A stretch of 64,000 nt of DNA, from contig MU057716.1 of NCBI GenBank assembly GCA_013265495.1, forward strand, positions 1 through 64,000, written 5' to 3'. Position numbers and translations under genes: made by a program. This DNA comes from Vicugna vicugna (lineage: Eukaryota). The notes beneath the pieces are model-generated. The model did no database searches. It worked only from the letters and a program-made list of their open reading frames with translations, and was not told the origin of the DNA. This document shows, piece after piece, positions 1 to 64,000 of the stretch (positions within the stretch are counted from its first letter, which is position 1; every line of letters begins with the position of its first letter).

Positions 1-29
1 TTGTTTCTAACATAATTTTGTGTTGTTTT

Positions 30-480
30 TGTTCAGCATGGAAGTGCACTTCGCTGAAATACTCTCCTTCGCAGACCCCCCTGCAGCTAGGGTGGCCCTG
101 AGACCCAACGCTGAACTATGGATGCAAAAGGAAGTCCTCGGAGAAAGCATCCTTTCCCTAACAAAAAGGCAGGCTCAGAGGCAAGCAGCTTGAGCCTTTC
201 TTCTGGTATGAGATGTGCATACGGAGCTAGAGGTGGAAAAAGCCAATTTGCAATCATTAGGCAACAAACCCGAAGACCAAGCCCTGCTCAGGATGACAGA
301 GGGAGGACAGAAGACGCCGAGGCTCTGACGCGCGTGGGGACGCTTCCCCAGCCGTGGGCCGCCCCGCTCCGGGCTTCTTCCTTATTGGAAATCAATCAGT
401 AAAACCCCTCTTTGGTTAAGGGACTGTGGTCAGATTTTTCCAGTCTTCTGTCGCTTTTAATCAGACGCATGCCTCCCGAC
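30..480 (+). mobile_element. Old MLT1-type MaLR LTR
   Basis: CCCCCTGCAGCTAGGGTGGCC...AAACCCCTCTTTGGTTAAG...TTCTGTCGCTT pattern. Confidence 0.55.
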
Positions 481-2759
481 ACTTGCTTTCTTTTGATCCC
501 ACGGAATGTCGGCCAGACTGGACTATTATTTTCGCATCTTAATGGTCAAAGCTGAGGGTCGCACTTTCACACTTCTTGGCTTCTCATGTTTAGCTGGAAA
601 CACGTTCCAATATTTGACCCGCAAGGCTTAAGCCCCTTCGCCTTCCACATAATAATGACGAGATAAAATAATACTTAAGCGTGACTACGTCAGTTGTACA
701 CCTCGGCTTAAACCAAGGGAACATGAAGTAATGAAAAGGGCAAATCGCTTCATCTCAGAAGATCGAGGCGTGCGTCCTCTCACCACGACTCACTAGCTGT
801 GCGGCCAGGAGCCAGCCGCCTCACCCTGTCCGAGCTTCGGTTTCTTCACCTATGAACTAGAGACAGCAATCATGTCTACTCTCAGGGCTGCCGTTAGCAT
901 CCAGCGAAAAAGCACGCATACGAACAGTAATAACAAATTTTACTGGCCATGATAACCATCTGAGAGTCTTGTCTTCGTATGAATAGAAATGCATTTTTAC
1001 CTAATTTCTTTCCTGAATGCATTTTCTATCATTTTGGTGATAGCTTCTTAACCATTTCCAGATGAGAGATAAAGTAAAGGCGCCAGAAGCTGCATTTCTT
1101 GTGGATGCTCAGTTCTAACTGGACTCCTAAGAAGGAGTCATCCAGCCTGGGTCCGATGCACAGATAACACAGTGCCTCTGGGACGCACCGATCACAGCAG
1201 CCGGGACTGGCGAAGCACAGAAGAGCGGATACCCTCCCCCAGGTATGACGTGAACACCAAGCATTCAAAACCAACCAAAGCCAGAAAACTGGGCATTTTC
1301 GAGTGAGGACATTTTGAATATTCATTAAGGGGACTTCCTTCCACTTCGTATACTATGAGTTCCTCTCTTCTTCACTGCGCCTTAAATAGAGATTAGCCTC
1401 TAGGTTATATGAGTGTGTGCCTTATTTCTATTTTTTCAGAAAGCACAGAAAAGTAAAAAGTATTTGTAAAATTTGTCATCTCCCCTTTCCTCCTTTCGTT
1501 TTTCTACTTATTTATAATTGGCCATAAACATCCAAGGACTAAGAAGATTTGGGAAGAATTTGGTACATGCCTTGCAAACTTACAAAAGAAATACCTAAAG
1601 CCAAGGACTTAGGGACTCCTGAGGACACTGAAAATCAGTGCATGTGTCTAAGCGTCTTCCACAGTGACAACAGCTCTCCTCAAGTTGTCATTGTCATTTC
1701 CATAACGCTTAGATCCTGCGATTTCCAGCGCGTGTGCTGTGTGCGGTATGCTGCACCACGCTGATGAGAGCTGCAAACGCCTCCTTGTAGAGTTTCGGCT
1801 TCCGTCCCTCCTGTCAAGGTTGGTAAGTGTCACTGTCTTCATTTCTGCCCGCATTTCATGTGGATCTGGAACCGTACCGATTTCCATGAATACTCATTGC
1901 AACCTTGTTGATCATCAAGCCTGACAAGGTTAAACTTGAGAACGTGAACGTCAGCTGAAAGCAGACCGGGGATGAGCGCTCAGGGAAGGGACTGGATGTT
2001 CCCGAGCCAGCGAGAGAAAGGCGCTAGGGGCCCTCTCTGCATCCCTGATGCCTGAATCCAGCCCACTCGCCTCGTCCCCAGCTCTCTGCCTAGGACACCC
2101 AGCTCTCAGCCCAACCTCATGACATCTGTTGGTTCTCAACACTGAGCCATGGCGCCGTGTGAAGGAAAGCACGTCATACGGAGACGGACAGACAGGATAC
2201 TTACCAACTTGTGCAACCACCTACCTTTACCAAAATGCCATTTCCTCAGCTAGACAATGCAAAGATTAGCAACACATACAGCCATCTTTTCAAGTTTCTG
2301 GGCTAGAGGATGGAGGAGGTTAAATGGTATGACCCCTCCCCAAAGCAGCTTTTTATCAAGAGTTTTAAAAGTATCTGGATCATGTGACCAGGTGATTTCA
2401 CTTTGGGGAGTCTGTCCTGAAGGAGTAATTTGAGATGCATCTTCCCGAGTGTGTGTTCGCCCGTGTCCTTCTCCCCAAACCCCCCTTCACACACGGATCC
2501 TGCGGTTTTCTCCTGTCTTCCAGCCCCAACTCTCTTTTTTTTCCCTATTACCTAAGTCCACTTCTCTCCCTTGGGGGCAAGGTTTCCCATCTAAGGAGAA
2601 GACAAAATGCAGAGCTCTCTTTGGAGGTCAGGAAAAGGGTGGACACCTACCTCCTCGTGCAACCAAAAAAGAGAATAATCTTTTTTATTGGAGAGAATCT
2701 GATCACAAGATATTTAATGCTCTGAGCATAAAGACATCTTGCTTGCTTACCCCCTTCTT

Positions 2760-3530
2760 TCTTTCACGCAACAGATACTTATTAAACACCTACTAGGTGC
2801 CAGGTGCTGTTCTGCTTAGTGGGGGAGGTAGGCAATCAGCAAAAGACGGGAATGAGTAGATCAGATTACAATGCTGAGGGATCGCCCTGGCTGCAGTGCA
2901 TAAAGCAGACTGCAGGGGGCGAAGTGGAGCTCGGTTACAGGCTGGAGGAGCATGGTCTGGGAGGCAGGGGTGCTGGCGGACCAGGCTGGATGCAGGAGAA
3001 ATGCAGAAAGTGCCTGCGTTCAGAATATATTTTAAATGCAGCCCTGACAGGATGTGCCGATGCACTGGATGGGAGGGTGTGAAGGAAAAGCGATGACAAA
3101 TGCCAAAGTATTTTTCCTAAGCAGGAAATAGGGGTGTCATTTACCAAGACAGGGAACGCTGGAGAAGGAGCATGTCTGGGGAGAGACCGAGTTTTCCTTT
3201 GGCCATCGTAAGTTTAAGACGACTGTTTAATACCCAAGTGTGGTTGTCAAGTGGGCAGCTGGGAAAGTAAATCTGGAAGTCGAGGGAAAGGTCAGAGCTG
3301 GAAATAAAAACTTTAGCATCATCAGGGTATAGACGATATTTTTAAAGATACAACTGGACAGAATCACTTAAAGAGGAAAGGGGAGAAAGGGGAAAAGATC
3401 AGGAGCTGAGCCCTGCAGAATTCCAAAATTTAGAGATTCAAGAAAAAGGAAGAGCAAGAAAAGGAGGCTAAGCAGGAATAGGCAGTGAGAAGGAAAGAAC
3501 CTGAGGGACGAGGTGTCTGGAGGCCCAGGG
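2760..3530 (-). mobile_element. L2 relic
   Basis: CAACAGATACTTATTAAACACCTACTAGGTGCCAGG and purine-rich antisense L2 body. Confidence 0.7.
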
Positions 3531-6271
3531 AGTGAGCACCCTGCTGTTCCTCACTGGAGGGGAGTCTGTCTCAATGCGTGAAGCAGGGACTTCCCACTCT
3601 CACAGGCTCTCTCAGAGAGTCATCTAACTGATGATGATATGACATGAGTCTGACATGCACTGGCTCAAATTTCCCTACCAGACAGAGTCAATGTGTACAC
3701 GTCACTGCTTACCTGTGACCTGTCCCTCTGGGCTTGAAGCAGGCCACAGTCCTCCATGCAGCTGGCTGGATGAGTGTCTTCTCTGCCCAATAATTACCAT
3801 CTTCATCATCATCAGAGCTTAGTTTGACTCCACACTTATTAATCCTCATGATCACTCTAAGAGTTAAATATGATTACTATCCCCATTTAATAGATGGGAA
3901 GCCTGAGGCACAGAAAGGGAAAGTAACTTGCCCAGGATCACACAGCAAATGAGCTAGTAAGTAGCAAAACTGGGATTCTAACTGTGATGGTTGGCTCTGA
4001 TATTCCCCAGGTGGGCTCCGTGATCTGGAGATGGCAGGGGAGGGGACCTAGAAGACAAGTTTTTAGAAATTCATTTTGGTGTATGTTTCAAGCCACACTC
4101 CTGAGCTTTTAGGGTAATAAAGCTGTCTGGCTCTTCCAGGCTGACTCCTGTGTCTACTTCTCAACTGGTCCAGAGTTTGAGATGGAAAGGGTTGTAAATT
4201 ACTTGCTCCCTCAGAAAGCCCAGCACTAACTTTGCCCAGTTTTACTGGGGTAGGACAAAGGATTAAAAACCGGATAACCCCTTCTTTCCAATTTACTCCA
4301 CATTGCGGACACTTAGTGAGGGAGCATTCCCGCTTCCCTGGCCCAAGGACTAGCCTTTCTACCTCAACACCTGGACCATCACTATAGCAACCTCTCTGCC
4401 AGTTTTCATGGTCCCCCTGCAGCCTTACCCACCGCTCAGATTTCTCATACAATCCCAGGTTTCCTCCGGTAATGGCTGAGGCTGCAGGCAGGCAGGAGTC
4501 CCTTGCCGACGGCTTAGCCCAGGGTCACTGAGGGGCCAGACACCTGGTCGTACATCTTCCCTGCGGTTCAAGCTCTTCCCCGGGAGCACACGACAGCCCA
4601 CCTGGATCTCACACCTCCCTCTCCTACAACCTCATACTCGAAAGCCAAAGTTTTCAGCACTTACTGAGTACCCATTATGCATCTGGAACTCAGCACCGAG
4701 TTAGAAACAAACGTGGCTTCTCCGTGGCCGCCCTCACTTTGGAATTCACCCGGTCTGTGTGAAACACCTGTAGGCTATATAAATCTACATTTTCCTCTTC
4801 TGAGTCCCAGATGAGCTGAGGGCCACCAGGACCAGGCCTGAAAGGGTAGCTTGATGTTCAAGAATAGAAAGGTCCTGGCAATTCTCCAGCAGACGACGGC
4901 TTAGCTTAGGGACTCTACCTGAGCTCCTCGGGTAGCTCTCCATGGGGGCCACAGATCTTTTGATACCGTTTGCAGATTTTGGTGTGCATACGCGCCTGTG
5001 CGTTCGTCTCCGGAAAGGGTCTGTAACCTCCTTAGAATCTCCAGACCTCCATGAACCAGAAAAGGTTAGGAAACCCTTGCTTTAGAGCAATTTCTAATGA
5101 GCAGACTCCTCAGGTAGAATCTGGAAGCAGCTGCATCGCATTCTGAGTCCTGGGGCTCTGGTCACATCACTGGGCGACGTCAAGTCAACTGGGTGCCAAG
5201 GGCACTAAGGGAACCAAACCTACGGGTCTCCCCGCATCTGGCCTCCTGCACAGCGGCTGCTGAAGGCGTTTCCTTCAGGCCTGCCTTCTCTCCCTCCGAG
5301 CTCCTCTTCCTACCCTTCCATGTAGCGGAAGAAAGAGGCGAGCAAGACAGCCACACACTGAGAACGTAAAAATCTGTGATTAGAATCTCTCCAATCAAAA
5401 AGAAGTAAGTTTTCCTTTTGCTTTTTAACTTAGCAAATTAAAAATTCAAAACATTATTATCGCTTTGTTATAATTTGACCTGTAGCACACTATCAGCAAA
5501 GAGGCAATGAAACACTCTCAGTCTCAATTTGGAGAGTCTTTTTTCAAATATCCTGGAAAGCTCTGGGACCATATAAAAATTGATGATGTAATGATAAATT
5601 CATCATAGCTACAACTAGCCATTCTTTTGCTAAAATAAGGTGCTTATGTTCACGTCTTGATAAATTAAAAAAATAACTCCCCCATCTTTCTCAATTTCCA
5701 TCTGTAGTTTCTCCTCCTTCTCTGAATTTAAATACCCACCTTGCTATACTTCAGTTGCTTTCTTAAATTGTATTTTAAAAATTGGCAAATACACACGTCT
5801 TCAAAGGGGAGAAAGATAGGCTACAATTTGCCCAGAATTTCCCATGCGAAGGCACAGCCTGGGGTGTCCTTTTTACGCTTACAGAAGTGAAATATCAGCT
5901 TTTGAAGTGAAAGCTTCTAGAAGGGTAACTCGAAACTTACACACAACGGGGGAGACGCTGGAACCCACAGCCGGTACGAACTGCCTGTATCTCAGACCGT
6001 TCTCAACGCTACTTCCTAGCAGGACCTGTATCTCCCGTAGCAATCATTTTGCCAAACTTTCTTTTAAGGCTTTGGTTTTATAGAGTTGATTTAGAGTAAA
6101 CCTGCGACAGGATGACAGAGGACACGGTGTCCTTTCCCGCTGAGGGCTGACGTAAGGGAGCCCGGGATGTGGAGGCGGGGGCACGGGGGCTACACACTGG
6201 CAGCAAGGCTCCCCTGCTCCCCTGCCGGCCTCCCGGGCTCTGAAAGGGAAGGCACACAAGAACGCGGCAAA

Positions 6272-6381
6272 GAATGTGTGTGTGTTCGTGTACAACTGAA
6301 AAATGGTGCGCTACACTGGAAATTGACACATTGTAAACGGACTATAATGCAATTTAAAAAATGTTAAAAAGAAAAAAAAAA
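6272..6381 (+). mobile_element. Short L1 3' end with A tail
   Basis: Aligns to the 3' ends of the L1s at 34081-34165 and 36637-36722 (CTGAAAAAT.GTGC.CTACACTGGAA.TTGACAC). Confidence 0.85.
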
Positions 6382-6849
6382 GAAAGCACGACTAAGGACA
6401 GGACGGTGAGAGAGCTCAATTGCTCTACGTTTTGTTTTTTTGTTTTTTTTAATGAAAGGAATGCTGAGTTGCAGGAGCAAGGAGGGGACTGCAGACCAGA
6501 GAGGCAAAGAGAGTAGAGAAGAAGGGAGGGGGCACAGGCAGTCCGCACAAGGCCAGGCAGCTGCACTTTTCAAAACAGCAGCAACGAATATTCAACTTCA
6601 AGTCACCTGCTATAGGTATTTTGTTCAATGCAACTCCCATTTCTACCATGAAATCTTAATGAAATCCCCTGCTTTTCTGAGTGGTGTTGGAGGCAAATGA
6701 AGGAGGAGACTTGAAGTTCTGCAGTTTGACTGACTCGGGCATAGACAAGGGCACAGACACAGGAGTCAAGGTGAGAGTGAATGTGAACATCCTGAGAAGT
6801 GGGAACTAGACCAGGAAACGACTAAGGGGACCACGTCCTCCCCGGGAAT

Positions 6850-7330
6850 GCTCAGAGAGGTCAGGGGATGCTGCGTCACTGCGGCTTTGTCAGACACACA
6901 GAGCCACTGCGTGGGAATTACCAGAGGGATCACAGCGCAGACGAGCATGGGAGCTGCTGAGGAATCCTGTGGGAGCTGCTGCCTCCTTGTTGGCTGTGCG
7001 CCTGAAGTCTCTGTAGAGCCTCAGGACCAGAGGTTGGGAAGAAAAGCTGAGCATGAAAAGGGGAGAGCAAGGGCAAACTGGAGCCTCCTCTCCTGCCACC
7101 TCCAACCTCAGCCACACGGGTGACCCGCAGAAGGAGCTGGCGCTCTCACCATGGAGCCTGGGGTTCTGAGAAGCCAAGGAAGGTGACCCAGCAGACGCTG
7201 GGGGAGCCCTGGGCGTGGCTGCTGCCTGGCGCCAACAGGATGTGCCAGTGGGTCAGCGACAACACGCCTGAACTCTGAGAGTAACCGGTACCCCGTGCCA
7301 CGCTAGTCAATAAACAGTGACTCACCATGG
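6850..7330 (-). mobile_element. ERVL LTR (MLT2F-like), 3' LTR of the adjacent remnant
   Basis: GTTGGGAAGAAAAGCTG...GGGAGAGCAAGGGCAAACTGGA resembles the recalled MLT2F consensus. It abuts the ERVL integrase end and contains an APOA4-like segment. Confidence 0.6.
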
Positions 7331-7344
7331 GTGGTGGTGGAAGG

Positions 7345-8980
7345 AACCACCCCCTCCCACACAGGACCCGGGGGCCCTAGTGACACAGGAAACAGCATCA
7401 CATGCTGGTCACTGCCTGAGGGCATACGCCGCACCCTTGAGGGCTTTATCTCAGCCCTGCTAGGTGTTGCTACCCAGCTGCCATGAAAACTAAATCTGCA
7501 AAAGGCTGCTCCAGCATTCTGACAAGCCAGAGGCCTCGGGTGATGAGGAACACAGTGGGATCAGTGAATCCCATCCGCACAAGCCCACTGCTGCACTGCA
7601 ACGGCTGCTAAATGAGCTCCTTGGTCAGGAGCAGTGCTGTGGGACCACCTTGATGCGAATTGTATCATGTAAGTCCACAGATGGTGGTTTTGGCTAAAGC
7701 GCTGAGGGCAAGGAAGGCAAATCCATATCAAGAGTGTCACTTCCAGTAAGAACCGAGTACTGCTTCCTCCAAGATGGATGTGGTCCAGCGCGATCAACCT
7801 GCCACCAGGTGTGTGTCTCGTCCCCCTGGGGATGGTGCCATGTCGTGGGGCTCAGAGCTGATCTCTGCTGTTGGCCGGCTGGGCATCAGCAGCAGCTGTA
7901 AATAGATCAGTCTTAGTGAGTGGGAAGTCCACGTTGCTAAGTCCACGCAAAGCCTCCAACTGTGATGCCACGGCCACTTTGCTCACAAGCCCACTGGGCA
8001 GGGGTAGGATGACGAGGGAAAGGGCCTGGCTGATGTCCGCAGAGCAGGGTATCTTGTCCACCTGGTTGTTAAGATTTTCTCTACTGAGGTTGCTCGTTGC
8101 TGGACAGAACATCTCCACGCTCTGCGACCACTCAGACACACCCATTCATGCACCTCCTTGTCACCAGCTTTCCAGTTGCGCTTCTCAGGTGGATACATTC
8201 AGTCCCTAACACTGACCATCTAGTCAAACCATTAGCCCCTGCCTGTGAACCAGTGGAGGGCCATATCTCAGGCCATCTCTTCTTCCAGGAAAGATAAGTC
8301 ACTAGGTGCACTCACTCCTTGCAGTACTGTCCAGCAACAGGACTCTGCTGCACCCCCGGACATCAGAGCCCCTCAGAGATGGCAGTAGCATCGGCTCTCT
8401 GCGTTGGGATGTGCCAGCATGTATGCAGCTCCATCAGCCAGGCCTGAATTTTGTTCTTCCTCGGTCAACATCAGTCAGAGGGAACGCCCCCATGAGGCCG
8501 CACGTGCAGGCTGAGAAAGAGGAGGCAAGGCAGCCGGAGGAGGGGCCGCGGGCATCTGGGCCACTTGCTCGTGCAGCTTGCCCGCGCCTCCAGGACCTGC
8601 TCAAGCTGTCCTGCGTGCCCCGCCTTGTGGCTTAGTGGGCCAGCCAGCACTCGGTTCACAACAGGCAGCTCAGGTTCATTCGATGGCTGGTGGCCAAGTG
8701 CTGAGTCTCTCCTGAGACCCAGTAGCAAGCCGCAAGCTGTTTCTCAAAAGAATGGCCACCTACCAGGGATGGCGGAGCTTTGCTCCAAAATCCTAAAGAA
8801 TGTCCATGCTGTAATTTGCCTGTGGGGCTGCCAAAGGCCGCACACGCCTCAGTCTACAAGGACACTCCAAGCACCACCGGCTGCGCCAGCTCACGTGACC
8901 GAGCCCTGGGCACAGCAGCCTGCACCTGCCGCGACGCCTTCGCTCTTGCCAGCCGGTATTCTGGCCCATTTCTGCGACCA
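7345..8980 (-). mobile_element. ERVL (class III ERV) internal pol remnant: RT end, RNase H and integrase, heavily decayed
   Basis: Minus fragments LSEWS, LNNQVDK, PLTKTDL.TAAA, DQGAHL....VQQWA..GIH and HHPEA resemble HERVL/ERVL-E pol motifs. Many stops and frameshifts. Confidence 0.85.
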
Positions 8981-9321
8981 CTTGCATATACACGTGCTAA
9001 AACATCCCTGGTGTTTGTCCTCCGCTAATTTAGAACTTAAGGGAAAGGGGCTCTTCATGGTGCGCTCCTCCAATACTCTTAACACGGCGGGCGCGGGACC
9101 CTGGAGATTCTCACTTACACATACAAGGAAAGGGCGCCTCCCGGAGGCGAGAGCTCCAGGACACCCGGTGACTGCCGTGTAAGACCCAGGTCCTCAAACG
9201 GACGTAAGGGCCAAGCAGGGATGACCACAAAACCACTTCTCTGATGCTAGAACAGTTTGTTGCAAAGCAAAAACCTCAGGTAATCATCTCTTTGGGTTTT
9301 TTCACTGCACTAAGCATCCAG

Positions 9322-9525
9322 GTTTTTTTTTTAATTGAATAACAGTTGATGCACAATATTATATAAGTTACAGGTGTGCAATATTGTGGTTCACAATTTT
9401 CATTATTTTATAGTTATTATACAATATTGGCTCTATTCCTTGTGCTGTACAACATATCCTTGTAGTTTATTTGACACATAATAGTTGGTACCTCTTACTC
9501 CCCTACCCTTAAAATGCCCCTCCCT
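9322..9525 (-). mobile_element. L1 3' end fragment
   Basis: T tract followed by L1 3'UTR-like sequence. TSD CACTAAGCATCCAG 9308-9321 / CACTAGGCATCCAG 9526-9539. Confidence 0.8.
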
Positions 9526-11374
9526 CACTAGGCATCCAGTTTGACCGATGGACCCCTCAGTCATTTTGGTCCCACAGCCTGTAAATAAGAATCCTATTGT
9601 CCCATGAAAAGGAGGGGCCTTCCATGAGATGGAGAATCATTTTGACTCTGTGAACATTATAGTTTCAAACTCCTTGCTTCTTCTCATATTTACTTGGTAT
9701 TCTTCCAGGCCAATCGGAACAAAAATGCTAATTTAACCCAGTTTAAAAAACAAAGAGGACAGAGATTCCACTTGAAATGGGGTCATTTTTATCCTTGTCA
9801 TCTCTGCCTTGGACAGAGACATTTAGTATTTAAATATTACTCCCTGTGAGATCTGGACTCTCAGCATTGTGTGGCTATGACAGGATTCAAATTTCAGATT
9901 CCACTTTGTGCGAAAATAGCATTTCACAGTGTGTGCCCCAGGAGAATCATAATAAACCCAGGTCTCGGCATTTTTTAAATGGACTTTTTTTCCCGAGGTC
10001 TCTTAAGATATGGTTCATCCTTTCTCCCTGCAGACACTGGGAATTCAGCAATGATGCTTTTCACTTTCTCCTAAGTTTAGTCTGAATCCGTTACCAATGA
10101 CTCACTGTAAGCAGAATGAGTAACTGTAAGATGAAGGCTATTGTGTCTGCATCTAACACGTTAATTATAATACTTTATAATATGCTAACCTTGCCCTTTT
10201 ATTCTAACTTAAAATGTTACATTAACTGTCTCTAATTATAACTTGACTCTAAAACGTGTCTGTTGTTCTCCTTTGTCATTAGGATAATCCTGAAAACACC
10301 TGCTCCTAGAATCTACTAAATACTAGGGTTGCAGTGATTAATAGTAACAAATCCTGTGAAATCACTTTTTATCCTTAAGCGGTCTGAACACATTCCGTTA
10401 AAATATCTTAGCTTAAATGCTACATTGCTCCGGAATGTTTCCTTAGGTTGCACAAGTTCTGTCACTTGGCTTCCCATCATTCACACACGCAACACACGCC
10501 GTGGGCAGGACTTAGCCACACAGGGTGCGCGACGGACTGTGGTCTAGCAAACTTAGTGGGTGCATCTTTCATAAAAAAATGTATTAAATTATGGAAATAA
10601 TAGTTTTAGGATATTTCTTTAAAGATGGTTTTCTTGTTTGGGTCCTTCCAGACTTTTTTTCCTGGTCTCTACTGTAACAGTATTCAAATGACTTCCTGAA
10701 GAAGAACTGACTTCAAGCAAATACACACTGTAAATTCTGTATTTTGACACACGCTCGATTGAGCAGCTAATTTCTACTTTAACTAGATTTGCTCTTTCAC
10801 TGTCGGCTGTTTGTATGTCTAAGAAGGTAATTAACAACAAGGTAGAAATGCTTAGAAAAGCACCATTATGCCTCGATTTAGCTCTGTTTTCAAAGTTTGT
10901 CATGGTCGGTTTCTATGAATTGAGATATTCTGCCTTGGTTAAATCCACTAACAGATTAAGGAAATTTGAATTTTACACCAGAAAGCCAGAATTGGCAAGT
11001 ATTTTCAAGTCTCATATCATTATGTCATTGGCGTATGTGGCAACAAGTTTCCCCAAAACTGAAGATAAGGCTAAACTTGAAACTGGAAAAAACTTTCAAT
11101 AACTAAAATCAATCGTCAGAAAAGGTAACCCACCCTAAGCAGTAATCTGAAAGAAATGGCTGAGAAGTGTCCGTACACCCAAACTCCAGCCACGGCTTCA
11201 GAAGCCCAGGACTGCGTCTGTTTGCAGCACGGTGGGCTGCGTGGTGAGAGGGTGTGTTAGTGGAACAGGAAGCCTGATGCCGGGAAAAATGCAAAGGACT
11301 TAGTACCCAGACCGCTTGGCAGACGCATCCTTAGAGTACAGGTGGGTGCACCAGGACCTCATAATTCAAGGACG

Positions 11375-11930
11375 CCACTCATACAGCTCAACATCAAAAA
11401 AAACTAACAACCCAATTTAAACATGAGCAGAGGACCTGAACAGACATTTTTCCAAAGAAGATACACAGACGGCCAACAGGCACAGGAAAAGATGCTCAAC
11501 GTCACTCGTCCCCGGGAGATGCCAATCCAAACCTCAGTGAGATATCACCTCACGCCTGCCCAAATAGCCGTCTTCAAAAAGACAAGAAATAACAAGTGCT
11601 GATGAGGATATGGATTCAAAGAAACCCTCGTGCACTGTTGGTGGGAATGTAAATTGGTGCAGCCACTCTGGGAAACAGTATGGATGTTCCTCAAAAGATT
11701 AAAAGTAGAACTACCACGTGATCCAGCAATTACACTCCTAGGTGTACATTCACGGAGAACAGAAACACCAATTCAAAAGATACAGACACTCAATGGATGG
11801 ACCTGGAGGGCTTTATGCTTAGGGAAGAAGGTCACTGTATGACAAATACTGTATGCGTTCACTTAGATGTGGAATCTAAAAAATAAAACAAACAAACAAA
11901 TGTAACAAACAAACAGAATACGACACCAGA
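11375..11930 (+). mobile_element. Older L1 ORF2 C-terminus and 3'UTR fragment with internal deletion
   Basis: [46 protein letters not shown]. Confidence 0.9.
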
Positions 11931-12049
11931 CACCAGAGTCCCCCAGCCAGCCCCCGGCTCTGATGCTCTGGGACGTAATTTGGCTTCCCAGGTAAATTTC
12001 TGACGGAAGTTACTGTTGAACCATAGAGATAATATTCCAGTCCTCCTGA

Positions 12050-12660
12050 CATTCACTTATGCAGCAAACTCTAACTGAGCAGCTTCTATGTACCATGAAC
12101 TCCGCCAAGCGCTGGGCAATACGGTAGTGAACTTCAGACTGGAAGTCTGGCCCAAGAGAAGACATCAACCAAGTCAGCATACAAATAAATGAGTAATTAT
12201 ATATTTTATTAAGGGCTACGAAGTAAGAAAGAATAACTAGAAGGGCTGGCTTTGAATAGGCCTCTGTGTGGAGGAGATGTTTGAGTTGACATTTGAAACA
12301 TGCAGAAACTAAGCAAAGAGTTGAGAAAGAATGCCACTGGCAGGGGGACCTGGGGGCAGGAGGGGCTTGATAAAGGGGGGCGGGGGTCTTGAGATGAAGC
12401 TGGAGAAGGAGGCAGGGCTCAGACCAGGCAGGGCCAAACGCCTTCCAGCTTGGACTTTATGCTGACAGTGACCAGTCCCAGAAGGATTTAAAGATTGAGA
12501 GGGACATGACTCAACTGGTGTTCCTTAAAGATCACTCTGGCCGACCTGTGGAGAGAGGACAGAAGCGGGCAGAGTGGAGGTGGAGGAGCAAGTTGGGAGC
12601 TCCTGTGGGAGGGTCCAGGTGGGAGAGGAGGGTGGCGGGACCTGGGATGGAGAGAAATCA
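12050..12660 (-). mobile_element. L2 relic
   Basis: CATTCACTTATGCAGCAAAC...; AAAGATCACTCTGGC. Confidence 0.6.
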
Positions 12661-13465
12661 CTGTCAACTCTAAATTGTTAAAATGGCATTGCAGTGCACT
12701 CGTCAGACTTTCCCGAGTTTGCACAGGGTTTCCACACCCAAACCCAGTGGTAATGTCAAAATACAGATTCTGCCCCTGTGAAGCTGAGGGCTACACTCCA
12801 GAACAGAACAACGACACCCAGCTTCTGCCTGCCCAGGCTCTGTCTGGGTGACCAGCGGGCCACCCCGATGCCACCCTTGTCTCCTCTCACTCCAGATGCC
12901 ACATTTCGAACAGGACAAGTCCTGCAGTCAGTTCCTTGGGAAGAGGGCTCTATAAAGGATGTGAATAAGTGAGTCTGCCTCCTGTTCTTCCTGCGGTGAA
13001 CACGGGCCCCCTTTGTAGCTGCAACAGCCATTTAGGTCAAATTTAAGAATCTTAGCCCCATAAGAAAACCTCTGTTCCCCAACTAGTCCTTTCCCAACTC
13101 AAGAGTGCAGCTACTGACCGCTCACCGTGTGCCAGGCCCTGTCCGAAGCACCTGACACGAATCCACCCATCCCTGGCCCTGGCACAGCCCTCGGCCCTCT
13201 ACTCCATCCGGACTCGCGCCCCAGATGAGCCCATCCAGCCCCAGGGCTTTTAATGCCGTCTGTGCCGACCACGCTCACGTTTCTGTCTCCTCTGGCTCCT
13301 GAGCCCCAGACTGCTGCAGGACTCTCCCCGCAGCATCTCCACGTGGCTGGCTAGTCGTTATCCACCTTCCCAAACCGAATTCTTGATTCCTCCCCACAGA
13401 AGTGAAACACGTCCCTCAGCAGTCCCCAACTGAGACTGGTAATCCGGCCTTCCTGGCGGAAACCC

Positions 13466-13683
13466 ATGGCCTGTCTCAGCTCCCCTCGTCCCGTCTCCTC
13501 ACCGGGGGGCTCAGGAGGGGGACGTAAAGCAGCGGGACAAGGGCCTTGTAGTGATGGTGCTCCTACGGCCTGTCTCAGCTCCCCTCGTCCCGTCTCAGCT
13601 CCCCTCGTCCCGTCTCCTCACTGGGGGGCTTAGGAGGGGGACGTAAAGCAGCGGGACAAGGGCCTTGTAGTGATGGTGCTCCT
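13466..13683. repeat. Tandem duplication of about 99 bp with a nested 20 bp duplication in copy 2
   Basis: GGCCTGTCTCAGCTCCCCTCGTCCC...GTAGTGATGGTGCTCCT occurs at 13468-13564 and 13567-13683. Confidence 0.95.
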
Positions 13684-14277
13684 GTCTTTGGGGTCAGATC
13701 TCTCTTTCACAGGGCACATTTGGGGTCTTCCACCCCCTCACTCCGGCAGCGGTGTCTGGAAGTAAACCCCACAGAGATTCTTCCCCTTGAAGAGAGCTGC
13801 CCTTCGTAGGTGGGGCCCCGCTGCCCCTCCTCAGCGTCCTCTCTCGCCCAAGGGAGACTCTTGTCCCCCTGCAGCCTCTTGCCTTCGCTCTGCTGCCAGG
13901 GGCGTCCCCAGCCCGTCCCTCCTTTGACACTTCCCAAAGAGAGCCGAGCACCCGTTTCTGAGACCTGCAAGCTCAGGGAGCCTGGCACCTCTCTGTGCCA
14001 ACCTCCTGCATCCCCCTTCGAAAGAGGAAGGGAAAGGGGGAGAGATGCGGAACCTCCGACAGCCAGCCCAGGGGAAGTCTCCTGCACCAATCCCGCTCCT
14101 CCTCACGCTCTTCTTTCCTAATATGTCGTTTGAAGGTCGAGGCTATGAGTGGCTTTGGGCGGGGGCGGGGGGGGGCTTTTTTTCTTTTGCTAATAGAGCA
14201 AGTCCTCCATGGATACTCTCTTCAGAACATCTCCAGCCCCTGCAAACTCTCTCATCTCTGCTTCTCTCTCTCTGTCT

Positions 14278-14426
14278 CTCCTGTCCAATATAGTTGCCAC
14301 TAGCTACATGTTGCTATTTTAATTAAAATTAATTACAATTAAGCAAAATTTAAAACTCAGTTCCCTCAGCTGCACTAGCCACATTTCCATCATCACAGAA
14401 AGTGCTATTAGATGGCACGGCTCTAG
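14278..14426. mobile_element. MER3-like hAT-Charlie MITE, internally deleted
   Basis: CTGTCCAATATAG..GCCACTAGCTACATG...CCATCATCACAGAAAGT.CTATTAGA...GCTCTAG. Confidence 0.7.
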
Positions 14427-14738
14427 ATCCCAAGCTTGCGCGGCTCACCTTACCCAACGCGGCTTTTGTAGGTTGCACATAACCCAGTATGGCTGCCAAG
14501 CCCAAGTCCGTCTGACCTTCCTCTAGAGGACAGTTCCTCAAGTGCCAACAGATCCAGGTACTGAATATGAAGGAGCAAATGAGGTCAAGTGTAAAGAACG
14601 ATCGGTGGTGGAGGTTAGAGCATCCACCACGTCTAAAGGAGGCGACCAGGGCTCAGCCCTGGCCACTGTCATCACGTGAGACCCACTGCTCTGCTCCGGG
14701 CACTGTGAACACATGGTGACCGTGTTTTTACGCACCTC

Positions 14739-14743
<5 letters not shown>

Positions 14744-14770
<27 letters not shown>
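14744..14770. repeat. (CA)n microsatellite
   Basis: Read directly. Confidence 0.95.
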
Positions 14771-15214
14771 AGCATAATTATACCTAAGTGAACTATTATA
14801 CATGCTACTTTTTATCATGGACAACTTTTTATGATTTTTTTCCCTTGCCTTCCCCATGCATGCTCCCTTTTTGATTTTTCACCTTTGGTTCAAATAGTTT
14901 CAAAAACACTCTGTGGGCCAAACAAAACAGATACAGTTTGAAGATCCTCAATGTATCATTGTTGCCTTACACATACCCTAACTCATTACACACTCTATGT
15001 CTCTTGGTTCAAATTTTCTAGAGAAAACTATCTAATATTTCATTGGACAAATCATTGACCAGTGTATCTCTAGTCTATGCAGTTACAGAAGAGACCGAAG
15101 CCTGACACTTTAACATGAGCAATGGATAAAGGCAGCTCCCACACAAGGCTGCTGAGATCTGGAGCCTCAAAAACATTCCTGCTGCATGCTAAGTAGTCCA
15201 GGACAGTGCTTATG

Positions 15215-15430
15215 AATAAGATTTCTGGAGCCAGACTAGATTCGAATCTTGAATCCACCATTTTACTGTGTGACCTTTAGCCAGTTACTTAACTTCTCTG
15301 TGCTTACTTTTCTTTGTCTGAAAAATTGAGATTTATAGCAACACCTAACTTGTAGGATTTTTCTGAGGATTCAAGTGTAAGTGTAACAGTGTTTGGCCCA
15401 TGTAAATATTAGATACACATGAGCTAACAA
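15215..15430 (+). mobile_element. MIR SINE (other MIR relics near 770-920, 3820-4000, 17720-17850, 29130-29290, 31990-32140, 40230-40440, 44575-44830, 45050-45230)
   Basis: TGTGTGACCTTTAGCCAGTTACTTAACTTCTCTGTGCTTAC core. Confidence 0.75.
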
Positions 15431-18168
15431 TAGTATTATCTTTCTTTAATTTTCCCTTTATCTGAAGGGTTTACAATTGCAAAATCTTCCATTTAGCCCA
15501 CGGAGACAGGCTCCTTTTCTACATGACAGTTATCTCTGTAATATAACGAAAAGAATGTGTCTGTATTTTAGGAAACCGTGACTTCCGAAACGTGTGGTGC
15601 TTCTGCCTTCAGTGGTTCCAGACTGAGCAGCTTCTATCAGTAGCGTCTACTGTTAGCTGACATGGCTTTTGTAAAGAATGAACTTTCACTCAAAAGCAAG
15701 GCAGACCTGCTTCCTATCCTCAAGGAATCTCCATCCCAGGGGAATTAAAATATGTCACTGACAACGGTGACACAAGGAGAAAGTCACAGATGCCGCTGAG
15801 AAGGCAGTGAGTGAGCCCTGCAGAAACCCGGGTCACATGCTTCCTCCTCAGATTGAAATTTAACCCAACTACACTCTTGACAAATTAAGGATAGCTGTCG
15901 CTAACGGATTCATGTATACGACGTCATGCGGACAAGACGTTCACTCCGTGTATTGTTTAGAAAAGTGTAGTTTATAACAGTAACAAATAAGCCAAAAGTT
16001 GCAAGAGATTCTACGAAGGGAGCTTCCTTCTCACTTGTCATAAATTGACAAGGAGAGTGTCACTCAGGAGTCCAGGCTGATGTGAGGCTGCACCTCAACA
16101 CATGTTTCCACAGTGGTAAAAGTTAGTTTAAAAAAAAATTTTTTTTTGAAGCATGACCAGTCATGTTTCTTAAGATTTCTGCCTGGAAGAGCCACCCTCC
16201 ATTTCTGCTCATGGTTCATTCATCAGATGGCGGTGCCTGAGGTCAACAGGGTGAGAGCTCCCAACCCTCCCACTGGGGCCGGGGCCGGTGAGCAGGGAGA
16301 CACCTGCACACCAGGACTCACACGTGCAAACCAAATAGTAACTCCCTCTATTTTCTAGAACCGATCTCATCTCCCTCCAGTGGAGCCCAATTTCGCGTGA
16401 TGGTAAAAGATTCCTGTTCAGGGCTTCCCGGAGGTCGTCTGATTACTCCTGAGCCCCAGACCCTCTCTCCATCCGTCCCAGCTGCACCGCTCCGTGGTTC
16501 TTTCACACCCAGCTGTGGCAAGGCACATCTGTCAGCCCTGAGTCTTCATGGGAGCTCCTGGTAAGAACAGCTTCGTGTTCTAGAATCACCTTCCGGATCC
16601 CAAGGGACACTCTCGGGAACCCCTTAGGCTGGCGGGGCTTGCAGAGAGCAGCACAAGCACCCTCTGTGCCCCTACGGAAGGGAGAAAGGGGAGGGACCAG
16701 GCGCTAGTATACGTTCCACGAACTCTGTCCTCTGTAAGAAGTCCCTTCTCCTGTCCCAGGTGGCTTTATACTTTCCCCTCCAGGCAGGAGGAAGCCGAGC
16801 CAGTTCTGGGAGCAACTCATCTTGGCTCACACCTGACACGCTCTCATGGGGTGGGGATTTGGGTCACACTTAGGTGAGTAGTCACAAGGGAAGGAAAGCT
16901 GAACTTGTGGTCCAGGGTTTCAAGTTATGCCACAGGTAAGGCATTCATCTATGATGCCTCTACCACCGGATCTTTGAAGGTCTAGCTCATGACTCATCTC
17001 TCGTTCTCCAAAATGTCTAGTACGTACACAGGGCCTAGTTAATACTTGTGGAATGCTGAACGTATGACCTCTGAAGCGATACTTTGGAAAGTCCCTGACT
17101 GTCATTCCCCTACGTTCCCTCTGCTTCTGTGACCCCAGGTCCTTACAGCAGGACCCTCTGATGCCTTCTGTCCACAGGTGGGGGGGCAATATAATCTGGG
17201 GGCTAAGATTCACAGGTGCTGGATTTCACACCACCTGGAGCACAATCCTGGTTCTCCAGAGACGCTCAATCAAGAATTGAAAAGAAGCCAAGAATTGGGT
17301 CATGTCTAAAGAGTCAGTGCTGGGCTCTGTTTCTTACTTTACTAGGAAACACCTGTCTAGCTTCAGGTCAATCTAAATGAGGGTCTTTGAAACTGTAACA
17401 ACTTTTATTGTTGTTTCCACATTTTGAGTCACAAGGAATAGAATGCAGTTGCATTTCTCTGCATCAGCACACACACACGCACACACACAAGCACAGATAT
17501 TACACACGGAGAAGGGCATTCCTTAGCTGTTCTGATAGTAAGACAGTATGTGTGAAAAGTCTTGTAATCAGTAATAAGCCTTTAAAGTGTAAATCAATAC
17601 TAGTATAGAATGACCACTTTTGTTACATCTCTTGAACTGGCACATTCGTGGAGTGTGGGACCCTGCCCTTTACTTTGCAAAAATAGAACAGAGTAGACTT
17701 GACTGTGGCCATTGGTGCCACAAAGACATGGGTTTGAACTTGACTCTGTCACTTAATAGTTGGGATCCTGACCAAGACTCTTGATCTCTCTGAGGCTCAG
17801 TTGTACAACCTGTAAAATGGAGATAATAATGCCTCATAGTAAGACCTCAGAGGAGCGTTGTATGGATTACTGTATCCTTGAAACATTTAAGGGATGTGCA
17901 ACGTGACAGATCATACAAAGGGCTCAGGAAAGAGCCCATAATTACTTTTTACCTTTGTTCATATCACACTTTGCTTCTCTCGGACCCCTAGTCAATAATC
18001 CAGGAAAATAATGCATTTCTGGACAGGCAAGCACTCTCTTTTGAGAGCATTCTTCATGCAAGTATTGTAGAAGGAGGCTTAATTAACAACCAGTCAAAAA
18101 CAGGGCCTCTCCAAACATTAAGCAGCATCTTTTACCTTGGAGATTGAGCCAGTAAAAGCTAAGCAAGA

Positions 18169-18329
18169 GGGGGAGGGTGTAGCTCAGTGACGGAGCGTGT
18201 GCTTAGCATGCACCAGGTCCTGGGTTCAATCCCCAGTACCACCACTAAAAATAAATAAATAAATCGAATTACCTCCCCCTACCAAAAAAATTTTTTTTAA
18301 TTAAAAGATAATTAATTAATTATATTTTT
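18169..18329 (+). mobile_element. tRNA-Ala(AGC)-derived SINE (camelid Vic-1 type)
   Basis: A box TAGCTCAGTGACGG, anticodon arm TGCTTAGCATGCA, B box GGTTCAATCCC, (TAAA)n and A/T tail. TSD AAAAGCTAAGCAAGA 18154-18168 / AAAAGCTAACCAAGA 18330-18344. Confidence 0.9.
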
Positions 18330-18857
18330 AAAAGCTAACCAAGAAGCACGGGTGACCATATGAGGCCAGCCCACAAGGGTCTCTAGTGCCATGATCAGCC
18401 TTTGCTCAGCAAGTATTTGGCAGTTCCCAGCCCTGTTACAGCCGCTGCCGCACACGGGATGGGTGGCATCCACGTGCAGCGCTGAGACTGAGGGCTTTGG
18501 CACAGATGAAATGCGCTGCAGGTTGTCCGTGTTTCCCCCACCTCCATCCAGCTCACTCCCACCAGCACTCACAGAAACATCAGTGAGTCCACGTCCTCGA
18601 TGACCACGCTGTACAGATCACTTTATGTCTGCTCTAATTTCTAGTGATTCATTTAAAAACATTGGTAACTATCACTAGTCACAAATTACTCGTGACACCC
18701 CTCACAAAGGACCTATCTCAACTGGGGACTGCGGCTCCAGGTGAAGGCTGCTGGAATTGGTTTAAAATATTGATGCTAAGCGTTATTAGTGCAAGTTGCA
18801 ATAACCTAACCTATCCTATCACTACCTTCAGTTATAATTTATAACTCATTAAAAAAA

Positions 18858-18983
18858 ATTTTTCTATTTTTTTGGGGGGGTAATTAGGTTTGTTTGTTTC
18901 TTTGTTTAACGCAGGTACTGGGGATCGAACCCAGGACTTTGTGCATGCTAAGCATGTGCTCTACCACTGAGCTATACCCTCCC
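18858..18983 (-). mobile_element. tRNA-Ala-derived SINE (same family)
   Basis: Reverse complement reads GGGAGGGTATAGCTCAGTGGTAGAGCACATGCTTAGCATGCACAAAGTCCTGGGTTCGATCCCCAGTACC plus an A-rich tail. Confidence 0.9.
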
Positions 18984-20621
18984 TTTTCCTCAAATTTTTC
19001 TGTTTAATTTACCTGTTTTTCCTTCAATGATCCAACGTGTTTAAAAGGACAGCATGTTTTAGAAATGGCTTATTACATTTCTTATCTCAAACATTCGTCA
19101 TGTAGCTGCTCACGGTCATTTTGAATATCATGAATCAACTGCTACCCAGCTTTTATTAAACGGTTTTCAGGAAGGCATGATTTATAAAGCAACTTGTGTC
19201 AAAACATGTCTCCATTTTTCTTCATGTTGTATAATTATGATTGAAATATATTCACTCACCAGCACGTGAACTGCTATAGAGTTCATATGTGTGACTATTT
19301 CTAAAATAACTAGATGGAAGACAAATAAAATTAAAGGTATTAGTGTATGTGGTTAGTCTCAAAACACACTGCCCATATTAAAGTGTCTGTAATCTGGTGC
19401 CCATCTCAATGGGCCACCAACAGATGGAGTGCTCTGTCTGTCACATTACTTTGGAGCTTCTAAATGTGCCTGGTGGGAATTCCATTACTTGCACCAGCTG
19501 TACAGGTGACCTCCTTGCCTTCCACTTGCCACATTCAGAATAAATGAGGCAATTTTAAGCATGATTTTAAAATACAACATATGCGAATATGGCTGTACTT
19601 GACATATTTACTCTGGTGCCAAAAAAAAAAAGTCCTTTTGCTTTAATCCCTGGAATTATGGGATGTACGGTTTTCCATCTTCCAAGTCCTTCTGCAAAAA
19701 AGGTATTTAATGCCCTTCTACACTGGGAGAAATTTTTAAGATTTTTTTTAACACCTATAGAAGGGGGAAATAGGGTTTCCTTTCTGGGGTAGAACTTTTT
19801 ATAAAGAGTTCTTATTTTCTCATCAAACAGACTTAAACAGACGTAAAAGATAGAATTTGGGAGACATCTGGAAGGTATATTTGACCTAGAAATATCTTCC
19901 TTCTGAAGGCCTTTAAGTTCTCCACTGATGATGCAGTAGGTGGGGTCCAGCAGTCTCTGTCAAATGCAATTAGCAGGGCCAGGTTTGAAACCCAGTTCCA
20001 CTGCTACTATGCCCCTGCCCGTGCCCCTACCACACACTGCTTCCCTCGGAGGGTAGTCACTAACAAGTAAATGTGAGGGTTTTTCCTGAGAGGAAAGAAA
20101 TCAGTACATGAAAACACTGAGCAAAAAGAAATGAAGACTCAGGAAAAGGGGAAATGACACAGATAAGGAAGCTGGGAGGTGTGAAAAGGGTAATATCAAC
20201 TCCGGTTTTGCCTCCAGTTGGCCATCACTTTCTTAGAGCAGGCAGATAGCGAGATATGAGCAGAGAAAGGCGGGTACGGGCCAAATGGCAGGAAACCATT
20301 TGCAAACAAGGGGGTCTTAGGCAGACGAAGAAAAGCAGGAACCTCCAGCCTGATAAGAAGCCATACACCATGGGTTGACAAGTGTCCGGGCAGACAAAGA
20401 AAGGTGGGATACAGCAGGAATCTCCAGCATCTGAGTATAACCTTTTGCTCACTATGTCCTCATTACAGTAAAATCAGCTTTGCAGATAAGAAGCACACAC
20501 CACACACCAAGGCCATGACACTTCTGGTCAAGTCAAGCCTTTGATGACTGCCGCACTGGCCACCATCCTGACTACAGCCCCATGAGAAACCGCAAGCCCG
20601 AACAGCCCAGCTGGGCCACTC

Positions 20622-21310
20622 TGTATAAGTCAGGGTTCAAACAGAGAAGCAGAACCAGAAGGAAATACACGGTTTTATTACAAGGAACTGGCTTGTGTAA
20701 TCGTGGGGGCCGGCTTAGCAGGTCATAGGGTCGGCCATCAGGAAGGAAAGGTCACAAGCAGGCTGAAACCCCCGGGACACAGATCGAGGCTGTCGTTCCC
20801 AGGCAGTCAGGAAGGGACGATCAAAACCAAACGGCAAGCAAGCAAAGCAAGCAAGGCGGGACTCCATGGATGCAGCAGACGCTGCTGGCCACAGGCACAG
20901 GGCCTCCTTCACGTTCACACGCCACCTCTCTCTCCCGCCCTCTCTCACTCTCCCCCCACGCCCGTCTCTCTTGCCTAAACCCTCTTTTAAAAGGGCTTCC
21001 AACTGTTCAACTCATGCCCACAAAGGATAATCTCCCCTCCAAATGCATCAGCCAGGCCCACCCTAGATACCTCCCTAACTTAAAGACAACTGATTGACGA
21101 CTTTAATGACATCTGCAAACTCCCTTCCCAGCAGCACCTAGATCTGTGTTCAGTTAAATAATGGGGAGAAAGCATATGTGTGCTACGAGATGGCTGTGTT
21201 TCACCCCCCAGCTCTCACAAGGCAACATCTCTTGGAGCCTACACTATCTGCAAACATACTAGAAAGGGAATTCTGAGGGACACAGTTTAGCCCAGCCAAG
21301 TGGACACACC
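20622..21310 (-). mobile_element. MLT2-family ERVL solo LTR nested in an MLT1 LTR (about 20450-21415)
   Basis: TGTATAAGTCAGGGTTC...AGAAGCAGAACC...TTTATTACAAGGAACTGGC start and AGCCCAGCCAAGTGGACACA end. The MLT1 3' end GTTGATAACTAATACA follows. Confidence 0.65.
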
Positions 21311-21867
21311 CCAAACTCCTAACTCACAGAAACTAAAATATAATTAAAATTTATCATTGTTCAAAGGCTTTGGGTTTTGAGGTAATTTGTTACCTAGCAG
21401 TTGATAACTAATACAAGTTTGACTGAACAAATTGTCTGTAATCAAGTGTAACAACAAATGAAAAGCTGTGGCCTGAGGTCAGCTGAGTTTTATTAGATTT
21501 GTACTTTCTGAATTTGCATAATATATGTGAGTGGATGATGTGGGGGGTGGGAGTATGGTTGGGGAGGGGGGTACTTATTTATGGGTGGGGTAAGTTTAGA
21601 TAAAATCTTCATCAGAATCAGACCAGCAAAATAACAAAGTACAGGAAGACATCTTGACTGTCTCTAAAACACCTTGTGAGTCTTAGGAACTTGCTGGAGA
21701 ATAAAGTAAAAAGACTTAGAAGCCTACATTAATGGAATCTCCCTGATGATCCTACCACCTGAGGGGTGGGATACAAGGGGACAGGCTCTATGGGCAGACA
21801 CACCTGGGTTCCTGCCCCGACTTCCCCCTTACCAGTGATGTGACTCTGGCCACTTTGCATGACTTCC

Positions 21868-22558
21868 TGCTATGGACTAGACTGCGTTCCCCCAAAATCA
21901 TACGTTGAAGCCCTCACCCCTTGGGCCTTAGAGTGTGACTGTATTTGGAGACAGGGCCTCTAAAGAGGTGATTAAGGTTAAAAGAGGCCAGAAGGGCGTA
22001 GAAAGCAAACTTCTGGTTACCAAAGGAGTTGGGGGAGAGGTAAATTAGGAATATGGGATTAACAGGTACACGCTACTATATGTAAAATAGATAAACACAA
22101 GGATCTACTGTATAGCACAGGGACCTATATTCAATATCTTGTAATAACCTATAATGGAAAAGAATCTGAAAAAGAATATATAGATAGGTAGATAGATAGA
22201 TAGGTATAAACGTATAACTTTGCTGTACAAAGTTTTGCTGTACACTTGAAACTAACACAACATTGTAAATTGACTGCAGTTCAATTTTTTAAATTAAATT
22301 TTAAAAAGAGGTCATAAGGGTGGGTCCTAATCAAATGTAACTGGTATCCTGATAAGCTGAGAGAAACAGCAGGGGACATTCACGCAGAGGGCGGAGAAGG
22401 CGGCCGCCCACGAGCTAAGGCAAAAGGCCTCAAGAGAAACCAGGCTTGAGGCATCTTGGTCTCGGACTCCCAGTCCCCACGACTGTGAGGAAGGTCATTT
22501 CTGCTGTTTAAGCCGCCCTGTCCTGGCGTTTTGTTACAGCAGCCCTAGCAAACTAACA
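21868..22558 (+). mobile_element. MLT1A/B-like MaLR LTR containing an L1 3' end (about 21999-22303), all inside a MIR
   Basis: TGCTATGGACT...GTATTTGGAGACAGGGCC...GCAGCCCTAGCAAACTAACA. L1 TSD AAAAGAGGCCAGAAGGG 21980-21996 / AAAAGAGGTCATAAGGG 22304-22320. Confidence 0.8.
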
Positions 22559-24714
22559 CGCTCCCTGAGCCTCAAGTTCCACATCTGTTTAAAAAACAGT
22601 ACTTACAGCTCCCACGGTCCAGACCTCCCTTTAGGTGTCAGAGTCCTTGGGGATTTAAAAAGAGACAAAAACTTTCGGTTAAGAGGAACCTTGGATCATA
22701 TTAAAGGAATGAAGTCCAGCCTTGGGAGTCAGATCACAATCCAAACATCTGAGGCAGAGGTTTTATAAGCCAGAATATTTTCCAAGTCTTCTCCAAACAA
22801 CTCACATAACAAAATGAGAAGAAAACGAGGTTCCCAGGGCTGTCTTGTCTGGGAGCTTTATCTCCTTGGACAGCCCATGATTTAAGAGAACCCATTTATG
22901 TTCTCCATTGCTGCTTGAAGAAGGCAGTTATCAGCATCTTCCATAGTAGAGATCCTGGTTCCTCTCGGGGAAATGGGAGAAGAGGGAGGAGAAGGTGTTT
23001 GTTAGGAAATGAGAAGGATTTCCTAAAGAAATTACTTGGAGCAACAGAAAGATCAAATGAATAGCCATTCTGCAAACACCCAGACCTCCACAGCCACACA
23101 AAGCCATTCTGCTCTGACATCCTTAGGGAAAAACGAAGACAGAGGGAAAGACGAAATTTTCTACCTGTCCCACCTTAGTTTCATATTAAAATTTCTTGTG
23201 AGTAATGACTTTAATATACTTAATATCAACCTCAGAAAGTTATTATAAAGATTAATACAATAACTTATAAAGCACCAAAAATATAGCAGAGGCTCAATAA
23301 ATGCTTGGTCCTTTCTCCTTCCCTAAGGACAGCAAAGTCACCTCCTGGTGCAAGCTCTGGCATCCTCCAGCCTTCTCCTGCACGTCTCACACACACACAC
23401 CCACAGCCCTTCGCCCAGTGATTTTGAAGACTGTAAATAACAGAAGGCCCCACCAGGAAATTCTCTGAGGTGAGGGGTTTTCAAGGGGCATGTCACTTCC
23501 CTGCAAAGAAAGCCACTGTGTTGGCTCCTTTCCCGGAGCGCCTCACTGACCCTGTCTCCGGGGGGAGCCGTAGGATTTGCTCCAGCTCTGCTCTGGGGCA
23601 CTCTCCCCTCCTCCGCGTTCCACCCCTTTCAGTCCTGACTTGAGCAACGCAACAAAATGAGGCCTGGAGACGGTCTGTCCAGCTCAACGATGCTTTGATT
23701 TATACCTCAACGCTTTACCTCCAAATGCCTCTTCAGGAACAGAGAATCCATTGAGCATGGTTGGAATCATATGATTCAAACCCAAAATGACTTCCATATT
23801 TGTTCTTTTCAGACCTGCTTGACAGACTTTTACAAGCACAGTTTAAATTAGGTAGGGTCTCAGAGTCAATATTTTTTACCTTTTTTAAGATAGTATGTTT
23901 CTTTTTCTCCTGGCCAGGGAAAGGTTTGGGAACAATATGTATTTGTTTGGTCCAGGAGAGAGAAGGGGGGTTGGAATGTGTTTATGTCACATTTAAAAAA
24001 AAAAAAGAAAGAAAAGCGTTTAAACAAAGTGCTCAGTACACAAAGAGATGCCTCCAGAAACTGAAGAGGGGCAGACCCCAACATATTTAGTGTTAGAATC
24101 TGGCAAACAGGTCTAAAGGCTGCTTTCCAGACCTCTGCCCAAGAACCGTTTCTTTCTCTCAGAGCATCGATACCAGGGAATCAGTGGGCCAGAGAAGGGG
24201 GATGGATAATTGGGCAGCAGCACAGCTCATTTCTCAGTTGGCAGCCTCTTCAAGCCTTTTAAATCCTGAACAGCAACTGGCCTTCCGATCCCTCTTTCCC
24301 TCCTTCTGGCTGATGTCTGCACGGACTTCGCTGCCTCTGTACTGAGGGGCCTAGGAACGCGGTCCGCTGCCTAGACCAGGAACACCACCAGCACAAGCCA
24401 TCTGAACAGAAACAACCAGCCATTTAAGAGCACAGGATGTTTCCTGGTATCCAAGTTTCAGCCTGGACCGCATCAGGGAAGTTATTCATCTTGTGAAAGA
24501 GGGTGAAATAAAACAGTCCTTCCCTTCGGTCAGCAAGTATATGAAGAGAGCAGAATTGTGACCCTCCAAGAACTCAGCGCTGGGAACAGGCAGAACCGTG
24601 AAGCTATGCAAACCGGGCAGGAATTCCCCAGTTCAGAAGGATTAACAGCAGGCCCTTTGCAGAACCGTTTTTGAGGGAGTAAATCTCTTTAGTGACACTG
24701 AAATGAAAATTTCA

Positions 24715-24802
24715 GTGTTCAAAACATTCTCAACTCAGGTTGCACATTAGAATCACCTGGGGAGATTTTTAAGATAGAAATGCCTGGGTCCCACCCCCAG
24801 AA

Positions 24803-24839
<37 letters not shown>

Positions 24840-25340
24840 AATCTCCACCAGGGACTCTGATACACAGCTGGGACTGAGAATAACTGGCTTAGGATGTGCA
24901 GAAAGCTCATGAGCCGGACTGGAGATCAGAACTGTGGCTGCAGAAACAAACTCCCAGAGCAGATCGGCCAGACAGGGGAAGGCGATCAGGACCGGGACAG
25001 TGCAGGTGGAGGGCCTGCCGTGCAGACAGCCGGCAGCGGCCCCCTCCTGAGGAACGCGGGGTTTGTCTCAAAACCCAACTCTGACCATATGCAGCTTGTT
25101 ACATATGATTTTTTAAGTTTATTATTTAGTAGAGTGTCCAGGCTGAAGAGACAAAATTGGGATGTAACGTCTAGAGCCTCGAACCACAGCCCTTACTCCA
25201 GCAGCCGCTGGCATCACTGCATCCCCCAGGAGCTTCTTGGAAACGCAGACTCTCAGCCCCACCTGAGTCCTGCTGCAGCAGAACCTGCATTTTAACAAGA
25301 TGTTCCCAGGTAATGTATTTGCTCATTACAGTTTGAGAAA
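24715..25340. mobile_element. Two MER5A-like MITEs (24715-24880 containing (TG)n; 25170-25340)
   Basis: GCACATTAGAATCACCTGGGGAG and AGAACCTGCATTTTAACAAGA. Confidence 0.7.
24805..24836. repeat. (TG)16 microsatellite
   Basis: Read directly. Confidence 0.95.
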
Positions 25341-26308
25341 CGATGGTGTCACTGTTTGTGGGACTGACAAGCCAGGGACCCCTCCAGAAACTTCTTTTCA
25401 TGAATTGGTAGGAAGGATGGATGGAAAGGTTGCTGTCTTTGCTTTGTCTGTGGTTTGGTCTAGTTTGCTAAAGAATAAGTGGTTTAGCCCGGGTATTTGG
25501 AGAGAAAGGAGGAGACGAGGACGATAGATGATGTGGCGTTTTAGCCCCAGCGCGTGGAGCGGGGCGGGGAGAGGGAACGATGTCCAAAGGAGAAGGTGCT
25601 TTTTCCCTAACGACTCAGTGAGACCCTGGTCACAAAGGGCTGCTTTTCCAGAACCCCGATGACAACGTACAACCACGGAGACAGAAGAGGAAGAAGTCCC
25701 CCCTTGCCGCCCAGAGCCCAGTGCCACGCGGACACGGCCCGGGTCACCGGGTTGGCAGCTGGCGGACGGCGGTCTTGGCACACACGCTGGCGTTTTCAAG
25801 GAAGGCATCCACCTCGGAGTGGCTCCTTGGCAAGGCGGCGGCAGCAGCGGCAGGACAACTAGGATGGTTTCTGTGCACATGCGCCGGGCGCACGGCAGAG
25901 GCAACAAACGCCTGCTGAATGGACCGGCGGACGAGACACAGCACCAGGAGGCCTCAGGGATAAACGGAGGGAGAGCATCCGCAGGGGGACCGAGTGCTCC
26001 AGAAATGGAGATGGAACAAGAGATCATCGAAATGTAAAGACGCATTTGTGTGGCCTCGTGTGCACCGTAGGCCGTACAGTGTGAGCGCCATCACAAGGCC
26101 CAAACCAAAGATCTGCTGGGTGTGTCAGACCCAGGATCCCTGGAGGTGGGTGAACCCTCATCTGAGCATTACTGCCAAAATTATGGTCCCCAAACTCATT
26201 ATTCTGCAAATTAGTAAATGAAAAAATAAAGCATTTATTCTGCCTCCCCTAAATGAACTGCATCGCAGAGCAGACAAATCACTGATGAAAGTTCTTAAGA
26301 AAATCCCA

Positions 26309-27720
26309 GTGTGAAGAAAATTGGGCATCCATGTGCAAAAGAAGAAACCCAGACTCCCATCTTACCGCACTCACAGAAACTAACTTGAAATAAACTGAAG
26401 GCTTACATTTAAGACCTGAAACCATAAAACTCCTAAAAGACAGCACGGCGGGCGGGGGCGGGGCAGGGAGCCCTGGGCAGTGGTCTTGGCAATGATGATT
26501 TGGCTGTGATGCCCACAAGTGCAAGCAGCAAAAGCAAAAATTAACAAGCGAGACTACATCCCACTAAAAAGCTCTGCACAAACCACAAAAGCAAAGGAAA
26601 TCACCAATAAAATGAAAAGACAACGTATGGAATGAAAGACAATATTTTCAAGCCGTATTCCTGATAAGAGGCTAATAATCAAAATATGTATAAAGGACTC
26701 TTACAAGTCAGTAGCAAAAATAATAATAATAATCCAATTTTAAAATGGGCCAAAGACCTGAATCAACATTTTTCAAAAAAAAGATATACAGATGGGCAGC
26801 AGGTTCATGAAAAGACACTGAACATCAGTAACCATCAGAGAAATGCAAAGCAAAGCCACGCCGAGCCATCACCTCACACCTGCTAGAGGGGCTCCTATCA
26901 AAAAGACAAGTGACAAGTGTGGGCAAGATAACAAGAGGAACGCCTATGCGTGGTCAGCAGAACTGTGAACTGGTACAGCCACTGTGGAAAACAGCATGGA
27001 GGTTCCTCGAGAAATTAAAAGTAGAACTACCATGTGATCCTGCAGCTCCACTTCTGGGTATGTATCCAAAGAAAACGAAATTAATATTTTGAAGAGACAT
27101 CTGCACTCCCATGTTCACATCATCATTGTTCACAACAGCCAAGGTATGGAGACAACCTGGGTGTCCATCGACAGATAAGCTGGATAAAGAAAATGTGGAA
27201 CATATATATTCAACGGAATGCTATTCAGCCTTTTTAAGAAAGGAAGATCTGTCATTTGCAACAACACGGATGAACCTGGAGCGTGTTATGCTAAGTGAAA
27301 TAAGTCAGACAGAGAAAGACAAATGCTGCATGGTATCTCTTATGCATAGCATCATAAAAAGACGGGATGTAACTCAGAGCCCCCAACACCGCTTAGGGCA
27401 TGTACTTGTCAAAAAGTCAACCTGAAAGCGATCAAGCCTCCATTAATTCTCACCTACAGAAAGTACAAGGGACTTACAGGAAATCAAGGACACCCTCCGG
27501 ATGTAAACAGCAAAACCCAGAAAGTGGGGACGCCTACGGGACACATAATTCACTTTCTCTAACAAATAAATTATAAGAAAGTAATAAAGGATAGGAAATT
27601 GATCGATTAAAAGTCATAAAAGACATAATAACCAATGCAATATGTAGACCTGATTTGAAAAAATCAACAGTCAAAAATAAATTACAAGACACTCAAGGAA
27701 ATCTGAATATTTCTAGACAT
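26309..27720 (+). mobile_element. Older L1 ORF2 3' region and 3'UTR fragments
   Basis: [26 protein letters not shown] and MLSEISQTEKDK. Confidence 0.88.
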
Positions 27721-27754
27721 TTGCTGATATTAAGACATTTATGTTAAAATTTTA

Positions 27755-28240
27755 GGTCAGCAACCTTTTCTATAAAGGGCCAGACAGTAAGTGTTTCAGG
27801 CTTTGTGGGTCTACAGTCTGGTGCAACTTCTCAACTATGTCATTGCAGCCTGAAAGCAGCCACAAACAACACACAACAGGTGGCTGTGGCTGTGTTATCT
27901 ACAAAAACAGACAACTGGATGTATTCTGTCAACCTCTGTTTTAGAGACACATATCGAAGGGCTTACGGATGAAGGTATGTGATTGGAGAGGGTATGTGAG
28001 TGAGCAGCATAAATGGAACAAGGCTTGTCATGTGCTGATCATCAGCTGAGGATGGGTCCATGGGAGGTCATTACACCAGTGGTTCTCAATGTGTGGTCCC
28101 TGGACCATCAGCATCACCTGGAAACTTGTTAGAAACACACATTTCAGGCCCCACCTAAGATTTACTGAATCAGAAACTCTGGGGGGTGGAGCCCAGTAAT
28201 CAGTTTTAAGAAGCACCCCAGCTGATTCTAATGCACACTA
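27755..28240. mobile_element. MER58A-like (27755-27940) and MER5A-like (28077-28240) MITEs inserted in L1
   Basis: GGTCAGCAACCTTTTCTATAAAGGGCCAGA; CAGTGGTTCTCAATGTGTGGTCCCTGGACCATCAGCATCACCTGG. Confidence 0.7.
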
Positions 28241-30114
28241 ACATCATTCTCTCTCCGTCCCCTCTCCCCCTCCCTCCTTCCCTCCACACCTCTCTCCCTC
28301 TTCCTCCATCCCTCTCCCTCCCTGAGCTCGCCTATGTGTTTGAAATTTTGAATAGTAAAGCGTTTTCTCCCAGTCTGACTCCCAAAGTGGCCATACCAGA
28401 GAAGCAGTCCCTTTTAGGAAACACAGTTGTTTTAGGAGGTGTGTGGTATGTTGCTGTAGCAGTGGAATTTAAAAATTCAAATGAGACAAACTCTTTTTAA
28501 ATCCTTCTTAGACCTATTACCTAACTCAAAACAAATGACCAGCACACACACCTTTTTTTATAGTCCTGGGCTTTTAAGAAAAAGTATTGTTATTAAAACA
28601 GAAGCTAACCCACCAGAAGTTTTATGTGTACCATCAGCTGAACATCTTTATCAGTTTTTCAGGGGGAAAAAAATCAGCTCTTTGATCTGAAAACATCTCT
28701 ATCATCAAGAACATACTATTTTGCAATACATACAAATATCAAATCATGTTGTACACCTGAAACTAATACAATGATATGTGTCAATTATACCTCGATAAAA
28801 AGCAACATTTTTTCCTAGTGCTTTACTTCATTTTTTACAAGTATCAGATATTATTTTCCAGATTGTGTGACATTTTAACAATGATTTACAATATTTATTA
28901 TGTTGATGTCTTGAGTTAATTTGAATTGAAAAATGTGCCAACTTTCCTAACCTCATCACCAGCAGATTTTTTAACCTTCTCATTATGCCAGCAAATAGTT
29001 CACTATTGTTTTGGAGATGAGGTATGTGAAGCCTGTCTCCATTATTCTTTAAAATTTATTCTAGCTTTTATAGGACGAAGATGCTCTCCGTGTGGCAAGA
29101 CAGTCTGTAGCACGTCATTGTGTTGCATAAATTCACTTCAGAGCCTCTCACCCCTTACGACTGAGCCCTCTTTACCTGTGACCAAGCAAATCAACCTCTC
29201 GCTCTAAAACGACCGACGGTGACGAGAGCTCTGGAGGAGACGTCCAGAACACAGCACGTTGCGTCTAGCGTATAACGTGAGCAGAGGTTACATCACTTCT
29301 ACTTCTTGATCTGATCTGCTGAAATGCCTTTAGTCTATCAGGACTGCAATCTACTACCAAAAGTTACCGTTTTTATGTTAACTAGTCAGTATCTTAAAAA
29401 GAGTATTTTCTACAGGATAAGTTATCCAGACATATTGTCTTCAATCTGTATAATAAGATACAGATTCTCCTCCACTGGTAAAGTGAATTATTTTATCAGT
29501 TAAGTTGATTTGGTTGCAAGAAATAGAAATTGCCTGGCTAACTTCCGCAGAAAAAGACTGTATGGGAAGAAGATAAGGGTAACTCACAAAATGGAACAAA
29601 ATGTGGAAAGAACAGACTCAGAAGGGGCAGGAACTAGGGCAACCCCAGAGAAAAGGGGAAGCAGGGCCGGTGAATGGTCACTGCGGGGAGTGCGGCAGGA
29701 CCCACAGTGCCGGCCACAGGGGGCTTCACACCACTCTCTTCAGGAGTGCAGACGCCTCCAGCCACCACCCGGGTCAGGAGGCAGCTTGTCACTGACTGTC
29801 GGTCCCATCAAAGCAAAGCCAGGTGCTATTAACAAGGGAGATGAGGGCAGATGGGGGCAAAAATGACAAACGTCCACTGAAACGTTAACTTTAAAACATG
29901 GGCAAAATACCACTTAAAAGCAAGTCAGTCAGAGGGATTTCTCACTCAAGAAATAGAGGCTGCCAAGGACATTGTCCATAACACAAGTCTACCATCTCTT
30001 TAATTCCAGCTGTATAATTGAAGACGCACACACACGCACACATAAATGAGTAAAACTTATAGATAAAGTATGTTAAATTTGAATCATATTTGGCCCAGTA
30101 ATGTAAGGGGCTCA

Positions 30115-30680
30115 TCCTTTCATTTGTCCACAAATATTTGGGCACAATTCTAGACACTGAGGATACGGAACTGAAAAAAACCGTTTTTAATCCTTGGGGC
30201 ATTTTATTTTTATATTTTCATCAGATGGGGGGAAACAATAGACAAAATAAATAAGTATATTACGTAGCATCTTAGAAGGGGACAGGTGTTATAGAGAAGA
30301 AGAAATCAGGGAAGACTGATGGGGGGGTAGGGAGCGCCAGGTCAAGGATGCAAATTTAAAGCCAGTGATCAGGGAAGGCCTCGGGGAGGCGACAATGGAA
30401 CGAAGACTTGGAGGGAGCAAGGAAGTCAGGCAGGCAAGTATCTGGAGGAAAGTGCTCCAGGAAGGAACAGCAGGTGCGAGGCACTGAGACAGGTGTACAC
30501 CTAGGGATTCAAGGACCACGAAGAGACCAATGTAGCTGGAACACTGGAGGGAGCCATGGGAGAGGGGGTGGAGGCGAGGTCAGAGTAAGAGGGCAATCGG
30601 GCCGCGCCAGCCCTTGTAGGCCACTCTGAAGTCTTGGGCTTTGTCTCTAAGTGAGACGGGAAACCCACACTGCAGAGAAT
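30115..30680 (-). mobile_element. L2 relic
   Basis: TTTCATTTGTCCACAAATATTTG...GTGATCAGGGAAGGCCTC...CCTTGTAGGCCACT. Confidence 0.65.
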
Positions 30681-30859
30681 TAATGCTCCCACCTAAGAAT
30701 TCGTCCTTCCCTTGAATCATCTTTCTATTCCAAAATCTATCAAATGACAAAACATCCTCTTCCCCCCAGTTCTCAAAGCCTGTCTGTACACTGCCTGGAG
30801 GACTAAAGATTTCTACAACGTCCATGCACTTCCTCACTCCCAGAAGATCACTACCCGAC

Positions 30860-31552
30860 TGTGTACGTCAGCGTCCAACTGGGAGACAGAAATCACACAG
30901 CAACTCTAACAAGGGAAGTTTAATTATCACAGAAGATTAGACTAACGGGGATGACCACCCTGAGGGCTGAGACCGAGTGCCCAAGGAAGAGCCCCGCCCC
31001 CCGGGGGTGAGGCCTGCACCTTGTCAGAGGGCGCGGTCACAGCTCGCTGGGGAGAGGGGAGCTGCCAAGGTGCCGTTACTGTGGGAAGCTGCTGGAGCCC
31101 CACCCTCTGGGGTGCCAGAGAGAGCCACTCACAGGGAGGTGCAGAGCTGCACAAGCAGCTGCCAGGGAGGCCGCTGGGTGCTGCTGGTTGCCATGCACTC
31201 ACTGCAGGAGCCAAGCAGCGGAGGAGCCATTCACTAAAGGAGCCGAATGCTGGAGAAGCCACACACCACAGAAACTGAGTGCTGAATAAAGCTATGCCCT
31301 GCACTGCCAGCCTGTAAGACAGAAGTCTCACAGAGGGCAGGAGCCTGCCAAGAGAACACACTGGAACCCTGGTGCCAAACCAGAAAGAAAAAAACTTTCT
31401 CCCCCCAAGTGTCCCTCTAGCGCCCTCTGCTGACAAGGTTTAACATCGTGCTAGTTGGCTCAGAAATATTTCAAGAACCCGACTCTATTTTCAAAGAGCA
31501 GGCAATAACGGATGGATCTGAAGCTGAGAGGCAATAAAGGGGTAACTGGCAC
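30860..31552. mobile_element. ERVL LTR, LTR41-like
   Basis: GGGAGACAGAAATCACACAG..., CCCTCTAGCGCCCTCTGCTGACAAGGTTTAACATCGTG and GCTGAGAGGCAATAAA resemble the recalled LTR41 consensus. Confidence 0.6.
31418..31435 (-). promoter_or_regulatory. CTCF core motif inside LTR
   Basis: Minus strand TGTCAGCAGAGGGCGCTA. Confidence 0.55.
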
Positions 31553-32506
31553 CCCCTTCTTTTCTTACTTGGATGCAGCATTCACAGCATAAACTGCTGA
31601 TGAACTGCAATATTGCACTTTTCTTAGGGTGGCTACTTTCTAACCCAAGCTACCCTCCTACCCCAGAAAATCCAAAGCCGTGCCTAAGTGTGAAGGTCCA
31701 GGTTCTGAGAAATATAGTCTATCCATCCTGAAAATTCTACACTTAGAAAATACCTGAACGTCTACTTAGGGCACTGAAGGTCTGGGTGCACCTGTTAAAC
31801 AGTGCCCTGTGTAGGTCTGGGTGCACACTGTTCTATGTACTCATAAATTCAATTGATTTTATTCACCTTGAATTCTTGCCTCTTCCCATTTGCTTCTGTT
31901 TCTTCTTTCTGAGGTAAGCGCACAACTGTTGTCCTCTCCTACCTGGATGTATTATGAATGAATAGCCCAGGAAAAGGGACCTTGATGGAAAGAGCACTGG
32001 CTCTCTGTCAGGCAGAACTGGTTGTGAATTCTGACTCCATCGCTTGCTGGGTGTGTGGCCTTAAGCAGGTCACTTAATTTCCAGGAGCTTCAGTCTCCTC
32101 ATCTCTACTTGGGACACCACCACCCACCTTGCAGGGTTTAAAAGGACCGTCTGGGGCATCTGCTAAGCCCCAGAGAGAGTACCTATTTTAAAAGACGGCC
32201 TGGATCTGTGATTCCTGCTGCTCTCTCATCTACTAGGAATTTTACTCAACTGCCCATGGTGAACATTGCAAGCGTGCCAGGTTACTTCGAACCTTCACTC
32301 CACAGCCAGCCACTGAAGCCGAAAATAAAGCTTTGTAAAATGTTCCACTAATTACCATAGAATTTCTAAACAATGGTCCAGAGTTGTTGGGGGGAAAAAA
32401 AACGTAATGAGCACAGACACTGAAGGGTCACAGATTCTCAGAAACATTAGCTGTCCTGCTACCCCTCCCTGAATTTTGTTATTCTTTATAATGAGAAATG
32501 TTTTTT

Positions 32507-32659
32507 AATTTTTTACTTACTTTATTTTATATTTTAGGGGGAGGTAATTAGGTTTATTTGTTTGTTTGTTTGTTTGTCTGAATGGAGGTACTGGGGATTG
32601 AACCCAGGACCTCATGCATGCTGAGCACATGCTCTACCACTGAGCTATTCTTTCCCCCC
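32507..32659 (-). mobile_element. tRNA-Ala-derived SINE (same family)
   Basis: Same head and CCTAATTACCTCCCC body. TSD ATGAGAAATGTTTTTT 32491-32506 / ATGACAGATGTTTTTT 32660-32675. Confidence 0.9.
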
Positions 32660-32751
32660 ATGACAGATGTTTTTTAAAAGTCAAATTTGCTTTCTACTTT
32701 AAAGTGTCTTGCTGTAAGAATTCCATTCTCAACTTGGAAAGTTCAAATGAC

Positions 32752-33252
32752 TTCTTACAGGACAACTAAGCACTCCTTTACATAGAATGCAGCTGCTGAC
32801 GATGGTTTACCAAATGGAATGAGGTGCCACCCTAAAAGGACTGTGAAAATACAACCCAAACTTGAGATCTGTACACTTTGGGGAGAAATACCAGAATGAA
32901 CCCAGACTCAAGTTTCTCATTGCAATAAACAAGTTGCTAGAACTTTCCCCTAATTTAATCTAATCTCAATTTTCAAAAGCCACAATGGACTTTCTAGACC
33001 ATTCTTACAGGACAACTAAGCACTCCTTTACATAGAATGCAGCTGCTGACGATGGTTTACCAAATGGAATGAGGTGCCACCCTAAAAGGACTGTGAAAAT
33101 ACAACCCAAACTTGAGATCTGTACACTTTGGGGAGAAATACCAGAACAAACCCAGACTCAAGTTTCTCACTGCAATAAACAAGTTGCTAGAAATTTCCCC
33201 TAACTTAATCTAATCTCAATTTTCAAAAGCCACAATGGACTTTCTAGACCAT
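32752..33252. repeat. Tandem duplication, 250 bp period
   Basis: TTCTTACAGGACAACTAAGC starts at 32752 and 33002. About 5 substitutions between copies by eye. Confidence 0.97.
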
Positions 33253-33348
33253 ACGTTCCTTGGGTTCATTTCCTATCACCAGTGATTTTCCTACTCATCA
33301 CCAGACCTGATGCCAAATATTTTTTCCACTTTTTAAAGTAGATGTAGC

Positions 33349-34188
33349 CATCATTCAAAAGTCCACAGAGGATAAATGCTGGAGAGGCTGTGGAGAAAAG
33401 GGGACCCTCCTACACTGCTGATGGGAATGCAGTTTGGTGCAGCCACTGTGGAAAACAGTATGGAGATTCCTCAAAAGACTAGCAATAGACTTACCATATG
33501 ACCCAGTAATCCCTCTCCTGGGCTTATATCCAGAAAGAACCCTACTTCAAAAAGACACCTGCACCCCAATGTTCACAGCAGCACTATTTACAATAGCCAA
33601 GACATGGAAACAGCCTAAATGTCCATNNNNNNNNNNNNNNNNNNNNNNNNNNNNNNNNNNNNNNNNNNNNNNNNNNNNNNNNNNNNNNNNNNNNNNNNNN
33701 NNNNNNNNNNNNNNNNNNNNNNNNNNNNNNNNNNNNNNNNNNNNNNNNNNNNNNNNNNNNNNNNNNNNNNNNNNNNNNNNNNNNNNNNNNNNNNNNNNNN
33801 NNNNNNNNNNNNNNNNNNNNNNNNNNNNNNNNNNNNNNNNNNNNNNNNNNNNNNNNNNNNNNNNNNNNNNNNNNNNNNNNNNNNNNNNNNNNNNNNNNNN
33901 NNNNNNNNNNNNNNNNNNNNNNNNNNNNNNNNNNNNNNNNNNNNNNNNACAGACTGGGAGTTCAAAATTTGTAGATACTGACAGGCATATGTAGAATAGA
34001 TAAAGAAGATTATACTGTATAGCACAGGGAAATGTATACATGATCTTGTGGTAGCTCACAGCAAAAAAAAATGTGACAATGAATATATGTTTGTTCATGT
34101 ATATCTGAAAAATTGTGCTCTACACTGGAATTTGACACATTGTAAAAAGACTATAACTCAATAAAATAAAATTTAAAATAATAATAAT
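33349..34188 (+). mobile_element. Young lineage-specific L1 3' fragment (spans the N gap)
   Basis: ORF2 C-terminus [13 protein letters not shown], 3'UTR and A-rich tail. TSD AAAGTAGATGTAGC 33335-33348 / AAAGTAAATGTAGC 34189-34202. Confidence 0.92.
33627..33948. other. Assembly gap (322 N) inside an L1
   Basis: N run. Confidence 1.
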
Positions 34189-35734
34189 AAAGTAAATGTA
34201 GCTCTTCCTTGGCAAGAGAGTTCTGAAGTTTCCTCTGAGCCAATTGAATTCTCAACACAAGATCAGACCAACAGGAATATAATGGAACCCAGGTGTTAGA
34301 CTAATTACTAATCTAACCATAAATGGAGAAAGGGAAATATTAATACATGATGAAATTGCTGTGTTATTACAGAATCCATCATAACGAAGTGATGCCCTCA
34401 CTTTGCTCAGAGGTTAACCGTGCGGACGGTACTGTATTGACCGGATGCTAATGAGTTGTGTGTGTAGCAGCAGGTAAGCAGGAAACGGCAGAAGGAAGCT
34501 ACTGTGACAGGTACATAATTACAATGGAAGTCATGTCTCGGGTAATGAACAGGATTCACATCACATCTTCCCAGTCACAGCACAATTTCTCCAGCTCTGT
34601 TTAGAATAATCGGTGGGATTATTTGACAGCAAGATGACATTTTGACTTTGGAACAAATTTTCTCCTAGAAAGCACAGTGACCCACTGACGCTGTAAGATG
34701 CAATTAGACACAGCCATGCTGGGCAACTTATCTCGTTCTAAACATGCAAATAGTAGAAATGTTCATTAGCACAGGAGCTTCTTCAGTCTTTGCATGTATC
34801 CCTTTTGGTCTATGGCTTGGTCATATGCAATGGATGCATTTTGAAATTTTTTAATTGCCTATTATTGAAGTTTGAAGTTTCACAATTTTAAATATGGAAC
34901 TCTGGCAGCTGAAACCAGCACCTGCGGTGGGTCAGATCTTTACTGTACACAGAGATTGTGTTTCAAGGAGATTATCTGGTTGATAGTCTATCTAAACCCA
35001 TTAACCAAAAAAAATCCATTTTATAAAGGAATTTTATTACAGTGTAAAATGTAATATGCTGGTAATATGTCTGCATTCTTACCAGTCCAGTTGTTTTATT
35101 TAAGTATGTGAAAGAGAGAAATCCTCCTTTTGTATGCTTTCCAGGTTTTGCCAAGTTCAGGATGGGAAGTCTTTCTCTGGGGAGGGGTGGGGGGTGTCTG
35201 TTGTGTGCATGCCTATGCATTCATGTTTGTCTACATTTAGTCATCTCTCAATTAACTGCATATAAAATAGCAAAGTTTTCATCCCACACTGATGTCCCCT
35301 GCCATCACTCAAAACCACCCTCCTCTCTCTTCAAAGTGTATTCAGGAGAAATCAGTAAGTTTTAACATTAGACTAAACAAATAATTAAATGGAAGAGAAG
35401 TCTAAAATAAATTATTTGTTATCTGTCATAATCAAATTATTTAAGCATCAACAATGCACTTAAAATCATGAAAAATAAGATAAATGTATTTTGCTTCTGT
35501 GGTATAGGCAGCATTTAAAATATACTCAGAAAACACTGGAAACTTGTGTTGTTCTATTGCACACTATGAACATGTCGTTAGTCAAAAGCAAAAAAAAAAA
35601 AAAGCACTAACTTCTTGGTGTGACAGTGTCTGATTGCCAGAGATTAGCAGACTAAGCTTCTGCAACATTCATCTGTAGCAAGGGACAATGCAACTACCTC
35701 CTGAGGTTTATTGTGAACATGTAATGAGATAAAG

Positions 35735-36790
35735 CAGGGCTGAGCACACCATGACCATGAGCCAAATCTGGCCTACCATCTACTTTTTTTCTAACAGCCC
35801 ACAACATAAGAACAGAGTTTACATTTTTCAATGCTTTTTTTAAATCAAAAGAGTAATATTTCATCATATGAAAATGGCATAAAGTTCAAGTTTCAGCACC
35901 TGTAAGTGAAGTGATGCTGGACCACAGCCCCACTCACTCGTTTTGTGTCATGGATGCCGTGTCCACATGACAACAGCAGAGTCGAGAAGCTGCAGCAGAA
36001 ACCATATGGCCTGCAAAACCCATATTTCCTGTCTAACCTTCCTACACTGCTGGTGGGAATGCAGCTTGGTGCAGCCACTGTGGAAAACAGTATGGAGATT
36101 CCTCAAAAGACTAGGAGTAGACTTACCATATGACCCAGTAATCCCTCTCCTGGGCTTATATCCAGAAGGAACCCTACTTCTAAAAGACACCTGCACCCCA
36201 ATGTTCACAGCAGCACTATTTACAATAGCCAAGACATGGAAACAGCCTAAATGTCCATCGACAGGTGACTGGATAAAGAAGTTGTGGTATATTTATACAA
36301 TGAAATACTATTCAGCCATAAAAAATGATGACATAACGCCATTTGCAGCAACATGGATGTCCCTGGAGAATGTCATTCTAAGTGAAGTAAGCCAGAAAGA
36401 TATAGAAAAATACATGAGATCGCTCATATGCGGAATCTAAAAATTGAACATAAATACAAAACAGAAACAGACTCATAGACATAGAATACAAACTTGTGGT
36501 TGCCAAGGGGGCAGGGGGTGGGAAGGGACAGACTGGGATTTCAAAATGTAGAATAGATAAACAAGGTTATACTGTCTAGTACAGGGAAATATATACAAGA
36601 TCTTGTGGTAGCTCACAACAAAAAAAAAGTGACAATGAATATATGTATGTTCATGCATAACTGAAAAATTGTGCTCTACACTGGAATTTGACACAACATT
36701 GTAAAATAACTATAACTCAATTTTAAAATGTTAATTAATTAATTAATTAATTTCCTGTCAGGCCCTTCACAGAAGTCTGCTGATCTCTGA
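35735..36790 (+). mobile_element. MER58B-like hAT-Charlie element split by the L1, itself within a MIR
   Basis: CAGGGCTGAGCA...GCCAAATCTGGCC...ATGGCCTGCAAAACC [L1] GGCCCTTCACAGAAGTCTGCTGATCTCTG. Confidence 0.7.
36034..36749 (+). mobile_element. Young L1 3' fragment (same family) inserted in MER58
   Basis: ORF2 C-terminus [14 protein letters not shown]...SLICGI*, 3'UTR and (TTAA)n tail. TSD ATTTCCTGTC 36024-36033 / 36750-36759. Confidence 0.92.
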
Positions 36791-38839
36791 AACAAGCATG
36801 AAACTCACTCAGCACAAGGTTTGGCACATAGTAGGGGCTCAATAAATGATGTCCCTTTACATAAATGTAGCCTTTGCATATTAATATCTATTATTACATG
36901 GACTAAAAACTGGTCCCCCAAGTGCTGCTCATGACTACAATCTGGAGTGTGGAGACCAGCTCGACTGAACAGCCAGGCCACACGAGGCCCCAGGAGGCTT
37001 TCTCCACCCCTCCTCTGCTCCCCCAGGGCGTGCCCCTCCGTACTCACCTTCTGTTCTGCAGAGAGGGTGGAGGGGCACGTTCCCTGCACCTCGCCTGCGC
37101 TTTCAACGCTGGTTTAGAGTATTGCTCAGAAGCACTCCCGCCCTCCTCCATGTGGGCTACACACACTCGGGGAACAGCCAGCTGTCTTGGAATGGAACCT
37201 AAGCAGACGTACGGTGACCTCCCGAGTCCTCGCTTTCCAAGGATTCATTCCAGATCCCAGTTATAAGGGAAGCAAAAATTGTCAGAGCTGGAAATAATCT
37301 ACTAATGAACTGGTCACCTGTGAAATCAGCCCCCAGTTCAAACTTTCCTCACCCCTGAGGCCACTCCTGCCCATCAGATCAGAACCTTCATCTCCTCTCT
37401 CAACTGACCAGTTTCTGCCAGACTGACCCCAATGCCTCCCCTGCCGGCCCAGATATCGCAGCCCAGGCAGTTGTTGGCGTTACATTTTAAGGTCCACAAG
37501 AGCACTGAAATGGATCACAAATATTAAGCCGCAGCTAAACGCATTCTTTCTGCGAGAAAAGAAAACCGCTGGTGGAAACATGAAGTGCAGTCAGCTGGGC
37601 TGGCAGCTCATTTTTGTGTGGGATCAGCTTCAGACTCTCACCTAGAACAGACTGCTTCCAAATTCACATGCTTAAAAGTGAGGGAAAAAAGAAATTCGGT
37701 TCACAGTCATTTCAGCAGTAAATGGTCTATGGACCCCTTGACACTTTCTCTGTAGATCCCTAGTGCCCCGGCCTCTAGGTAATTTAAAAGGAAAAAAAAT
37801 TGGATGAATGTGTTATCATCATTATAGACCCACTGCAGGAGGCCCCACCCATCACCCCAGCTGGGTGTGGGTTTCCTCTTGGGCGAGGCACGTGCTCCCC
37901 ACAGCGTTCTCCAACAGCAGAAAGGACTCGTGTCCTCAAAGGACAGGGACTCCTGCTTAGAAAGGATGCTGCCTCTGAAGATTCCGCACCACCAGAATTC
38001 CTAGCTCAGTTACCTAATGAAATTGTCCAAATGATTTCTCCTCACACAACCCACCCTGATCAGACTTCCCTCATTCCTGGTTCATTTTTTAAATAATGTT
38101 TTTAACTTGTGTTTGTTTGTGTTTAAAAAAGAACTTTTTATGTTAACACTCAGCCAATTCAAGCCCTATTTCACAGTTGCCTCTCGGGGAAGAGAGGAGC
38201 TACTTCTATGCCAAGGGCACTTCAGTTGCTATTTTTCTGTCTAGAAGGAAGGGTATATCTCCATGTCTCAGCAGTCAGACAGGCATAAATGAATAAATTA
38301 GCATTTGCCTACATTTAAATTGTATAATATAAACTCCTGGACAGCTGACTGCAGTTGATTTATTATTGCTCGGAGTTACTGTTTGCCAACTGAAGCCAAA
38401 TGTTAAGGTAAAGGACAAATTACTAACCAAAAACACAATGCCTCCGTGCCCTGGTTTCCGAGCTCGGAACGCTTCCCGTGGTCCATGACTGAGGACTGGG
38501 TGACCCTGATTTTCCTCTGCTGCAAGCTCTAGAAAGTCTGTCTGGTATGCACAGCCCATTCCAGACATCTATCTGAGGCTTTGGGCTTCCATGGACTGTA
38601 AGATTAGGTTTTAACTCTAGTCTGCCTCATGATCCAACAGCCAGATACATCCAGGTACACTTGCCAGCGCCCAAAGGTCTCAATGACTTCCCTTTCCCTC
38701 TGAGGGTGAAACCCATGACCCTTCACATCACCCCTCCACTTACAAACAGCAACCCCAGCGGCCTAAGTATTTATGTGCTTTGATAAGCACTGCCCTCCTT
38801 CATCTATAGACAGACTTATTTTTCTTACTGGACATTCAG

Positions 38840-39190
38840 GAGATCATACCTCCCAGCCCTCTTGCAGTTAGAAGGGGCCACATGAATGGTTCTGGCCAAT
38901 AAAATGTGAAAAGTGACTTGTGTCACTTAAAGGCCGAGGCAGTGACAAGACTCTGCAATTCTTCAGCCTCTCTCTGCGCTCTCTTATGCTGCCGAGACAG
39001 ACAGCTGAGCTGCTGGCAGGCTGGTCCCTGAGCTCCCCCAGCACCCGACCCCACGCTCCCTGCCCCACCACTGCCCACTCAAATCGGATGTGCACTTTGA
39101 GCAGGGAAGACAGCGTCACAGGGTGGGCTGCTGAGATCTGGGAGCTGTGTGTTACCACAGCGAGGTGTAGTCTATCCTGACTAACGTGGC
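38840..39190 (+). mobile_element. Old MLT1-type MaLR LTR
   Basis: CTCCCAGCCCTCTTGCAGTTAG...TTCTGGCCAAT...GTTACCACAGC...TATCCTGACTAA. Confidence 0.6.
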
Positions 39191-39493
39191 GTCAGCTGTC
39201 TCAGCGAAGTGACATCTGTCTCGGGGGACTTTCTTCCGCGTGTGACTCCTACATCAATGTGTCTCTCAATCCTCCTGGGAAAAGTCTCCTTCACTTACTT
39301 ATTCCCTCACACTCACGACTTGAGTTTGGCTTTCAAGGATAGATAGGATTTGGGAAGGTGAAGAAAAGGGAGAGAGCATGCCACACCAGAGAAGCACGCT
39401 GAGTTCTTCTGACTATCGCAGGAAATAGTATGACGTAAGCACATTCCTTTGATAAAAAGGAAAGATGCTCAATTTCAGCTCGACCCTGCCTTC

Positions 39494-39979
39494 GCAGGTG
39501 AGGGAATGAACAGTCACAAACCACAGGCTGAGGCGCTCCGTGGAATTACTCATTAGAAAGAATTTCTTCCTTCCCACACTGGACTACATCAACCCAGCTT
39601 CTTGAGGACTTGGGTGAATGCCTATCGCCCAGAAGGGACTTGGACTGGACCAAAAGCATCCCCTTCTCGCTTGCATGGACCTATCCCTCTGCCCCCACCA
39701 CAAAGGTGCCTGACAACTGTGAAGGTGGAATACAGAGCAGGTGAGGGAATGAACAGTCACAAACCACAGGCTGAGACGCTCCATGGAATTACTCATTAGA
39801 AAGAATTTCTTCCTTCCCACACTGGACTACATCAACCCAGCTTCTTGAGGACTTGTGTGAATGCCTGTCCCCCAGAAGGGACTTGAACTGGACCAAAATC
39901 ATCCCCTTCCCGCTTGCATGGACCTATCCCTGTGCCCCCACCACAAAGGTGCCTGACAACTGTGAAGGTGGAATACAGA
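39494..39979. repeat. Tandem duplication, 243 bp period
   Basis: GCAGGTGAGGGAATGAAC starts at 39494 and 39737. About 9 substitutions between copies by eye. Confidence 0.97.
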
Positions 39980-40769
39980 CTTTTCAAGGCTGATAGCCTC
40001 AATAACGGTCGCGGGGGAGGGTAGCGTGTTTTTGTGATGCGTGTATAAGCGGTAGGTGAGCATGAGCGTGTGTGTCATGAGAAATATCACAGGACAGTGG
40101 TGAGAAAGACTGTGTAACTTCCGAATTCTCTTAGGGAAAAAAAAATTACTCAATATAAGATTTGTTCAAGTGGAAACAGCACTAGATCACATAGAAAGAC
40201 AATTATATGTAGAAAGAAATACAACATCTTAGCACTTAGTCTGTGTCTGACACTTTCTAAGCACCTTATATGCATTGGCTCATGGATTCGCTCATAACCC
40301 CCGTGTGAGGTGGGAGTTACTGTCCTTCTTTTATAAATTTCTACAACTGAGGCACAGAGTGGTTAAGTAAGTCACCAAGACCTCACAGTCTGCCAGGTGT
40401 TGGAGCCAGGGGTGGAATGCAGCAGTCTGACTCCGGAGCCCACGCTGGTGTGGGGCTGAGACGGACAGCATCTGAGTCTGGCTGACAGCTACAAACAACG
40501 GAGTTTCCCTCTGGCAACATCCCAACTCTGGAAAGCATCCTACTTGGGCTACAGACAGCTTTTCTCCGTCAGGCAAAGGCTGAGTCCTCTGCTTACCAAG
40601 GACTTCTGCTATTTCTACCATGTGTATATTTTGGAGGAAAAGTAAGATATTTTTTGTAATAAATGGTCTCTAAGCCCTTTTTAAAAAATCTTTTATTATG
40701 AGATCTTCGAATATCCAAAAAAAAAAGAGGAACAGTCAACGAACTCCCATGAAACCACCATTATCTATC

Positions 40770-42010
40770 TCTTCACAATCCACTGTCCCCCTCCAGTCCC
40801 CTCCCCAACTCATTCCGGCTTCCGCCTCCACCAGGCCGTTGAAATGCATCAAGGTCCCCAAAGGCCTCCCTGAACCACAGTCCAGTGGATGTTTCCCAGC
40901 CTTTTTCAGTGGCGTTCTTCTTGTCTGTCTGAATCTCCAGACACTCTTGAGAGGAAACTTCTAATATCCTAACAGCAGGTCAGCTGCCATTCTCTGAGGA
41001 CTTCCTCTGTGCCAGGCACAGTCCTGAGCACCTTTTACACATCATTTCATTTAATCTTTAAAGCGATATTGAGGTAGGTACTATTATGATCTCCATTTTC
41101 AAAATGAGGAAACAGACTGGTTAAACCTTCCTCACTTTGAGGAAATGAAAGGAGGCACAGACAGGTGGAATAAACTTGACTGAGAGGCACCATGACACCA
41201 CACCAGACCCTGAACCTCTCCCCTCGCCGGCTGCCAGGACATCACTCTCCCCCGGAGCCACCTGTCTCTCTCCCCCACCTTCCTTCCGTCTCCTCTGTGG
41301 GCTTATCTCCTTCTATCCATCTTCTAAATGCTAGTGTGCCCTGCGGCACTGCCCTTCAGGCTCTTCTTTCTCACACTCATGCCATCTGAAGGACCTCACC
41401 CATGCTCGAGGCTTCAAACGCCGCCTGTATGCCAATGACCTCCAACTATGATTCCAGCTTGCAACGTTCTCACTGCCTACTGGACATCACCTCTTGACTG
41501 TCCCGTAGGAGCCTCCACGTCAGCAAGTCCATCGTCTTACCCTCAAAGTCTGTTCCTCCTCTTGTGTTGCTGGATTAGAGAAATTGCATCACACGGATGT
41601 CCACCAAGTCCTATCAGTTCTGTCCCCCAGATGCGTCTTGAATCAGTCCCTTTCTCTCCATCCTTTTTAGTTCAACTCCACACCACCTTTCCCTTGGATT
41701 ACGGCAAGTGCTTGATGATTGCCAGCCTGGAGTCCTTTAATCCTGTCTCCAAAGTTTTTTAGATTGATTTTTTAACACAGATTTTTATCACATGTCCTGT
41801 CTTTAAAATAATTCGACAATGTCACATAACCTTCCAGATAAAACCCAAATTCCTCACTATGACCTTTTGTCGTCTAGACTGATTCCAGAGTACCTGTCAG
41901 ACATGCACCTCACCACTACCCGTTTGCACTCAGTTCTCTAGCTATGCTGTCTCTCTCTGAAATTCTTAAGTGCTTATAATATTCCTTATTTCCACGTTCT
42001 TCCACATAAT
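40770..42010 (+). mobile_element. L2 relic interrupted by a MIR (about 40970-41190)
   Basis: GATAAAACCCAAATTCCTC and TGCCTACTGGACATC. MIR core TCCATTTTCAAAATGAGGAAAC. Confidence 0.55.
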
Positions 42011-42339
42011 GTCACAGTCACACAGTCAGAGCGCCCAGAAGTAGAAGCACCACCATCCATGAGAATGAAAGCCAGACCCTGAGGATGGAAGAGCAGGAAG
42101 CAGGATGGAGCCTGGTGCCCTTCGTCTTCCTTCAGCACGTGCCCCAGCCCCGGACTGCCTTCCTCTGGACTCTTACAACATGAGAAAAGTAAACTTCCAT
42201 CGGATTAAACCACTCCTGTGGAGTTTCTGTGATACGTAGACCCACACAGTTCCAGCTGATAAACTCTCCTTTTTTCTTACTACTTATCACATCATATTGC
42301 TTGTAGTTGCCTACGGTCTGCGTCTACCGCTAGACAAAC

Positions 42340-42840
42340 AGATCCACGAGCCCATGGGCTGCTTTATCAGACTCCTCTTCTGCTTCATCTCACACCCCCT
42401 TGGCCCACTTTTCGGTACAGCCCGGGCCACGGCCACCAGCAGATGAAAACTGACGGTGCCTCCTCATCGGCTCCTGTATCTCTAGCTTCCTGCCTGGAGC
42501 CCTCTGCCTCGCTAGGGGCTCGCAGGAGCCACTCAGCCGTTCTGAGTCTTACACAGACGTGGACGTGGAGGGAGCTGACACCCCCAAGGACAAGCCTTAC
42601 CTGAGGGGTTGGACCTTGCCCACTTCCACATCTCGAGTGGGCGATTTGAAGGGGCCTCCTACACGGTTTCTTAGAGGGTCCCCAGGGGAGCTGAACCCTT
42701 GCTGCCCACAGTGGTAAATCAGCTCAGTCACACTTTGCTCCCTTCCTGTTTCATTGTTTCCAGTTTCCACTCTTGTTTAGTTCGCAGAACAACACTCCCT
42801 ACCAGCAAGCCTCTGCTTTGGGGGGAACCTGAGCCAACAC
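42340..42840 (+). mobile_element. LTR16-like ERVL LTR
   Basis: GAGGGTCCCCAGGGGAGCTGAACCC.TGCTGCCCACAGTGGTAA and GCCTCTGCTTTGGGGGGAACC. Confidence 0.6.
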
Positions 42841-45251
42841 AGCTGTGACTTGGCGTGATACCCAGTTCTTAACAAACATTCACTCGCTGATACATATCTG
42901 AATGAGTGGACTTCTTTTCCAATTACACCATTTCTTTGTGAGAATTGCTTTTTACTTCAGCAAAACGTTATAATCATTTGAAAAGACAGGCGTGCTCACA
43001 GCGGGAGAGTTTAATAGCTGCTAACTTCCACATAAAATACTGGCCACAGAGGAGACAGAGAATTGCAACAGTAGTGTCCACCCAGATTTCAATCAGTGAC
43101 ATTCCACAATTTATTATTATCAACTAGATGGGGATCCCTGAGTTATCAACACGAAATGTATCGTCCTAAATACTATGACACTTAAGTGCTAAGCCTTGGC
43201 TTATTGATGATTTGAAAATTTATGTAAATAAAAGAATTAAAATATTATTTTAAAATTTAAAGATTCAGTTAGGAAATCAATAACATCTATGAATATAAAA
43301 TCATGTTTTTCTGAAAGATGTGACTCCAGCCCCAACATAAATCATCAAATCTAAAACAGCTATAATGTTTCAGCCAATAATTTTATATCATCATAAAATC
43401 ACAAGAGAAGTTAAGTAGTTTTTAGGATAGTAAGAAAATGCCAGCAATAAAGCATCACGAGAAAGTATGGGACAACATTCTGCTACCATGGGTTTTATTT
43501 TTAGATTGATGATTTGATCAAAAATCATGTGTCCCTTTCTATTTATTTTTTTAAAAAGAGATAGAAACGAACCATAGTAAAATGCCTCTAGGTCTGTGCA
43601 CAGTGCCTTAGAAACAAAAATTTACTATCAAAGGATGGCTACGGCCTCAGACCAGCCAAAGAACTCCTCCTACTGTTTTTTCAAATTATAAAAGGAGTCT
43701 GAAGAGAGGCACCTTCACTGAAGAACGAGAAGACGACAAAATCACGGAGCAGGAGCCAAGAGCGTCAAAGCTCCCGAGGCAGAGCTGGTCTCTGACCCTC
43801 TGGGCAGGGCAAGTCAGGGGCCAGACTCTGACATGGACGGAGCGTCCCCGGGTCCTCAGGGCCCTCCCTCCCCACGAGCCGCCGTGTCTAGAAACAGGGC
43901 TGACCTGCAACTTCACAGGGGCTCTCTGGCAATGATACCTTAACTCTGAGAAATTCAGCTCTAATAAGAGAATAGCATAGGACAGAGTATTGGGAGAGAA
44001 CTTTTGAACAAGGCACCTCTTTCCAGTGTCTTGAAATATTCCTTCAAGGGCAATCTCTACTCTGCACACATATCATGTTGAAGAGGAAACAAAAGGTTTA
44101 ATTCGGGCATAAAGCAATTATTTCTAAAACTATGGTTCGTAATAAGTTTCTAACTTAACTTAGAATTAATTTCTAATTAATTTTAATTGCTTAATTAATC
44201 TCTGACATTTTTGGTAAATGAGTAGACGATTTTGTTTTCCAATCTGTGGGCATGAGGACTCACACCTGGACCATGAACAGTAAACCATAAATTCGGAAAA
44301 TAATACAGGAAGGCAGGGCACTGGGGAAGAGAAAGACTAAGAATAGAGATGTTTCTCAACAGAATTCTACATTTTTTGAATTTTTTACAATAAGAATGTT
44401 TTTACGTGTAACTTCTGAAATTTTATTCTGTAAAGGATCATCTACAGTCATATTATCTGTGGCCTGCCTGCCTGTCCAGGTAGTGACCCACGTTCTCTGT
44501 TTAGTCACTTCACTCGGTCATTCCACACACTTGAGGCTTAAGGGCAACCATCCCCAGAGGCTTCAAAGAGCACCCGCAATAAGCAAGCGTTTACGGAGCG
44601 CAGACGACGCGCCAGGCACTGTCTCAAGAACTTTATCAGAACTGTTCCATTTAATCCTCACCCACGTATGTCAGTGCTAGGATACAGCCAGTCCCCAAAT
44701 GAGGAAACCAGGCACAGAGAGATTAAGGAAATTGCCAAGACTAGTCAGCCGACAAGGATGCAGCTGGAATTCAAACTCAAGCAATCTGGCTTCAAGCTGC
44801 ACCCCTAATCACTACGCTAGCTCTCCTCCCTAAAAATGAAGACACTTCCCAATCTCACGGGGCTTACCACCTAGTTGGGAAGAGATGAACAATGCTATGT
44901 GCTAAACAGTACACATGAAGAAAAAAAGGAAGAAAACGTGACTGAGCGTGGTTGGGAGACGTGGGGAGGTTTCCCAGTGGAAGCCCCCAGGGAAGGCTCA
45001 CCGGGGAGCTAAGGGAGGGGCAGGACGGACACCTGCTGACACCTGCCTCTAACCAGGCACCTGCTGAGTGAGTGACACATCATCTCACTCTACCCCCTTA
45101 ACAGCCCCATGACACACGTGGTGTGGGCCCCGCTTTACTCATCAAGAGACTGACACCCAAAAAGTAAAACAACTCGCCTAAAATAGGACAGTTAGCAGGT
45201 GCCAGAGCCAAGACATCAACCCAGAAAATGCTCTTTCCAGTCCCCACCCGC

Positions 45252-45252
<1 letters not shown>

Positions 45253-45282
<30 letters not shown>
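45253..45282. repeat. (CA)n microsatellite
   Basis: Read directly. Confidence 0.9.
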
Positions 45283-45899
45283 GAGGAGGAGAAAAGAGAG
45301 AAATCATATGTATAGACAATACACAGACATACGTTAAAACATCCTGAACACAAGCAAAATGGAGGAAGGGGGTTAACCGCATGGTGATGGAGGGTAATTA
45401 GACTCGTGGTGAGGATCACTCTGTGGTGTATACAGATGTCAAATTATATACCTGAAACTTAAATAAAATTTAAAATTCTGGCACAATAAATCACCATGTT
45501 CTCAAAAAGACCAAAGCCATGCAACTACAGAATAGACTCTCTTGTAAGATGAACGTCATGAACGTCTATCCCCGGAAACGTCTGTACAGATGCTGACATC
45601 TGTCCGCTGGTCATGGAAGGTCGAAGGTGAAAATACAGACTGCTGGACCTCCAGGGACCCTAAATCTAGACATGACACTGTTCTATCAAGTAACCCGGGT
45701 TTCCCTGGTACACAGGTCCTCTGAGAAGTTACACGTGGCCACAAAATGAAGTGCTGCTTGCGACAGGCTTTGTCTCCGTGGCTGCACGGTCAGTTCTCTT
45801 GGAAGACAAAGATGGAGTCTCATCCTCTTTGTCATCCTGGTCAAGGGCCTCATTCTTCCCAGGGTCACCCAAAACCTGTAAGAGACAACTCTATGACCA

Positions 45900-48090
45900 T
45901 CTCTCTTGCTCTCATCTTACTGTATCTCTCAGCAGCACAGACACTTCCTCTCTAAAGCACCGTTTTATTTTGGTTTTCCAGCTTTTCACCTGCAGTGCTG
46001 GCTCTTCCTTCTGCAGTGCTGGCTCTTCCTTCTCCGTCTCTTTTGCTGATTCCTCCTCCTCTTCCCAACCTCTGTGTTGGTGTGGCCTACGATGCAGTTC
46101 TGGGACATCTACTCCTGGTTCCATACTCTCTCCTGAGATCAGCTGGTCCAGTTTCTGGTCTTCAAACAGCGTCTGTATGCAAATTATGCCCAAATTTATA
46201 TCTGTAGCGCTGACTTATCTGGTCTTAGTGTTTTGATGCCAAATAAACATCTGAAACGAACTACGCTGAAATCAAACTGTTCTTTCCCATCTCAGGAGAT
46301 TGCTCGAGACAAATACCTCTTTCCTTCATCACGACATCTACTTCCACCAATATATCCTATAGTTTCTCTCTCCAAAATGTATTTCATTATCAACCACTTC
46401 TATTTCCACTATTTCCACTCGAATCCACTTACCTGAAATAGCCCGAGGTGTCTTCCCACTCCCATTGTCGCCACCACGGTCATTCCTCTAGCTAGAATGA
46501 TTTTTTTAAGCAGTTAGGCCATTTATTGGCATTACCAGAGCATTCCTTTCAACAAGGGAGGGGACTCTGAACACTAAAACCTCACCTATTTTGTGAAAAC
46601 TTGAGACTAAACTCTCCATCATCTGTACACAGCTTAATCACGAACGGGAGCAAGAATTTCAGTTAAATAAATTGAGCCGAACTGCCCTGCTACAAGATGA
46701 TGAAAGGAAAGCTGGGTGCCCCCGAAAAGTTCTTGCTTTCACACTATGGTATTTCAGGTGCAGGAATCCAACAACTCCCCAGCGCAGCAAGAAGTGCTTC
46801 CCGCTGCATCTTAAAGCAGTCATTCCATGGTCAAGCGTCCAAAGGCTAAGACAGTTTCGTGGGAAATGGGCACGGCCTTCGGCTCCGTGCGCGGCCCGCA
46901 GCTGAGAAGCCAGGTTCTTAAGACCTGAAGGCTGGCTGCCACGCTCTCGGGGAGGGCGCCTCCACAGAGTCTCCGGCTTCAGGTCTCAGCCGCCCCGTCT
47001 ACCAACTGCAGTCCTGGCGAGGGAAGACCCGCCAGGCTTCCACACTGAAGTCACCAGGCTCCTCACTGCCCTCCAGGACGTGCCGCTTGATCTCGGACGG
47101 GTCACTCCAGGTGACCAACCCCCCAAGCTGCGCGTGACGAGGAAGGCGGGGTCGGCGGCCGCGTCCGGGCCCCCGCGCACGTGGCCCTCGTCCACGAAAG
47201 CCACGGCGACCGGGAGGTGCGGCGCCACGCGCAGCTCCGGGAGCCCGGCGGTCGGGCGGCGGCGGCGAGGACGAGGCCGAGACGAAGTGGCAGAGCTTCC
47301 GCTACCCGCGCGCGGGCCCTGGGCCGGCAGCGCGGGACTGGTCCGGCAGCAGAGCCGACAGCACGGGACTGGTCCGGCAGCGCGGCCCGGACGCCGCAGT
47401 GCCCGTCTTTCCCCCCAGGTCCGCGCAGGCGCCGCGGAGCCCGTCTCGCCCGGCAGGTCCGCGCAGGCGCCGTGGAGCTGTCTCGCCCACCAGGTCCGCG
47501 CAGGCGCCGCACCAGCTCACGCAGCGCATGGCTCGGCCCAGCGTGGTGCACGCGGTCCTCGCGCAGCCGCAGCACATGCACCTCGCACAAGTCGTGGTCA
47601 GTGACCTCCCAGAATTATTTTCTTAACTATTCTTCTGACTACACGTAGAATAAAATCCAAACTCCTCAGCAGGCCTTACGAGAACCTCATAGCCCAGTCC
47701 CTGCCTGCCTCTCCCTCCCTGTCTTGCTTTCTCCCTTCCTTGCTCGCTAGGCTCTGGCTACAAGGGGTCCTTCCAGAGCCTTGAACTTGCCAAATTTGCT
47801 GCTGCCTCAGGCCCTTTGCCCTTGCTGTTTCCAATGCTTGGGATGCTCTTCTCCCTCCCTAGCTGATTCCATATCCTTAAAGAGGCTTTTTCTCATTCCT
47901 CACCCATCACTCTCAACTACATTCATCCTATTTTATTTTCTCTATAGATTCTGTGTTAATTTGATTATTGTCCTTATTCCCACTGGAGAGTAAGCTTTAA
48001 GAAAATTAGGACTTCATCCAACATTTTCACAGTATCTGAGTACCCAGAATGATGCCTGGCCCAAATAGATATTTGTTAAAGAAATGAATA
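45900..48090 (+). mobile_element. L2 relic split by the IMP3 retrocopy
   Basis: L2-like sequence at about 45900-46493 resumes at 47625 (AGAATAAAATCCAAACTCCT..., GCCTCAGGCCCTTTGC...) and ends in the L2 tail ATGCCTGGC...ATTTGTTAAAGAAATGAAT. Confidence 0.65.
46501..47610 (-). pseudogene. IMP3: IMP3 (U3 snoRNP protein) processed pseudogene, 5'-truncated and frameshifted
   Basis: Minus translation fragments [69 protein letters not shown] and DFSVEA match IMP3 ([45 protein letters not shown]). 3'UTR, AATAAA (46522-46527), A-tail remnant (46501-46507), TSD AGAATGATTTTTTT 46494-46507 / AGAATTATTTTCTT 47611-47624. Confidence 0.92.
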
Positions 48091-49991
48091 AAAGTATCAA
48101 AGAGAGATTTGGGGTTAACTGAAAGGGTTTGGTTAAGTGATGATTTCATGTCACAGTTGGAGTCACAGAGGTTAAAAAACATTGATCTCTGTTATAAACA
48201 AGTTCCCCTAACAAGTGTACATCAGGTCTGGGACAGGGAGAGTGGTGCTGGCAGAGACTGCAACTAGTGCCTCTCAGGCTCAACTCCTTTTGTTTTGCAT
48301 TCTCAATTTCTCAATGTAGGAAACACAGTTTAAATGATGAATTGGCCTGTTTCTTCCAGAACCCCACAGTGTACTGGCATGAAACAAAGAGATACCAAGG
48401 CAGAAAGCCTGCTAATGGTGCCAGTTCAGACCAAGGCAGGAATTAACCCATTTATACCATCAGATATGTCTCCTTCCTCTAGGAAACCACCCAAAGTAAT
48501 GTTATGAGACACTTCGGATATCATATGAAAAATGCCCATGAGGACATTCTCTGCAGTCCCTGATGAGCTTGTAGTGCCATAGCAAGTGCCACCTCCGTTT
48601 TCAGGAATGTCCATTATTTTTAGATATTAAAGCAAATCTCATAAGGGGAATTAAGGATTACAGGGTATCAATGTAAAGAGAAAATAATCATTCTCAATCG
48701 TGACTGCATTATGTGAAAAAATGACTTCCTTTCATTGGATTTGAGTTTAAACTGTAATACTGAGGTTGGCTTCTCCAAGTTGTCTCAGGTAACTTATTTG
48801 TAGTCATGATGTGGAAAAACACGATTTGCCATCAGTAGCCTATTATTTCTACACTGCTCAGTGATTTGTGACCTGAATAAATAGGCCCGGTGGTTTAACA
48901 GGGTAAGAAGGCTGCTAAGACATGTGGAGGCAAAGATAAAACCTCGTGTCCATTCTCTCCAAGAAGGTGAACTTGATTCAGTGGACATGCAAGTCATGAC
49001 ACTTCCAAAAGCCTGGCCATCCACCTGGAACCCTTCCACACGGAGCCTTCTTCCAAGGGACATCCGGGGGATGTGATGGCACTGGCTGAAATAAGGTGAT
49101 CCAAGAGGGAAAATCATTTTTGTTGTTATAGGCTTCTGAAGTCCTTAGGAAAACGTATTTCAAGACAGAATTATCTGGATAATTTTTCCTCATTTTCCCA
49201 TTTCCCTTTGCAGGTGTAATCACAGCCGAATATTTCATTGCCAACTCCCCTGTGACTGGCACAGCCATGAATGGATTTCTTCCCTGTTGGTAGGGTGCCA
49301 CATTGCCTGATGAGGCCTTAAAAGAGTCTTCGAGAAAAGGTGCCAGAATGGTGTGAAATACCACACCTCTGGAGAAGAAAGGCTAGAGATCTCTGGGTTG
49401 CTGACAACTTGCCAGCCATCAAAATTATTTTAAAACACCTGATTTTCTTTTGCTGTTGTTCTTTAAACTCCAAGCCCTTTGGCCAGTCCCCTGATGTCGG
49501 TATCTACATCCTTCGTTGGCTTTTGTTCCTCTAACAAATAACATGAAGATGTGATGCACTGAGGAGATTAAATTGAGTGTGTGCGTGTGTGTGCACTTGC
49601 ATGTGAAAAGGAGAGCATCTGTTTTCCCAGGGTGTGTCAAAGATGCATGGTTCTTAATGACTTCTGCCCGGATTTACTCATAATCAAAGGTTTAAATGTC
49701 TCATGCTCCAAACATCTGAGCCATACTAAATTAATGGAAGAGAATGGTAATTGTTCACTTGGGGAACAAAACAGAATGCCACATTAAGAAATCATTGGAA
49801 ACTCTGTTTTCCTAACACTGTCCTACTCTAAAATTTGGAGAAATATGGTCACAGGAATTCAAACTACATTCCCAAACTAAAGGCATTTTTGCCTCCTCGT
49901 CTAAACAAAGTCCTCCATAACAGGGTCTGTGTAGTATCTCTGGGTCCTAACTGAATGCCCTACAAACAGAAGGGGCTGAATACATGTTTTT

Positions 49992-50041
49992 TGATGATGA
50001 TGATGATGATGGTGATGATAATGGTGATGATGATGATAATG
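49992..50041. repeat. Imperfect (GAT)n microsatellite
   Basis: Read directly. Confidence 0.9.
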
Positions 50042-51155
50042 AACCAACTCCCGTTAATTCTTACCACGAGTAATAGTCCATATATTTATTCCTTAGACCC
50101 ATGCTTCTCAAAACATGTTCCACAAAAATGTACCTGTCTTGCAATATTGGTGATTGTTCTATTAAAAATGGAGGGAGAGGAAAGCCTTCTTAGTTCAATT
50201 AAGATTGCAAAACTTGAGTTGTACAAAGTTAAAGATATTTTTTTGCCACAGAATTTCTTTTAAAACTTTGTACCATTTTTGTGCATTGTGAAACTCTGAG
50301 AGAGGGTTAAAGTTTACGACATTTTCCAAAATTGTTTAAAAAGGAAAACTTAAGAAACCTTTAAGGGCACCAGTGACTTTCAGAACGAAGTTTGAGAAAT
50401 GCTACATTAGACAAATGTTAAATGAGTACCCATTGTATGCAAGAGGAGTGTCCATGGAAACACATCCTTTCTGTCAGGCTTGGCTGTTGTTGTTTTGTAA
50501 TCTGTTAACAGATGATGGTAACACCCACTGCACAGGGCTGTCATGAGAATGAAATGAAATCAAATCTACAATACGTCAAGCCTAGCACAAAGCAGGCACA
50601 GAATATATGCGCCGTCTCTGCCTCCATAGACAGTACTTGGGGGCGGGGGCGGGGGGAGGGCGGATAGGGGGCGGTGGTGATGAAATTCGCCTGAATTTAA
50701 CTAGACCTCAACACACCTTTGAGGTGTGTACATGTGAGGACAGAATTGCAGCATGTGACTCATTCTCTGGTTCAGGGAATTCTGGCTAGTCAGGCTGGCC
50801 ATTTCCCACTTCAAACTGAGATCCTCACGTCCTTCACCTGATAAACCCCAACCGCCATTGCCTTGGTTAATTAGAACCATGATCACTCACACAATCACAC
50901 ACACTTGCAGGGACACGAGCGTTCAAGCCTAAACTAAGGACAAGTGCTTCAAATTGCAAGGATCTTGGCCTAAAGAAATACATTATTTAGGGCAATGGAA
51001 GTCTGAACGGTGCACCAGAACTGCATTTAGTTTCTAATCTGTGTTAGCAACACTGCACGGCAAAGTAACCAAAATAAATATTTAAATAAAATGGAAGTAA
51101 CACAAAGCATTGCAAAAATGAGCCTTTTGTGACTTGAAATTCATCTGTGATACAC

Positions 51156-51174
51156 TGGCGCCCTCTGCTGGCTA
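51156..51174 (-). promoter_or_regulatory. CTCF core motif
   Basis: Minus strand TAGCCAGCAGAGGGCGCCA vs consensus TGGCCACCAGGGGGCGC(C/T)A. Confidence 0.65.
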
Positions 51175-51506
51175 GATTTTTCCAACAGCTCAGATTGTTC
51201 AGTACTGCTTTTTCTTTAAGACGTGTTCAATTTTGGTTCAAAGTTTTACACAGATTAGTAAAAAGTATTAGCAGAATGGTACTTATTATAGAATCACAAT
51301 GCATAGAATTATTTAAAATTATTATCTCAACATTTCAATCCCCACCTCAAGATGTGTCTTGGTCAAAAACAGATTTCCTATTAAGCTGTAACACATGGAG
51401 TATATGTATTGCTCTGTAACTTGCACCCTGGTGGCCTATCATATAGGTTTCAATTTTTATTAATTACAGGTATAATTTTTACCTCATTTTATGTGGCCTA
51501 TTGCTT

Positions 51507-51655
51507 AGGGCTGCCAAATTTTACAAATAAAAATATGTTCCATGTACCTGCATGACACATACTAAAAAACACTAAATTATTGAGTAAAAAAGAATTAATT
51601 GTTTAACTGAAATTCAAATTTAATTGGGTTGCCTGTATCTTATCTGGAGACCTTA
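51507..51655. mobile_element. MER53-like palindromic MITE
   Basis: Terminal inverted repeat TAGGGCTGCCAAAT ... ATCTGGAGACCTTA and internal CTGAAATTCAAATTTAATTGGG. Confidence 0.6.
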
Positions 51656-53454
51656 CCTATTTTCATGTGTGCTCTGAATTTTATAATTGAAATTGTTTTC
51701 TCTTGTGATATTCAGTGCTTATCGTACCATAATAATAAAAGCAAAACATCTCTCTCTCTGTCTTTTATTTCTTCCCTCACATTTTCTGAGACACTGAACA
51801 GGTTTCAACATATCAAAGCTTAAAGCAAAAGACTGAATTAGCAGGGTCAGCTAGGCATGAGATTGAAAACATTTGTTCTTTAAAAAAAAAAAGTTATTTA
51901 ACTAATGAATGGACTGAATGAGAGAAATCCTGAATTCTTAGTCTTCTTTTATGTAGCAAGAAAAAATACTATATAAAACATATAAAATGTTTTGTTTTGC
52001 TTTGTCTTCAGAATAGGAAATTTGAAAATAAGGGCACCTAGATGCAACATGATTCTAAGGCAGGGAATCTCAAGCCTGCAGAGCAGAAACACCTGTGGAA
52101 GCTTTAAAACTCAAGGATACCTGGGCCTTGCCTGCAGACCAATTAAATCAGAGGCTGGGATCCCTAGGAACCATATGGTTTCAAAGCAGCCCAGGCAATT
52201 TTAATATGCAGCCACGGTGGCAAACCACTTCTCCTAGGGCCATCAAGTCGCTTCAGAGGGTGTTTATTACCTTTGATTTGCATGCGAATCAATGCAGATT
52301 GATTTAGTAGAATCTGGACTTTCTAGTTTCCAGCTGATGTAGTTGCTGCCTGGCCAAGGACCACACTTTGAGGAGCAAGATTTTAAGAAAGGCCACAAAA
52401 GAAAAGGCAAGTTGTTTCAATAAGGAATTACAGAAATGCCTGTGTGAACTGAAAATGCAGATAACTTACAACCACATTACTGTAATGGTAACTGCCCTAG
52501 AAATGAAGGAGGGAGGGAAGGTGAGAGAAAAACTTACCTTAATAGTTCCACATTGGGTTACTGCATCATCTTTAGTCATCTTCCTGTTTTCTGTCACAGT
52601 ATCTCTTACTGGCAAAAAGGAGTTAATATTTGCTCCCAGGCTACTTTTGCAGAAATAGTATGAGAATTTGCATTAGCTCATTTTATATGCAGCATCGCAA
52701 ATATGCAGTAATTTAAAGCATACAAGTTTATATCATATTAGAATTTAGTTCATAGTTCACTTCCATCAGACCTTTTTTAACCATTTTAGCCTGTTGGAGC
52801 TTAAAGCAATATGCAGATTGTACAACCGTGTGAAGCTGATCAAATCAACCCTTGAAAGTAATTGGTAAAGCTCCTCATGTGCTTTTGAAAAATTAATCAA
52901 GACAGGTTTGGTGAACCTTGCTGAGAAAGTCTCTTTAGGACACATGACTTGGTTCCCACCGTATTGTCAAAGGAAAACCAGCTGCAAATCCCAAGGTGAC
53001 CCATTTACCTCTCTTGGGTGGAGCATAATGACTTCTTAAACACTGCAAATAATTCTGCTGGTTTAGAAATCAATTTGGAGAATACAATTAAATGAAACTA
53101 TTTGATCCTTCAGGTTTGAAAACCATCCATTTGACTCGCACAGTAACACTTTAATATGGAAACAGCCACCCTCATCTTCTAATGCCTTCAAACAATGTTC
53201 TAGGGGGATATGCTGTAGAAAGCAGTGCATACAGTGTTGCCTTTAAATCTCTCCAGGATTAGTCATGAGAATTGGTATTAAAATATTTCTTCCTCAAGCA
53301 CTTATATTTTGCCTTTGACAGTGCCTTTATAAGGTCTTCTGCAGGATTCAGTAGGGAAGGCAGAGGCATTACAAATGGTGCCTCCAGTTTCACTGGACAA
53401 CCAGTCTCCCCCACCCACCGCCTTCAAAGTTGCAGGGCCTGCTTGGAGCACAGG

Positions 53455-53990
53455 TATGGTCAGTGATGTTTTCAGCTCTCATTTCTTCAGATAAATGCCC
53501 AGAAATGGAATTTCTGGCTCATATGGTAGTTCTATTTTTAATTTTTACAAGAACCTCCATACTGTTTTCCAAAGTGACTGCAGCAATTTCCATTCCCACC
53601 AATGGTGCACCACGTTTCCTTTTTCTCCACACTCACCAACACTATTCTTGTCTTTTTTGTAATAGTCATTCTAACAGGTGTGAGGTGGTAATTTCTCTGT
53701 GGATTTGATTTGCATTTCCCTGGTGATTAGTGATGCTGAGCATCTTTTCATGTAGCTGTTTGCCATCCCTATGTCTTTTTTGGAAGAATGTCTTTTCAGA
53801 TCCTCCTCCCACTTTTTTAATCAGGTTGTTTGGCAGGTTTTTTTGCTGTTGAGTTGTATGAGTTCTTGGTATATTTTGGATATTAACCCCTTATCAGATG
53901 CACGATTTTCAGATATTTTCTCCCCTTCGCTAGGTTGCCTTTCACTTTGTTAATGGCTCCCTTTGCTGGCAGAAGCTCTCTAGTTTGACG
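53455..53990 (-). mobile_element. Older L1 ORF2 3' fragment
   Basis: TTTGATTTGCATTTCCCTGGTGATTAGTGATGCTGAGCATCTTTTCATG and ATTTTGGATATTAACCCCTTATCAGAT are antisense L1 hallmarks. Confidence 0.9.
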
Positions 53991-56119
53991 TATAACACAT
54001 TTTTGACCTCTGTAAAATTCTCAGGTGAAAACAGTAGGTCATAGTTTACACACTTCGTATTATGAGCAAGGTCACAAGTCAGGCTTTCAAAGGCACCTGT
54101 TTGTATTTTCTGTTCACATTATTTGCTCATTTTTCTTTTATTTTTTATACAGATGTAAAAAAGTCATCACTTCATTATGAATAACATCGTCTTTCATGAT
54201 ACAGTGTTGAAAAGTTATCTTTTATTTAACTTTTGAAGATTAAAAATGCTGTTAGGTGTATCAATATCATCTTTTATGATTTTGTAATTTTCATGTTACT
54301 TTAGGCTATCCCATTCTAAGATTATTTTTAAAAATTCTCCCATGCACTGGTACTTTTACGGCTTTTTCTATTAACATCTTTTATATCTCTGAGATTAACT
54401 TTGGTATAGAAATGAGTTAGGGATTCAGCTTAATTTTCCCCAGATGTCTCCAGTTTTCTCCAAATCAATTACAGACTATTGTGTTCTTTCCCACTGTTTC
54501 CCTTTTTCATTTGACACTCAGCCACAGAGCTCCTCCTCTCCCTGGGAATTGGGTACCAGTTTCCTTGGGAACCAGGTACATTGTTCCACACTGTCCCCGC
54601 TCCCTTCTAAGGCCTTCACACAAAGGGTCTCCTCTTGTCTGGAAGCCTCCTTCTCTACCCCCCTTGACTTGCTGACTCCTCCTTATACTCAAGCCTCAGT
54701 TTAAATGTCACTTCCTCTAGGTTGGGTGTGAAATTACATGTCCCCAAATCACCCGCACTTCTTCCTCTTTGGTGCAATTATAGCCACAATAAAGCTCCAG
54801 TGCTTGATGGTCATTTCAGTATCCCTAGTGACCGCATCAGTACGTGACAGATAGTATGTGCTTAATAAATACGTATTGAGTTAATGCAGTCTACTTTTTC
54901 CCTCAGATTGGTTCTCCGCCTCACGCAGTGGTTGGGAGAATGAGAGGGACCTGTGGTTCCCTAAGCGAGCCCTGAGTCCAGCCACGTGACTGTAATAAGG
55001 GCCACTCCCGTGGCCAGCCTGGCCCTCCAGACATGACTGGCTTTGACCCTGAAGATCCAGATTTGGAAGGTACATACGTACATCTTTGGCCTTTGCTCTG
55101 GGACTCTGTAACTTACTAATTTTCAGAAAAAGAAGCATTATGTTAGGGGAGTTTACTTGACCCAGTTTGATTTTTTTTCCCCCTTACTTTACCACCTTGG
55201 ATGTGAGACCGTATGAATACAGTTAGTACTCAGAGAAGCTGCCACTTGCCACTTAGGATGTCACATGATTAATTTTTTCAACTTGGCCTTGGTACCTGTT
55301 GAATAAATAGTATCCCTGGTAATTTCTGTAGAACCAAATTCTGCTCTTGGGAACTCTAACACTAGCGTTAGGATAGTTGGAGGTAAAAATCAGCTGGGAA
55401 GAGAAAGAAGGAAGAAAATAATGTGAAAAAATGCAGGTTATTAGCAGAAATGCTTAGCTCTTGGTTCTCAAATATTTTAAATTCAGAAAAAGTTTCAAAA
55501 TTCAAGTGCAATATTATCATCAACATAAATTAACATTTAATTAGTTATGCACTCAGGGTATTGCTCTGAAGTGAGTTTAATTAACAAATAACTAGGTTTG
55601 GTAATATCTTGGCTGGATATCTCTATCCCCTTGAGAAGAGGAAGTTGAATAGTTGAAATAGCATGGTCTGATTGCAGCAGACCAAGATTATTCTGCTTCG
55701 TTCTTCAGTCTGCCCTTCCTTCTCTTTCCCAAGGGCAGATATGAACAAAACAATAACTTTCTAATTGTTTAGCACTCAATTTTCTGCCTAGCAAAGAATG
55801 TGTGGTTATACCAGTCCTCATAAAAACAAGATTATATCATTTAGATTTCAGTGCATATTAATCTTTACCTCATTTCCCTCAGTTTAAAAAAAAATGATTG
55901 TGAAAAATTTCAAACATTTACAAAGTACAGAGTAGTACAATGAACATCCTTGTATCCATCCATCCGTTTTAACAGTTATCAACACTCTGCCATCTTGTTT
56001 AATCTATACCTCCATCCACTCGCCACCCACCATTCAATTATTTTTAAGATAGGTTTTATATATATTGAGATGCATAAATATTGACTGTACCACTTTGGCA
56101 AGATACATGCATGTAACCC

Positions 56120-56480
56120 AAATCACAAAGAAGACATACAAATGGACAACAAGCACGTGAAGAATGCTCAACATCACTGATCATCACAGAAATGCAAATC
56201 AAAGCCACGAGACATCATCTCGCACCTGTCAGAGTGGCTATCATTCAAAAAACAACAAATGACTAGTGTTGGCAAGGATGTGGAGAAAAGGAACCCTTGT
56301 GCACTGGTGGTAGGACTGTCAGCTCAGAGAAGTAAGTCAGACGGAGAAAGACAAACACTGTATGACTTCACTTATATGTGGAATCTAAAAACCAAATGAA
56401 CAAACATCAAAACAGAGTCATAAATACAGAGAACAAATAGGTGGTTTCCAGAGGGGAGGTGGGGGAGGGAGGGGAGAAAT
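56120..56480 (+). mobile_element. Older L1 3' fragment with deletion
   Basis: AAGAAGACATACAAATGG...GAAATGCAAATCAAAG...ATGTGGAATCTAAAA. Confidence 0.85.
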
Positions 56481-56735
56481 GATGTGGTATGACAGGAACT
56501 AACATAATGTTGCAGGTCAACCACAACATTTCAATAAATGCCCTCTCGTGAGATCGGTCCATCTGTCTTTACGTGTAAGGTAAACAGTGGTCACCCTGAC
56601 ATCGTACAGAGGGTGCAGTTCACAGGTTTCAGAATCAAACTTTAAAAGAACCATATGTAATAAAAACAAATCACGATAATAAAAAATAAAACACAAATAA
56701 AAAACAAGTACATTGTAGAAAATACTGAAATGCAA

Positions 56736-56741
56736 TTTATT
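56736..56741 (-). terminator. ATP23: Likely ATP23 polyadenylation signal
   Basis: AATAAA on the minus strand about 225 nt after the stop, followed by a T/GT-rich downstream tract (plus 56675-56710 is A-rich). Confidence 0.7.
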
Positions 56742-56966
56742 TGCCTTATTTACCAAATGGTTAACTACAAAGGTACAATTTTTGCCTTGGAGTTCAAGGC
56801 GGTTTCATTTTTCAGCACAGTTACTTTTCTGATCATGTGCTGTCGTCAGCATCTTCTGTGTCTCCTCAGGATTCAACTGACCGTTCACGTTTTACACGTT
56901 TGTCCACCGGGGAGCCGTACCTTCCTCATGATCGCTGCAGCTCCGTGATACAACACGTCGTTGTCG

Positions 56967-57170
56967 TCATATGTTTGCGTAGTACCGATCCCGGTTCTGA
57001 AAGTCTCTGTGAGCGTGTCTTGCATACGTCTTGTTATGTGGGATCCTTCCGAAAGGTTCATGGTCATTGAAACAAGACTCAAAAACTTCATCAACAGCCT
57101 TCTGAGCGACTTCTTTGCTGATGTTCCGAACAGCTAGAATAGAAAGAATGGCTCTGTCTCGCACACAGGT
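56967..57170 (-). CDS. ATP23: ATP23 terminal coding exon (mitochondrial inner membrane protease ATP23 homolog C-terminus)
   Basis: Acceptor CTCTTTCTCCTTAG|ACC. Encodes [67 protein letters not shown], the recognisable ATP23 C-terminus. Intron 57171-59633. Confidence 0.97.
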
Positions 57171-59633
57171 CTAAGGAGAAAGAGGAGTGTGTGGCTTTAA
57201 TTTTATAAAAAACTTAATCATGAAATATAACATTGTATATAATGTCTAAACCACAGTCAAAATTAATTTCCTCTCACATTGTTTCACTAATTTCTGTCAT
57301 TCGAAAGAAGCAACATTAAATTATGGAGCATGTTCAGCTCAACCTGAAAGTATTTATGTGTAAGGATGACCTCCTCCCTCTCCTCATCTTTCCCAATAAT
57401 ATAAGCGGACGTCATTCTCGGAAGTTCTAGATGCTGCCTGCCAAACAATAGCTCCAAATTTACAAAACTATTTTTTTAAGTCTATAAATAAAGTTCTGGT
57501 TGAATTCTTTTTACTTTCAATAAATCTGAAATACACTTTACTCTGTGCCTCTCTCCCCTAACTCTGCGCTGACCAATGCTAGGTAGCTTTTCCTGGGAGG
57601 GGAACAGGAAACCACACATACATACACACAAAATTTGAAGCTGTCCTCATTTTTCAGGGAAAAAAAGAAAATCAAACAACTTTTTTCGTCCTGATTGTTC
57701 TTTGCATGGGTATTTAATTCTCTACCTAGGAAAATAATTTACTTAATGCTACATAGTGATAGACTAGAATTTCTCAGTATTCTAGTATTTTAAGAAATGT
57801 AAGGTTGGCCATTCTAATTCTTGAAGAGCTTTAAATCCATCTCCTTCTCCACAGGCCCAAACTAAAAATCAAAATGGCATTCAACCCGTTCCTGAAAAAC
57901 CACCAAACATGGATTCTGATGGCTGTGCACCCTGTCCATCACTGAGTTTTCTCTGTATGTGCCCAGTTTCACTCCAGCCTGATCAGCACATTCATGAATA
58001 TAGGACTATAAATCAGTGCTTCTCAGCCTGACATCAAATGCCAATTTAAAAAATAAACCCCAGGTTTAGAGGAATAAGAAGGAGAAGAAGAACTGTCTAG
58101 AGCCATGACAGCAACTGCTGGAGAGAAGAAAGGTCTCCCCTCCAGGCAGTAACACGGTAGTAAAGATTTGTCTGCCTGCTGAGCCTCCAAGGTCAGGAGG
58201 CACAAGAGTAGGTCACAATTCAGATTAACTTATTTCCAGATGAAATACATTTCTGCTAAAAGTGTGCAGTTTTACAATGAGTCACTGTAACTGACGTTTG
58301 CATTTCTTGGGTACATGCTGCACAAACCCAGGGCCTCTTCTCCCCGCACCGGCTCCCGTCACCTCCACAGAAGCTCCGTCCAGCGCTAGTTCTCTTTGTT
58401 TTCTGCTGCTCTATCCAATGTAAGGAGCACAGACTTCTCTTTCAGACTCTGCGCCTCGGACCTCATGCTTTACCTGCCTCACCTCTTCTCTGGGATGTGC
58501 TGATGGGCACGCTACTTCCACCCTGCCCGCTGACAGCCAGAACACACAGCCCATTCAAACGCCACCCAGGCTGAATTTACAGATGAGCAGGGACTCGAAG
58601 CACAGAAGACACGCGGCACAAGACAAGCCAGTGACACTCCGCTGACTTGGCACAGCCTGAAGGCCTCACAGCCCAGTCTGAGTAGCCGCCCCTCCCCGGC
58701 CCAGGTTTGCCTTCCAGATCCCATTCACTAAGCTCACAGTTTCTCCCAATGGTTCGCTGTGACTGTCGGCCTTCCTCCCCAGAGCTGAGTTCCTCTCGCC
58801 TCTAGAGGACCCAGGGCCTCCCTGCTGTTGTTCCAAGCCTGTCCTTTTTGCATCTGGCTGCACCTGCTCTCCTGAGGCCCATGCAGCTCACAAACTGGCC
58901 CGGCAACCTCTGGCCATAGACAGCCTCCTCTGGCCATAGACAGCCTCCGACCGGCCTCTCGCCTGCGTGTGAACACAGAGCCCCTGGGCTGCTGCGGGCA
59001 GGACCGCCCACGTTCTCTATCAGTCCATCCGTTCTAAACCCCCTCTCCCCCGTCCATCGATCGTGGACCTTAAAAGCTTTCTAGCAGGATTATCTTGCCT
59101 CTAGTTTGCTTTTGTTTCTGTTCTGTGTTGTTTACAATATGTCCCTCAGCTCAGCTCATTATCATCAAGTCTGCGCCGACCCAAAGCTCTGCCGTCAGGT
59201 CACACAGCCGTAGGAGGCGCGCTACGACACAGGCACAGCCGGAGCTGAGTGCGGTCTGTTCTCAAGGGCGTCGCTCTCCTGTCTCGAGAGCGCTGTGCTG
59301 GTTTCATGTGTAAGCCCAGGTCTGCTGGGATAAAAGACCGGCTGTGACTTCACTTCTGTCCTTCATCTGCCCCACCCAGAAGTGTCCCAAGAGCGAGCCC
59401 ACGCTCTCGTCACTATAAAACCCTCTCACTCAGTCATGGGGCCATGGCCTCGCCTACAATTTGACGGTGGAACTGAACTTCATCTACTTGGCTTAAGTGG
59501 TATACATTTTGTATTCTTTTCATAGAAGCAGTTTTGTCAAATTTCAAGTACTAAATGTACTTCTCATTTCTCTATTTGTTATTTCTACTCATAGCACTCT
59601 TGAGGGGAAATGATTTCAGGTGTTAGGTTTTAC

Positions 59634-59717
59634 CTGGTGGTGTTGTTTAAATCCAAAATGTAACCTGAATATTTCATTGACAAGTGAGCAGTCGCCACTG
59701 AGGTTAGCAGCTCGAAC
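59634..59717 (-). CDS. ATP23: ATP23 penultimate coding exon (84 nt, phase 0/0)
   Basis: Minus strand TTTGTGGTAG|GTTCGAGCT...CACCACCAG|GTAAAA translates to [28 protein letters not shown], matching recalled mammalian ATP23. Canonical AG/GT, in frame with the last exon. Confidence 0.96.
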
Positions 59718-59997
59718 CTACCACAAAGACAGAAGGCAAACAAAAAGAAAATAAGCACTTGTTTAATTGTAGAAGAATAAAAAATTGGCATGTTCTTCTG
59801 AGAGCAGAGTATCTGTAAGACTTAAATTTTTAACTCTACTGCCTTAAGTAGTTCCTAAGTTAAAAAAAAAAAAAGAGCAGATATCAACGAGCTATGCTAG
59901 ACAACATCAAACACACAAGTGGCAATCACCTACCAAAAGGAATTTTCAGACCTTTACGCTGGAGCCTTACCTCTGGAACCTCAGCTGGGCTGGACCT

Positions 59998-60076
59998 NNN
60001 NNNNNNNNNNNNNNNNNNNNNNNNNNNNNNNNNNNNNNNNNNNNNNNNNNNNNNNNNNNNNNNNNNNNNNNNNNNN
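59998..60076. other. Assembly gap (79 N) in ATP23 intron
   Basis: N run. Confidence 1.
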
Positions 60077-60090
60077 TAAAACTGAACAGT

Positions 60091-60216
60091 GGGGAAGGTA
60101 TAGCTCAGTGGTAGAGTGTGTGCTTAGCATGCATGAGGTCCTGGGTTCAATCCCCAGTACCTCCGTTACAAATAAATAAATAAGCCCAATTACCACCCCT
60201 CACCTCCCCCCCAAAA
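60091..60216 (+). mobile_element. tRNA-Ala-derived SINE in ATP23 intron (antisense to the gene)
   Basis: GGGGAAGGTATAGCTCAGTGGTAGAG...TGCTTAGCATGCA...GGTTCAATCCCCAGTACCTCC followed by (AAAT)n. Confidence 0.9.
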
Positions 60217-60477
60217 CCTGAATATATCAGTATCTAAGACACTTTTTAAGCACATGAACCTCCCAGGCCTCCTGGCCCAAGTCACTGAAACTGTCTTGGA
60301 CCTTCCCTTAAGCCTGTGTAACTCTGTGACCTTACGCCAGGGCCTGATTGGCCTATGAGAAATTAAGTGGTGCAAAGCAGCAAGAACATTCCAAACGGGT
60401 CATGCTATGAACACGACAGCCTGAAGTTAGGCCGTATTTTCTAATTTGCTATATCTTTAAGATAAAAAGCAGCTTTA

Positions 60478-61987
60478 ACTATCACCACTCCTATTCAACA
60501 TAGTCTTGGAAGTCCTAGCCACAGCAATCAGGCAAAAAAGGGAAATAAAAGGGATCCAAATTGGAAAAGAAGAGGTAAAAGTGTCACTATATGCAGATGA
60601 CATGATACTATATATAGAAAACCCTAAAAGGTCCACACAAAAACTATTAGAGCTGATCGAAGAATTCAGCAAGGAAGCAGGTTACAAGAACTATGTTCAA
60701 AAATCAGTTGCATTTCTTTACACTAACGATGAAATCAACAGGAAAAGAAAGTAAAGAAACAATCCCCTTTAAAATAGCACCCAAAGTAATAAAATACCTA
60801 GGAATAAATCTAACCAAGGAGGTGAAAGGCTTTTACACAGAAAACTAAAAAACACTCATTAAGGAAATTAAAGAAGACTTAAAAAAATGGAAAGCTATCC
60901 CATGCTTCTGGAGTGGAAGAATCAATATTGTTTAAATGGTCACACTGCCCAAGGCAATCTACAGATTTAATGCAATCCCTTATCAAATTACCCAGGACAT
61001 ATTTCACAGAACTAGAACAAATCATAATAAAATTTATATGGAACCACAAAAGACCTAGAATTGCCAAAGCATTACTGAAGAAAAAGAAAGAGGCTGGAGG
61101 AATAACTCTCCCAGACTTCAGACAATACTACAGAGCTACAGTCATCAAGACAGCATGGTATTGGTACAAAAACAGACATATAGACCAAAGGAACACAACA
61201 GAGAGCCCAGAAATGAACCCACAAACTTTTGGTCAACTAATCTTCAACAAAGGAGGCAAGAATATACAATGGAATAAAGACAGTCTCTTCAGCAAATGGT
61301 GTTGGGAAAACTGGACAGCAGCATGTAAAGCAATGAAGCTAGAACACTCCCTTACACCATACACAAAAATCAACTCAAAATGGATCAAAGACTTAAACAT
61401 AAGACAAGATACAATAAACCTCCTAGAAGAAAACATAGACAAAACATTATCTGACATACATCTCAAAAATGTTCTCCTAAGGCAGTCTACCCAAGCAATA
61501 GAAATAAAAGCAAGAATAAACAAATGAGACCTAATTAAACTTACCAGCTTCTGCACAGCAAAGGAAACCATAAGTAAAACAAAACAACAATCTATGGAAT
61601 GAGAGAAAATTTTTCCAAATGAAACCCACAAAGGCTTGATCTCCAGAATATATAAGCAGCTCATACGATATAATAAGAAAAAAATAACAACCCAATCCAA
61701 AAATGGGCAGAAGACCTAAACAAGCAATTCTCCAAGGAAGAAATACAAACAATCAAAAGGCACATGAAAAAATGCTCAATATCACTAATTATCAGAGAAA
61801 TGCAAATCAAAACTACAATGAGGTATCACCAACACCAGTCAGAATGGCCATCATTCAAAAGTCCACAAATGACAAATGCTGGAGAGACTGTGGAGTAAAG
61901 GGAACTCTCCTACACTGCTGGTGGGAATGCAGTTTGGTGCAGCCACTGTGGAAAACACTATGGAGATTCCTCAAAAGACTAGGAATA
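60478..61987 (+). mobile_element. 5'-truncated L1, ORF2 RT to C-terminal region, disabled
   Basis: Translates to [13 protein letters not shown]...[26 protein letters not shown] and [14 protein letters not shown], with frameshifts and stops. Interrupted at about 61987 by a second L1. Confidence 0.95.
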
Positions 61988-64000
61988 AAGAGAAGCAAGA
62001 TGGTGGAGTAGAAAGATGCTTGTAGCTCACCCTCTCCCACAAATACACCAAAACTCACATCTATAGACCCACTCAGCCAACCAGAGCACCTACCAAACTC
62101 TGACAGAACATCGCCCTCTACAAAAGGCAAAGATGCCAAAAATCTGGTAGGAGAAAAGGAAAAAAGAAAGAAGAAAAAACAAAACAGCGTGGGACCAGTC
62201 CTGCGGGGAGGGAGTGGCAAAGGAGGAATAGTGCTGATTCGCTGGGTCTCCCCTCTCCAATGGAGAGGCCAACAGGACAGAGGGGGAGCCTCCAAGGCTC
62301 AGATCTGCTCCGAGCACCCCTTGACCAACAGAACTAAGTTAAATGGGCACAGAGGGTCCCCACGACACCCAGCCCGAGACGCAAGCCAGCAGCTGGGGGC
62401 CGGGACAGGCCGCCTGAGCCAGGCGGAGGACTGGGGCAGCTGCACTGAGACGGCCCCGGGGGACTGCAAGGGGCTGCGTGCCACGGTTGGGAGGAGATAC
62501 GGAGCAGAACAACCACGGTCCCCCATAAATTGTGAAAAAAGCAAAGCAACATGGTTAGTGTGCCCTGGGGGGAGGAGCACCGCAGCCTTTGTGTCCTCAG
62601 ACCCATGACGCTGTTACTGGAGCTTTGTGTGAGAAGAGAGGCGGGGCGCAGCCACAGCCACCATCTCCTCCTGTGTGCAATGCCCAGGCAGGGGCGGGGC
62701 CAAGCCCTGAATCCATATCTGGGGGCTCCGCAACCTCCTAGGCAGGACTGAGACTTGTTTACAGCCCAAGGCAGATAGGATCTTTCTGCCCTGGCACCTC
62801 AGAGAACTTGTGCCGCCAAGGCAAACAAGGAGCTGAGATTTGGCACAGAGCTGGGGCAGGGCTGTTCCACGGTCTTCCCCAAGCCTGCCTACGGAACCTA
62901 CGGAGCTCCAAGGCAGAGCGGGCAGCTGCACAGAGCAGCGGACCAACAGGCGCCAGGAGAGGGCGGGCAGCCACCCGCCTTCCTGGCAGGAACGCAGCAC
63001 CTTACCACGGTGCTGGGCAGAGTGCAGCATCTGACTGCGGCATAGGGAGGGGGAGTGACCCACCCACCCACCGGCCACAGTACCAGAGAGATATGAGCAA
63101 GATGAAGAAGAAGAGGAACCACTCCTAATTAAAAGATCAAGAGAAATCCCGTGAAAGCACAAGCAAGGGAATAGACATTGATGGCCTACTAGATCAAGAT
63201 TTCAAAAAAGGAGTGATCAAAGTACTGAAGGAACTAAAAGAAATAGTCTTTAGAGTATAAAATATGTCAAAATTAAATAGAAGCTATAAAGAAGAACCAA
63301 GCAGAATTAGTGAACACATTGGCTGAGATAAGAGCTGAACTAAAGGCTGTGCAAAGCAGGCTAGATAATGCAGAGGAACGAATAAGTGACCTTAGAAGAC
63401 AGGACAACAGAAAGCACCCAATCAGAACAGCTGAAAGAAAAACAAATGAAAAACAATGAAAACAATATAAGAGACCTATGGGATAATATAAAGCATGCCC
63501 ATCTACACATAACAGGGGTCCCAGAAGGGGAAGAAAGAACAAAGGGGATTGAAAAGGTATTTGAAGAAATCGTGACTGCAAACTTTCCAAAGTTAAAGAA
63601 GGAATCAGATATCCTAGTACAGGAGGCTCAGAGGGTCCCAAACAGGAAGAACCCAAACAGACCCACACCAAGACACACCATAATCCAGATGGCCAGAGTC
63701 AAGGACAAAGAAATGATCCTAAAGGCAGCAAAAGAAAAACAAAGAGTGAGTTACAAGGAAACCCCCATAAGGCTCTCAGCTGATTTCTCAACACAACCTC
63801 TACAGGCCAGAAGGGAGTGGCAAGATATATTCAAAGTCCTGAATGAAAAAAAGATGCAGCCTAGGATAGTCTATTCAGCAAGGCTGTCCTTTAGAATAGA
63901 AGGAGAGATAAAGAACTTCCCAGACAAGCAAAAACTAAGAGTTTAGCAACACTAAACTCATGCTAAAAGAAATATTTCTAAATAGAAAAGAAGCAAGATG
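61988..64000 (+). mobile_element. L1 with 5' end: GC-rich 5'UTR (about 61988-63092) and disabled ORF1 (from 63093), continuing beyond the window
   Basis: Starts AAGATGGTGGAGTAG (typical L1 5' start). ORF1-like RDLWDNIK..ITGVPE, RPTPRHTII, PIRLSADFS and ARREWQDIF. Nonsense TAA at 63126-63128 plus frameshifts. Confidence 0.93.

Follow-up and report, generated by a model that had tools for sequence, protein, structure and literature searches.

A short stretch within the first 64,000 nucleotides of the Vicugna vicugna contig MU057716.1 (the window) very likely derives, judging from comparisons of its conceptual translation and those of related copies, from the coding sequence of apolipoprotein A-IV (APOA4), and lies in antisense orientation beside an integrase-like remnant of an endogenous retrovirus. 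We consider it probable that this stretch goes back to a single ancient capture of APOA4 sequence into an ERVL element's long terminal repeat (LTR), with passive copying thereafter and a family-wide distribution among the descendants of that element. The surviving piece is a broken fossil rather than a gene or a paralogue; it makes no apolipoprotein, and the locus in the window bears no sign of function.

Position, frames and decay of the APOA4-like segment

Translation of the plus strand at 7165-7275 gave the same peptide as the first-pass annotation of this DNA, and alignment by eye with human APOA4 (PDB 9hx4_F, precursor residues 95-131) likewise returned the 16 identities over 37 gap-free positions that it had counted. 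The APOA4 text that it had quoted also agrees with the sequence printed in PDB and with the tryptic peptides given in PMC3886437. The octapeptide GDPQKELA, which it had placed ahead of this frame, is indeed encoded at 7119-7142 and is identical by eye to five of the eight residues 74-81 of APOA4, but it belongs to a different frame and is separated from the longer piece by two deletions. The spacing between the two pieces in the window is 17 bases shorter than that in APOA4, with 1 base missing near 7146 and 16 near 7160, and the APOA4 match therefore resolves into three frame pieces (Table 1).

Immediately after the 37-codon frame there are stops at 7276 and 7282, and the sequence beyond it, up to 7302, agrees with peptide 115-123 of the mature protein (as listed in PMC3886437) at 2 of 9 positions and lacks the third-position bias described below. 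Thus, where an intact apolipoprotein gene would present a signal peptide and a repeat array in one open frame, the window presents three frame pieces and these two stops. Relative to the human protein (PDB 3s84 and 9hx4), whose residues 74-132 are matched by the related copies at up to 30 of 59 positions and by the window at 16 of 37 plus 5 of 8, the piece covers about 15% of the length, has no signal peptide, and is frameshifted and interrupted by stops. The plus strand has an AATAAA at 7309-7314, just behind the piece, where the integrase remnant adjoins it; this motif is not followed by an A-tail and is probably a chance occurrence.

Table 1. Features of the APOA4-like segment and its host element in the window
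Feature	Positions	Strand	Remarks
LTR-like body; on the element strand it lies downstream of the insert	6872..7118	-	probable 3' end 'CA' at 6872
APOA4-derived piece 1	7119..7145	+	frame 3; human precursor residues 74-82; from translation, 5 of the first 8 residues identical
Broken stretch	7146..7164	+	short frame-2 piece, about residues 83-87; 1-base and 16-base shortfalls on either side
APOA4-derived piece 2	7165..7275	+	frame 1, 37 open codons; residues 95-131; 16/37 identical to APOA4
Possible further decayed APOA4 stretch (weak)	7276..7302	+	about residues 132-140; two stops
Junction of integrase remnant and APOA4-like piece	7303..7312		placed by motif order
Frameshifted pol remnant (end of RT, RNase H, integrase)	7313..9200 (upper limit approximate)	-	motifs, GC contrast

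Related peptides and codon-position bias

The likeness to APOA4 put forward by the first-pass annotation becomes a significant match when it is traced through related copies, whereas the window copy by itself recovers no apolipoprotein from PDB at E<=10. The 37-residue frame drew three sequences from PDB within that threshold, all of them ribosomal protein (best E 0.4); the window peptide matched no Pfam family, and a word-based protein search with the read-through peptide yielded zero candidates. With the native 70-residue frame at 7066-7275 as query against 1,835,955,588 proteins, two matches were recovered at E<=0.001, namely P0002 (E 8.2e-4) and P0003 (E 8.8e-4). P0003, a reindeer peptide predicted by a partial and unnamed gene model (CAN0371094.1), is identical to the window at 22 of 41 positions. 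P0002 is an unrelated tryptophan-rich bacterial repeat protein and was rejected; given that it scored equally with P0003, the step from the window to P0003 lies near the threshold.

A PDB search with P0003 recovered APOA4 at E 4.1e-8 (3s84) and 2e-7 (9hx4, residues 74-132, with 30 of 59 positions identical by eye), the third and last match being a designed protein at E 0.58. When residues 1-62 of P0003 were used as query, three of the five candidates were retained, and these together with their cluster members make up the set P0003-P0010. APOA4 was likewise the best PDB match of P0004 (E 3.6e-7), P0005 (E 2.8e-3) and P0007 (E 1.6e-6), the three that were searched among the seven further peptides. 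Other apolipoproteins were absent at E<=10 from the PDB searches with P0003, P0004, P0005 and P0007, in a set that we take to include APOA1 and APOE. Placed back on the window, residues 1-62 of P0003 and 41-102 of P0007 both found their best position at 7150-7272, with 46.6 bits (against a maximum of 25.0 in 100 shuffles) and 36.6 bits (against 28.1 in 100 shuffles), respectively.

Further searches added nothing to this set: P0003 gave none of 226 candidates at E<=1 among longer proteins and nothing usable in the Atlas, and P0005 was confirmed in none of 235 candidates from genome contigs and in none of 16 from viral contigs. A blastn search with 6600-7320 found no plasmid match and one phage match, at E 0.7. 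Scans with degenerate DNA motifs returned nine bacterial matches in genome contigs, none in viral ones and one in a 378-kb metagenome contig, all of which were set aside as chance. The reindeer records P0003, P0004 and P0006, carried in NCBI and UniRef as 'uncharacterised proteins', are seemingly spurious gene models laid over a repeat-borne APOA4 fossil, the frame of which is more open in deer than in the window.

The codon-position composition of the segment is a second, independent sign that supports its former coding nature. Read in the APOA4 frame, 7165-7275 has G or C at 32 of its 37 third codon positions, as against 21 and 19 at the first and second, a bias with a shuffle p of 0.0006 (0.0015 if any position is allowed to carry it). 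Among 14,186 windows of similar GC content elsewhere in the 64 kb, 14 reach the same contrast, and all of these fall at 8579-8599 inside the pol remnant, which is itself former coding sequence. A stretch of lower GC content near 6707, outside the range of the controls, shows an equal contrast, and the GC signal is therefore support for the APOA4 case rather than proof of it. The APOA4 origin claimed by the first-pass annotation is thus supported on two sides, by the matches of the related copies to APOA4 and by this bias.

The host element and the origin of the insert

The same annotation had placed the piece inside an ERVL LTR. The retroviral setting holds, with the piece lying antisense beside an integrase-like remnant, but LTR-like sequence is present on one side of it only. 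The pol remnant was recognised by its motifs: integrase-like D, D and E residues occur at 7795, 7626 and 7519 on the minus strand, the last two separated by 107 bases as against the 108 of a D-x35-E spacing. Searches of the pol/integrase remnant against Pfam, PDB, the Atlas and viral contigs gave nothing usable; two of the 14 viral-contig candidates for the integrase piece passed, one of which, L011, is an antisense match in an unrelated ORF. We take the remnant from 7313 to about 9200 to be of ERVL type and 6872-7118 to be the 3' part of an MLT2F-like LTR. Such an arrangement, an ERVL-type LTR beside pol, resembles that of the MLT2F and MLT2E LTRs (of HERVL and ERVL-E), the assignment being our own and the names those used in the Repbase review PMC5753468, which lists MLT2F under HERVL. 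A full human MLT2F measures 656 bases, according to PMC2008291, and the copy in the window is without the 5' part of the LTR.

Since the pol remnant is read on the minus strand and runs towards a piece read on the plus strand, the piece is antisense to the element. The integrase remnant reaches about 7313 and meets the APOA4-like piece within some 10 bases, with neither a polypurine tract nor an LTR start (TG) between them. This direct contact leaves LTR-like sequence on one side only, and accordingly the boundary of pol and LTR, comprising the end of integrase, the polypurine tract and the start of the LTR, has probably been lost here. On the element strand neither AATAAA nor ATTAAA was found, and a CA end is plausible at 6872. 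The likeness to APOA4 begins abruptly at residue 73/74 in every alignment, while the copies continue to match each other upstream of this point; the insert is therefore bounded and sits in foreign sequence that the copies share. In keeping with this, residues 1-40 of P0007, which are not related to APOA4, align to 7015-7119 with 32 bits (best of 100 shuffles 25.8), such that both the piece and its flank recur in another mammal.

In the scenario we favour, an internal piece of the APOA4 coding sequence, of about 190-200 bases, would on a single occasion, at an early stage of placental evolution, have been inserted into an active ERVL element's LTR, in the orientation opposite to the transcript of the element. 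It would subsequently have been copied passively within the LTR at each retrotransposition of the lineage, and the window copy would since have been truncated on the pol side and have decayed neutrally. In normal retroviral replication, sequence in the U3 region of the 3' LTR is copied into both LTRs of all progeny. A transfer from host to element is suggested because the codon bias and repeat register of APOA4 are kept while the copies contain stops and frameshifts; P0003 also aligns weakly to later APOA4 repeats, an indication that the piece retains the apolipoprotein repeat register, which again favours this direction. In one study ERV-L spread about 110 million years ago, in the ancestor of placentals (PMC11359688), and in another one orthologous ERV-L is at least 104-110 million years old (PMC3758187), dates that likely frame the age of the capture.

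As to the further claim of the first-pass annotation, that the element had spread the piece, the copies recovered outside the window all belong to one deer- or ruminant-type locus that is possibly the orthologue of the insertion in the window. The reindeer and the unnamed ENA peptides have a two-residue insertion in common and are about 80% identical, and therefore count as one locus. Six residues that differ from human APOA4 are common to all five aligned rows, a pattern that would fit orthology of one insertion and a common master element equally, and some of the six may reflect parallel CpG decay or the state of APOA4 in non-human species. P0004 1-106 and P0003 63-114, which flank the APOA4-like part in the reindeer models, scored 21.9 and 21.6 bits against the window, within the range of shuffles, and these unmatched flanks might weakly favour separate insertions.

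No second copy of the piece occurs within the 64-kb window. Contigs from 4 of the 24 listed sequencing runs, compared at 80% likeness, contained the locus itself and, from a related organism, a copy with 95% identity; further copies did not pile up over the piece at this cut, below which copies of such age would mostly fall. None of the 24 runs is listed as RNA; two that are possibly RNA contributed short contigs of about 95-97% identity, which we read as the orthologue of the related species and which are uninformative on expression. The MLT2F reference sequence presumably contains this APOA4-like segment, in agreement with the first-pass annotation. In human, MLT2F is multi-copy, with 11 rows at 7 loci in PMC2008291.

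Alternatively, a fragment of APOA4 cDNA or exon might have entered one integrated LTR before the split of the camel-like and deer-like lineages, such that the reindeer copy would be its orthologue and the element would never have spread the piece. The single other locus, the six common residues and the identities of the window, higher with the reindeer copy (22/41) than with human APOA4 (16/37), all speak for such an event, which would also need no special account of the antisense orientation. Against it, an internal fragment cut at both ends and with no visible A-tail is unlike an L1 retrocopy, the flanks of the reindeer models have no match in the window, and the MLT2F reference presumably contains the segment. 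Of the marks of an L1-processed pseudogene, the A-tail is absent and the match stops in the middle of the coding sequence, but that side of the copy is truncated. We regard such an isolated insertion as unlikely, but as the foremost alternative to the scenario favoured here.

Far less probable is a position in the internal region, at its 3' end, as found for host inserts in transducing retroviruses, with the LTR-like body starting only after the piece. The integrase remnant does abut the piece at about 7303-7313 with no LTR start seen on that side, but the LTR left at 6872-7118 would then amount to about 250 bases as against the 656 of a full human MLT2F, a clear TG start is absent, and a later deletion across the boundary of pol and LTR would simply account for the junction. 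APOA4-type genes are older than mammals. This speaks against derivation of the APOA4 exon from the LTR, and such a reversal, like a resemblance to an amphipathic helix through chance or composition, for which it counts that the window copy alone recovers no apolipoprotein at E<=10 and has an unrelated ribosomal protein as its top PDB match, is highly improbable in view of the four related peptides that match APOA4 specifically, the codon-position bias in the APOA4 frame and the repeat register that runs on through APOA4. The presumed RefSeq number of APOA4 does not appear in the human table of exon/LTR overlaps in PMC2008291, which implies either that the APOA4 exon was not annotated as LTR by RepeatMasker at the time or that the gene was unlisted.

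Returning to the capture in an active ERVL element, the first-pass annotation had traced the piece to APOA4 mRNA. Its antisense orientation relative to pol argues against a simple template switch onto mRNA: a switch of this kind, made while the minus strand is being synthesised, would be expected to leave the insert in sense. The piece presumably sits within the last coding exon of APOA4 and spans no intron whose loss would mark an mRNA origin. Among the LTR-mediated retrocopies of PMC5131818, 12 of 18 are transcribed in sense, as against 6. An insert in antisense rather suggests that the proviral 3' LTR was patched at the DNA level, or that the switch was onto antisense RNA. The former, in which an active provirus would have had its 3' LTR patched with APOA4 cDNA or exon DNA, is the likeliest of the routes, and is tentatively put forward as such; a template switch onto an antisense RNA that crosses APOA4 is also possible, though somewhat doubtful. 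A switch onto mRNA during plus-strand synthesis is unlikely, and the standard switch onto sense mRNA, which would require the strand assignment to be wrong, more unlikely still.

Comparable captures, the MBD1 exon and other features of the window

For the case of HERV-K and FAM8A1, Tan et al. (2016) cite Jamain et al. (2001). Capture of host sequence by LTR elements is a known phenomenon, described in PMC5131818, which includes FAM8A1 captured by HERV-K, three human and eight mouse cases, and maize Bs1. The present piece resembles the LTR-mediated retroposition of HERV-K/FAM8A1 in that it comprises part of a host coding sequence, has cut ends, shows no L1 hallmarks, is apparently embedded in an LTR element and could be recopied with it (Tan et al. 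2016, PMC5131818). It differs from the retrocopies described there, which are young, internal and mostly transcribed in sense, in its age, in its antisense orientation to pol and in its apparent position inside the LTR. As in maize Bs1, pieces of a host gene would have become fixed in a master element and multiplied with common junctions; Bs1, however, is a plant element of 1-5 copies with its host pieces in an internal position (PMC5131818), whereas an LTR-borne piece would persist in solo LTRs and could reach a far higher copy number.

In the same survey, human cases had to be absent from non-primate placentals, a rule that excludes an event this old, and nine of its ten supplementary files contain no match for APOA4 or MLT2. 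Another screen, described in PMC9004415, discards host-gene matches that overlap annotated repeats. Together, the repeat-overlap and lineage-restricted rules of these two studies imply that existing screens would miss such a capture. A literature search found no account of APOA4 in an ERVL LTR within its scope, outside which subscription journals, Repbase Reports and Dfam notes largely fell; the capture has possibly already been recorded by repeat curators.

As reported in PMC2008291, human MBD1 variant 2 (NM_015845) has a final coding exon of 190 bases that derives wholly from a 656-base MLT2F on the opposite strand and spans about positions 307-497 of it. Mapped from the probable LTR end at 6872, with indels ignored, this exon corresponds to about 7030-7220 in the window, and it would thus reach the start of the APOA4-derived piece. 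The tail of the MBD1 variant 2 isoform presumably fits such an overlap. These coordinates raise the prospect, conceivable though somewhat short of probable, that a whole ERVL LTR family older than the placental radiation carries an antisense APOA4 piece and that at least one of its copies was recycled into MBD1, a relay from gene to retrovirus to gene.

Were this so, dispersed APOA4 fossils would be present in placental genomes in their hundreds to thousands, with a date of about 100 million years and hidden from pseudogene surveys by repeat masking, and APOA4-derived bases would encode part of another human protein, MBD1. An old capture fixed in an LTR would differ in scale from the handful of young mammalian ERV cases; surviving in solo LTRs, it would provide an early-mammal APOA4 exon in many samples, each decaying neutrally, would allow the element to be dated against the APOA4 tree and, by its antisense orientation, would offer a test of how inserts enter LTRs. 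It would also account for gene models, the reindeer records among them, that are spuriously 'APOA4-like'.

Several other features were observed in the window, the DNA of which is of mammalian type, with L1 pieces and tRNA-like SINEs. A CpG-rich island at 46900-47620 contains short tandem repeats, with periods of 19-38, and on both strands several long open frames, none of which matched a Pfam family at E<=0.1; this region is possibly a promoter island or a decayed element. An open frame at 45694-46233 is without a Pfam match and, we presume, resembles a remnant of L2 reverse transcriptase, and two overlapping long open frames lie on the minus strand at 48797-49382 (best Pfam E 0.089). A bacterial promoter scan was empty and is of no relevance here. 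Two tandem duplications, at 32752-33252 (about 250 bases, 98%) and 39494-39979 (about 243 bases, 96%), are near-perfect and could be either real or artefacts of assembly overlap.

Four tRNA-like heads, three of Ala and one of Leu type, occur at 18173-18245, 18910-18981, 60094-60165 and 32583-32654 and match each other at about 77-85%. The head at 18173 runs into an A-rich tail, and the four belong to a tRNA-derived SINE family rather than to tRNA genes. We take these SINEs to be of the camelid type, for which PMC8605555 gave no confirmation. A young L1 occupies 60883-63943; its ORF1 (Pfam Transposase_22 at 63386-63943, E 1.7e-21) lies downstream of sequence that resembles ORF2 and has the same strand, an order that suggests two L1 copies side by side. 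Related L1 3' pieces are found at 33345-34195 and 36035-36750.
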